Shown here piece after piece: positions 1 to 64,000 of a stretch of 64,000 nt of DNA. Where the stretch lies: contig JAPETS010000048.1 in assembly GCA_026023565.1 (NCBI GenBank), positions 1 through 64,000 on the forward strand, written 5' to 3'. Positions within the stretch are counted from its first letter, which is position 1, and each line of letters opens with the position of its first letter. The notes under the pieces were generated by a model. The model was not told where the DNA came from. It was given only the letters and a program-made list of their open reading frames with translations, and did not search any database. This DNA comes from Cirrosporium novae-zelandiae (Eukaryota). Both the position numbers and the translations under genes were made by a program.

Positions 1-123
1 TAACCCTAACCCTAACCCTAACCCTAACCCTAACCCTAACCCTAACCCTAACCCTAACCCTAACCCTAACCCTAACCCTAACCCTAACCCTAACCCTAAC
101 CCTAACCCTAACCCTAACCCTAA
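1..123. repeat. Telomeric repeat (TAACCC)n / (TTAGGG)n, chromosome end
   Basis: 20 perfect TAACCC units from base 1 plus a partial TAA, C-rich strand at the 5' end as expected for a left chromosome end. Confidence 0.99.
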
Positions 124-650
124 ATATATAAAATAAAATTGAAATATTTTTTAAATTTGTTTTTATACCTAAGATTGAAAAAAAAAATTTTATAAAAATT
201 ATAAAAAAATTATTAATTCCGTAATAAATAACGCGTTATTTATCGAAATTCGTAATTAATTGAATTAATTATTGATATTTTTTATAAATCTATAACGGAT
301 AAAACGTTATTTATCGAAATTCGTAATTGGTTAAATGGTTGTTTAGTATTTCCGATAATTTTAATACCGTATATATTTTTTGATTGTGCCACGGCTATTA
401 ATCCCCCAATATTCTAGATAGTACTATTCGAATCCTTTTATCGAGACGAATCTAACCGTGTTATTTATATTAAAAAATATTTATTTTTAAATTTTGATGT
501 TCTTGCGTCTTTTTCACGTTAAAGTCTAGCCCTCGACCTTTTTTCCCTATAGAAAAAAAATCGATATTCGTTTATATTTATTAAAGCGTACAATTATTTA
601 TATAAATAATTATATCCAGGACTAATACGTAAATAGATAAAAAACTAACT
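124..650. repeat. AT-rich telomere-associated sequence, probably a RIP-degraded repeat relic
   Basis: Very AT-rich and TpA-rich with no ORFs; contains a duplicated 24-mer CGTTATTTATCGAAATTCGTAATT at 234-257 and 305-328. Confidence 0.65.
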
Positions 651-847
651 CCGAGGTTCCGGTGTGTTGTCCCCAGTTCTCGCTTACCTAGAGCTTTCCG
701 AATAGAGGTTTGCCCTCATTCGGTGCCCTAGGCAGCCAAAAACTGGTAACTCTTTCACAGTAGTCTCGGCGAAAATATACAACTATTTGATACGCACCCT
801 ATTCTTCCCCGAAACATCTAGTGGAATTGATATTTCACAACAAGTTT

Positions 848-1941
848 CTATAATATTTTAATTTGTTTATTTTTTTTTTTAATATTTAGTTGACAATTCT
901 TTAATCGCTTTCGTTTCAAGTTTAAAGATCCTGAGTCTTTGATAGCATCGTAGAAAACGGCTGTCATAGCCCGTCCAATCCTGGACGGTTCATTAGTTGG
1001 CAACGTCCTTTTTTCAATATGCAGACTAGCATCGTAGAATTCATAAGGTTCGTCAAACTTCTGCAAATAAGCATATGGGATATCGGCTATGTATTGAACA
1101 AGCTTCGTCACTATTTGCTTCGACGCACGCCGGCCTTGCCTGGTTTTTAGGGCAGTAGTATTCGATTCGTGCTCGGGAACAAAAAGGCTGACCTGTTTGA
1201 CATAAGTTAGCTTAGGCTAGGAAGATCTATCGTTTAACGAACGTATCCACGTACTTTCACCGACTTTGATCCTTGCGGCCCATCTCTCCTTCTTGCCTGG
1301 CCCAGCGCGATTAAAATGGCGATGTATAAGGGGTCAATGACCAGTTCTTGCTTGCTTCGGATCGCCTTTGTAGCAAAAGACCATGATTTCTTGCCGGCAT
1401 TGTACTGTTCCCGTCGAGCGGTAGATGTCCACTTATGATCGACATAAGCCCAGATAGGGGTCATCCATTTCTCTTTATCTGAGGTTCGATGCCATGCAAC
1501 AAGGGGCAGAGGCAGTCGTGCGACAGAGTGGTGATTATATTCGAGAGCCAAGGTACTCTCAAACACGGCCTGTTGATGCAGTCGCATCGCGTTGGCAGTA
1601 CTTTTGACGAGTTGTCGCGTCTGCTGATCCTTTGATATCGCACGGGCATGTTCCAATTCCCATACCGCTCCTAGCAATTGTGTCCATTCTTCATCCTGGG
1701 ATACGACGTCATCCACTATGCATTCCTCGACATTGGTAGATGGAGCAAGATCGATATTGAGAGCCTTAAGATGATCGGCAGTCCATTCAAGCGGATGGAT
1801 ATACAAGCGAGTCCTACAGTTCTTGAGGAGGATGCCGCGGAGAGAACCAGGCGCTGGAGGTGGATGAGCACAGAACGGAATGATGCGATTATGATGATGA
1901 GTTGATCCTATTCTCGATGGCACAGGCGAGGCCGTGCTCAT
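848..1941 (-). CDS. Uncharacterised protein, 2 exons (1941-1255, 1192-848); possible inactive paralogue of the neighbouring nuclease-like gene
   Basis: First in-frame ATG at 1941; intron 1254-1193 (GTACGT...GCTAAC...CAG) joins ORF 1234-2004 in frame to ORF 848-1111; motifs LYIHPLEWTADHLKAL, DPLYIAILIALGQ, ADIPYAYLQKFDEP. Confidence 0.8.
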
Positions 1942-2448
1942 AGTAAACGTAGAAGTTGAAGATATGGGCGGAAAGCAGCATTGAAAGAGTGAGGTGAGTG
2001 ACAACGTTGATGTGGTGCTGTAGCGTCAATAAGTCAACAATGTTGCGCGCTGGTTGGTGTTCTCGTGTTTCTCCTCGGCACAACCCAACGGAGTAACAAG
2101 TCTCCGATGAATATATCGATAGGCCGAGGGTAGTAAACAACGTAATAAATAATACACGTACCGATACGCCTACCTCCTCAACCCCACTAATTAATTAACT
2201 ACCCCACTACTATCAACTGCCTGAAAAAACATCACAAAAATACCTCTCCCAATTTTTTGAAGAGCCACACTTCAACGTATCCCCGCAAGTCCGTCATAAC
2301 GGTCAAAATTGCGCTCTTTGGCCATTGTCAGCCCTCATGGGTAGTCGATCAATCAAACCAAAACTACTTGCCACGAGATCTACTATCTTTGTCGAGTTGC
2401 TCTATAACATCGTGCTCTTTTGATTTTCCATCTCCCTTTTTTGACCCC

Positions 2449-3675
2449 ATGGCACAAAAGTGGCCTTCCACTGAACGCGAATTCCTTCGTAGGTTTGCTA
2501 GCCATGAGACGGAGAACATTCATAATTTACCCCCCGAGCTGAAGTCTGCAAGTGGAAGTTCCTGGTCTGCCAAACATCTCCAAGCATGTCGTGTTCTTGT
2601 GCAAGATCATGGCGCTTGTCCTCCGATCCTCAATAAATTCATGGCCACGGCCAGAGAGCAAGTCGCCGCAGACCCATCTCTGCTTACATCTCTCGCAGCA
2701 TTCTCCCGAGATGAACTCCGACGGTTATCTCATCGCGAACTACGTAGGCCAAACACGTTTCCACATTTTGGATCATTCTTTGTTTCTCTTGCCGATGTTG
2801 CTCGTGTACCAAGCCCGGTTCCCCCTTCTCATCGGCGCCTCCGAGATAACCCTAAGCCCCTGGTGCGTCCTAACTTTGTATCTGGTGAAGGTTTCTCTTC
2901 CTCCCCAACTGTTAGCTCATCTCCTTTGACTGCTGTCTCCTCTGCATACTCGCCACGCCATCATGACGAGCAACCGGATTTCGAGGATCAGACTGAGCGC
3001 AAGAAGCATGAAGTTGTTTCCGCAAATATGGCTGCACAGTTCATCTCCATAGTTCTTGATATTTTCTCGAGTCAGCCAACGGATAGGATTACGAACGAAT
3101 TTTCTAATGCTCCAACCACGTTTCACTTGTACTCTCCTCAGCTCAGCTGCACCTGTCAAGATGATGGCTCTATTTGGCGCAGAGAGTATAATCCTATCAC
3201 CAGAACCTGGATAAATTCTCAAAGTAAACTTCTTTGCAGCCTCGAAGCCAAGTCGTCTTATTTTCAAGCTGATAGCTCGGGAATAGGCGCAACCTCCGAC
3301 CGAGCTGTCGCTCAGCAACTTTGCGAACTACTTGGGTCTGTGTTGTCAGAGGTTATAGATGGAGACTATGGAGCACTCGAAGATGAAGAGCGTTGGTCAG
3401 ATCTCAATATTCTTATATGTATCTTTATTAAAGTTATATGGGTATAGTAACTAACTTGCCTCAGCCGTTTTTTAATTTCAGTACACCAATCAGATATGGT
3501 AATTGTACATTGCGACTTTTCTGAGGAGTATCTTAGTTATATATACTCAGAGCAACCACCAGCCCACCTACCTTATCTCACGCTCCACCGATCACGCAAA
3601 TATGATCTCTGCGATCCAACTGAAAGACGAAAAGCTGCTGAGATTATTATCGCTTTAATTGAATACTTCAACTAA
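2449..3675 (+). CDS. Uncharacterised protein with a putative PD-(D/E)xK restriction-endonuclease-like domain, 2 exons (2449-3395, 3465-3675)
   Basis: ATG 2449; intron 3396-3464 (GTCAGA...CTAAC...CAG) restores the frame to ...RFLISVHQ...IIALIEYFN*; motif QDDG-x~24-LEAK-x~19-AQQLCE. Confidence 0.8.
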
Positions 3676-4095
3676 CCGACTTCCAGGATCATTTGAAAGC
3701 TATTATTAAAGTGGCCATGGGTATCATGTTTTTATTAATGTTTCTTTTAATCCTTCCAGGTAGAGTTGCTTTTACTTATCCTTAATTTGGTTCTTTTGTT
3801 TGTTTGTTTTTACAGCTAGCCTCGAGAGTAGCCCGTAAAATCATACCTCGAATTTCCGTTCCGTGAAGTCTTTGCAAATTTAGACCAAGGGTTTGGAAAC
3901 AAGTGCTTTAGCGTGCTTCTTGGGCAAAATAATGGGTCGACTGTGGGGACGAGACCTAGGCTACGGGTAGTGTGGTAAGGATCACAGTATAAGTGGTTAA
4001 CAAATCAAGTAGAACAGTACTGTATTCGCATGCGAGACGCAAATAACAATGATAGTATGATGGAGTAAATGGGCATGCCCACTTACCTCCGTATG

Positions 4096-4347
4096 GACCC
4101 CCCCCCTAATAAAAGCAATTTGGTTTAGTTTCTTTTTCGGAAGGTTATAAGGGTCAGCAAGAGTCTAAAAATTGAAGAGATATCGGATTATTAATCGAGT
4201 TATCTAATTATAGAGTTACCTATCCACCCGTCTATAAATCAACCCTAAATAACCCTAAATATTTAATCAACTATATATTCAATTAGGGGATTTTTTATTC
4301 AATCAATCAATCAATTATTTATATTTTTATTTTATAAATTGGGGGTC
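4096..4347. mobile_element. Possible degenerate MITE-like or RIP-mutated relic
   Basis: About 250 bp of AT-rich sequence bounded by imperfect inverted ends GACCCCC...TAATAAAA and TTTTATAAATTGGGGGTC. Confidence 0.25.
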
Positions 4348-4799
4348 TACTGTTTACGACTACACCCCCGTCCATTTGTAATTATCGACACAGTACTCGC
4401 ATCAGTACACGATTATTATGGCCATAAATATTACTTTAGGGTTTGGTTTGTTTGCTGTTCCTATGACTTGAAAATACGTACAGTCCATGAGCATACAGAT
4501 ACACTCCACCACAATATCTTAAACGTCCTCTAAAGAGGTACTCTTTTAACGCGAGCTTATAGGAACTTCAATAATCTTTGATCAGGGCTATTCCCATATA
4601 AAAAGCTAAGAAATCCAAGCAATTTAATGACAGATGGACAACTAACAATAGAGGTTGGGTCTTTCGGTTACCCAACAAAGCAACCTATAAATTCATATCG
4701 CCGAGGCACTCCACATGCATCATTTTCTTTGGTGATTTATATCTTGCACTTCTAGACAACCCGAACTTAAGGTTTATGATGATTTTTGGCCGTTTACCG

Positions 4800-7700
4800 C
4801 TAATCCTCATACCATGCCTTAACTTCTGCCTTTGAAATCCAACACTCCCAGCCCTGGGCGTTAGTTCTAGGAATTACGCATACCTTATCTCCAGGTCTTA
4901 GCGAGGCCATAAAAGATTGGGCCTCGCGCGGCCCTAGAAAACGGGACCATCCAGTCGTAGACGGCGTGTTGGGCTGGCATCTATAGGACGCTGTCAGCCT
5001 ATGCTCATGAGATGATACAAGAAATCAAAGTCTTTTATCGTGTGGGAGACAATTGACAATCTGCTGGGTCGTGATGAAACGATTTAGCCGTACCCTTTCT
5101 CAACATCCCATATAACATGATACGTAGTCCAGTTTCCAACATTGAGTTTGTTGCGTGTTACTTCAACCCGTGTGGTGATTTTGCCATCTTTGAATTAGAG
5201 TCAGTATGTATCTTGTGAAATAGGTTAACAGCGAACCTCGCTTGAGGCCGATATCAAACCACGTATCGGAGCCGTGATATGTCCCCTGGTCGTATGGATG
5301 ATCATTGGCCCACATGGACCAGTCTTGGTCTTTTCCTGAGATAGAGATATGAATTTTAGAAAGTGGTACTATCAGAGCCACAGTCAGTTGTGTTCAAGCA
5401 AGGAGAATGAGGCGTTATGGCAGAAAAGAACACCTGCCGAGACCAGAAAGTAATCAATCTCTTACTCTTCGCATCATTCGGAATTGCGTTCGACTCGAGA
5501 TATACGCCTTCATCACGGCCTAAAAAGCCCTCAGTGGCGCGCAACCGTCTCTCTGTTTTTTTATCGCCAACCACGACAGCAATGCCGCTCTTGACCGCAT
5601 ACAGACATTCAACCTCGTGCACTGGGCGGTTTAATGCTGGCATCAAGCCTTTCTCTTGCCAGAGCTTCCGAACGGGGTTCCGAGCGGATGCGATATTTAA
5701 CACGTTCTGGATATCCTGGGTTGGTAGCAGCAATGCCGGACTGCGAGTCCATATGGCCCCAGTGATATCCGTGTTGCACAACTTGACGCACCACTGAAGA
5801 GTCGTGCTCCCCACCTCCCCAGGCGAGCTAATGTCGGCACCTTGATCTATCAAGTACTTGACAACCTGGCTATGTCCTAGTGCCACAGCCTCTATGAGAA
5901 GGGTCTGTCCCTGTGGACCTCGTGATTCTAAGTCACTTGTGCCGTATCTCTCGATCACTGCTTTGATAATGGCGCGGTGCCCAGATAAGACGGCTTGTCG
6001 AAGTAACGTGGTAGACTTATCTGCAACTAGAGCCTTCGGGTCTGGGAAGTATCGAAGTAGGCGAGAGAATGTTCTGGCGTAGTTATGCCGTTGCAACACG
6101 CATCGTAGCTTCTGAGCATCATTAATTGGGATTTCCTTACCCATCACGGGGATGAGCAACTCGATGCACTGGAGTTTACGAAGAGAAATATTCTTCGCAG
6201 CCGTCATGATGGCAGTGCAGCCTTCGTCGTCCGTAGTGAAGATTAGTTCCCTACGTCTACTCAGATATCGAAGGATAGCCGCAACATGATGCGGACGGCC
6301 GGCCCCACTGGCACTATGGAGAACAGTACGACCTTTGTTGTCCTTAATGGAGAGGTCTGATCTGGGAAGGAGAAGCTCCAAGCATTCCGTTCTTTCGATA
6401 TTCATGTGGCCCTCATGGTGAGCAGCAGCATGAGCGGCTGTACTCCCGTCCTTCTGACGCGCTCTAGGATTTGCTCCCGCATCGAGAAGATACTTTATAG
6501 AATTGGAGGCGTTCTTCCATGATGCCCATGCGGCCCTGGTCAGAGGTGTGTCTCTCATTTTGGTGGACGGCAGCTCCAGCAGCTGCTCGCCACCAGGAAA
6601 GTGAAGCAAAGCGTCAATAATGTCTGCGTTGTCACTTTCTGCCGCTCGATGAAGAACACTGTGACCCAGAGGTCCTCCCCGAGTAAGAATCAGGTCTGAA
6701 CGATTGCTCATCGTCTCCATGACTTTGAGCAACCTGCAGACAATTTCGATATTGCCTGCGTTATGGATGTGACCGCAAGCGTTTGCGAGGGGCAGCAGAC
6801 CTCGGGCGTCTTTCTGCACAACCATCCTTTCTGAGACTTCTTCCGAGGCAACTTCCAATAAGGTATCGACAACTTCGACATGGCCGAGCATTACAGCCGA
6901 TTGAAGTGCAGTGACTCCCTCAGGCCCATTCTTACGGGTCGGATCAGCGCCGCGTTTCATCAAAATACGAACTATTTCATGGTTTCCAAGGATAGAAGCA
7001 AGGTACAGAGCTGAGTAACCGTCACGACTATCTGAGGTAGATATAAAGCCTTCAGGATTCTCTCCGGAGCTGAGCCACTTCTTTGCCGTTTGCGGGAGGT
7101 TGAAAAAGGCCAGAATGTGTATGACGGAGATTGGCGGCTTCTTCGTTCGAAGCGTATTCCACATTTCGTCCTGCCAAACTCCTAATTCTCTCAGCTTGGG
7201 TTGTATGGCAACCGTTACGGTATCGAGAAATCTATCTTCTCCGAGCAGGTCCATGATGTCCAGATTTGGAAAAGGGCTGGTTGGGAGTAATTCGTGTGCC
7301 TTGGCCATGTGCCATCCCCAATTTTTAGCCGCATAGCCGAGTAATGGGGACTCCTCCACTGCGTTCTCCCATTCCTCTCGATTCCGTGAATCTTTCCGGG
7401 ACATTGAAAGACATCCCAGACAGGTCCTGGCTATGATAGAGTGGGCATCTTCGAAGTATATTGCTCCTTTTTCAGCCTCAACACAGAAATCTTTGATAGC
7501 TTTGTGTATAGATACCGTATCTGAGTCCCGTTCAATAGATAGAAAGTAGCAGGTCGCCTCTGCCAGCTTTTGCTCGTCAAAGTCCCTGGCCGCTTTTGAC
7601 TTATCGCCGTAGAATTTGAATGCGAGTGCATGCTGAAGTTCTAGGAATTTGATAGATGACCCCCGAGCGTATACAGCCCATAGAATGGCCTGTTTTCCAA

Positions 7701-9471
7701 CTTGTGCCTTGTATTTCTCAGGTTGTAGCTCAACCCGGTCAATGGCCTGCTTGACCAGTTCATCTACTGTGCCAGACAGGTTTTCCAAAGCTTGATCCAA
7801 CGATTCTGGGGTTTGCTCTCCTTTCAGCTGCTTGATTTGCAATTCAGCACACAGAAAGTTCCCACTAGCAAGCCTAACTATCTTATCGGTAATCTTTTTT
7901 CGGTTGTTCTCGGTCATGATTCTTTCCGGCAGTGCGGATGGTCCAATATATTCGTTCGAATCGTCCCCATCGGCGATATTTTTGAGCTTCCTATTCACGA
8001 AGGTCCGTATTGTTGACTCGTTGTTGTTAGCGTTCAGTATGTACGCGAGTCTTCGCTTGGCATGGGCTCTCATGCCTTCTCGAGAAGTGACTAAGAACTT
8101 TAGGGTCGGGGAACGCAGAGTGATTAACTTCTGGACGAGGTCCCCGAAGTTTGAGGTTGGCAATTCATCGAGCGCATCGATAACGAGATAGACTTGGTCA
8201 AAACTTCGGGAGACTTTGTCCAGAACCGAGTGAACAGCTTTCATTTCACGATGAACCCCCTGGTAGCTAACAAGATCATGAATAGACTGTACCTGATCGT
8301 AAGCACGACGTGGAGCAGCTTCCCATAGCTGAGTCATGAGCTGGTGTAGAAGTGCTCGGAATATGTGATCCGTTATCTGGGGTTCCCTAGCAGCGAAACT
8401 ACAGTAATAGATGGCTGTGGCTATGATCGGTGTAGCTCTAGAAGCTGGCGGAGCGCTCCTCTCTTTGGTCAAGTCTTGAGACTCGTCTGAGGTCACCTCA
8501 TCGTTGGATAGAGGCCTATCAAATAGGTCCAAATCCTGAAGCCGTCGTGCTAAATAGGTGGCGATGTATGTTTTCCCGGTACCGGCATCGCCGAGTACCC
8601 AAAGCCAATCGTTGGGTGTATTCCGGGTACTCTCAACCCACTCTCTAAATGCACTCTCGTTTAGTACCCAGCTAGGTAGACTCTGCTGTGCATGTTCGAG
8701 GATGCTCATTGGGGACTTTTCAAGGTCCGTCGGAAGCAGGTTAATAGTATCCAAGAAGCGAGACACATCCATGCTATTTTGGACTTTTCGAAGGGTATCT
8801 TGCACATGCTTTTGAGCCAGTTTAGTCTCGTGGGAATCTGTAGCAACAAGGATTTGCAACATACTGCGTCATCAGTCAGCGGCATATCTGAGACCTCCCT
8901 CCAGAACACTCACTTCTGGATTATCTTATCTTGTTCTTCGATCTCGTCGATTCGGCCCCGCACCCATGACTCATTAATAACCCACTTCACACCCTTCCAG
9001 CGTCGAATAATTGTGTTACGAACACCGCGCGCCTCTGTGTCAGCTTGGAGGTCATCCTTCAAATAATCCAGTACACGTTTATACATAGAGCAAGCACCTT
9101 CGATTGCCGAATCGATGTTCACGTTCAGCCATTCCTGCTCGTCTGCTTTGGACGGCAACTTATATAGTTGGCGCGCTTCTTCTAAGACTCCCTTTGAGGT
9201 TTCCAATCTATTTATCTTTATTCCTCAAAGTTAATTGTGAGTTCCAAAAGAGTGAGACTGGTTGCAGTCAATGGCTATGCAGCAAGTGAACGTGTTTGGT
9301 ACTCGTCCTATTGCAGTCCATTTGTCCACTTTCCAGCTGTAGGGAATGTATGGTCACGACAGCACATACCAATTTTCGCACTTCTTCATCAGCCTTCGCG
9401 GCTTTTTCTGCTTTCTCAAGTGCCCATTTAGCAGCTTCGATGGCTGTGATCGTGGTGCTAAAGATATCCAT
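4800..9471 (-). CDS. Fungal NLR-like protein: helical N-terminal domain, NACHT, ankyrin repeats and an extra C-terminal domain; multi-exon
   Basis: Walker A GDAGTGKT, Walker B YLVIDALDE, FLVTSRE, ASGNFLCAEL; many ankyrin repeats (GYSALYLAS, GVTALQSAV, GRTVLHSAS, GQTLLIEAV); 5' exons MDIFSTTITAIE... and ...IRRWKGVKWV; 3' exons ...SGKDQDWS...GTYHGSDTWFDI... and ...LRPGDKVCVIPRTNAQGWECWISKAEVKAWYED* (stop at 4800); some small exon borders unresolved. Confidence 0.9.
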
Positions 9472-10189
9472 GGCACTGCGTGCGGGTAACACATCACTGG
9501 AACGTTTCTTAGTAGTAACTGGTAGCGTCGTTCAGATGACAAAACTTTCATGATTGACATCACGTACATCCAACATCTTTTATAACAACAAGGTTATAGT
9601 TCCACAAACTACGTCACTTCGAGTTGCTAGCAAGTCATATCACAGGATAAATGAGGGGCATCTTTGTCCCTCGATACTCGAATCGACACCCGAAAAACGA
9701 AACAATCAGCTGTAAATTGTTTTCCTTATGCTTCCTGCACGCTACCCGAGTCCTCTTAACCCTCCTTGCCCTTCCCCCTTAGGCCCATTTATGTGTGACA
9801 ATAAGAGTACCTTTCCCTCTTAAAGCAAACAAAAAAAACATGCCGTTTTTAATTTAAGCTTAGCTATTCAAGTACCCCGCATGTCAATGAATTTTGTTGC
9901 AGGCCAACCTGACCTAGGCGGGTAAAATATAATATGGAGTTCGGAGGGAGTAACGAACGATCAAGTACCGATGTTTTTCAGCTAACTCCATTGGCTTGGT
10001 CTCAGTTGCGGCAAGATTAAGTACCGATACGTCGAGGATATGGTTCCCTATGGTTTACGCAATGCCCTTCAAAATTATTATGGTCGATGCATCAATTCGT
10101 TCTTGTCGTCACCTATCATTTCAGCTTGCTGCGGTGTATAGTACTAAGCTAATCCACGTGAAATGGGTATCAAAATTGAATGCAAGCTA

Positions 10190-10920
10190 TATAAAAGAGA
10201 TATTTAATAATGTTATCTAGGTTTTCATTATTAAACTGAAGAGACTAAAAATAACGGCAAGGCCGCGACATCATGAGCCAAGCACTAGAAGAGGCTGGTC
10301 GGGTCTATGGACTACCCTAGCTCTTGGCCGCTTCCCCACCAAAAATGAAGCTTTTGAAATATTAATAATAAATCCAGTTTTAGGTAATTTTAATTAATTA
10401 TTTTTTATATTGTAAAAGAGTTGGCGTTTTTCGCTGTCTGAGGCATCAGCCCTACGGTCTAGGGGTTTATTTTCTAGTGTCAAAGCTTTGATTTCTAATG
10501 GCTAAGGCTTCAGGCTCAGCCTATCCTTTTCAGGCTAGCCTGACCCTTACAGCCTTATATATAGATTTCCTAGGTTTCTAGAATAACTGTAGAACAACTA
10601 CAGAATAAAGCACCGAAAAGTTCACCTAGATTAATCCGCAGACAATATAAACACTTCGTCCAATTCAATAATTTCTAGTTCCCCTGCCTAAGGCTCTTCA
10701 GCCCTAGTTTCTATTCCCAACTGCCTATATAAACGCCCAACCTTGAAATTCTTTCAATTAATCTATATTCTCGTTTTCGTGTCACCCTCGCTAGGACCTA
10801 AAACACAATCACTGCCTTTTAATTTTAAGCCTTTTTCTGGTTTTGTTCTTAGTTATGCTTGTGGTTGCTTTGCCCTCAGCTTTTTATCTTAATAAATAAA
10901 ATATAATACAAGGCAAAATG
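10190..10920. other. AT-rich, TpA-rich non-coding stretch, possible RIP-decayed repeat
   Basis: Many TAG/CTA/TAA triplets, no credible ORF, short degenerate AGGCT/AGCC repeats near 10500-10550. Confidence 0.3.
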
Positions 10921-11042
10921 CTTCAGAACTTATATTTATTGAGAACTCATATAGTTAAAGAGCTCGCTGTAGTTATCTCTTGTAAAGCTCGCACCTTTCT
11001 TATAAATTCAAATATACATCCTTGTTTGTATACAGAGCCAAC

Positions 11043-11930
11043 ATGGTCATTACCGATTTTTTCTCCCTTGACAAATCTGAATATGCAAAACGCATTCCTG
11101 AATACCCCGCCGACCGCCTTCGCAAGCAGGAGATTGTCAAAACGCGTCAAATAATCCAAGCATCACTTTCTATAGGCAGTAGGATTAGCGGGGCTATATT
11201 TTCAGCCGGCGCAACCTTAGGCCTAACAGTTCCCCTCGATAAGTCGGTTGTTACCGATACAATTATAGCAGATCCACATGGGGTTGTCGAAGGCATGGCC
11301 GATGGATCTACGGAGCAAGGACGAGAAATGATGACGGCTGCACACCTAGCCTTGAATGGAGATTTGCAGAGGCTTACAATAACAGGACAGCTTCAGGCTC
11401 AAGATTTCACTGGGAGCTCTGTTCCAGCATCGGAGGCAATCGGTGTGCATTTCGGAATGAAAGCTGCACATTCCGCCGAGCATTACGCTTGCACAGGTAT
11501 CACAGAACCAGTTGTGCAGAAAGTAATGGAATGCATGATGGATACCGAAAAAGAGCCCCATTCCAATATTATAGAGCGTCAGAGGCGAAGGTATTGATGT
11601 GACATGCAATATTTGCTTCTTTAATATTACTGATGAATGATTTGGGTATTGGCGTAAGTCTTGGTCCTTTGAAGGGAACTTTATGCTTATCGTTAATATT
11701 GAAAATTCCCATACTACTTTCAATTTCATAATCAAATCGACCTTTGTGGGGAGTGTTATAATATGCTACGACTTTAGGAACAGATCTCTGCGACATCAAA
11801 AATGGGAGGGAATGGCCATGTTTATTGTGAAAGATTTCGCTTGTCATCTGTAACCAACCCTAAAGCATGATAATCTACTTTACGAGGGCGAAAGGAGTGC
11901 ACCTAGTTACCCCATCACTCAGTGAAGTTA
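11043..11930 (+). pseudogene. Probable pseudogene of a fungal hypothetical protein with C-terminal ZZ-like Cys motifs
   Basis: ORF MVITDFFSLD...LRKQEIVKTRQ stops at 11597; the shifted frame continues IDVTCNICF...E*FGYW, then a GTAAGT donor, then IDLCGECY...L*, showing a frameshift and in-frame stops. Confidence 0.5.
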
Positions 11931-12397
11931 AATATGTTCAAGCTTCAGCTCTGCAACAGGGTAGAATATATGATTACCGCTTACAGATAAACTACAAGAT
12001 AAAAAGATGATAAGCTGATGGGTTCTGTACCTCCTCGAGCAAGGGTTGAGGAATAGTTGTCTGAACTAGAGCCAACTTCCAGGATAGATACCCAGGGAAA
12101 GGGCTTGGTATTATTTACAAGTCCATCAAGGATTAATGGGAAAGGTAGGCCGTGAAATAAAATAAACTCCAAGCCCAGATACCCCATGCCAGACCAAAGA
12201 GATAATAAAGAAAAGGCATATCATCGACCAACTTCCCTTGTATCACCACTTTTATCTTCTGGTGCCGAATCATTTTCCCATCTTTATTTCACGACTACGC
12301 CAAAGGCCCTACCAACATCATCTAGGACTTGAAGCTATCTTCTCATATCTTAAGACGTTCAAGTCCCCAATTCTTTATCGATTATTACTTACGAATT

Positions 12398-15049
12398 TCA
12401 TTCCTCCATTTCGAAGGGCAACCCATCTTCCTCATGCTTTGCTTTTTTCTTCGCCATGACTGTGTACAATAAGTTAAGCCTCAGATCCCCGCCATCATCT
12501 GTCGTCCTTGGCACAATTCCTGTTGCCGTGGCCATTGTGGTGGCTGGTGCTGTCGTTATTGCTGCCGATGTCGAGAGAGGTGGAAACGAACCCGAAATCG
12601 GAGGACTCATGAGTGCCGCTGTAGCCTCACTGAAATCAAATTCCAATGGCTGGGTTTGATTCAGATTAAACTGGGAGCTTTCGTTTTGCTGCATCTCATC
12701 CAAACTCGGCGGTGTCATATCCGGGGTCTGTAACCCATAGAACCTTGGATCAATGTCTTCGAGCGAAGGTGCAGGGACTGAGACAGCGCACTCGCTAGTT
12801 GTTAATAGTGAGAGAGGAAGAGTCTGGTGCGGCGAGAATTGAAAATCATTCATTATTTCCATACCAGGAACAGGATCGCAGTTAAGATGAGTGAGGGAAG
12901 ATCTCAGACTGCTTCCATTGGAGCAATGAATATCAGAATTTCGGCGACTGTCAAAACCAACGCTTAGGCTTGTTGAGCTGGAATCGAATGTAGGCACTGG
13001 CGGGCGAGTAGGACGCGTGGGAAATTGATGTTGATCGCCCAATGACATGTGTGCGAGCTCAGAAGGTTCCAGGTCAGGTGGAGGAGCCGGCGTTAAGCCG
13101 ACACTGCGTTTGAATGCTTCGAGCCATGTTGGATTGTCGGAGCCAGTCTGGTTCCAGGGATCGTCACAACCATATATGACCACGCGGCCTTGGTTCTGTA
13201 GCATCTCATCCGTAATTTCAACTCCTTGAGCTTGTTGGGCTTTGACATATCTCTTTAGTCCATTTTCCAATCTGATCCAGCAGTTAACGCCCTCGGCCCA
13301 ATGTGTGCTAGAAGAATGGTCCCCACGATAGAAATCATGCGATGCATTAGCCATGTCTTGGCCACGGAATGGATGCATGGTGGTGCGCTCGTATGCAATC
13401 AAGTAAGGTGGCATGGTATTTTCAATTACACGGCTGACTGATGGATCAAAGCCCCAATCCCCGTTCCATTGGGCCATGGTTTGGCCTGCCTTAAAGTGGG
13501 CAGCAAGATGTTCAACGCGCGCTGCCCAAGTTGGTAGCTCTGCTGAACAGAAGCCGCAGCGAGACTTGATATGGTTGATAGCGGTTTTCCATGTGTTCAT
13601 CAAGGGTTGTAACTTGACATTATGAACGAGGCGCAGGTGTTGGGAAAGATGGTCCTTGCGAAAAAACGTTCGCTCTTCAGGAGAATTCTCCTGGCAAACG
13701 TTGAAATTATGAGAATCAAGATGGGCTGGCTGCGGATTAGCCAAATTGCAGAAAGTGCACACCGTCCCACCGGTGTTCAAATCCGGTATAATCCCGCCAT
13801 TTGGTGAGCATGTCCACTTCTCGAGGGGAATGTGAAGAGACTTTTCATGGCGTTGCCAGTCATATTTGGTGGCGAATGTTTCGGTACAGAAAGTGCATTC
13901 AAATATGCGAGTATTATTGGCCTGCAGACCAGTTATCTGAGGCTTTGAAGGATTTCGGCGTCGGCGGCGTCGAACTTTCCTGTCTCTTGTATCAAAAGAG
14001 CCGCTAGAGGGGTGAGAGAATGCAGTAAAGGAGGAGAAGTCTGAAGCCGATGTGGTCGAGGGAGTCGAGTCAAAGGAGTTCATAGATGGGGCCCGGAAAT
14101 GGGAAAATGAAGATGAGTCATTGGATCCGTTCCTAGATCTGGTAACACCGCCGGTGGATTCCCGAGACTGGAGTGTATACGATGGATCGGCAACAGCACG
14201 AGCAATAGCAGTAACAGAAGCAGGTTCGTGTTCGGGTGGAGAGACCTTCCATCTTTCCATAGGGTTCAAGTCTTGATAGGATGTACCCTTCGGACTTTGC
14301 TGATTATACGGGATATCGATACCTGCATGGCTACTGTTGCCAGAATCCACCGAACCCGGCAAGGATAATGATACCGAATGAACTTTGCCTCGCCGTCGAG
14401 CATTCGCAAGCCAGTTGGATATCTGACTTCGCTTTAATCCCGTTCTTCTCTCGAGCTCGGTCCTTTCTTTCTCGTCGGGATAAGGGCGATTCCCATGGAG
14501 AGCTAACCAGTCCTTCAGGATTCGGATGGCAGCCTTTGAAAAGCGAATGTTTGCCTTCTTGACTTGACTTGTTTGCTGTTCCTCTACACAGGCGCTACAT
14601 ATTTCAAAAGTGCGCGTGGGCTCCAGACAACAGGGGCACTGGCTCTCCATGACAGATTCCAATGCCGGACTCCGATTCTTCGATTTACCGGTGGTGAAGC
14701 TGCATGCACGTCCCAAAGCAGAGCATGAGCAGCATCCATCTTCCTGGCCAGGGAATTGAAAGTAGTAGCAAGCTAAGCCTCTGCTACCGCAGTATACACA
14801 TGGCTGATCGGCTCGAGTGATGCCACGGTCTAATTCAGCATCCAGTCAGGGAAATGTTCAACGAGCAAGAGAGGTAGGCATATATGAATATTTAATCATT
14901 GTCGTACCTTCATTCTGGTGTTTGTAAATCTGTTCGAAGTTGGTAATAGCCTCTTGTTCATCGGCCAGTGCCTGACAGGAAAAGTCATCCCAAGCATGTT
15001 CATTAGGAGTGGAATAAGAAGCAAGGTCGAAGTCAAAGTACTGATCCAT
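12398..15049 (-). CDS. Homeobox (TALE/KN-type) and C2H2 zinc-finger transcription factor with an N-terminal Cys cluster; exons 15049-14908 and 14829-12398
   Basis: Homeodomain LKDWL...PYP...QISNWLANARRR; C2H2 FECTFC...WQRHEKSLH and FFRKDHLSQHLRLVH; Cys cluster PCVYC...C...CCSC...CSF after intron 14907-14830. Confidence 0.92.
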
Positions 15050-16383
15050 TGGTAGCCTCGAGCCGTGGGAAAGACAGCAAGATAAAGTCGGCGAGGTTAA
15101 ATATTAACAAAATCTTGTTAACAAAGTCTAGGGTACATGAAGAAGCGGAAACGAAGATAAAAAAATAGCGGGGGAATCCAGCGGGGAGATCGACGAATAT
15201 AAATAAAGCACCAAGGAAGGCGATGATCGGAAGATGGAATTGAGCGTGCAGAATAAATGTAGTCAAAGATTGGGATCATCCTGTCAGAGTACAGATGATT
15301 GTGACTCTTTGACGGGAATTTGAGCTGATAATCAAGATAGTTCGACCATGACAGCCTCTCCCGTGCTAGCGAAGCACAATTGACAAGTTGCGCCCTTCGT
15401 CATCCAGATCGGGTAGGCCCATGCTGATTTTGCTTACCAAACACCCACCAATACCCCCATCCTGCAACCATTATTACTGTCGAACAGGATACATCTCCGT
15501 GGAAAGAATGTGGTTATCACCTTTCATTAAGAAAGTATTTGCAACAAATATAACCATTATGAACGAGGGCGGAGAGGAGGGTACTTGGATGTTGCGGGTA
15601 CTTCATGAGGTCAACTCCGATCTCGCTTGAAACCCCTACACGCCAAGACTTTATATCCATTCCCCCATATCCCAGTTCTTGCTGCATTGCTTTGAAGTTT
15701 GAATCAAGTCGAAAGGCCCTCAAAGATATCAATCAGCAGAACAATGTTTCCATCCGATTCCATAGCATCTTCAGGAATATTCTTATCATGTCTTGCATCA
15801 AGATTAAAGTAGGTCATAGAGAACTTGCCGATTATCTGTTCACCATCAGCATCAATATCGAGAGCTAACGAGAGAGCATACTGCAAAGTTATAGAAGCTT
15901 GCATGAATCAACTATGTTCTTGACAGTTACGGGAGAGGAGCATTTATAGACGAAAGAAGATACCTCTGGAATTTCTAATCTTGCTGACAATTCCATCTTA
16001 TCAGCCACCCCTTAGTGTCACCTTGTCTACGCAAAGGCGTGCCGACACCCAAGACAGTAAGTACACAGTCCGAATTTGTTTCTCTTTGGCTAGATCTCTC
16101 CATCGACCCTCCTTTTTAATTAATCATAAATACAATGAATTTTCAATTTCCATAAATCCTAAATCCCTGTTTCCTTGACCCATAATTCTCCCTGGAGCCT
16201 CTTTTTCTAATGGACGGCCATCAATCATGGCCACATATATACACGAAACAATAAGATAGCAAACAATGTCCCCGCCTCCCAAGTGGCCGATAACCCTGTT
16301 AAAACTCTGGCCTTTATTCGTATCCTGTAATTCGTATCGTCTTATCACAATCAATACCTATTTCATCAAAGCATCACGACCAT

Positions 16384-19300
16384 TCAAGGCTTATCGGCTG
16401 TCAAGTTATAGGACCAGTGCCCATCTTTCTGTAGCTGTTCCCTAGCAGCAAGATCCCTGGCAATTTCATCCTGTGTCAAACCATCTGGCCCATTCCAATT
16501 GGCGCTGCTGGTACGATTCCTAAATCGATGATGCCTATCCTTGTTCTTACTAAAGATCTCTTCCAGTTGTAGAGGTGCGGGCGGACCAAATATCATCATT
16601 GGGTCTTGATCTTGTTGTTGTTCTAATATCTGGTTCAATGCGGGACTCTGGGCCCATGCCGGGGCGGTGAAGCCATCGTCTGAGTCTTCATCCTCGCTAT
16701 CGGTAGCAATTTCTGGAAGGCTAATGGCATCACCATTTGGAAACTGGGGCGATGACTTTGGAAGTCTTTGACTGAGTTTTTGACTGGCAGGAGTCTTTTG
16801 TGTCTGCTGAGACTGACTTGGCCCATCTGCAAACGGAATCCTCCCTTTACCGTATTGAGCCATATCCATAGTATGGTTGGGCTTGTTTGATGGGTTTATT
16901 GGGTACTGAGCATAAGTTTGTTGAGTAGTGCTTGATTTGAATAATGAGGGGGCTGTCTGATGTAAACTAGAAGGTGGCGGTGCAGTTGTATATCCATGCG
17001 AGAAAATCGAAGCCTTTGGCCCATCCTGAAAAGAGTTAGTGCTAAGTATAGGGTTGTAAGTATTGTACGTTGAACAAACCTTTCTGATATTCGATTGTCG
17101 AATCGGAGGCGCCATCGTGGGCCTCACCATCGGCTTAGGTGGGATTTCGTCACGTCCTTCATCAACTGTGCGTCGACGCTTTGATTCGTTCTGCTGATAC
17201 GAATGGCCGCTGCTAGCAGAAGGGGGATGAGAGGGGCCGTCTTCCATGTGCCTTTCTTCAGCAGGAAGAACTCGTTTTGGTGGCTTTGCAGGATTAGGCG
17301 GAGGATGATTTACTGATTTGTTAAATGGATGAAGAGGATGCATTCTTGAAGGAGGCCTTGAGGCACCAAGGTCGTTTCGGTGAGATGTAGAGGGTGGAGG
17401 TTGGGATTTTTCGCGTTTTTCGTGGTGTAATGTATGTGTTTGCTATGAAGGTCAGTTGGTGCTCTTGTAGGTGGGCAAGGAAACGTACATGTTCATTCCC
17501 CCCTTTCTGTTGATGCTGATGACGCTGTTCAGCTTTCTTGGCATTTTCAAGTCGTCTCTTTTCAATAGCTTGCTTGGCGGCAAGTTTCTTTGCATCTGTG
17601 GTACCTGTTCGAGACTGGGCCTGGTGCCGTAGGCGTTCAGCTTCTTCACGTTGTCTCAGTTCTCTCCGCCGAGCATCTTCTTGAGCAACGGTACGCTTTC
17701 GCTCCATCTCTCGTTTTGCTTCAGCTTTTCGCTCGACCTCTCTCTGTTCCTATAGTCTTATTAATATAGTCCAAAAGAAGGCGAGAATATAACAATACCT
17801 TTTCTCGTTGCCTTTCTGCGGCAATCAGTGCCTTAGGCTTGTGACTAGCTGCGGATATCGAGCCTTTGAAACTGCCACCAGATGATGTTGTCTGTAATGA
17901 AGCACTGCTTGCCTTCTTATTCGGGGCAGGATGCTTTGGAGCTGGCTGAAGCGACTCTTGGAGATTTGCTGCCAACGCGGAGTTTGAGAGTGGACCCATT
18001 CGCTGAGAAAGCGTTCCGACCTTGATCGCAACAGGTTGAGGCTTCGCTTTTGGTGCAACCTCTCTACTTGGTTTGACTGGTCGACTATGAGACTTCGGGT
18101 TTTGGAGTTTTGCGGGTTGGTTCCTCAGAGTTCGATGTGGTTGAGGAGAATCATGCACTTCCTCCTCACTGTCAGGTTGTTGATGTGCTCGTTTTTCCGA
18201 CTTTTCCAGTGCCTTTCTCTCCACCGTCTCTCTTTCCGCTGCCTCTTTTTCTACCATCTCTCTTTCTACCGTCTCCCTTTCTACCGCCTCTCTTTCCTCG
18301 GCTAAACGACGATCAACTTCGGCCTTTGCAGCTGCCACCCTGTCCATCTCGTGTTGTCGAACCCTCTCAAGCTCAGCAAGCTCGGCAGCCCGTTGCTGTT
18401 CTCTATCCCTCTCTGTCGAACTTCTCGTCTTTCGACCTTCGTCTTTCTTCGGACTATGTGCAACAGGGGGAGGCGGCGCTTCTGGGGTCATAGCATTAAT
18501 GTTAGGATACACGACATCATCAAATTCTGTTCTAGGTGTAGCAGGGGCCGGTATTACTACCTCCACAGATTGCTTGCGGGAAGGCCCTTTGCTACGTGAA
18601 GAAGGGGATGAAGAGAGCATCTCGGCTTTGGCCGTAGCAGAAACGCCTGCGCTGCTAGTGAAAAGACCCCGTGCGGTTCGCATAATGGATTGTAATTTAG
18701 ATTTTGAAGCGCTCAATGGTCCATCATAGTGTCGTTTGGGAGATCCCTTAGGTGTTGTAGATTGGCCCATATTTATAGCCTTCCGGGGCGAAGGACTCAT
18801 TGGAATGGAGATCGTAGCAGCTTTACCATAGAACGATCCATTCCCAGTAGCTTGCTCTACAGCATATGCTGAGTGGTGCTTGAACAAACTTGGGCTTGGT
18901 CTGGTAGGTGGGGCTCCAATCCAGTCATCTTCATATTCATCTTTATTATCCATACTAGGATCGGTCTGATCAGAGCTGACTGGTTGAGGCTCGCCGGAAT
19001 ACTTCTTCGGTTGTGATGATTCTCCTGAGTCGACTCCAAACAGGGAGGGGTAAAGCGGTTGGCTGGAAGTCGTTATAGCAGCGATAGAAGGTATTGACTT
19101 TGTCGGCCGGGGGGCATGTGATTGGCCAAGCATGGTGATTCTTTCGTGAAGACGTTGTGTGGAAGATTTATTATGCAATTTTGTAAATTTTGAATCTCCA
19201 TCAGACTCTTCCCGTTCGCCGGGAGCCTCGACAGCATCGAGGTCCATATCATCAGCTTCAATGTTTTCAGTAGCACGGGACAATGTTTCCCCAATGCTCT

Positions 19301-20612
19301 GCCCACCAGTCTGCCTTCCAAAATAGCTTGACCGACCAGGACCAGAAAACTTTTGCTGGTCCAGATGAGATGTTCTCGAAACTCTGTTACCAACGCTCTT
19401 CTTGACTAGAGGTGCACGTGCAGGTAAAGAGGCAAAGTTCAAGCTACTTTTCCGAATCAGAGGACGTTTGGGGCTTGAGTCTTCGGAGGGGGAACGAGTA
19501 TCACCCAATGGAATAGGTGTGGGTCGAGTCTGAGGTTCTGTAGATTCTTGAGCTGGACTAGCTGTGGTACGTTCGTTAGGTTGCTCGACCTTTTGAGCAC
19601 TGTCTCCGTCGTTATTCCCATGAGTTTCTGATAATGACTCTTGATGCATATTTGCGCGCTTCGTTGAATCATCCTCAACCTCTTCGCGTCTACCACTTTC
19701 ATTTTGTTCCTTTACACCTGTTGAGGCGTTCGCGGTGTGAAATGATTGTTCGGTGATGCGTCTCTCCTCAGATAGTCCCATAGGTTGTTCCATAGGTTGT
19801 TCCGTAGATGGTTCCATAGGTAGAACCATAGATTGTTCCATAGATTGTTCCATAGATTGTTCCGTAGATGGTTCCATAGATGGTTCCATAGATGGTTCCA
19901 CGGATGGTTCCACGGAAGCCTTTGATTCAGCATCTGGCAACTCTTCCAGTTCTTGCGATTCCGGAAGTGGAACTATAGGTGCGGTCTCGTCCTGTGTCAT
20001 TCCCTGGTAGCCCGAATCTTGAGTCATGGCATGATAACCAGAGTCTTGCATCCCATGATAGTCATAATCGGTCATATCCTTTCCTTTTGTAGGGCTTTGC
20101 TTAGGTTGTAACTCATTGCGACTTTTGCGTTTCTCCGTACTTTGGGCCTTAACTTCGGCAACTTTGTGATAGAACGGCGTGTTGTGGGCAGGACTAGCGC
20201 TAGATTGGACACTCTTTACTGAGAATATATCTGTAAGCGGCTACAGCAAATGTCAGCAGTAGGTAAACGATCATATGGGTTGTTGTACGCACAACTCTAG
20301 TTTCTAATGGGTTCCGTTTGCGTAGGGTTCGAGGTGTTTTCCCTCGTAATTTACCAGGTGTCTTGAAAATGTCCGTCACGTTGCTACCACATATTAGCTA
20401 AAGGCCAAGATGATAGAGTAAATCCAAACTTGCAATTGATCTTTTCGAAAGACCTCAGCCATATGCTCGTTAAGCCAGTCGAGTTCATTTCTAGCAGAAA
20501 AGGCGAAATCCTCCACTTCTTGATTCATAAATGTGAGCGCTTGCTCTCTCTCTCCAGAAACCCATGGCGCAGAGCCAACGGCAAGCTGTGACTTTCCTCG
20601 CGTGGGTGCCAT
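16384..20612 (-). CDS. Inner centromere protein INCENP (Sli15/Pic1-like), multi-exon
   Basis: N-terminal VGSAPWV...FAFSARNELDWLNEHMAEVF, coiled-coil region, C-terminal IN-box LPEIATDSEDED...WAQSP.L...RTSSANWNGPDGLT. Confidence 0.9.
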
Positions 20613-21192
20613 GATGATGATGTGATGTCAATGGATTGAAGGATACGCGGATTGTTGGCAATTGGATAGGGTGAGACGACACTCTCCATACAGAGCTAAC
20701 AGGAACTTATAATCTCATGGATAGACGGGATACGAAAAACAGTAATTTGTAGGTTGTTGATGTTGTTAAGGCGGTGACAGTTGGGGGTATTGAAGATGAT
20801 CTTGCTTTGTTTTGGTTTTCGAAAGCTGGGTTTGGCGTCAATGTTCCACAGGCGCGTTAGTGTCAAGCCTTTGGAGACACGTGACTTAGCCTTGAACGGC
20901 CAGTGCTCGCCCTAATTGTCACCTAGGCAGCTAGGGGACACAAAAGTTAAGTAACTTGGCCATTCCTCGATCCTGATTCCTGGGCCCTCCTGAGCCATCC
21001 TGGACCTTGAGAGATCCTCGGATATGATGTGCTCCGCAATTGAGAGCTTCATCCGAGATGACACTCGTACTAAAAGTAACATACAAAGCCAATGATTCCT
21101 AAAATAATTACACAGTACTCCCAGTCAGTAACTAGCTAATAAGACGAATACAATTCTAAAGCTTCGATTCAACTAACCAAACTACCTTCCAA

Positions 21193-22974
21193 ATGGCTTC
21201 TTTATTTACTCCACTTGTACGGAACCGTACATGGAGTTTCTTCAACATCTCATCTCTATCGCGATGCAGCCGCTTCCCCAAACACTTCTCAGCATCTACC
21301 AGGCGACCTATTATGGAGCTCAGTGGTTTTACTGATGAACAATTGGCTGTGCGCGATGCTGTTACCAAAATTTGTGCCAATTTCCCTGATGTTCAAGAGA
21401 ACCCTCCAATATACCCATGCAAGAGCCATCTACTAAATTATTTCAGAAATACTGGGCCGAGCACGATGAAACTGGTGAATATCCTTATGGATTACATACT
21501 GCTCTAGCAAAAGATGGGTGGCTTGGTATTGCTTTACCTGAAGACCTTGGTGGTGCTGGTCTGGGAATTTCTGAAGCGACTATGATGCTGCAAACCATCT
21601 CTCAGTAAGTTATATTGTCGATGATTGATAATTCAATTTCTTCAGATCTCGTCTTTGTGAGTAAGTGCCATCTAACCGAGTTAATACCTCCAGAAGCGGT
21701 GCAGGAATGGCTGGTGCTCAATCAATCCATGCGAATGTTTATGCGACCCAGGTTTGTGCTCTTGTCAAATTCTACCTGGAGTGAAATTAGTAAATATCCA
21801 TAGCCAGTTGCAAAATTTGCAACGCAAGAGCAACGGCAGAAAATGCTACCTAAATTGATCAGTGGCCAATGGAGAACATGTTTTGGAGTGTAGGAAACCC
21901 TTCTTGGTCTTATGTCGCCATTGCTAGGACTAATTATGCCAAGAACGGAGCCAAATACCGGTTTAGAAACGTTGAAACTGAAAACAAAAGCTGTTCGTGA
22001 TGGTAACTCTTACAACATCTCTGGGCAAAAGATGCAGGTTTGCCCCAGTATCATAAAGTCATTTCATCAATGACCTCTTCTCCAGCTGGATCTCGTCGGC
22101 TCAAGTAGCCGCAAAGATGGTTCTGCTCGCCCGTACAACGCCCCTTGAAGAAGTAAAAAAACCATCCGAAGGTCTTTCTCTGTTTTTCATTGATTTTGAT
22201 AAAGAGGCTCCAGGGTTAGATCTTAAACAAATCAAGAAAATGGGAGGTCGAGCCATTGATGCAAACGAGATATTTTTTGAAAATTACAAAGTACCCATTG
22301 ATACCCTAATTGGAGAAGAGGGACAGGGCTTCAAGATTGTAAGTCCATATCACTGCTTACGCAACTTGCCAGGTCCAAATTTGACCATGGATAGGTATTG
22401 CATGGCATGAATGCTGAACGTTGTCTCCTTGCTGGAGAAGCCCTTGGGCTTGGATATGTTGCCTTAGAGAAGGCTACCCAGTACGCAAGGGAACGAAGGA
22501 TATTCGGGAGACCCATAGGCCAAAATCAAGGGGTCCAGCATCCTCTGGCGGCTGCTTATATGCAGCTCGAAGCTGCAAAGCTTGCCACTTACCATGCCGC
22601 TAGACTTTATGATGCTAGCAGTAAGGATAATTCCATCACCCAACATGCCATTGGAGTCGCATGCAATTCTGCCAAATATCTTGCTGCAGAAGCAGCATTT
22701 ACTGCTTGTGAGAGAGCGGTAGGTGGATTGAGAAACAAAATGAATACATCTGACATCTGGAATAGGTACTTGCTCATGGAGGTATGGGCTATGCACAGGA
22801 GTATCATGTAGAACGATATCTTCGAGAATGCTTTGTGCCTCGAATAGCACCGGTTAGTAGAGTAGGTATTAACCATTGATTTAGACACCGTCTCGGAGGC
22901 TAAATGATTTATCACAGGAGATGATCCTGAACTACGTTGGTGAAAAAGCATTGGGTTTACCTAGGAGTTATTAG
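21193..22974 (+). CDS. Acyl-CoA dehydrogenase family protein, probably mitochondrial; many introns
   Basis: GWLGIALPEDLGGAG, FGVTEPNTG, GQKIWIS, MNAERC, RRIFGRPIGQNQGVQHPLA, HGGMGYAQEYHVER; Arg/Ser-rich N-terminal presequence; stop at 22974. Confidence 0.93.
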
Positions 22975-24003
22975 GGATGAAGGATATCAAGTAGCAAGTA
23001 ACTAAGTAACTAGAAACTGAAGATTATTGAGACTGTTGAGATTGCTGAGATTGTTGAGATGGGAATGGCTGAGATCATGTCATGGTACGAGACAAGGAAT
23101 CTTGAAAGTTAAAAAAAAAGGAAACAAGGTGGCCTGAGGCTTCAACTAATGAAAAGTGTAATTATCACATGTAAAATGATGTGCTCAGATTGCCATTTAG
23201 GTGGTCGCTGCGGTGAAATGTGCCCACACAGAGTAATTTGGTAACTCCTGAGACCATGACGAAAATAGAAATGTATCCCTTAATGCTGTATTATCTATAT
23301 GTATTATATACCTTATGTATTAATACATTTTATTCTTATTGTGTTGGTGAGTTCAATTAATTTCTTTTTTCTTTTTTTTCTTTTTTTTTTTCTTCTTTAA
23401 ATACCTAGGTCAAAAACAAGCGTAATGTGTTTTCGGTAACTAGTAGTGGGTAGTACTAAAGATGTCATAAGTCATGGAAAGTGAAAATTTATCTTTGTTA
23501 GAAAGGTGGGCAACGGCGTCATCGGTACCTGTAAAGATGTACATTACCACACATTACATAGGGCAGGGCCATGTCAGGTTTGAAATTGAAATAAATAATA
23601 GGTGTCGGTACCGTCAAAGCACCCCCCCCCCAAGAGCACACGACCCAGCAACCCAGCAACCCAAGCAACCCAAGCAACCGCAAGACGGCACCGCTCTTAC
23701 TTACCATAGTACTATTAGTTACTGTATTGCCCGCTGCTGCCCGCTTTTAACTAACAAACATCAGCTGCAGGTCATTCCTAAACAAGATTCCCTCTCCTAT
23801 CGGCAAGCTTGAGTTGGGTTTCTTCGTCCATTAATTACTCTGCTCTTTCTCTCTCTTCCAAATCAAATCACACCTCTCAACCATCCATCCTCCCTATTAC
23901 CTTTCTTCTTTCTCTTCTTCTTTATCTACATAATTGTCTAGTACGTCACACGATCCACCCAATCAACTTCAAAAAGTCGCATCTTCCTAACAGATTGCTA
24001 AAG

Positions 24004-25508
24004 ATGGGCAGCTCTCCTCCAAGACTTGGGGATATTCCACAGCAATCAGATCTTAAAGTTCCAACTTTTGAATCACTTGACGATCTTGCAGTTTCAGATA
24101 GTTCATCCATCAGTTCCGATCCTTCATCCGCCACAGAAAACACACAGAATACTTTTCCAAGTAGTACGGTAGGTTTCATCAAATTTTCTTTTTCCGATGA
24201 ATGCTGCTAATACTACTATCCTGCTCCTATAGTACTCCATATTTCTAGAAAAAGACAACTATACTAATAGATATTCGAAGACGCCCGATCCACAATGGAT
24301 AACGTTGCCAGCCACCCTTATCTGCAGAGCGCCAAGGACACAGTGACCCAAGGTATACTTCCATGGAAAAAGCAAGATCCCTTACAATGCTAAGATAATT
24401 GATAGGCCCTGTAGCTGAAAGCATCAAGAACCAGCACTTGAAGGCGACATCAGAGTTCCAAAATCTTGCCAACTCTAGAGTCACACCTGCTGAGTCGACG
24501 GCAACGGATCAGCCTCTTACCCGTAGGTCCTCCGCGTGTTCATGTTCAGTTTCAACTTGCTCAGCCAATACAGATTACCACTCCTTCTTTCGCAATTTGT
24601 TAAGCGTAAGCTCAAATTCCTTTCTCTGATTGCGAGATAGACTTCTAATGAATTATAGTGGAAAAATCCCCGGGCAACAACAATTGCTTTTCTGGCCAAT
24701 GTAACTTTGATAATCGCTTCTCGCTATTTCCCCATCTTCCGATGGCTATTCAAGGGTCTCTACATGGCTTTTGGTGGTATGTGTCTACTCTCTCAAAAGT
24801 GTCTGCGATAAGCATCGCTGACCAATTTCATAGTAACCGCCGCTGCCGAAGCATTTGGGAAATTTGCCTTTAACCAGGGTCTCGCAAGCTCTTTCCGACC
24901 TCGCAAATACTATACGATCCCCCGAGAGAACCTTGAGGCTATGCTTGAAGATCTTCAAGAGCTTATTAACTTCTTCGTCATCGAATTTCAACGCATCCTG
25001 TTCGTTGAGAATGTGTCTGTCACGATTGCTGTAAGTGGCCACTAGATTACATTGGTTCATAATTACTGAGACTCGGTAGGCCTTCGCTGCTGCCTTCACC
25101 TCTTACTGGCTCACCAGGATCCTTCCAATCTGGGGCCTTGCTCTAACTTCATTAACGGTCATGTATATGGGGCCTTTGATCTACATTAGCAACCAGGAAA
25201 TCATTGACGCCCAGATTGAACATGCATCCAGTATTATTAGCAACCAAACACAACAGGTGAAAAGTGTAGCTGAGCAACGCACTGCCAAGTACCGTGAGAA
25301 CTTGAAAAATTACACCCACGACTACACTGCCAAAGCCCAGAATTATCTTGGTGGACAATCTCGAACCTCTAGGTTAACCTCGCCCACCAAGGCTCAGGCT
25401 CCACCGGCCTATGGATCCTCTGATTTTCCTCAGGCTCCAAAGGGAGAACCAGCTAGTGAAGAGCTCAAGCCTCGCGTAAATGGCGCAGAACCAATTCCCG
25501 CCATGTAA
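24004..25508 (+). CDS. Reticulon-like protein (Rtn1/Cwl1-like), multi-exon
   Basis: YHSFFRNLLS/WKNPRATT, hydrophobic hairpins, RPRKYYTIPRENLE, YMGPLIYISNQEIID; an alternative downstream ATG lies at 24295. Confidence 0.85.
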
Positions 25509-27105
25509 AGTGTCTAGGTCATACCGGGTGTCTGATTGCTCGATTGTTCTTCCGAAACGGCCTGATGATCGGTGAATGAAGTGGAATCGACCATAATGAC
25601 TACATTGAGATGACTAAAACCGAAGGGATCTTTGAAATCACTCTTGCAATAATGCTGGTATACACAAAGTGTGTTCTATTTTGGAAGGATGGAATTGGGG
25701 ATGAATGACTGATGGGGAAAGTTCAGATGGTGTGATCAATAACGTGTAGTCCTTGGTAGTTAGGGCTACTCTTCTTACATTTACTTATTGACGGATGGCT
25801 TGTTGTTCAGCTTATCGGCGTGCGAACCTCCTTTCCACTTTTCTTAACCTTAGTGTTTTTTCTTATCCTTTTGGTCTCGAAAACAAGCAGTGATGGATGG
25901 ACGGCTGGTCGGCCGGTGCTTGAACCCAGAACATGGAAGATGTTCTTTCGGAAGTCTTCTTACTAATAATGTCAGGTTTTGTCTGGGTTAGCTAGTTTAA
26001 CAGGCATTTCCTAATTTTTGTTTTTATGAGAAGAGTGTACATCAGTTTAGTGCCAATATTTGTATGCGTCTACGCTTTTAACACAAAAGTAAAGGGGATA
26101 GAAATGAACTATTTGGTTCTTCTAGGGGGCTCCTCTGATGACATGAAGACTACGTGGTGCTCACCATGCGTCGATGCTACCTGTACCATAATTTTTTTCT
26201 ACTTTGATGATTTGGCCGTCTTTTACATTTATCGTCAAGTCTGCATGCAAGCCCTTGGGTTCGGAAGATGAAGTTCTCGAGGCGTAGAATTGATGTGTGA
26301 ATAGGCCGAGTATCATATACTCTAAGCTCGTAGCCTAATATGCTAATGGTAGGAGAGCTAGAAGTTATACTGTGTAACCATAGGGAGAAACGCAACCGCG
26401 TAAACCTTTAATCCAGGTAATTCATATCTTAACCACACACACCACTTAGGATACCTCTGAAAAGAAAATATCGAATTAGACAATTCAAAAATTAATTTGA
26501 TCAAGACAAATTCCATCTCCTCTTTTACATGGAAATGGCCCTGACCATCATGATATTAACAAACGTTGCAATTGCGGTTTTCGGAACATTAATATTCAAT
26601 AGCCTAGAGATCAAATATAACTAGCTTGGTACTATATGCACTGGATTAGTTGTTGGACAAAGATGGCATTTAATCAAAAGTTGAAACTTAGGACAGCTTA
26701 CGGGTTAGTGATTTCTAGATAATGAAGTCTAGGATTTTATTTTGATTTTGTTGAAATACAGATTTTAATGTTCGTCCACCAGGTTTTTAAGATCTCCTTG
26801 AAGCGTTTTATACTCTTACTTAAAATCAGTTTTCTACCTATCACCGCAATATAACGGTACCCCGTGGAGTCTTCAGTACGCTATTCGGTAGTAAATATTT
26901 CACAAGATAATCAAGAGAGACCCAATAGAATGTTGGGTTTTCGTAAATACTGAACAGTTGACTACCTAGTTACGGAGGTTACGTACATAAAATATTGGTA
27001 GCCTAAAGTAACCACTTTTCATTTCCCCCGTAAAATTCCATCATGAACATTAATCATAGCAAAGTAGCAAAACATTCATAATCATCATGTCTTCACATAT
27101 CTATT

Positions 27106-28459
27106 TCACTTTGCCCCCTTAAAACAAAACAAGACATCCCCGATGGCTTCCATGCCTCCTTTACACCCATCTTCCATAATCTCGAAATTATCCCTCAACC
27201 TCAACAACATGGAGTCAATAGGGGCTTGATGCAATCTATTGTCTGATCCCCACTGGCGCGCTAGGTCTCCTACGTGTTCGTACACCGCCGTGCTCATTTT
27301 GTTTAGAAAGATGGTAACATCTTCAAATAGGCTGACGGTGCTGTCGGAAAGGCCTCGATGGCCGTAAGAGTTGATAGCAGGGCATGAGCGGAGCTGACGA
27401 TTACTTGGTGGTGTCGAGTGCGGAGAAGGGCGATAAGAGAGTGCGTTGTAAATAATGTGATTGCCAAGTCTCGGACCTGTAGGAATAGGGCTGCGACGCC
27501 GAATTGGCCTCTCCCAACACCCCTGCCCTTCAAGTGTTGATATCCTTGTGCCATCGGGACTCTGAGACCGACCACGATCAAACTCGTTAGGACGAGGACG
27601 ATAGTGATCGCCAGCATCGGCACGACCACGACCGCGGTGTCGCCTCCAGCGAGAACGGCTACATATATCGGATGCACTATTTTCCGCTGCTCGGCGTACA
27701 GCAGAGATGAGGTCCATCAGAGACTGCCATTCTCTAATGTCAAATCCAGCGTTTGCGGCTGCATTTGCAATATCGGCATCGAGTCCTTGAAGGAGGGGTT
27801 CTATGATGATAATGAGTTTAGTTAGGATTATTTTGTATCTCAGAAGTGGAGAAATAGCAAACCTTTACGTCGATGCTTCGGCTTAGGATGATTGATCCCG
27901 GTCTCGTAATGAGCATAAGGGCAGGTTGATGAGGTGTATTGACAGGTAGAATTCTGCCAAAACCAACAAGTACCCATCTGCAGGAGACGATCGGAGAGCA
28001 ATCCGGTCTCATGATGAGCAAATTGACAGACGTCTTGACGAAAGGGACAGCCACCGATCCCAAGCTTCCAGTAGCGGCAGGTCATGTCTTTAAATCGCAG
28101 CCGAGGCGCATTGGGGATGATGGTTTCTGTCATCATAAGGTTAGTCAATGTTAACATGGTGGTCGATACATCATGAAGAATGGGATGACCTTACCACCTT
28201 GAGGTTGAATGGGGGATGGGTTTTTGCTGATGAGATTAGCACAGGGGGTTCCATTGATGGTAAGAGCAGTGCTATTGTCTTCGGGACGATCCATATCAAG
28301 ATCCAGGTCAAGGAATTCAGCTGGCTCAGCTGTTGGACTCTGTTCCTGGAATGTTGCGTCGATAAGGATATCGACAGGGTTAGAATACAGCCCATTTGTA
28401 TCTGAGCTCAAGAGAAGTGGCCCTTGATCGCCATTGTTGAAGGCCATGGTTGAGGGCAC
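27106..28459 (-). CDS. Tandem CCCH zinc-finger protein, multi-exon
   Basis: CRYWKLGIGGCPFRQDVCQFAH and CWFWQNSTCQYTSSTCPYAH; adjacent ORFs separated by GT..CTAAC..AG introns; Arg-rich region downstream. Confidence 0.7.
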
Positions 28460-29066
28460 AGAATGACCAAGTAGGAGAGAAGAGACTCATATAAGACAGG
28501 TGTGAAGAAAATGAAGTGAGACGTAAGAAAATGAAGTAAGGAAAATGAGATGAAATATAAAGGGTACAAGAAAGAGGAGGTTAAATAATGAGTGTCTGAG
28601 AGACTCGAGACCTCGAGGCCTACCAACTCCTGGCGCTATCACCTGACCTGCACTATTCCTCAATTCATAGTAGGGAAGTCTCTGAACGAGACGATATAAA
28701 CGATGTAAAGTTGCCAATCTCCATTCTTCTTTACCGTTGTTTGATATTAAGAAGAGAGAGTATTCGAATATATGATAGCAAAAGTACTTGCGTCTCCTTA
28801 AACTCCTTCATTTATTCCTGTTCCCCTTCTCCTGCAACACCATTATCATTCGGTTCCAAAAGGAATAGGTAAATAAGATAAGCCAGCACCAGCAGCTAAT
28901 CAGGGCATTGTACTGTCAGGTTGTTGATGTCAAGTTCGAGGTCGATAAACTCTAAAAAACATCCTGACGCTGCCAAGACTTGGCCATATTCTGGTATTTA
29001 TTTGCCAATTACGATATTTAAGTGATCAACACCATCTATCTCCAAGAATATGATCAAAGCTTGTTG

Positions 29067-29761
29067 ATGGACGATATACCTACAGTCAGCATTCTCGTGT
29101 TGGGCGATCCAGGTTGTGGTAAGTCCACATTTCTCGCGTATGTCTTCGGCTCCATGTCATGTTGCAATATTAACGAATGTTTTCCAGACGCATCAATAAG
29201 GGCCGTGATGGCCACTCCGCCTCTGACCTGACTCTTCTCCGTGATCTGGATCAACCTTATATATATGATGTTAACCTATATAGTCGATTATATCGATTTA
29301 AGTTCTCCGACACAGCGTCGCCAAATAATTTTACTCTCCTAAAGCCAGACTTTATCATAATATGCTATGATATCTCAGAAAGGGAGAGTCTCATCAATGC
29401 TAGAGATCTCTGGCGGAAAGATGCTATAAGATATTATCAAAGTGATAGGGAAGATATACCCGTTATGCTGGTAGGCCTTAAAAGGGATCTAAGGGTTGAG
29501 AATGAGGATACTTTGTATCCCCAAGAGGTATAGCAAGCTCATTGATCTATGTCGATTAATATCGTCGGTTCTTAGGATTAAGATGTTGATTTGGTATAGG
29601 GATATCGGGTCGCTCAAGAAATGCGATGTGACATCTATGCAGAGTGCTCTGCCCTTACCGGAGAACTTGTGAAAGAGACCATTGAGGATATAATGAAAGG
29701 TGCCGCTAAGACTACAACTGAAAATGGAGGGTTGACACCAGGCGGATGTGTCATTCTGTAA
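29067..29761 (+). CDS. Atypical Rho-family small GTPase, 3 exons
   Basis: P-loop GDPGCGKST, FSDTAS in place of DTAGQ, VGLKRDLR, YAECSA, C-terminal CAAX CVIL*. Confidence 0.88.
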
Positions 29762-31359
29762 GCTCTTTACGGAAGTAAATGTAATCAGCAAGTATGCCAT
29801 CTGGATCAAGGATAAGTAGTTAAGGCTTGGGAAATCTTGAACAGCTTCTAGAAAATAAGTCTATCCTTTAATCTTCGATTTTATATAAGCCTTATATCTC
29901 ACGTCCAAGTCTCGTCCTCGAAACCTTGCTTGTAACACTTTGCCCTAATGAACAAGAGTCAACCTTAGATATGATAACGATAAACATCTAAGGTTTATTG
30001 TGAGAATATTGCACTTGGCACTTCCTTAAGACTTCCAAAAGCATTGAGAGTGGAATACCTACCAGTCCGATTTGAACAGTGTATAGAATGTGTTTTGTGG
30101 TCTAAAGAGCTAGCTTCTTGTTATCATTCAATGCCTCCAGGCTTCTACTCACGACAATTGCCATAAGCCCCCTTGTGATATTTACGGGTAGCACTATGCA
30201 TTCCGTGAATGACTCGCGGTTACGTTTGCAAGCGTCGCATGGTACATTTGCGACATAACCGCGAACATTTCAGTTGTAAAAGCTGCGATATGCTAGACTT
30301 CTACAAAATGGGGCATTTGGATCAAGCAGTGGGAGTTGTGTCTGAGAGTATTCATCACTTCTGCGGGTAGGAGGGAGAGGACCGATAAGGCGACTTGATG
30401 CTGCGCCATCATATTCACGCGTCCTATATATGAGAGTCGACAGGGCTATCTTGTAGAGGACGAATAAAAACTATGGTCGGCAGATACATTGCTTTTGACG
30501 CTGTCGGAGCTGTCGTTGGAGGAGTTCATGATACGGGTTAAGTTGTTGCGTAAATGAATAACTCTGCGATGTGATCATGGTCAGGTATCATGATTTAGTC
30601 TGTGTATACATCGAAATAACTGAGCTGCTAAACCTTCACTCTACTATTGCCCAGTCAATTGCTCATCGTTCTGCCATCTCAGCCCATAGTCCTCTCAGCG
30701 TGAGGTTGTCTTTCATGGATCTCCTCGCAGGTGGAAGGTGCCTCTATATGAACCATCAGGCTCAAATATAGGTAGAAATTCCAGTCTCAAACACATTCTT
30801 TGAGTGTATACTTCAAGTGTTATGCCATGGATTAATTAGACTACGCGGACATTGTTCTGAATATTGATCTTGCCCCGAAGAAGTTGTAATTTTAGTACAT
30901 GTCTCACCTGAAAGTGAGTATACTTGAGGTAAGCTGGGAGTCCAATGGCCTCTTCAACTTCATAATGGCACAATGGTCTTTTCACCTAGGCTGTGCTTTT
31001 GTTAGCATGGAAAGAAATAGCCAGAAAGATTTTGACAGGAGGAAAAAAAGGGTAATGTTAGGCACTATCGTTAAACAACAAAATCAAACAATTAGTCAAA
31101 CGGGAGAGACTTGATGGTATTCAATTGGCTGCAAAATGGATGGAACAACTGTTAAGTACGTCCCTTTGACAGCACAGGGCTTTCTCTCATGGACGTAAAT
31201 CAATGAGCATCTTTCCCTCATAAGCGCTATCAAGTTCGTCCTTATTGCAAGACAGAGGTCCCATTACACCGGGATATTCTCTTCAAATTCCTCCGAAATA
31301 TGAGTACATTTCTTTTTTGGTATTCGCTATCCCTTCCTTTTTATTCCAAAGATACCTTT

Positions 31360-32629
31360 CTACCATTGAACAGGTTCCTTGGTTTCCGTATTCCATCCTT
31401 CGTTGCCAGTCTGAACTGGGGCAGAACTTGCAGCCCAGTCGGTACCATCGGCCTCCCAAGAAGAACCGGCAGCAGCACCTGCAGCAGCGGTAGTAGCAGC
31501 AAATGCGGCGGGACCTGGACCAGCATCGGCAACCTCCCATTCGGTGTTACCAGCGAAAGCTGGTTCGACAGCTTGGGCGCCAACCTCTTCGACACCCTTG
31601 GTTTCCTCAACAGTTTCCTTGGTTTCTTCGGCCTCAGGATCACGGTAGAAGTATAAATCCACCACAACGTCCCATTCGGTCTCACGGGTTGCGAGCGTGC
31701 CACGGAGGCGGAGAACTTCTCTAGCTAACATCCACCTAATTTCTCGATCGAGTCAGTGACTGAAAGGGCTTCGTATAAAAATATTTACGTACCAGACAAG
31801 ACCAATAGCATGTCGACCCTTGTTGTTTGTGGGGATAGCAATGTCGACGAATTCAGTTGGGGAGTCTGTGTCGCAAAGAGCAATGACTGGAATGTTGACG
31901 TAGCTGGCTTCCTTAATAGCTTGAGCATCGGTGCGGGGGTCAGTGACGATGATGAGACGAGGTTCCTTGATAATAGAAGGTCAGCTGGTTTCAATTTCTA
32001 TGGCCTGATAAAATGATGTAGGAATCCATGTTGGCACATCGATCCCTTAATACATAAATAGTGAAATGTAGCAAAATTGCTGAGGGGTCACGGAAGTCGG
32101 AATGCGAACCTTGAAGGATCTGGTGATATAGTTGGTGAAGTTTCCGGGAGTGAAACGACCAGCAATAGCAACAGCACCGGTATGAGCTGCGAACTTGAGG
32201 ACAGCACGCTGGCCATAAGGCCGGGCTGAGATAACACAAATATCGGCGGGGTTGTCTGTTCGCATTAGTATAGGCCTCCAAATAGTTTCCCGTGCATTCT
32301 TTCCGTACCGACTGCGGCAATGACACGAGCTGCGAGGACGATCTTCTCCCAAGTCTTGCCAAGGTTAAGGACGTTGATGCCGTCAGGTCTGGTCTTCCAG
32401 AGGTAGGGCTCTTCCGCAAAGATTAGCTACTGTTTGCTTTGGATACAAGAAGAACTTGCCCATATGGACTTGCATATTCTTAGAACCAAGGTGGCATTGC
32501 GCCGCCAGGAGCATTTCCATGTCCCTATAACGGAATGATAAGTATTATTCTTATATTTGTCGCAATGATTCAGGTAACTCACTGGCTGGTCGCGTTGAAA
32601 ATCGGAGGAAGATTGGAAGCGGGAGCCAT
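31360..32629 (-). CDS. RPS0: 40S ribosomal protein S0 (uS2), multi-exon
   Basis: [82 protein letters not shown]. Confidence 0.98.
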
Positions 32630-32783
32630 GTTGAAGAATTGGCGATCGAAAAGATTTGAATATCAAGAAGGAGATTTACAGCGATCGTTGTTGGTTAAAA
32701 AAGAGGGAAATAGCTCCAAGAGGGGAGATTCAGAATTTCAAAACCCTCTGATGGTGGGTTGGTGGGTTGAGGGTTTTCACAGG

Positions 32784-32795
32784 CATCACGTGATG
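32784..32795. promoter_or_regulatory. Palindromic E-box CATCACGTGATG (Cbf1-type bHLH site) in the RPS0 / mito-uS15 bidirectional promoter
   Basis: Perfect 12-bp palindrome near the middle of a 324-bp divergent intergenic region. Confidence 0.55.
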
Positions 32796-32953
32796 ATATG
32801 GCATACGAATCGGGACTAGGGTCGGACAACCTTAAATTTTGACCTGAGAGCGGATGGAGGAGCATACTTTGTAGAGTCTCAAGAAACACCAACCAGATCT
32901 GAACTCGATCTGGACTTGGTCTTTATAGACCTCCTCAAAGGTCAATTGCAACA

Positions 32954-33984
32954 ATGCCTCAAAAACTATTGAGCTGCTTGAAGGCACCATTCCAAAATGG
33001 TAAATACCAATAGCATTAATCTCCCATATCAAATATTTAATATGTCTAGGCAAACGATTGCTCCTCTCCACTCCCTCTATCTCTGAGCCTCGCAGCTTGA
33101 ACATCCTCTCACGTCCCCCGACATCTCTCTTTTCAACCGCTAGGCTCCTCCAAGCCTCGAACCATCGACAGCGCCGAAGATATCACGATCCCTATGCATT
33201 GGCCCAGTCCAGGAATCGCAAAGCCGCCAATCTCGCTCGCCAAAAAACTTTGAAAGAAGAGAGGGCAGTCTTGATGGGAGATCCGGTCCATGGTATCACA
33301 ACACCTTTTGTGCAGTCTTTTGATACTGGTGTTCTACCACCCAAGGATACATCAGCAGGGGCCCCTAAATATGTCGATGATGCACCAGTTGTTGGGGATC
33401 AGCAACCCGAGGACCCTAACTACTTCCTTACTCCTACTGAACTGGCCTCCTCCATATCTTATTCGGGGCATCTTACGACCCCCGTCTCGTCTGAAGATCC
33501 CCATCACGCGCAATTGCAAGCGCGTAAACATGCCGAGGACCACAAAAATGCTCTCACAGCCCTAGAACGTATCACGGCCCTCGCCAACGGAAGCTCCCAA
33601 GACCGCACTCGCGTGAACATCCAACACTGCATTTCCACCTTTGGGCGTCATGCCACAGACGCCTTCCTCCGGCCAAAACCTGCATCCCGGATTCCCCAGT
33701 CACCCGACACTCTCCCCCCCGCCCCTCGCGCAGGTCCCGATACCGGGAGTCCTGAGGTACAGGCGGCGATTCTAACAGCTAAAATCCGCCTAGTAGCAAA
33801 CCACATGGATGCAAATGGGCGAAATGATAAAGTGAATAAGCGGAATTTAAGACTATTGGTTCATCGGAGGCAAAAACTCCTAGCTTATCTTCGGAGGAAG
33901 GAGAGAGGTGGACCAAGGTGGCAGCATCTGGTTGAGACGTTGGGGTTGACCGAAGGCACCTGGAAGGGAGAGATAACCATGTGA
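32954..33984 (+). CDS. Mitochondrial ribosomal protein uS15m (yeast Mrps28-like), 2 exons
   Basis: DTGSPEVQAAILTAKI...DKVNKRNLRLLVHRRQKLLAYLRRK S15 signature; first exon MPQKLLSCLKAPFQN, intron 33000-33049. Confidence 0.92.
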
Positions 33985-34730
33985 TGTGTGGGCATACTTA
34001 GATGAAAATAACTGTTTCTGTATGACTAGAAGATGTGATGATGTATATTTGCTAGTCCTAGCCATGTCCATATGTGCTATGAATTCCGAGCACGATGTGA
34101 ATGTTTTATTGCTCACTTGGAGCGTGCATATTGAAACCCGATTTCTCATGTAGGAATGACTTCTATACTCAATTTGAGAGATGTCTTCAAGCCTACACAC
34201 ATTGGAGGTTTAAATTTGTTCTAATCATGCCCATTGGAAGATATGCAAATCTTGAATCATCAATCCATCCAATCTTTCTTCCTAGAAACAAACAAAGAGA
34301 GTTATAGCCGTCGATTACAGCAGACCTAGAAACCCACTTTAAGATGCCGCATTTCACTACTTCCTCATCATGGAGAAACCTCAAATTTCATTATCAGGTA
34401 TTGTCTGTCTAAACTCGTGAAGTCATTTGTCCCATCCTTTCACCCTTCCTTCCCCCAGCCAGTTCAATTCCCTTGTCATCTCTGAAAATGAAAAGCCCGC
34501 CCAAATTTCATCATTGCATAATTCCTCATTCATCTTCAAAAAAATTACATACTATGAAAAGATTAGAGAAACATGTTGGCATAACTTCTGTAATTCATGA
34601 TGTAGCCGAAAAGAAGTAGCGCATAGCGTCATTAAAAGGTAAAAAATACAGTTACAAGGTCCTCTTCAAACCTGCATTACCTATATTTAGCAGGTGGAGG
34701 TGGACAGCGTCCAGAGTCTTCGCTCCTCTA

Positions 34731-37700
34731 TTATAGCGCCCCACTAATAATGTCTTTCCTCCAGATCCTTACCCCAGACTGTTCGATAAATGTCTCACCC
34801 TCCAAGCATCTAATCCTAAACTCTTCTAGGTTATCCTCGTCCGTTCCAGGGGTCCCAGTTCCTCCCGACTGTTCTTTTTCTTCGTGTCGTATGAGGATGG
34901 TGATGAAGTTGTGGATGGCGACGTATTTGATTTTGAGATGAGGATAGTGTGCAATGTTGTCGACAGCTGATGAACGTAGTTCGCGCAGAACAGTGGCGCA
35001 GGTTTCAGGTGCTCGGAAGGTGTGGATGTGAAGGACAAGAAGGGAAGTAAGGTTGGATATGGATTGCATGAGCACATGCTAGAACCTATGGTTACTTACT
35101 TTATAATAGTGGAGTGTGAATTGAGACTTACGTAGCCTGAGCTCGAGGTGGCAAAGGAGAGCTCCTGCAGATTCTGACCTTCCTTGCATATGAATCGAAT
35201 TATACTTCTCCCAAGATCCCAGCTACCGTCATCTTCATTCCTAATCATCAATCGCTTCATAGTCTTGAGATGCTTGTTTAGGATGTGCTTCTTGATTTCC
35301 GAGGCGGTGATCGCAGTCTTTGGGGCGAAAGGTTCAATTCTTGGCTTAGATCCTCGCTCAAGCATAAAGAGATCATCCAATCCCTCCAGCTCGTTAAGGA
35401 ATATGAGGAAAGCGGGTGTAACATTGTCGGTATAGATGCTCCTCAGTGGCAGTGGTCTTTCTTTTTGAAGCTTCGTCAGTAGCGACCAATAGGCACGCTG
35501 AGGGCCGACGTTAAGCAAGGTTATTCTTCGCAAAGAAAAGGGGTCGACTGCTCGGGCAAGAATTGATGCTTTGACTGGGATTAAGTATATTGAGAGACTT
35601 TCCAATGGTAGTCCATGGGTAGAACGAATATATTTTCGGAGCGCCTGGTCATCGGATACTAGCTCAAGAGGTTCATCAGAGGTTCTCATAGGTTCTTTGC
35701 CTTTTCCCTTGAGTAGAACATCCGAATCAAGTATATAACCATTGGTCAGAGGTCTTTCTTCTTCCATTGCGCCTTCGGGCGTCTCGATGAATTCTTGGTC
35801 TGGGATTCCATCCTCGTCAAGTTCGTCGGGGTGTTCAATGTCTACCTCTTTATCAATTGGATCTTCAGGGTCCTTTGGCTTTGAGCCACTTGAGGAGCCT
35901 ACAAACAGCTCCGGGACGCTATCATCTATACCATCAACGGTCGAGCTCTTTTCTTTACCGTTTTTAATAGAATAGGACGCTTCTGCGCCTGAATCATGGT
36001 ATGTTTCCGCCCAACCGAGGAGTAAGTTTTGGTTCTTTGAGCTACTTGCCACTGCTTTTTTTCCGTGAATCGGCTTCTTCTTTTTGATTGGAATATTAGG
36101 ATAATGCGGGTTTAATAACGGGTGGTGATATGTCTTCGGCTTCGGTGGTAGATACGAGTTGTATGGCCCCGGGCCGGGCATTGGAGGCATATTACTCGAA
36201 AAGAAAGCTGGGTATGAATGATTTGGGTTTAGTGCTTTCTTCTGCTTTTTCTTTTGATGTTTGAAAACAGTAGGAGTCTGACCAAGCTTCTTAGAGATGC
36301 TTGCAGAATTCCCAAGGGATTTCAGATATACAGATGCTGCGAGTTCCACGGTTTCGAGGGCCTTCTTAGACTGTCCCGGGCCGCTTTCCTTTCGCATCTG
36401 GCCCACAGCGAGCCTCAATCCCTCAACAAATTGGCGATCGCTATCCGCTGCAGCGTCCCTCAAGGCAACTTCAGCCTCTTGGTTAGCCTTCTCCATCGCT
36501 CGTTCAGCTTTCAGTTCTAAAGTTTTATCACTAGCATCAGGGTTATCCAGGTCAAAAATCTTGGCTAGCACTTTCTCTTGGGCAGCCCTTTGGCGACGGA
36601 TTTCGGCTTCATCTGCCACAGCTCCTGAACCATGAGCTGCTCCCGAGTGCTGCGGGCTCATGCCAGGAGGAAGGGGCGGAGGGACCATTAGACCCCCATC
36701 ACTGAATTCATCAATATTAGGATCAGTTTCAGAGTCCGATTCGGGAGGAGCTGGTGCTTTCCTAGCTTTCAAGGCCAGACTCCCGGAAAAAGAGAGTTTC
36801 AACGTTTTCACAGTACCAGATGAAGATCTGACACATTTAGCAATTCCGTTCACATAATCAAGGGAATCCATATCCAGAATTTCAATTTTAGAGAGGCCCT
36901 TGAAATTAGCAAAGGTTGGTGTTTCCCGGCCGGATCTTTTTGAGTGAATGATCTCTCGTGGTTGTTTATTTAAGGAACTTGTCTTTGAGATGCATGGCTG
37001 GGGATGAGGACTTGTGGACCATGGAGGAGGGGAGTCTCCGGGAAGTAGGGGTAAGGGAGGTGCAGAGTACGGCTGTCCGGGATAAGACGACGGGCTTGAA
37101 GCTTGCACCCGATGTGAGGCAGCTCCCGCCTGGAGTCTGATATGAAGATTTTGAAGGGTTCGCAACCTATACAAAGCATCGTAGACTGTAGCACTTAGCT
37201 CGATGCGTACATTCCAGCTGGTCATGGTTAGTTCACCTCTGGAATTGACGATAGGGCGACTTACTGAAAGGTTTCCAAGACCTTGACTTTCTTCAAAGTG
37301 GACAATAGAAGTGTATTTAGAAACAATCCACTGGTAAAGCGATTACTATAATCGACTACGGCAAGTTCTCCTTCGTCACCGCCGCTTCTTGTGTCCGCGC
37401 AAATCTCTTTCACATGCTGTGCATAGTTATAGTCACTTGTTGCAAGCGTTTCCAGGACCTGGGCGACATGATGCATCCAGTAATCATATGAACTCGAATC
37501 CTCATCGTCAAATATGAGTTCCAATTTGCGATACAAATGTGAAGCAGCTATGACACGAAAATGATGTGAAACTTGGGCAAGATTGAACAGGTCGGAAGGG
37601 TCTGACTTGAAGAATGTTAGCACAAGAGAGGTGTTTTGGGGGGGTCGGGGGGGGGGGGGTGATGTTGATGGAATGGCTCACCGATCGAAAGACATCTTCT

Positions 37701-37798
37701 TGCAGATCACTAGGAAGTGAAAAAAAGGTGGCATTCCTGGTAGGGTTGGTCGGGCAAGCCAAACTGGCCTTACCGTTACTTAGGCAAGCTGTCGACAT
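34731..37798 (-). CDS. F-box domain protein with LRR-like C-terminal region, multi-exon
   Basis: F-box-like FFSLPSDLQEDVFR/SDPSDLFNLAQVSHHFRVIAASHLYR; LRR-like LESLSIYLIP, LRRITLLNVG, LQELSF. Confidence 0.8.
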
Positions 37799-37923
37799 TC
37801 CGAGGCAGTAGGACACGACCTTCTTTTCTGGATTTTGGACCTCAAGGAAGTATGAAAGGATGTACTGCTCAGCACCTGGTTCCCTGGGATTTTGATTCTG
37901 TGTAACCAACAAATCAAGGCCTG

Positions 37924-37972
37924 TGGCTTTGGGCTTTGGGCTTTGGGCTTTGGGCTTTGGGCTTTGGGCTTT
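37924..37972. repeat. (GGGCTTT)n heptamer microsatellite
   Basis: 6 perfect units at 37931-37972 plus 1 imperfect unit. Confidence 0.95.
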
Positions 37973-38641
37973 TTGGTCTCTGGGGCGGTTAGTAAATTGC
38001 TATGACAGCCTTGCAAATGAGACGAAAGCGCAGTTCAGGTAAGTTAGAGGGCATAAGCAGCATCACAGGTGAAGTCATCGGCCTGTACAGAGGCCCGTGT
38101 ATCTCACCAGTTTCGGCTTTCGTTCGGTCTCCAACGTAATGAATTTTCCAATAGATTCTTGAGGAATTTACTTGGTTGGTACGAAATTCTGAAGAGCCTC
38201 AGGTGCAAAGCAGCCAGCCGAGCTACAGCCTTTGGACCTTATCCAATCGGATGAAACTCTGAGGAAGAAGGAAAAGGAGAAGAAGAAATAGAGAAAGAAA
38301 GAAAAAAAAACTGTTTAGAGGATATATTAAATTTTTGTAGTTAGTGAGAAAGTAATCTGCATCATGAACAATTTTGAATTCTTTCAACCATTTAGAAGTC
38401 GATATTGTTACTCCTACCACTCTCTCACTTAAAAGGTATAATCTTGCCCAGGGTACCACGGGTACCTACCAAACACCTAGTTACAAGCTACATATGTAAA
38501 AGGAAACACCTCCCAACATATTCAGCCAATGAAAGTATTTCGTCATACACATCATATGCTGCTACCTTCCCAGGTCCAGAAATACAATGAATCTCATTTC
38601 CCCAACCCATCTGCTAAGTAACCACTCTTAACATCAACCAG

Positions 38642-40174
38642 CTAAATATCCGTGTACCAATAGGCATCCTGGCCACACCCTATATGCTCGCAAACACAAT
38701 CCCAATATTCCGTGAACTCCGTCTTGAATAATGTTGGAAACCATGGTATAGTTCTGTTTTGACAGCACCTGCAGCCTAGGTCAGGTTGATTCAAGCCGTG
38801 ACTTTTATTCTTGTTAAGGGAAAGAACCTTAGGTTCGGTCTCTTTAGCTGCTTCCTTCTCTGGATCTTCAATGCGTTCTAAACACGCCTTCACCTCCCCT
38901 AAAACGGTTTTTTGACTGGGACGGTCGGTACGTTCGTAAATCAGTATCGCCCCCCTCCAATCGTACATTCTAGGAACCCGACCATCTTTATCTGGTGGCT
39001 CGATGCCCCCAATAATGATCCCTCCATATAGCATCCCATCGTACATCTTGATATTTCGGGGGTGTTGGGGATCCTCGTCCGACCAATATACCCGGTAATG
39101 GGCGTTCTCTGGGCGAAGGTATATTCCCCCGATCCATTTATAAGTTGCTGTTCTGGGTTCCGTGGTTCCCTCGCTCATGTACTGAAAAGAAAATCCTTCA
39201 GCTGTCAACCTTTTCTTTCTTGCAACTTGTTCTGGATCCCTATGGTCGGAGTACGTGTAGAGCGCTAATCTAGGCGGGACATCACCGATAACAAGTGGGG
39301 GGTCTTCCGCTTTTATGTGACTCGGGGATGAAGCCGGCATAAAATAATCTTGGATGGTCTCCGGAGAACAAATTAATGTATAAAGCTCAACTATGTTAGA
39401 ACCTATGTCAGAATTCGGTGTTTGCTTGCCTTGAAGGGTCAATTTGAATTGACCCCAGCCAGAGGAGCACACATTCCAGACATCGCCCAGGTCAAAGAAG
39501 GTTTCTTTGTTCACTGTGTCTTTGTCTTCTTCTCTGAGACTTTTCTGCGTCTCATTGACTATTTCATCCAGTATCGGGTCCTTTGCAGTTCGACTGTCCT
39601 CTAATGTATGAGAAGTCCAGTCATGGGCAACGAGGGATTTAGTCAACCTTTGTCGTTCTGTTTGAGCTTCCAGGGAAGCCATATCAGCCACCGTGAATCC
39701 AGCATCAAGAAAAATTGCTGCCACAATGCAACAATCAAGGGTGCAAGTTGCTGCGATCCATGTAGGTCCTCGACCTCGGTATGGGTAGAGGCTGCCAGAG
39801 CTGCTAAGTCGGTACGAGAAATTACCATTTGTTGTTGTGAATTTTGCTCGAACTTGGGATACACCACGGCCATTCCGAAGATTTTGCATGAGATCTTCAC
39901 GAGTTCCGACTACGGGGGACGAATCTGGGAATGGAAGTTTCGAACGGAGACTCACACCTAGAACGGTTTGAAGGCTGGGATAACATAGCTTATATAACAG
40001 CTTAGAGACTTCAAGATGCACGTTTGGCGGCATAACAGCTTTTTCTTTGATTTTACCATCAGCAAAATTGTCAACATCCGATCTTTTCCTTGGAAACATA
40101 CCTATAGTTGTTCGCTTCCTAACGCGTCGCCCCTCGGCATTTTCATCGCTGGAGTCTAAAGAGTGTTTTACCAT
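38642..40174 (-). CDS. Uncharacterised 510-aa protein, putative papain-fold (USP-like) cysteine protease
   Basis: Single long ORF; GPTWIAATCTLDCCIVA (Cys box-like), GGIY...AHYRVYW...MYDGM (His/Asp box-like). Confidence 0.7.
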   Translation of the reverse strand: MVKHSLDSSDENAEGRRVRKRTTIGMFPRKRSDVDNFADGKIKEKAVMPPNVHLEVSKLLYKLCYPSLQTVLGVSLRSKLPFPDSSPVVGTREDLMQNLRNGRGVSQVRAKFTTTNGNFSYRLSSSGSLYPYRGRGPTWIAATCTLDCCIVAAIFLDAGFTVADMASLEAQTERQRLTKSLVAHDWTSHTLEDSRTAKDPILDEIVNETQKSLREEDKDTVNKETFFDLGDVWNVCSSGWGQFKLTLQGKQTPNSDIGSNIVELYTLICSPETIQDYFMPASSPSHIKAEDPPLVIGDVPPRLALYTYSDHRDPEQVARKKRLTAEGFSFQYMSEGTTEPRTATYKWIGGIYLRPENAHYRVYWSDEDPQHPRNIKMYDGMLYGGIIIGGIEPPDKDGRVPRMYDWRGAILIYERTDRPSQKTVLGEVKACLERIEDPEKEAAKETEPKVLSLNKNKSHGLNQPDLGCRCCQNRTIPWFPTLFKTEFTEYWDCVCEHIGCGQDAYWYTDI

Positions 40175-40725
40175 TTTAACCGCTATTTATCTCCTGGTTA
40201 AGGTGTTTCTCCTTCCAAAGAGACTTTCGCTTTGGCAGGCCGGAAGCTACCAATATTTATCCTATTCCTTCTTTAAAATTTCGCTGTCGTTAGTATTCAA
40301 TTGTGAGAGAGAGAAATAGGCTTCTCGGAGAATTTTAAAACTCGAATTAACTGAAATAGATGTATAGCACTAAAGTAATAACTAGAGATGGTTCTGAGAA
40401 ACGCAACCCTAAAGGTCATGGCAATTTATCTACATAAAGGGGGTCAATGACCTCGATGTTCAAATACGCATCTGGTGGATGAACGCGATGAAGGAACGAA
40501 AACGGCGAAGCCAACAAAGATGTTGGAAATGAAAGATAAAGGGAACATAATGGCGTTGAAGTGATAATGAAACTGAGAATGCTATTCAACGTTGGAATAG
40601 ACATAGCTACTGATACTAAAGTAATTGTGATGAAGTTATTCAAGTCAGGGTGGAGTAAAGTGCAAGAGGAGACAGAAAAGTCAATTTGTATTTTGTGACT
40701 ATTTTGGGACTAGCGTATCATGTAA

Positions 40726-40768
40726 TTCGCGTTTTTGACTTTCCAACTTCCCTGACCGCGTCGCGAAA
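40726..40768. promoter_or_regulatory. MCB/SCB-like CGCG elements upstream of CDC45
   Basis: TTCGCGTTTTT and CCGCGTCGCGAAA about 300-350 bp upstream of a replication gene. Confidence 0.55.
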
Positions 40769-41071
40769 GCCTACTATAACGATATTCAACTTCAACTAGC
40801 TAATAACAACCAAGACTTCATATCTTGACTTTATATTCGAAATATACGTGTTATCATGACCCTGGATCGTGCCTACACCCAATTCTAAACTAGGCCCCTT
40901 GTCTTACGATTGAACCGACCCAATACGACCATCTACACATCGATCCTTTATGTTATTATATGAACTTTCCTGTCTACAGATAATGCAACAATTCCACGCT
41001 TCATGATATTTCAATAATTCGAATCCGTTCTTGTACTTGAATAATTCTGCCCACCTTGACAACGCCTTGCC

Positions 41072-43609
41072 ATGTACCTTCCACGAAGTTTAATTTCCCA
41101 CCTCTACCTTCATCTACTCCGAACCCATCATCCATTGTCTCCGCCAGTTCTGATACTTGTCTCCTTGGAGCCAGATGCCTTGTGCGCGTGCCGCATACTT
41201 ACCTCCCTTTTTAAGCGCGATTATATCTCTCATAAGATACAACCCGTCTCTGGATATGGCGACCTTGCAAAAGCTGGGCAGGATTTGATTCGCCCAATGA
41301 AAACTACAGAGGGTGGAAGTGGGGGCATTGTCGTCTGTTTAGGAGTAGGGGGTCTAGTTGACTTGGGAGAATTGTTGGGATTAGAAAATGAAAATGGCGA
41401 GCAAAGTGAAACCGGGGGCATAGAGGTTTGGGTCATCGATGCAAGAAGGCCGTGGAATTTGGGGAATGTATTCGGTTCACCACAGGAACAGCCATCTCTG
41501 AGAGATATCGATATGAATTCACGTAGGAAACAACTGGGTGTTGAAAGAGGCCGAATACTACCTTCCTATAGACCCGGTCATGGAGGTATCATTGTGTTCG
41601 ATGATGGAGATATTGAGGAGGGCCTTGGAAAGGAGAAAGATTCATACTGCGCACTTCTGGATATACCAGATGTGGATGACGATGGAGAAGAGAGTGATGA
41701 TTCCGAAAGCGAAAACGATTACCCCTCTCTTGTTTTAGGGCAGTCCAGGAAACGGAAGTCTTGGTCAGATCGCAACGAAGATGAGGAAAGTGACCTTGAG
41801 AATCAAAGACCTCAGCGGAGGGTGCGAAGTAATTCGGTAAGATTAGTGAAACCGGCTGTAAAATATCCTGGCTGATATTTCTAGGGCTCTTCCATGCCTT
41901 CATCTCCTCGTCCACGAACACTCCTTATAGCTGGTTCACGTTCTGTCTCTCCTGATTCACGATCTCCGTCACCAGCAGTAGTTCCGAAAGAGCCTTCTGC
42001 ACGAACACTGCGCCGCAGGTTGCTCCGATTGAAGAGAAAACATGAGTCTGTCCTACGCGCCTATTATTCACTGGGTGCCTCGTATTCGGAGCCAGTAGCA
42101 TCACTAGTTTATTCGTTGGCCTCTGAAATTGGAAGAGAAGACAATGATCTTCTGTGGTATGCTATCGTAGGTGTTTCAAGTCTTGAACTATACGGACGTG
42201 GTGATGCCGGTGTGAGTGTGTCATCTTCATCAGAACAAGGTGGCTCGGCAGGTTGGGGAGGGGAAAGGAATGAACGAATAAGACAGCTTCTTCGTGACGA
42301 AGTTCGAAGACTCAATCCTCCGGATACAAACGACATTCACACAGGCGATTATGATCGAGGCGATGCTACTGGTGTCATACCAACTACCGCAAAGTCTCCC
42401 ACAGATAACTCTATACGACTCAGCCCAGAGCCTAGGTTTCTCCTTGTTCGGCATTGGTCATTATATGATAGTATGCTGCATTCGCCATACCTTTCAGCAC
42501 GACTACACATTTGGAGTGATGCAGGTCGCAAGCGCCTCCACAAACTGCTTGCGAAAATGGGTGTCAGCCTAACTCAATGCAAACAAAGTTATACTCACAT
42601 GGATATGGACCTCAAGCGAGGGTTACGGGAAAAACTTCTAAAGTATGCTCCGGTATATGGCCTAGATGGGTTAGTGCCTCCTGCAACGGGTATGAGGGGA
42701 GGTAAGGAAGGCTGGGGATTTGTTCGAAGCTGGGGATGGAAGGCATGTCTCAGCGCTACGGATGTTGCCGTCATTGTTGGTGCTATTCTAGAAGTTGGTA
42801 AATCCGGCCTCAAAGGTCAAGATGACAACAACTGGGATATTTCACAAAGACGGGAACCGATCGATGCCGATGGGACCGCAGAAAATGAGGAATGGGTTGG
42901 CAGATTCTTTGAAGCCTATGATGCTCTTTCCAAGATTGACGCTCTGAAGCATGCTCTTCCTACGGCCCAGCATCTTCACCGTAGCATCCTTCGAACCGGG
43001 ACATCATTGCTTGAGAAGCGCCAGATAAGACATCTACGGGCGTTCAGGATGGCTGTCGTTAGAGACGGGCCAGATGTTCAACTATTTACCCATCCTGGTG
43101 CATTAACTAAACTAGCTTTATGGGTTGGCGAAGCCATTCAGGAACAGGAGAAAGAAAAGAAAGGTCCAAGTAGGAGAGGAACTCCGCTTGTGCTAGCTGC
43201 TTTGAATGAATCTAGAGGAGTTTATGTGATTGTAGGTACTGGCTCAGGTGGTGGGGTGGTTGATTTAGTGGGGAAACGGGAAAGAAAAGAACGAAGAGAG
43301 GCCAAGAAAAAGGCCAAAGAAGAGAAGAGGGCTGAACGGGAAAGAAAGCTAAAGGGGGGCAACGGGGAAGATGAGGATGATGAAGGAGAAGAAACAGAGG
43401 ATGCAGACAGTGATGACAGTGATTCTGACGAAGAGTCTGAGGAGCGTGGCTATGGAAGAAATCGATTCGGGAATGCTTTTCAAGAAGTCATCGAGGAAAC
43501 CAATGCACGTACGAGAATTGACAGTTTCGAGACATGTGTGGTGGAAATTAGAAAGGAGGATTTGAGTGGGTTTTTGGAGTCTTTGAGTATGAAAGCGGTT
43601 GTTGGCTAG
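41072..43609 (+). CDS. CDC45: DNA replication initiation factor Cdc45, 2 exons
   Basis: LVSLEPDALCACRIL, IDARRPWNL, LVRHWSLYDSMLHS, LLAKMGVSL, NRFGNAFQEV, IDSFETCVVEI; intron at about 41837-41884. Confidence 0.97.
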
Positions 43610-43879
43610 GGTCTTGCTAGTGTTTTCTTTGGAATTCCCTCACCGCATGGAATAATGAATATGGGGCTATGGCGTTTCTTGGATTAAGGGGAGTGGTTAA
43701 TGGGAATAGTCGGTTTGGTGCTATGCTTGCGCGCCAAATGGCTGCTATTGAATCAATGACTCTGTTCTATTTCAGCGGCCTTGACCACACCTATAGTGTC
43801 ATCGTCTTCATGAGTTCTGCACCCTTGAATCTTCACGTATTCAAAATTCAAATATCTAATAATTATTGCTTTGTGAGTC

Positions 43880-44660
43880 CTAATTACTGCCCAGCCTGTT
43901 TTCTTTTGCCGACTTGTTCTTTTCCCTTATATCTTGAATTTCTTCTCTCGTGGCATCAAAGCTCACATTGTTCTCCTGGTTGAATGGATTCAAAGGGCTC
44001 TTCTCAAATTCCTTTCGAATGATTTCAGTCCGCTGGTTTCGTCTTAGACCCTTCTGCTCTTCTTCAAGCTCCGGCATCCGCTTGGCCTCATATGCTTTGA
44101 ACGCTGCTGCATACCTGCGTTCGGGATGACGATCTACTTTGTCCTTGCTCTCGGTGGTCAAAGATAATGCGTCAAGAGCGTCTTCGATATTGTGTGCGCT
44201 GAGAGCAGAGGGGGCCTTATCATCGAGCTGCGAAAGATCCAGACCCTTTGTTCGTTTCGTAGCAACATGAGACTTGCCACCACCCTTGGGCTTCGATGGG
44301 GCAGATGCTTCTTCTTCAGCAAGGAGGGCGGCCTTTTCAGCTTTCTTTCGCTGTGCTTCTGCTTTCCTAGCCTCAGCTTCTTCCCTATTCAAATGTTAGT
44401 AGAAAGTAAAGTTGCAACTCAATCAGAAGAGAAAGTCACTTTTTAGCATTTGACTTGGAGCCTTTGGACCATTTCGCGTCTTCTGCGGCACTTTTCTTTT
44501 GGTCCTCGGTCGCTTGTTTTGCGGCCGCGGCTTCAGCTTTCTGCAAAGTAACAAGTTATAATATTAGTCTGAGAATTTTTCGTTAAGCTCTGGAAAGTTA
44601 ATATAATACCCTAGCGTTTCCAACTGCCTTTTTGGAATTTTCACCACCCTTTTTAGCCAT
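43880..44660 (-). CDS. CCDC124/Oxs1/Lso2-family (DUF1014) protein, 3 exons
   Basis: MAKKGGENSKKAVGNAR/KAE..., KWSKGSK, ALDALSL...DRHPERRYAAAFKAYE, FEKSPLNPFNQ. Confidence 0.92.
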
Positions 44661-44927
44661 ACCGTATGTACTATGCGTATTTTCTTGATGTTGGAGATTG
44701 GGGTGAGTACAGTGGGGTAATCTATCAAGTTGAAATTACGTGCGTCAGTGGAATTGGTTATCTAATCTTGATCTTCACGTGAGACACTAACTTAAATGTA
44801 ACTAATCACGTGCTAAGCCTGCTAGTTACTCCTATCGTACTTAAAGTACACGAACAAGAATCATACTGATATTCAATACATAATTCTAGAGACAGATTAA
44901 TAATGAATCGGCTGATCAAATTCTACA

Positions 44928-46140
44928 ATGCTGGGGATGAGGATGAAATCCAACCTTCTTATGTCCAACACTGTCATCTGGATTGGAATCCGAAAGCCAA
45001 AATATTGCCCAATTCCTCTCCGGCCCGACTATGTCCTGCAACATAGAACAACAAGCACCTTGAGGGGCAAGCTTGTTTATAGGTATCAAGGCTGGTTTCG
45101 TAAACCAGGTGAAGGAGATGGGAACTTTCATTGGTCCTGGCCAGTACCTATCTTGGGTCTATTTGGTCCAAGTACTAAGTAAAAGGAATGGGAACTAATA
45201 TATAAGCCGTAGAGATAGTAAGTCAAGCTATTGAAAGAAATCCATCTACTGAAAATTGATAAAAACTACAATTAAGCATCGATTACTACCCATACATAAC
45301 AGAATATCTCAGCGAATGCAAATTTGCAACCCCCTTCTTACTCCCCCATGGAAAGAATGCCACCCGCTATGCAGGCATATGTACTAGAGTTGGCAAACAC
45401 TTCCAATGGATGCGGCAAGCTGGAATCGACGGCATTTTCGGTTAACATTTTAGGGGGACTCTTATGCACCCTACTAGCCTCCCATGGGTGCTCTTGGATC
45501 TGGTCAAGACAGTTGTCGAGAAATATGACCGGGTCTTCGCCATTCAGTATGATATGGGCGATGCCTCTTCGTCCCCCAATGTGAATCTAACGGCTCGGAT
45601 TCTTGCAGACTTGTCCAAACTTCTAAATTATACAAAATCCTCTACCTCTCTACATCAGGACAAGAATCCCGTAGGCGAAGTATGGGGCTTGATGGTATCT
45701 ACACAGGAATTAGCGCAGCTAACTCTCTTTCCATTGCCAAAGCTATGAAGACCACCCCCCTATCTTCCTTGTATTTGGTGCCAAACATTGGTAGCGTGAA
45801 GAATATAGCCAAAACACCCGACACCTACAAAACGACAGATGTCCTCCAATTGCGGGCCGTCGAGGCGTATCCCAACTCCTCTTACACCTCCAACTTCTAT
45901 TCCAACAAGCAAGCAAGTTCTCAATAATCAAATCTTCTCCATAACCACCATTAAATACTCACCTATCATCTAGTCCGGTGGTTCTAACTCAAACTTACAA
46001 GGAGGTTCGTCCACAGCTTTCGACAATGCTCCTGGGTATAACGGCTCCTTTTATAAATCATAAGCTAAACACATAATGAATCTACAGCAGTTCGAAAGGC
46101 GTTGGGATTGTCTTGAAAATGTAGAACAGTTTCGTTGAAT
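44928..46140 (+). pseudogene. Disrupted GH71/GH99-like (fungal xylosidase/arabinosidase-type) glycoside hydrolase gene
   Basis: TLRGKLVYRYQGWFRKPGEG..HW, KHFQWMRQAGIDGIFG*HF (stop at 45443-45445), FAIQYD, PGYN; split across several frames. Confidence 0.65.
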
Positions 46141-46521
46141 TTTCCCGGGAATTGGCATCAAGTGACGTTAGCTGATGATGATAATGCAGTACCCAATTGA
46201 AAGTCCTTCATTCCTACAGTAGTATCATCAATATAAATACCTATAAATTTAATACCCGACTCAATTTCGTTCCAAGTTTCTATCAATGTCTATCCATACG
46301 TAGTGCAGAACTAGATTTGAATTCTCTATATCTACTTACTATCGCACATTAGTTTAAGAAACCTTTATCAAAACCCAAGAACTTTTTATACAGTACAGTT
46401 ACATGTAATTACTCGCTTAATACCCCCCCGTGCCCCCAAGCCAACTCAATATTTCCGCCCCTACCTTACATACTTATTCCTCTGAATCATCGCTAATTTC
46501 AACAAATCAGAACAACAAACA

Positions 46522-46600
46522 TCCCAGCTGGTGTAGCGGTAACATACGTCGCTCTCAACGAAGTGCCGACGTGCCCAGGGTTCGACTCCCTGGCTGGGAA
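46522..46600 (+). tRNA. tRNA-Glu(CTC) with an 8-nt intron (46558-46565)
   Basis: Acceptor TCCCAGC/GCTGGGA, D arm GTGT/ACAT, anticodon stem CGTCG/CGACG with loop CT-CTC-A^C, T arm CAGGG-TTCGACT-CCCTG, T-run downstream. Confidence 0.95.
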
Positions 46601-47523
46601 TTTATATTTTTGCTCTCGCATGATATATTTTTTTTGTTTTTTATCTTTATTAAATGTATCTATCTATCTATATCTCTGTGATATATAAAGTAAAGTATAT
46701 AAGAAAAGAGAGAGAAAGTTGAAATACTTGGCCAAACAAGTATCTAATAAAAAGATTTCTTTTTCTTTCTCCACTATTACTTCTATTAATCAACAGCAGA
46801 ATCATTTTTTGAAATGGATGGACATGCATGGTACGCGATAGCTAGTATCATGTAGCTATAGCTGCTTCAGTTCAGTTATAAAGAATAATTAATATAGGTG
46901 GGTGGGTGGGTATTGAGGTTGGGGCATAGCTATAGTTAAGTTAAGGTGGTGATAGTGGCGGAATGGATTACTGGTAGTAAGTATATAGAATAATAAGCCT
47001 ATATATCCAAGGGGTTCCTTGGTTGTGGTAGGAGAATGATTTATTGGCAAGATATTATAAGGGGGATTAGTGTCTAAAGATGGAAATAGTATGGCGGGGG
47101 GTTAGAACAGTATGGGGCGCAAATAGAGTCAAAGTATACAGATTATAGTATCTATCTTATTTCGGGGGTTTCATAAAAGATGCACCGTCGTAGACCGCGA
47201 ATGGGAAATGTATATGTATTTTTTTTTTAAAAAACAAAGGGAGGGGTAAGGGGAGGGGGCTTTTAATGTCAATTTAGCTGTCCTCAGAGTGGAAGGAAGA
47301 GATTGTCCTGGATGGTGAGTGGTTATATACTATATACTACATCCCATACTATCAGTCTATCAAATTGCCGTGTATAGCCACGGATACTATATCAGGTATC
47401 ATAACAAGTCGTAACTAAAGCCAAAGTCCTACCCACATCAAAGTCATCAAAATCCCAAATGTCTATCAGTAAAATGCCAAACACGAATCGCATAATTTAA
47501 ACAACTCCATCCCAGGTCATTCA

Positions 47524-48655
47524 TCAATCCAAATTATTTACTCCCCCATTGTATTCCTTTCGCCTGGTCTCCCCTAAGGCGGAGAGTCCCTCACCAACAC
47601 CCTCTGCCACCCCTCCCACGACTTCTTTCATAGCCTCTCCCATTTCCCCCATGCCCCACATCATAATCTGTCCCACCTTTCCATCGCCGACATTGACGAG
47701 CCTTTCCCCAAAACCAACTGTATTCCTCGCCAGTTTATCCGTACCTACAATTAAGACAGCGAGGGCACGACCGGAGAGGTTGTGTTTGCGGTCAAGGTCA
47801 TGAGCCTGGCTTAGGATGGCCCGTATGTAGGGGAAGATGAAGGAGAAAATAAGGAAAAGCTGTAGAACTGTGGCAGAGAAAGCGCGGTGGAGGAAGGAAG
47901 GTTGGATGTCCCTCTGGTTTGATTGGTTTTGGTTTTGCCCATGGTTTTCTTCCGTGGGGAGCAATTGTTGAGACGGGGAATAGACAATTTGTTTGGGGAG
48001 CGCAGACGTGATACTTGATGCTTCGTCGGCCTCGAGGGAGGGTGGGAGCGCTCGAAGCAGATATGTTATGGCGTGGATATATAGATCTCTTGTTATGGAC
48101 CGGGGACCGGCTGAAGGGGACTGTCGAGATTCGGAAAAAGATAGGTTAAGAACATTGAGGCCTTGGATGTTACGTTAGAGTTGTGCACACTTTCTTCTCG
48201 TTATATGATACCACGATACCTTGAGCGGCGTATTTCCAGTTGAGCCCTGATTTTGATTCCATTTCAGGCATCGGTACGGCGGCTGGAGAGGAAGATGGTC
48301 TCATCTGGGTAGGAATCTCTTTCTCTTGAGGCTCTTCCTCTTGAGGCCCTTCCTCTTCCTCTTCCAGGTGGAAGAAATTTGTCTCTGTGGCAGGCTCGGC
48401 CCCGTGCTCTGCTGACTGCGCGGGGCGCAAACTATACATTGTCATGGACCGTCGAAGGGAAGGAATTCGAGGCAATCGATTGGACACGGAAGATGGTAGC
48501 ATACTGTAGAGCGAGGATGCACCGGGGGTGGCGGTCAAGTCAAGAGAAAGAGGACGCGAGTGATGAGGCCTTGTGGGAACCTTACGAGTGGTGGATGGCA
48601 TGGTGGAGGAGCAATTAGGACGATGGGTTAGTCCCTGAGGACTAGAAACAGTCAT
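47524..48655 (-). CDS. Hypothetical protein with a predicted C-terminal membrane segment, 2 exons; start uncertain
   Basis: ORFs joined across an intron near 48219-48162; SGLNWKYAAQG, LYIHAITYLLRALP, hydrophobic LQLFLIFSFIFPYI. Confidence 0.7.
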
Positions 48656-50050
48656 GAGCAAGAAGCAGGTGGCCCGAATATAGATAAGCCGTGATCTGTA
48701 AAGCCAATAGGTTATGTTGCAGCAATCATTAAGAAGTTAAATAAAAAAATATTAAAGTAACTGCAAGAGACAAACAAAGGAAGGAAAGAGAATAAGAAGA
48801 TGTGGATGGGAGGGGGGGATACAAATAACTGTGAATAATTGAGTACTAAGTATATTTAAGACGTAAGTTAATTAGTATCCTACAAACATTCATTTTCCTT
48901 TGACGACGACAAAGGGCAGGAAGGGGGGTTGAGAATAGAAAGGATTTCACATGCCAATGCTCCGACTTTGATTGGCAACATTGCCTTGTGAGCCTCACGA
49001 ATCTAGTTAGATAGTTAATATTGGATAATGCGGTATGAAGTAAAGCATAATTCCAAAGCTGAGAAAGAAAAGCCAAGTACTTATAAGAAGGTATTGATAA
49101 GGATTAATGCAGATGGATGTTTTTTTTTAATTAAAATCTATCAACCAGAGCCAGACCATTAGCATGCATGGGATGGCTGACAGCGGCTTTCCTGTGAGGA
49201 CCCGTTAGAGACAAAAAAAAAAGGCGGTGGCACTGGTACGGTACTGTCATGTAACCAAGTATCCAGGTACAGTAAGTACCCAACCACCTCGGTAAAGAAA
49301 AACCCCCCTAGATCTAGTTCGGTAGGTTGTTTAAACCCTATAACTCCCTAACTGCTAACTTTTCCTATTTCGGATTATGATGTTCGGATTTCCAAATGGG
49401 GCAGATTCTATGCCCGAGTCCTCTTGCTCCATGGTCCTCACCAAGAAGGCACCTATTATTCCAGAATATAAAGTTGGTGGAAAGTAAGGTGACTAATAGT
49501 GTAATAGTCTAGAAGAGAGAGTAGGAGGATAATACTCGTCGTTGGACTCGATATGGTCCTCTTAACCACAACTCATGCACTTTCTCTTGGCACCCATGAA
49601 GATACTCATGTACTGCAATGGTTATATATCTTGACCTTATATTGTTGGGAGTGGTGGTGAATTTAACCGATTTAACATCACGTGGAGGCGCTGTGGCTGT
49701 CTCTAGTGGTTACCGTACTCCTCCCTACGTTCACCAATAAAGACCAAAATAGTTTAAAGATTGAGTCTGAGTTCTTCCATTCATATTTGTCGTACTCATG
49801 GCATAGAACTAATACATAGCATTCATACTTTTTGAGAGCCAGTAATTAACCGCATACTTACACACATTCATATATTCCGATTGAAGCAAATACACAAACT
49901 TTCCAACGTTGGTTTCATCACCATTCGTCCCATACCCTCCATCGGTGGTCCTCCGCTTCTCCGTTTCGGCCCCCATCGAGCAAGGGGATTTATTCCCTCA
50001 ATCTCCAATTGCCTTTTAATTCCCCCTCTCTTGAACGGCATTACCTTACC

Positions 50051-51429
50051 ATGTTCCCTTCCATATTCTCTACCCGAAAGCCCAAAATGCCAGACTACAC
50101 CCGCCAAGCGTCCGAGCTGCTTCAACGGCTAGGGGATCCTTCAAGTACGCCAAAAGTGGGATTTCCACGTTCTGATATGATATCGGGTCCAAGAGCTTGT
50201 CTGTATGCTGACTTATTTGAGGATAGACCCAGCAAGACACAAATGAAGAGTTGGCAAAAGTGCTTGCGCAGATGAAATTAACAGTCCAAGGGACGCAAGG
50301 TTCGCAACCTAAATGTATATTTTTTTAGAAGATGGTTTTGAGGAGCAATACTAATTGCGATGAAATATCCAGAAACCGACTCCTCCCCCGAAGCTGTAAC
50401 ATCTCTGATCCAATCCATCGTTCAAACGGACCTCCTCTTTACCCTCGCCACTTCAATTCACCTCCTTCCGTTTGAATCGCGCAAAGACACCGTCTCGCTC
50501 TTCTCCAATATTCTACGCTTCAAGCCTCCGGGTTCCTCTCCCCAAAAGGAAGCACCCGCAATGTCCTACGTAACCCATACACGGCCGGAAATTCTTATAG
50601 AGCTCTGCCGAGGATATGAGCACCCTGCTACGGCAATGAGCTGTGGAATTATATTGCGGGAGGCGCTGCGGAGTGACCATGTCGCCGCAATCATTCTGTA
50701 TGATGAAAGTAAGGAGGGGGAAAAGGCATTGAGGTTGGAAAATGCAAGCGCAAATGTAAAAGCAACCGGAGAGGGAATCTTCTGGCAGTTTTTTAGATGG
50801 ATTGACCAGGGAGCTTTTGAAGTGAGCGCTGATGCGTTTTCAACATTCCGAGTATGTTTCTTCATGGCCCCCCTTCTTCCAACCCACTGACGTCTCTTCC
50901 AGGAAATCCTCACCCGGCACAAAAATCTGGTAGGACCTCCTTGCGCTCACTCCCACACAACTACTGACCCCCTCCCCCCCTCCAGGTTACAACCTACCTC
51001 TCGACCAATTTCGCGCATTTTTTTACACTATACAATACAACCCTAATCCTCTCCCCCTCATACGTGACCAAGCGACAAAGCATAAAACTACTTGGAGAGC
51101 TCCTCCTAGACCGAGCACACTACACAATAATGACGACGTACGTCTCTAGCGCCCCGCACCTGAAAACAATCATGAATCTCCTACGAGATGATCGCAAAAT
51201 GGTACAATACGAAGCGTTCCACGTATTCAAGGTCTTCGTCGCCAACCCAAACAAGAGTATCGAGGTGCAAAGAATCCTCATCAACAATCGCGGAAGGCTA
51301 TTGAGGTTCCTACCCCGGTTCCTCGAAGATCGCGTCGAGGACGAGCAGTTCATGGATGAGAAAAGCTTTCTTATTCGCCAGATTGAAATGCTGCCGCCGG
51401 AGCCGGTGGAGCCTGCGCAGGCGAGGTAG
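50051..51429 (+). CDS. hymA: Mo25/Hym1 family protein (HymA), multi-exon
   Basis: LPFESRKD, FEVSADAFSTFR/EILTRHK, YVTKRQSIKLLGELLLDR, QYEAFHVFKVFVANP, FMDEKSFLIRQI. Confidence 0.93.
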
Positions 51430-52020
51430 AATAGAAACGGAAATAATAAACGAGAAGAGAAACATAATTATTAGAATTTTTAAATGCTACAGAAAGAAGA
51501 AGCAAAACAGACCAAACAACAGATCCGGACGAGAATCCACAATACCACCTACCTCTACCTACCTGCCAGCACCGGAACCCCAAACCCAAGGCTCAACCCC
51601 CTTTACCTCTCCCAGTCTGTCTAATCTATTCAGTCCGACCTGGTGTCATACCTCTTAAAAAAAACAGAAACGTGAGAACAAAGAACAAAGTTCATCCCCA
51701 TACCCTACCTAACCTTTCCCCTTCCTCCCCTCCCTTACCTAACTGGCCCCGAACCGACTTATTACAACTGTTCAAACCGTCCATCTATTTAAACCTACTA
51801 TACATACATACCTAGGCATGAGACCTTGAAAGGAGTTTGGTTTGGTTTGATTTTGAGGGGTTTTTTTCTTCTTCTGGCTAGACTAGAAGAGAATTCAAAG
51901 GATCTGGGGGACTCTAGGGTTCGAGGTGGACAGGGGGGGGAAGGGGGGTTGGAGTTTGGGGGGTGGTTATTAATTATATGGTATCAATCAGGTCTGGTAT
52001 TCTTAGTATGTATCAGGTAT

Positions 52021-52061
52021 TAGGGATAGGAATAGGAATAGGGAATAGGGAATAGGGAATA
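52021..52061. repeat. (GGGAATA/GGAATA)n short tandem repeat
   Basis: TAGGGATAGGAATAGGAATAGGGAATAGGGAATAGGGAATA. Confidence 0.8.
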
Positions 52062-53322
52062 AGGCATTATATTAAATATTAAGTATTTTACTATTAGAAT
52101 CCATCCATCCATTCATCCCCTAACCCAAAATCAACCACTATTATTCCATATAGCAGCCGTGACAAGGGGGAAAGAGTAATGAAAGAAGGAAAGACAAAAG
52201 CACGAATAGGAAATATATGTCTATACTAGAAAAGAAAAGTTTTCGCAGAAAATGAATAAAGAAAATGATAACTGAAATTAATTATACTAGTAACCGTGTC
52301 TAGAGAATTTGACTTGAGTATGATCATAATTATAATTATATAGCATGTTCTTTACCTACTGTATACAAGTACAGTATCCAATCGATCAATCAATCAGTCA
52401 AGTACAGTACCTCCTTCTCTACCCTAGATATAAGTAGAGTAGAGTAGATACCTAGGTACGTATCTATATCTATAAAAACAGATATCCCGAACACGAAACC
52501 CCAATTCCAAATTCTAGTTCCAGTTCATTTATTTATTTATAATTACATCACACATCACACATATGGGAAAGAAAAGGGCTTGGGATTATAGTAGCTACAA
52601 CCAGTCCACAACCTACGGAGCCATTCTCTGAAACATATACTCTCGTAGAATAACCATAACCATAAATCCATGAGTTGCATCAAGTTACTGGAAACTAACT
52701 ACCCTTAGCGCACGATATAGCAGTAGCAGTACCGATCGATAACCATTCCATCACAACATTTAAAAAAAAAACACATGAAAAAAAAAGCACAAATTCCTCA
52801 TACATAAAGGAAGAAAGTAAGTAAGTGGGTATCAATCAATGGGTGGGTCAACAAAAAGTGTTTTTTTTTTTCGCCTTTTTCAAATCTCCGTCTCTCCCAT
52901 CCATTTCAATTCAATTCAGTCATTCAACCATCCATCCGATTAATATTTTTGCTTTTCCTTTTCCCTTTTCCCTTTTTTTTTTAGTTTTCTTGCTGTTTGT
53001 AGCTCTTCGATGGATAAAACGAGCAGAGCAGGAGCTGATAACCATCTTCATGAGGAACAAACACGTCACGTCACATTAAATAAAGGGGGAAAGGGGAAAT
53101 ATGAAAAGTCGCTCTTTCTGGTTTCATAGCAAAAAAAAAGAGGGGAAAGCGAAAAAGAAAATCCATATTAATTATACAACGCCAGCACCATGTCATGCCA
53201 TACCATGGAAAATGAGCGTTATTGGATATGTGAGCATGAAATGGGAATCATTGTGAAACCCTTGGGTTTCTCTTCCTCTCTTTCTCTCCTCCAGCCCCTT
53301 TCAGGAGAACTCCCCTTTCTGT

Positions 53323-54491
53323 TTAGATATTCTGGATATTTTGGGCATTAATAGCTGTATCAAACCCTTGAACACCGCTGCTTGAGCCCTCACCAGCAGC
53401 AAAGCTCTGCAAATCTGATGGATTCATCGTCTGGTTATTAGCTGGAAGGAAGATGACCTTGCTGTTGGCAGTTTTCGCCATCGCCTGCATAGCTTCGAGG
53501 TATCTGATTTGCATGGCCGGAGCACTGCTGAGGATGTCAGCGGCCTGGCGCATGAGTTTGGCGGATTCGACTTCAGCGCGCGCTGCAATGACTTTGGATT
53601 CGCCGATACGCTTCGATTGCGCTGCCATGGAGAGGGATTCCTGTAACTCGTGGGAGAAAATAATATCCTTGATGAGCATGGATTCGACCTGCACGCCCCA
53701 GCCACCGGCAACATCCTCGATGATTTCCCCGATGGATTGCGCGATTTCCTCGCGCCGTTCGATCACGTCTTGGAGGACCCTTGCGCCGACTACATGTCTG
53801 AGAGTTGTCTGGGTTCTCTCTATGAGCGCCTGGCGCACGTTGCTGATTCCAAATGCCGCCTTGTGGGGACTAGAGATTTGGTAGTAGATGACGCTCGTCA
53901 GTTGAACGGTGACATTGTCCTTGGTCATGCAGACCTGCTGGGGAACTTCGACAATTTGGATCTTGACATCGACCTGGATGAGGCGCTCGGAGAGAGGGTT
54001 GACGCGAACGAGACCGGGGTCGACGGCTCTAGTAAAGCGACCGAAACGGGTGACAAGGCCCACGTTTCCTTGCCCTACGGGCTTGTAGGGGTTGGGGCAA
54101 ACGATGCAGCAAGGAACTGCGCCGCAGAAACCGATACACGAGCCGAGGGTATTGACTATGAGGATGAATGTTAGTTTGTTTGCAAGGAGATGAAGCGCAA
54201 ACAGTACTCAATGGAAATTGCATTATGAGAATGACACACGACAAGTACACAGTAACAAAAAGAGGGAAACGTACTCATGTTCCCATACCACCCATGCGTA
54301 GTAGGATCATCACCTTCAAGCGTTTGCGCATATGAAGGTTGAAGATCCTGGCGTCTTGGAGGTTGGACTGTGATAACACCCTGGGGAGCATTTGAGGGCT
54401 TAAACCCAGTCGACTCAACAGGTCTGGAGCCATTAACCAGAGGCTTGGTGTCGGCGCTGCTAGATGCTTGAGTCTCCAGTGCAGATGACAT
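53323..54491 (-). CDS. Stomatin / SPFH (band 7) family protein, 2 exons
   Basis: CGAVPCCIVCPNPY, GLVTRFGRF, MTKDNV, QTTLRHVVGARVLQD, AMQIRYLEAMQ. Confidence 0.95.
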
Positions 54492-55983
54492 TGTGATAAT
54501 TTATTGATGATATCGTATCGTATTGTTGAAGTGAGAAAAACGGGAAAATTGGTTCAGAATGGAAGAATTTAATTGGTGTATTCTTACAATACGATAGAAG
54601 TAAAGATATTCGAGGATAAATGGAGAGTTGATGTGAAGGGGTTGGTCAAAGGGTGATGGTAAAAGGTGGGAATGGGGGGGGGGGATCAAAGAGGTGACGT
54701 TGATGAGGTTAAATAGTAGGAGCTCCAAGACTACACCTATCTATCCCTTTGGAGCTCCCCGCAATTTACTTTAAAGTGTATGGCAAGGCATATTGGAAGG
54801 GTTAAGGCTGGGTACCTAGGTAGGTAACTAGAGAATTCCTCAATTATTCCTTTTGTTCTTTGAAGGCTGTTTTTGGGGCCTTTTGGGGCCTTTTTGGGCT
54901 TTCGGCCTTCTTTTGGGCCTCAAGTCCTCAGCAGACCAGTAGGTCTTCCCCGAAACCGGGGGCGCAGCAAGGGTCTAAGCTTAATGTTTAAGAAATAATC
55001 TCCTGCATTCTAGGTATCAGTGTCATGCCGTATTCCTTCGCCTACTCTATGTCTACATATATCGCTCATATAAACACTTTAGGCAAATAACCAACCTCAG
55101 GTGAAAATGATATACTTCATCTTGGTCAAGATCACCAATGATATGAATCGGGTGACAGGTAACCTGGTTGCTGTATCACATTAGTTTGAGGTAATACCAG
55201 TCCTACTGAGTAGAAGGGGGGCTGTGCAATCATCATTGCCAGCCGAGACCTTTTGTCCTTTTGTCCTTTTGGAAGGTGACCAGTGAAGGAAGGCAGTGCT
55301 GATTGGAGAATCCAACAGCTATCCAAAGTAAGGCTAGAAAGGGAACCATGCCGCTGATGGAAATATTCCAGAAGTCTTCTTCTTCCATCATCTTTGATCT
55401 GCTGCGGTATTGTTGGGCCTCACTTCCCCCAGGACACCCATCTCCCTGCGACCGATACTCTACATTATTAATAATGTATATCATTATAAAAAAAAAACTA
55501 AACAACCTGAAATCTTAAATAGTGTACAAGTCAATCCCAGCACCAACGCAAAAAAAAAGTCTATGTTATCTTGATGACCCAGTGAAATGCAAGACTGAAT
55601 AGGAGTAGGGGAGGGGACAAGTGGGATATGAACAAGGCAAAGAATAAGTCGAGCCGTTGCTTCGTCTGTGTAGTTGTCCACCATCTTCCCTCTACCCTTG
55701 TATATGCAGTCTCCGCTACCTAGAGCAAATGATCCAAAGCGCCCTGCCTTCATCGAGTCATGCATTCTTCCCATTACCCATCGTTCCTAAAACGCACCAT
55801 CAGATCCCTTGCCACCCAAAGATGGAAAATGTCCAGTTGTTCAAAAGCATGCAGTGTATAACGTTGCCAAATAAGGCAGCAAGGCAAGTTGAAAGGATAA
55901 ACAAATCAGTTCCAGTCTGATATGTAGAGTACCTCTTTCCAATTTCATCTAGCAGAGAAAAATCTTAAAGGTCTCTCACTTGC

Positions 55984-57157
55984 CTATGCCTTTCTTCTCC
56001 TCACCACCTTCTTCTCAATAACAATCGCCCCCTTGTCGTCACGGCTGACTTTGACGTTCGCGAGGTCATCTGAAGACGACGAAGCGGCATCGACCAACTC
56101 TGGTGGAACCCTTGACACTATATTCATCGAGACCTTCCTTGTTGGTTGAGGAGTGCGGAACCTCTTCAGAACGGTATCGATCATCTTTGTAAACCAGAAA
56201 TAGTTGAGCGCATTCAACGTTAGATTGCTGCCCAGATATACAATCGCTAGCCAGATAGGTACAAAGGCATCTTCGGCGAATTGTACTACTTCCGTCCTTG
56301 CAGCTATGAGTTTGTCAAAGGTTTGGTCATCGACCAAATTCAGGTTGTGAGCCTTGCTCCATTCGAAGGTGGATTGGAGAATGTCGATGCCGGGGTTGCG
56401 CAAAGCGTTCCAAACATCATGATAGACTTTCGCAGATTGCCAGGTCCCCCAGACCAAGCGACATCCGAAAAATACTCCCAGGAGTGCCATACCGTTATAC
56501 CACTGAGGTCGAGATCCAGTCATATTGAGTTTATCGAAGAACCAGTGAAAGTTGAGGAATGGAGACGAAAGTTCGTAGAGGATAAAGGTCGGACCGTAAA
56601 AGTTTAGGAATGGTCTCTGAGTGCGCCATTAGCCTTGCCATGTACACCAGAGGTTCGAGTCAAACCAAACATACAAATCCTAAACTGAAGACGGCCAAAG
56701 CAGAGACGGCATGAGCAAGCAATCCCCATCCAAATATATTGACATATCTGGCACTGATAATCAAATCCCATAGGAAATAGCCGGCGGCAAATCCCTGAAT
56801 CATACCGCCAGCGCCAGTATATCCAAACACCCTCCCCGCCCAGTCTAAATTCTTCCTCTCCTGATCTATCTGCATCACCCATAACGCCAATATACTGATG
56901 AGAGTCGACTGGACGAGAGAGACGACATGAACATCCCAGTTGAGTTTGGTGCGCTTGTTGAGGTTGGGATATATTGAAGGGAATAGATAGGTTGATAGGC
57001 GAGGGGAAATGTAGCTTTGCGTCAGCTGGTAAAAGACAAGAGATACGAGGACCTCATGCGCATGTAGGGGCAGCGACTGCAGGGAGCATGAGTCGGCGAT
57101 GCGCTGGGCGTATTTGACGATAACGTCGGGGGAGGCAAAAGGGATCGGATCGAGCAT
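55984..57157 (-). CDS. TLC-domain membrane protein (TMEM56/Tda4-like), 2 exons
   Basis: NWDVHVVSLVQS, AAGYFLWDL, LAHA, FILYELSSPFLNFHWFFDK, FFGCRLVWG, LNYFWFTKMI. Confidence 0.92.
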
Positions 57158-58217
57158 GTTGAAAGGGACCTATCGCGATAAGGACAGCGAGGGTTCAGAT
57201 AGCCAGACAAGAACATTCAAGAAAGAAATAGGGAGAGGAGAAACATTATATTATTTATTTTCTTTGGAGAGGAGTAGTTAAATGGGCGTTGTGTTCGCCA
57301 ATGGTGAAGCAAATCACGCGTCGATGGTCCCTTGGCCCTTTTGATTTGAAGGTCATTCCCTCCAGGCAAATTGTTGGGGAATGATTGATTCTTTAGAGTT
57401 TAGTTTGTATGGTCTGTCCCGAAGACCGACGGTCAGCCTAATAATCAGAATAAGATGGAGGAAAGACCATAGTAGGGCAGAGTTAGTCGACAGCCCTACT
57501 TTGAACAACGTAATTAATTCAAATTATTCCCATCATCAAAAATATACACTGAAGTTAACTTATGTACCCCAGATCCAGCGGAAAAGACAAGAATCATGTA
57601 TCCATTCTTTGGACCTGGTCTAGTGGCTTTGAATGAACAGTGCACCAGATGGAATCAGGCCATCAAATCTTGCGTCTGGTACCTTGGAGGGATGCCTGAT
57701 AGGATACTAGTTCGGTACAGCGTTCAGTACTAGACCACGCACTAAGGAATCCTTATTCAATGAGCTAAATCATTAATCTGCATAATTTTCATTTTGATAT
57801 TCTGTAATGAGGCGGAAGCGGCTCTAGTTCCCCTGCCAACAGCCAGCCCTATTGCATGGAGCATATATATACAATCATTAATCCTCATAAAAAACGAATA
57901 AAGAAATACCAAGGGATACAAACACGTGACACGGCAAGCCATTCCACAATTTACTTTTACATTCCCAACATTTCTCAATAGGATTCATTTTCATATCAAC
58001 TTGACGTCATAACTTGACTTCATAACTACCGAGGTAGGCTATCCGCAGAACCTAGAAAACGTCCCTATTTCACTATCCATGCCATCTGTAGTCATAACTC
58101 GACTATCCACGCAAACTAGAAAAAACCCTGTTTCGTCGTCCTAGGAGTCCATAGTCACAACCATGCCATTCCAATGATACCAATAATACCATCAACACCT
58201 TCACGCAGGATACATGG

Positions 58218-60722
58218 TCAAATAGTAGAAGTAGTAGAAGTAGAGTCTGTGTCATCCAAGAGGGCGTCTTCATCGGAGGGGGCTTCCTCCGCCCAAGGGC
58301 ATGGCGTTCCGTTAGGGTCAGCGAGATATGCGTGAATTAATTTTCGGCCACGCTTCGTTCTCTGAAGCCGCCTCTTTTTTTCCACAGCTCTTCTGACCAT
58401 TGCCTGACGTTCACTAAATTGACGGGCATACGAGCTACGTGGCCGTTCGGGGGAACTTGGACCATTTTCATTGCTATTTCCATAGTTATTCTCATAGTTA
58501 TTTTCATTGGCACTGGACGACGTTGCACAGGCAGAAGGATATTCGGATCCTGAAGCATTCACACTTGCTATGCGATCATCAATGCTATCATAGGTAGCAG
58601 GACATTGACCCTGGTTATAGGCATTGGATGTGAGAGGGGCAGAAGAAAGTGGTGTTCTGTGAATCACGGTTTCACAACGCTTAGAAGATGATGGTCGGGC
58701 CTCTATCAAATCTTCTTTCGCAGTCTTATAGTTACTTGCTTCTGCATGAACATTAGCGGCCATGACGCTGGGAGGAGAGGCAGTGTTATTCTCAGCCTCC
58801 CGAGAGGCCTGCCGTCGGGATTCCGCCTTCGAGTCAATGGGGAGGGGACGAGGACGACGTCGTCTATTGGCGATTGGTTGAGCCGGAGATGAAGTCGAAG
58901 AAGCACGGCTCAGGATTTCCGAGGAACTTATTGAAGAACCTGCCGAATCTATAGGAAGGGTAATATCGGAATTTCCAGCCTGTGATGTAGAAGGTAAATT
59001 CTCCATTGAACTCGAAGCCTCAGATTCTGCAGGAAGAGTAGGCAAATAAGGTAGAACGCCATATCTTGTGGGTGATAATATGGAGCGGCTATTGGATGTT
59101 TGGTCGCCATACATTGGTAGTCCCAATTGCTCCCCTATTCGAATCTGGTATGTCAACTCGTCGACCAGACGTTTTATGTATGATTTACATGCCACATTAT
59201 TGTGTAGCGTTTCTGGAAGCCCGCCAAGTTCATCGAATGTGTTATTGATTTTATCGAGCGCTTCTCGGGGGTAGTATTCGCATGCTAGAAATTGCGCCAG
59301 TCTTTTGTGGGTTTCAGCTGCGGCAGCGGCGGCTACTTCGAATTTATCAGAGGTGTAGAATTCTGGGTTAGACCATGCAGTCTGCTGTCCAATTTTTTCC
59401 ACGAAGCAGGTCTGAGACGTCTTTAATATTGTTGGCCCTGACAAGGACGTATGGCTGGACGTCAATTCCGCTGTTAACAGTTCTAGAAAGCAGCGACCAA
59501 GTAATTCCTCGACATCAAGCATAGCTGCTGAATGCGAATGGCTAACTGTCTTAAGATCGATATGGACCCTGATAGCTGTGAACTTCTTTTGTCCTAGGTT
59601 GAGTGTAGTGACGTTGTCGCCTATCAGGACATTGAAATAACATCCGGGGGCTGGCGAGAGCCTCAAATTTAGATTTTTAAGTCCACCTACCGGTAGATGC
59701 ATATCGCACAGTAATGCTTCTATAATGTTTTGCCGCTCAACAGTAGCATCGGTTGCATTTGCCTTAGATGTGGCACCTAACTGATGCGAAGGACCCGACT
59801 TGGTGCCCGAGAAAGATAAAGGACCGAAGTGCGACCCATCCCCGAGTCCGTGTGGGGAGCCATGCCATCGCACCACTCCGGGGCAAATAGTGTGTATCTG
59901 GATATGGTGGGAATAATCACTCCTCTTGATAATGGGCAGCCTGGATGATATCACGATTACATGACCAGTGACAATGGTGCATCCTTTATGGGTGTCTTCG
60001 TTCCATCCCTGTAGAACCTCCTTGTTTGCAGCCCTTAAAACTTTCTCAAAGTTTCTTTGATGCGCTGCCGGCTTTTTTGAAGCTACAACAAGAGCATCTA
60101 AGAACTGGCGGACGTTGCTTAGGTTTATGTTCTGCAGTTGCATGCGGGGAGGAGGGGAGAGAAAGGAGTTGTGAACTATAAACATTGCCAACTTATCATG
60201 TCCTGCACATGAATTTGCGATACTCCAAGAGATATCCTTGGCAGCCTGTAAAGCATTTGGGGAGGTAAAGAAACTTATAGCCAGGCAAGAGTTAGTTGTC
60301 TCTCAAGGCTATTATCAATGTTAGGCTGGTACTCACGAATTATCTATGATGATGGCAATCTGAAGCCCATTTTTGACCTGATCACATACTTTGATATCAG
60401 ATTGTGGTAATTCCAAGGCGACCTCGATGCCAACCCAGAAGTCTTCTGGGCTTTCATCATCAATGTAACGAAACTCAGGAAAGACCCGAAGTACAGGTGT
60501 AGCAATCATAGAGGGGGTGGCCTTTAGGATAGGGTTTAACGGCTTTTGAGGTCCACTAGTTTCTGCCGAGTTGAATTCACATTGAGGTGGCTGCGGGAAA
60601 GAGCCGATTGTTTGTGTGTAGGAATCATCCACCACGTCGGTGGATGATTGCGGCCGTCGAGACCTCGTTGAGAACTTTCTGACGAGGGCCTTTGACGCCC
60701 TCTGGGAGAGTTTTCGAATCAT
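58218..60722 (-). CDS. Hypothetical protein with a degenerate vWA-like region, 2 exons
   Basis: ORF 60333-60722 ending LQIAIIIDNS at a GTGAGT donor, spliced into the 657-aa ORF; GHVIVISS, IQIHTICPG; Ser-rich C-terminus. Confidence 0.7.
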
Positions 60723-61654
60723 AGTTGGAACTCTTTGAAGTCACTCATAGTCAGTAACGACTGTTCATCTTCGCCAGATGGCGTCTCAAGATCTCAAATT
60801 GGAAAGGGTAAACTCTTACTTACTCGATCTTTTCTAGGAAGCTTAGGTAGGATAGGAGTTGCAACTTCCTTGATGAAATAAGATGTGAGAATGGTAGGAA
60901 GTTTGGGTTATAAATGAGAGAAAGAGGAAGGGGCATGAAACTGTTCTAATTCACACTGAACTGGAATCAGGCAACGACACGGATAGTGTCTCGCCCCCGT
61001 TAGGACTAGTGCCTAGGGACAATGGCCTGTAAATTTACGCCACCCTAGAGGCGTGAACATCGCATAGCTATAGTACGGTTGCTGGAAATTAGTATTTATA
61101 TTTCTAAATGAATATTTCTATCACTCTGCCCGAAGGCTCTGAGTTGACTTTAATGGATGCTCATTTTCGTTCGAAGATTTCGGGGTCGTGAGCTCTACCC
61201 CCTTGGTATATTCGTTCCTGGCACATTTGAAATTTTGGCCACTCATTCATTTTGCTGGAAGACCTCCCTGCCATCATCTGGTCAGTGGTGAGTTTCGTTC
61301 TTCATCTTTGCAATTATAAGTCGCCATTTTCATCTCCACTCTCCTATTGCTAGCTGCAGAAATGACTGGAAGTCTGCTAATGCCCTAGGAGCTTAGATGT
61401 GACGGCAATCATACCAATATCCCAGTGTTTTATAGGGTCTCTTGGGGAACAAGAAGCCCGTATCTTATAAGCATGATGCCAACTCAGATCCATTACCCTT
61501 TAGAACTTGTGGGGTTGCTGATCCTGCAAGGATATCAATGACAAGGGCCTTCTGGGAGTTGAAAGTTTCTCTGGGGGCTGGGAGTATCTGGCTGGTCTTT
61601 AGGTGCCCATTTGACCTCTTCTTATCTTGATTTGTGGAGGTATCAAACTCTTGA

Positions 61655-62792
61655 CTATGCGACAGAACCAGCTCCAACACCCTTCTTCAACGACTGCCTT
61701 GCCTGATCAATTAACTCCTGGTCCATATTCTTAAAGCGGATCTACGTTCAAGTCAGAACTTTTCTCGCTGCATCGAAAGGGGTATATGATATATAAGTCA
61801 TGTCCCCAAGACACCTACCATATTGTCCCCCTGCGCGGCGTTGCCATAGAGCACAGCATCTGACACGCTTGCCTCGATACCCGCCTTTGCGCGCATTTCC
61901 CACACACCTTCCCAGTTCCATTCACCTGGGCGCCTGGCTCCCGACCCCCTTTGCTTTGGGGATACATGGCCTCGATATGTTCGCCAAGCATGCCAAGCAT
62001 TGGGATTGCCTGCGGCCTCAAAAGGGATTGAGTCCAGGACAGCTATATCATCAAATGATGAGCGTATATATTGCAAAATTTCCACAATAGATATATCTTT
62101 ACGAGGCATTCTCTCAGAAATAGACTTGACCGATGGAAGTCCACGGGGGGATGAAGGATTACTTCCAGGAGGGGTGGCTCTTGCTGAACTGTCGGAATCC
62201 TTGCGCGATTCTCCAGCAGTCGAAGTCCCATCTTCGGGCGGTCCTACACTAAAGGAAGACCCGCTGACATTTCGCGATGTTTTGGCAGACGTCGTGGTGC
62301 TCGAAGTCCTCTTCGCGAACCAGTGTGGGAAGCCATGCCTCAAGCCAAACCCACCTGGAGGCAGTCTTTCTTCGTCGGTTGCACTGACAGTATCTGAATC
62401 GGCTGTGCCAGCACTATACGTATATGTGGTTAGAGACACCAGCAACGGATGGAACATGTCCGTGTTGAATGTCACCAGCGGTGCTGCATCTGGGTAATTA
62501 GGAGGAAAGGCGATTTCGAAACGTAAGATGGCTGGCGCATATGGACCTGAAATATGTGTTGGCCAATTACTTGAATGCCAAAAATTATATAATCCCCACC
62601 TTTCCGTATGAAGAGAATACCAGACCAGACCGTGGGATCACCAGGGGTGAGGCTCAGGTAGAATCCATCTGGGGATGTCTGCTTTAGGCTCGCGCTGCAA
62701 CCAAAATGTTACCTCTTGTTTTCAGACTGTGGGAGCATTGCATACAACTCCACCAGCAGATTCTGTCTTCGAAACGATTGTAGGAGAGACAT
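61655..62792 (-). CDS. Ubiquitin-conjugating enzyme variant (UEV), AKTIP/FTS-like, multi-exon
   Basis: RRQNLLVEF, GFYLSLTPGDPTVWSGILFIRK/GPYAPAILRFEIAFPPNYP..PLVTFNTDMFHPL; no catalytic Cys after HP; last exon IRFKNMDQ...GSVA*. Confidence 0.85.
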
Positions 62793-63510
62793 GTTGTTGT
62801 GGAGCTTGAAAATTATGTTTGAGTGCTCGTCCTTGATTTTATCATTGATAAGTTTATATTGAATAGTACTTGATTTTGAATAGCGAATACGAAGTTGGAA
62901 TTCACGTATTAGAATTCACGTGTTAGCGTTGGTCGCTTAAGTGCCCAATTGCGTGAAAGACGTAAATAGCCGGCCGTAGGAAGAGCAGTTTTGCTTTCCA
63001 GGACCCCCATGTGGGCCCCTGAACATTTCTTGATGGACACGGGACGACACAGGAGATTCTTTCACAGCACACATCTGTCAATTCCTTCTTCGCCAATGAG
63101 ATGCATTCTATCTATGTGGATTTTATGATTACATTCATCGTCCATGTTTTTGATCTCCCGGATGTTCCAACAGTCATAGATCAAATATCATTACTCGAGA
63201 TTGACAAGTTCTTTCGGAAATCGCTATTTCTTCGATTATGTAAATAAAGAAGGGGAGTCTATGACATTTCATACAATTGACAGCCGTTGTTCCATTCCCC
63301 TAATCCATATAAACTTATCGAAGAAAGACCAACCGGATATTCGCAAAACAAGAAAAACGAAATGCAGACAGACACATTATAGACCACAAGACCATCCGAA
63401 CATCATGCAAACGTTGTCGACTTCCTCCTTCACAGCAATCCTACGCACGCCAACATCGAAATGAAAACTGACTTTGAAGTAGACTGAAAAGCTGACCATC
63501 CCTCGATCAA

Positions 63511-64000
63511 TTAATTGTTTGTCTTGTCCTTGACTGCTTCCTTGGCTTCCTCCTTCTTAGAGCCCAAGTACTCGCTGATCCAACTCAAGGTATCGCTTGT
63601 GATCACTAGACTAGTTGTAATGAATGCCTTTCCACCAGCAACGATTCCATCACCACCGCACTTTTTGTACTCGCTCTGATATGTCTTGAACACATAGTCC
63701 TTGCTATCTCCAACCAGCTTCAGTGGATATGTTGCAAAGTCGAGAACAGTTCCCTTGACCTTTTCTGTCTCATCTTTGACAATCGGGAACTTCTCATCTA
63801 CCTTGGAGAGACCGGAGTCAGCCAGTGAGTCGGCCTTGTGTACGTAGGGAGCGGCATATTCGTAAGGCTTGGAGAGATAAGGAATCATCGGTTTGGCAAA
63901 GGTCTCATAGCCGTGTTCTGCGAGCTTGATAGACTTCTTGCCGTATGGGTTTGCCTGATAAGCCTCGATCGAGTCGTGGACAACAGGATAAGAGGCCAAA
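63511..64000 (-). CDS. Perilipin-like lipid droplet protein (CAP20/MPL1 family), 5' end outside the window
   Basis: SYPVVHDSI, PYVHKADSLADSGLSKVDEKFPIVK, YKKCGGDGIVAGGKA. Confidence 0.88.
   Translation of the reverse strand, partial: LASYPVVHDSIEAYQANPYGKKSIKLAEHGYETFAKPMIPYLSKPYEYAAPYVHKADSLADSGLSKVDEKFPIVKDETEKVKGTVLDFATYPLKLVGDSKDYVFKTYQSEYKKCGGDGIVAGGKAFITTSLVITSDTLSWISEYLGSKKEEAKEAVKDKTNN

Follow-up and report, generated by a model that had tools for sequence, protein, structure and literature searches.

A pair of divergent two-exon genes beside a telomere is best explained, with a probability of roughly 40% in our estimate, as a co-inherited two-gene cassette that would combine an active-looking nuclease with a controlling partner and act as a dispensable conflict element of the toxin-antidote type. 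Three results underlie this reading: the right protein has the fold and the catalytic residues of a nuclease, the linkage of the genes is conserved, and the two have decayed unequally in one natural population.

The genes lie near the start of the window, the whole 64,000-nucleotide stretch of DNA analysed here (Table 1). As the original prediction described, they diverge from a 507-bp spacer less than 1 kb from the telomere, and the stop codon of the left gene is 725 bp from the last telomere repeat. The equivalent spacers measure about 206 bp in the related locus L003 and 157 bp in L002. The right gene encodes 385 amino acids and the left gene 343. Exon 1 of the right gene covers a helical domain at the N-terminus, a Ser/Pro linker that is disordered, and the start of the nuclease core, while exon 2 encodes the strands RFLISVHQ and MVIVHCDF, a YLSYIY turn, the strand YLTLH and a C-terminal helix (model elements E337-344, E347-354, H357-364, E375-379 and H388-406). 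Exon 2 of the left gene encodes, in order, the strands VSLFV and KLVQYIADI, a YLQKF turn, the strand SLHIEKR, a C-terminal helix and a basic KRKRL...KKKNK tail. The left splice junction, K|VSLFV, is identical to that of the deposited model P0022, and the right junction, ...ER-C-RFLISV, agrees with the full-length homologues P0013, P0015 and P0017 (for example ...QRCRFLISV in P0015).

Table 1. Coordinates of the gene pair, its conserved motifs and the adjoining telomeric features in the window.
Feature	Position	Strand	Remarks
Telomere repeats (TAACCC)n	1..123	.	Read directly; repeat family D1; window start
Left gene, exon 2	848..1192	-	114 codons + stop; kept in P0030, P0034-P0036 and P0038
Left gene, intron	1193..1254	-	62 nt, GTACGT...CAG, phase 0, donor GTACGT; sequence read
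Left gene, exon 1	1255..1941	-	229 codons; homologues found
Left PIWAYVD strand	1438..1458	-	Family-invariant W164, A165, Y166, D168
Left N-terminal module WTADHLKAL	1759..1785	-	Nearly invariant across the left family
Divergent spacer between the two start codons	1942..2448	.	From gene coordinates
Right gene, exon 1	2449..3395	+	Homologues and structure model
Right N-terminal module WSAKHLQAC	2563..2589	+	Conserved columns, alignment A5
Right D238-D239-G240, first acidic residue of the PD-(D/E)xK site	3160..3168	+	Alignment A5
Right E266-A-K268, ExK of the PD-(D/E)xK site	3244..3252	+	Alignment A5; strand 282-289 of the model
Right Q289, in the helix that follows the ExK strand	3313..3315	+	Alignment A5
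Right gene, intron	3396..3464	+	69 nt, GTCAGA...CTAAC...CAG, phase 2, CTAAC branch site; sequence read
Right gene, exon 2 including stop	3465..3675	+	Structure model
Relic telomere junction, AACCCTAAAT twice in tandem	4241..4260	+	Oriented like the live junction at 116-125

The relic telomere junction bounds a 4.1-kb terminal segment that contains the pair. Its motif has three matches in the window against 0.14 expected, and three matches were reached in 0 of 100 shuffles. The AT-rich repeats D4, D5 and D9 flank this junction. A tblastn search within the window found the pair itself and no further copies.

The right protein is modelled with high confidence as a PD-(D/E)xK nuclease fold. The restriction-endonuclease-like alpha-beta-beta-beta-alpha-beta core is present, and the catalytic D and (D/E)-x-K residues are placed on its second and third strands. 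The family to which the protein belongs comprises 242 representative clusters and has no Pfam model. In alignment A5 of 150 right-family sequences, whose column numbers differ from the residue numbers of the window, the columns at the catalytic site are D259 (104/112), G260 (104/112), E287 (98/104), K289 (94/102) and Q310 (90/97). The D, ExK and Q residues, each conserved at more than 90% in the family, are all found in the right gene of the window, as D239, E266, K268 and Q289. The N-terminal module is conserved as well, in columns S36 (100/105), W38 (100/105), H42 (81/104), L43 (89/105) and R47 (87/103). The model and the alignment thus support the assignment of the right gene to the PD-(D/E)xK fold, with an intact catalytic set that is conserved family-wide, and the protein is predicted to be an active nuclease. 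Conservation of the catalytic site across the 242 clusters also suits an ordinary cellular nuclease, which speaks against the cassette reading.

The nearest solved structures to the right protein are two human mitoribosome chains, followed by the nuclease domains of restriction enzymes. The mitoribosome chains, "s3" and "5", are presumably mL65 and mL37, an identification supported by a row named "Large ribosomal subunit protein mL37" in the ESM Atlas structure search with the right protein (TM 0.51). Pfam scans of the exon products and full-length homologues of both genes gave only sub-threshold chance matches, and PDB sequence searches with profiles A1, A2, A4 and A5 gave 0, 0, 0 and 3 matches, none of them related.

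From its sequence, the left gene is classed as an orphan without the catalytic triad. The claim that the D..E-x-K signature belongs to the right gene only is borne out: the right protein has D239...E266-A-K268, while the left protein has PIWAYVD at the site proposed to correspond. The lysine that follows PIWAYVD in the left gene of the window is variable in the family, where DHM, DRM, DRT, DQD, DQT, DEA or DET occur elsewhere. The C-terminal tail resembles a nuclear-localisation signal; of seven database homologues of the left protein whose sequence extends over exon 2, four have a KRK...KRRKV tail, as do the copies L003-L008, and such a basic tail is present on the left protein only. These sequence features suggest that the left protein is probably a non-catalytic partner located in the nucleus. 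Designs that combine an active with an inactive subunit are common among housekeeping nucleases, a circumstance that weighs against the cassette reading. The AlphaFold2 model of the left protein, built from 17 sequences, has a pLDDT of 53.6 and is confident only for approximately residues 200-317, with block pLDDT values of about 50-90 in the part encoded by exon 2. A Foldseek search of this model against the PDB gave nothing at E ≤0.001, and the structure searches gave no match to a nuclease fold. When the left protein was used for a feature search of the ESM Atlas, a cluster of the mL37 family ranked 11th with a score of 0.79, which we regard as a lead only.

How is the left protein related to the right one? 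The original prediction had described the left gene as an apparent dead paralogue of the right gene that shares no obvious DNA identity with it and is linked to it by collinear protein motifs. The first part holds, as the genes have no DNA repeat of at least 16 nt in common. The motifs were not established as more than a chance likeness: BLASTP of the exon-1 products gave E values of 0.25 or worse, and the single exon-2 match (E 0.006) pairs segments other than those that had been aligned by eye. An intron just before the next hydrophobic strand had also been claimed for both genes; the positions are indeed close, but they are not identical, and the phases differ (0 and 2). In hhalign comparisons of the whole-family profiles, only the W[ST]AxHLxA module was aligned, with probabilities of 0.6% and 2%, and the C-terminal halves gave 0.1%. 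The N-terminal sub-profiles gave a marginal match (E 3.9e-4, probability 35%). In addition, the right-family HMM matched four left proteins over 50-60 N-terminal residues in a 20-sequence database (E 0.003-0.015). When 14 subgroups of the right family were compared separately with the left family, its N-terminal module was the top alignment for 8 of them, and nothing outside this module was aligned; the match of the P0042 subgroup is trivial, since P0042 itself includes a left part. Profile homology between the two families is confined to about 17-60 N-terminal residues. The C-terminal halves of both models have the same order of elements—helix, strand, strand, short YL helix, strand, helix—although the left model is of low confidence overall. 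With no catalytic triad in the left protein and only a marginal N-terminal module in common, the dead-paralogue interpretation is therefore no more than plausible. A recent inverted duplication as the origin of the pair was rejected, because the two genes have neither DNA nor BLASTP similarity.

The linkage of the homologues in other genomes, whose absence would have spoken against the original prediction, was found in at least four lineages besides the window (five when each of those below is counted), and in two orientations. Eight related loci extend at least 1 kb upstream, and seven of them carry the pair head-to-head; these are all from one species, a metagenome fungus. The left and right homologues carry adjacent locus tags in Sclerotinia borealis (SBOR_8359/8360) and in Stromatinia cepivora (EAF04_010812/010813), and both are on the same 2.54-Mb contig in S. 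trifoliorum. In Cudoniella acicularis, one annotated product of 645 amino acids contains the left part at residues 4-253 and then the right part at residues 258-640. This fused model needs both parts on the same strand, so its orientation differs from the head-to-head arrangement. The tight, conserved linkage of generic two-gene toxin-antidote elements is thereby found here. The six locus tags of the homologues were not found in the main text of any paper.

Proximity to a telomere was considered as a trait of the family and rejected, as the pair is tens of kilobases from either contig end in the related contigs. Its location varies: it is subtelomeric, beyond the relic telomere junction, in the window, and internal elsewhere. 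Across 15 pairs of 6 lineages, the pairwise identities are 28-70% for the left protein and 32-76% for the right protein, with a correlation of r = 0.94. By this sequence comparison, both proteins are evolving fast and in step. Correlated identities are expected of any two vertically inherited neighbours, and this is a consideration against the cassette reading. Among the three Sclerotiniaceae, the proteins of S. borealis are 42-50% identical to those of the other two, and those of Stromatinia and S. trifoliorum are 70-76% identical to each other. The window is labelled Xylobotryomycetes, and its pair is nearer to the Helotiales pairs than the S. borealis pair is to those of the other Sclerotiniaceae. 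The named carriers are all of one class, except for the label of the window itself. Sclerotinia sclerotiorum and Botrytis are absent among the named matches, which is weak evidence in a word-limited search.

The decay of the pair was compared among eight near-identical full-length loci (>99% identical) of the metagenome fungus. The reading frame of the right gene is broken in six of the eight loci, L001 and L002 being the exceptions. L003 has lost 1 nt, L004 has gained 4 nt, L005 has both a nonsense codon and a 40-nt insertion, and L006-L008 have a 67/68-nt deletion that takes out the ExK strand. L007 has an additional 1-nt insertion, as probably does L008, a locus outside that alignment. A ninth copy, L010, is a truncated fragment. 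In contrast, wherever the left gene is present (seven loci), both of its exons are open, apart from a single 3-nt deletion that keeps the frame. Assembly error could account for the single-base indels, an explanation that is unlikely for the larger lesions and the nonsense codon. The annotated right product of Stromatinia probably adds a case, as its DDG segment is read in the +1 frame and it stops before the ExK, while the neighbouring left product is full length. The decay expected when a toxin is lost and its antidote kept is thus seen in one species, with about six lesions, and is indicated by the protein model in Stromatinia; this limited base counts against the cassette reading. Nuclease-gene breakage beside an open partner points in the direction of the conflict reading. 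Linked in other fungi, and with its nuclease gene broken beside a whole partner, the pair is a candidate for a module of selfish or defence function.

The point substitutions within this population were also counted. There are 3 synonymous and 6 non-synonymous segregating codons among 349 in the left gene, and 7 and 9, respectively, among 388 in the right gene; strong constraint on the left gene is not apparent from these substitutions, a point against the cassette reading. Two left alleles alter conserved positions, by a change of H to Y in WTADHL and by a one-residue deletion in AILLK.

We propose the following mechanism for the cassette. The right gene would supply a metal-dependent PD-(D/E)xK nuclease, in which a disordered linker joins a helical N-terminal domain to a core of the restriction-endonuclease type. 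The left partner would bind or otherwise control this nuclease, by restraint, neutralisation or delivery to the nucleus. The nuclease alone may be harmful or costly, and its gene would be repeatedly lost while the protective partner is retained. The cassette as a whole would be a dispensable, fast-evolving and relocating conflict element. For such an element we infer nuclease activity, toxicity, binding of one protein to the other and which of them is in control, as well as any drive or killing. In a bolder version, which we hold to be distinctly unlikely, the pair would represent an undescribed eukaryotic toxin-antidote or drive family in which a DNase is restrained by a dead, extremely diverged copy of itself that bears a nuclear-localisation signal. 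Such a cassette would be mobile between chromosome ends and internal sites, perhaps even between fungal classes, and would leave antidote-only alleles behind.

Could the pair instead be an ordinary cellular enzyme? In a heterodimeric nuclease of this kind, the right protein would carry out catalysis, and the left, non-catalytic protein would have a structural or targeting role; it may be a degenerate paralogue that supplies the nuclear-localisation signal. The complex would serve host repair, recombination or genome defence with no selfishness, and the bidirectional promoter would balance the dosage of the subunits. We consider this somewhat unlikely. The N-terminal module common to both proteins, the equal order of secondary structure in their C-terminal halves, the basic tail on the left protein only, the family-wide conservation of the catalytic site and the mL37-family lead for the left protein are consistent with it, and a precedent is given by mL65/mL37, described in a passage of PMC8998825 as a pseudo-dimer of repurposed endonucleases. 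However, an obligate partner should be free to decay after the loss of the nuclease, whereas the left gene stays open where the right gene is broken. The very fast divergence within the Sclerotiniaceae also argues against a heterodimer, and so, weakly, does the absence of S. sclerotiorum and Botrytis among the named matches.

The genomic neighbourhood bears on the least probable reading that we considered, an allorecognition cassette of the heterokaryon-incompatibility type or an NLR-associated immune cassette. The nuclease would then execute cell death, and the partner or a NACHT-ankyrin neighbour would sense non-self. A NACHT/NPHP3_N gene with ankyrin repeats lies 1.7 kb downstream in the convergent orientation, a kinase fragment and a DUF7104-ankyrin gene are upstream in related loci, and some 1.3 kb downstream of the pair there is a sharp divergence between the haplotypes of the related loci. 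Death effectors often have null alleles at allorecognition loci. Nevertheless, deep allelic divergence is absent, the alleles of the pair being >99% identical in the one population seen; Pfam scans of both proteins gave no HET, HeLo or other known death domain; and the NLR neighbour was not seen beside the pair in L003 or L004. It is also very unlikely that the two genes are functionally unrelated orphans, kept adjacent from an ancestral small block, with a motif shared by chance and a nuclease broken through the loss of a dispensable gene. The probability of at most 2% in whole-length profile comparison, the left model that yields no fold match and the restriction of the named carriers to one class (the window label excepted) would agree with this explanation. 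Against it, the adjacency persists at 28-36% protein identity and through the change of orientation in the Cudoniella fusion model, and both the subgroup alignments and the HMM matches recover the N-terminal module. The cassette with its controlling partner is the reading that we prefer.

To our knowledge, only a small number of fungal killer elements, such as Spok, wtf and the Neurospora Sk loci, have been described, and most of them consist of a single gene. If the cassette reading is true, a split cassette with nuclease-null, partner-intact alleles would provide a simple genetic system for the neutralisation of a eukaryotic nuclease toxin, and two orphan families would gain names. If the pair instead proves to be a heterodimeric nuclease of the ordinary kind, fungi would have a counterpart of the mL37/mL65 pseudo-dimer with its catalytic site intact, which would inform the origin of those ribosomal proteins from endonucleases.

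Among the known systems, the mL37/mL65 pair of the animal mitoribosome (MRPL37/MRPS30, Pfam PF07147 PDCD9) parallels the two-protein design described here. These proteins consist of an N-terminal helical part and an endonuclease-like domain, as does the right protein, and a passage of PMC8998825 describes them as a pseudo-dimer of "repurposed endonucleases" that binds rRNA. However, PF07147 was not matched by P0003, P0004, P0013, P0015 or P0017 at E values up to 10, no sequence-level match to the PDB chains of mL37/mL65 was obtained, and the right family keeps D, ExK and Q. The fungal pair is patchily distributed and has null alleles, which argues against a role as a core mitoribosomal component. 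The nuclease domains of type IIG/IIS and type I restriction enzymes (BpuSI, DrdV, SgrAI and HsdR) and NucC are 7-13% identical to the right protein. Unlike these, the right protein is eukaryotic, adds the N-terminal helical domain and the disordered linker, and lacks partner domains of the methyltransferase, helicase or cyclic-nucleotide sensor type. Two further leads came from the ESM Atlas structure search with the right protein. PF20516 PDDEXK_12 appeared with a TM of 0.47, below the bar for naming; right proteins did not match it in Pfam scans at E values up to 10, and neither its name nor its number was found in the main text of any paper. A Crinkler-associated cluster of the restriction-endonuclease fold, with Crinkler on 17% of its members, gave a TM of 0.47-0.51, likewise below that bar.

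Known conflict systems were compared with the pair as well. The Wolbachia CinA-CinB and CidA-CidB pairs combine a PD-(D/E)xK or PD-(D/E)xK-like protein with a linked neutralising partner, as stated in part of PMC8787490. The ND1-ND2 domains of CidB are among the weak Foldseek rows for the right protein (E 0.14-0.37). The Cin/Cid genes form bacterial operons that act on an animal host, and their partner is not a paralogue; the likeness is of a conceptual kind. Fungal het and allorecognition loci differ from the pair in their deeply diverged alleles and HET or HeLo domains; the pair has neither, its alleles being those of one population. The Spok spore killers of Podospora and Fusarium are single polypeptides in which a kinase domain gives resistance, whereas the pair consists of two genes, with no kinase domain detected by Pfam in either protein or in their full-length homologues. 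According to parts of PMC12693581, Spok proteins kill through a domain of nuclease type whose active-site lysine is essential, and they are toxic outside meiosis. The same source describes antidote-only and pseudogenised Spok copies and a variable genomic location of these elements.

The minus-strand orphan gene without a catalytic triad (the left gene) and the plus-strand PD-(D/E)xK-fold gene (the right gene) lie beside the telomere, with 507 bp between their start codons and 725 bp between the last telomere repeat and the left stop codon. The left splice junction, ...SVK/VSLFV..., is identical to that in P0022, the deposited partial model of the same protein, and the right junction, ...EER-C-RFLISV..., agrees with the full-length homologues P0015 (...QRCRFLISV...) and P0013 (from Sclerotinia nivalis). 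Therefore, the coordinates and gene structures of the original prediction are correct. No direct or inverted DNA repeats of at least 16 nt joining the two genes were found. The live telomere junction decamer AACCCTAAAT has three matches, as compared to 0.14 expected, and occurs nowhere else in the 64 kb. Its tandem copies internal to the pair, followed by AT-rich sequence, mark a relic telomere junction, and the pair therefore sits on the distal side of an older chromosome end, within a terminal segment of 4.1 kb.

Features of the telomere-proximal part of contig JAPETS010000048.1
Feature	Position	Strand	Remarks
Telomere repeats (TAACCC)n	1-123		window start
Live telomere junction decamer	116-125		AACCCTAAAT
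Two tandem 71-nt units	214-355		70% identical; AT-rich subtelomere between telomere repeats and left gene
AT-rich sequence	263-603		
Left gene exon 2	848-1192	minus	including stop; gene product 343 aa
Left gene intron	1193-1254	minus	62 nt; GTACGT donor; phase 0
Left gene exon 1	1255-1941	minus	
Right gene exon 1	2449-3395	plus	gene product 385 aa
Right gene intron	3396-3464	plus	69 nt; CTAAC branch site; phase 2
Right gene exon 2	3465-3675	plus	
Relic telomere junction	4241-4260		two tandem decamer copies, same orientation as the live junction
AT-rich sequence like 263-603	4292-4335		
NACHT/NPHP3_N-ankyrin (NLR-like) gene	5356-9531	minus	convergent with right gene
Short upstream exons of the NACHT-ankyrin gene	8910-9224, 9268-9531	minus	helical N-terminal part

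A Pfam scan of the right exon products and the full-length homologues gave no family match. A word-indexed search returned 17 relatives of the right protein, and an exhaustive HMMER search, for which the profile was built from 7 sequences, enlarged the family to 242 representative clusters at E ≤0.001 (103 at ≤1e-10). The ESM Atlas rows for P0013 include a look-alike cluster composed almost entirely of mollusc proteins (405 aa, 143 members, feature score 0.96), as well as Mucoromycota and Zoopagomycota clusters.

The protein folded for this family was P0013, which is 48% identical to the window by tblastn, with a 150-sequence alignment. The model (pLDDT 87.1, pTM 0.82) has a helical N-terminal domain, which a disordered linker (about residues 120-195) joins to a mixed alpha/beta domain. 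In a VIA-align comparison with 48,161 PDB representatives, it matched the human mitoribosome chains 7a5f_s3 (13.7, 230) and 3j7y_5 (13.0, 225), followed by BpuSI (9.6, 155), DrdV (9.2, 142), SgrAI (7.4, 192), NucC (6.2-6.4, 166-167), and HsdR fragments (3h1t and 2w00; 6.0-6.1, 124-139), with more than 20 further PD-(D/E)xK entries below HsdR. Foldseek was concordant: both mitoribosome chains came first, at E 1.8e-4 to 8e-3, followed by EcoRI, MGME1, Cas4, and CidB nuclease-like domains. We take the two mitoribosome chains to be mL65 and mL37, a naming supported by the ESM Atlas structure row “Large ribosomal subunit protein mL37” (TM 0.51, with PF07147 on 95% of its members). According to a review (PMC8998825), mL65 and mL37 are repurposed endonucleases that form a pseudo-dimer. 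The active-site columns of the 150-sequence alignment hold D in 104 of 112 sequences, G in 104 of 112, E in 98 of 104, K in 94 of 102, and Q in 90 of 97, and the window's right gene carries D239, E266, K268, and Q289. Given the nuclease-fold matches and the catalytic columns kept across the family, the right protein has a PD-(D/E)xK fold and an active site under family-wide constraint, and we infer that it is a nuclease.

Word-indexed searches for the left protein returned 11 relatives with a single-sequence query and 20 with a family-profile query, and none of these relatives contains a Pfam domain. The invariant residues include W164, A165, Y166, and D168 of the PIWAYxD motif. ExK is absent from the family, and the lysine following D168 (DHK in the window) is replaced by M, T, D, or A in the other members. 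Most of the members with exon 2 (P0030, P0034, P0035, P0036, and the L003-L008 metagenome copies) have a basic C-terminal KRK...KRRKV tail, which we take from its pattern to resemble a bipartite nuclear-localisation signal; the tails of P0038 and of the window's own protein are more degenerate. The AlphaFold2 model built from 17 sequences has a pLDDT of only 53.6, and residues 200-317 are mostly confident (about 50-90 in ten-residue blocks), forming a helix, two strands, a short helix, a strand, and a long helix. Neither a VIA-wide nor a Foldseek search with this model found an informative structural match. The ESM Atlas's own model has a pTM of 0.72, and its rows list three ascomycete clusters (feature scores 0.95-0.97) and, as a lead only, an mL37-family cluster at rank 11 (0.79). 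A look-alike cluster of nearly all mollusc proteins (426 aa, 71 members, structure TM 0.54) also appears for P0022.

How are the two proteins related? They had been proposed to be paralogues with collinear motifs. BLASTP detected no collinear similarity between the left and right proteins, and whole-family hhalign gave probabilities of 0.6% (17 versus 11 sequences) and 2% (150 versus 17), both runs pairing solely the W[ST]AxHLxA module. The N-terminal sub-profiles match at E 3.9e-4 (probability 35%), as compared to a probability of 0.1% for the C-terminal halves. Moreover, the HMM of the right family picks up 50-60 residues at the N-terminus of four left proteins (E 0.003-0.015 in a 20-sequence database), and the same left-family columns form the top alignment in 8 of 14 right-family subgroups. 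The common module is thus likely to be real. Two further points speak for kinship: past the central helix, the order of secondary structures is identical in both models, and each intron interrupts its gene about one codon or less from where the next strand begins, although the phases differ. We put the odds that the proteins share descent over their full length at about even.

The expectation that homologues would be linked in other genomes was borne out. The right and left genes bear neighbouring locus tags in Sclerotinia borealis (SBOR_8359 and SBOR_8360) and Stromatinia cepivora (EAF04_010813 and EAF04_010812), and in S. trifoliorum they share a contig of 2,543,724 bp. Scanning metagenome contigs with the right-family alignment yielded 12 loci (L001-L012), eight of which have at least 1 kb upstream; the upstream sequence is too short in L001, L009, L011, and L012. 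By tblastn, the left gene is head-to-head in seven of the eight (L002-L008), with start codons 157-206 bp apart. These seven are >99% identical across the pair region and the L001 right gene reads as that of L002, so L001-L008 were counted as one lineage. The eighth, L010 (5238-5813), holds a right-gene copy truncated at both ends and internally deleted, which begins near codon 54, stops before ExK, and adjoins a long low-complexity repeat ORF; L010 and the intact L001 copy come from one assembly series. In the 645-aa Cudoniella acicularis product P0042, residues 4-253 match the left HMM (E 9e-51), cut after YLQK, and residues 258-640 are a complete right part (right profile, E 9.2e-95). P0042 may be a genuine fusion, or tandem genes may have been merged in the annotation; in both cases, its parts must lie on one strand with the left upstream, and therefore the adjacency survived an orientation change at 28-37% identity.

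The right gene is intact solely in L001 and L002 among the eight loci of the one species. It carries a 1-nt deletion near codon 27 in L003 and a 4-nt insertion near codon 66 in L004. In L005, codon 210 is changed from CAG to the nonsense codon TAG and 40 nt are inserted near codon 298, and in L006-L008 the ExK strand is lost through a 67/68-nt deletion. L007, and probably L008, which is outside that alignment, has an additional 1-nt insertion near codon 18. Across the ~7 kb over which a five-locus alignment is collinear, the 1.2-kb right gene accounts for five of the eight small indels, and the left gene has one in-frame 3-nt indel. Single-base indels in assemblies can be errors. The left gene is open across both exons in all seven loci holding it, and exon 2 is identical wherever complete. 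Point substitutions do not indicate strong constraint on the left gene, because its segregating codons are 3 synonymous and 6 non-synonymous (7 and 9 in the right gene); conserved residues are changed in two left alleles. Stromatinia may provide a second, indirect case. Its right product P0020, after ...CQDDGAAWRR, is the +1-frame reading of that segment when compared with frame 1 of L001, and stops ahead of ExK, next to a full-length left neighbour, P0035. This apparent break comes from a protein model, in which an error is possible.

Beyond the NACHT-ankyrin gene, the window contains genes of ordinary kinds (INCENP and a homeobox gene). Tens of kb separate the pair from both contig ends in the related contigs, where a kinase fragment and a DUF7104-ankyrin gene with a 1217-bp indel (L003-L007) lie upstream of it. 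The L003-L007 haplotypes, otherwise >99% identical, diverge sharply ~1.3 kb downstream of the right gene (from about 8500 in L003), where a forced alignment shows about 150-240 differences per 500 bp; this zone holds a Tf2-type retroelement fragment in L004 and a GH76 gene in L003. The deposited left-protein name places the window genome in Xylobotryomycetes, and all other named homologues are from Leotiomycetes. The window pair is 44-59% (left) and 48-71% (right) identical to Helotiales pairs; S. borealis stands further from S. trifoliorum and Stromatinia (left 47%, right 42-50%). This closeness of the window pair to the Helotiales pairs could result from fast evolution, from a loosely labelled MAG, or from horizontal movement.

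The original prediction was an active toxin with an apparent dead paralogue, as a candidate toxin-antidote, spore-killer, or allorecognition module. We tentatively favour a toxin-antidote-type conflict cassette in which a nuclease is paired with a controller, with a probability of about 0.4. The right protein would then be a DNase with the potential to do harm, and the left protein would act as its partner in the nucleus, restraining or directing it, possibly by way of the common N-terminal module; where the nuclease was lost, alleles with the partner alone would remain. The main rival, which we judge somewhat less likely, is a heterodimeric nuclease of the ordinary kind, in which a catalytic subunit is joined by a non-catalytic one, by analogy with the mL37/mL65 pseudo-dimer. 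Such an enzyme would explain the linkage and the common module, but it fits less readily with the asymmetry of the decay and with a distribution that is patchy and fast-evolving.

Left and right pairwise identities across six lineages correlate at r = 0.94 (15 pairs), which fits co-inheritance but would be expected for any neighbours inherited vertically. With the pair adjacent in several lineages, we consider it improbable that the two are unrelated neighbours. An allorecognition or NLR-linked role, suggested by the NLR-like gene of the window and the ankyrin gene of the related contigs, likewise appears improbable.

Neither the locus tags of the homologues nor the name of the nearest Pfam family occurred in the papers covered by a literature search. 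Two-gene nuclease/antidote systems are of an already known kind, as are nuclease-based fungal killers (PMC12693581). The pair would therefore be a variant of these known systems, built on two orphan families.
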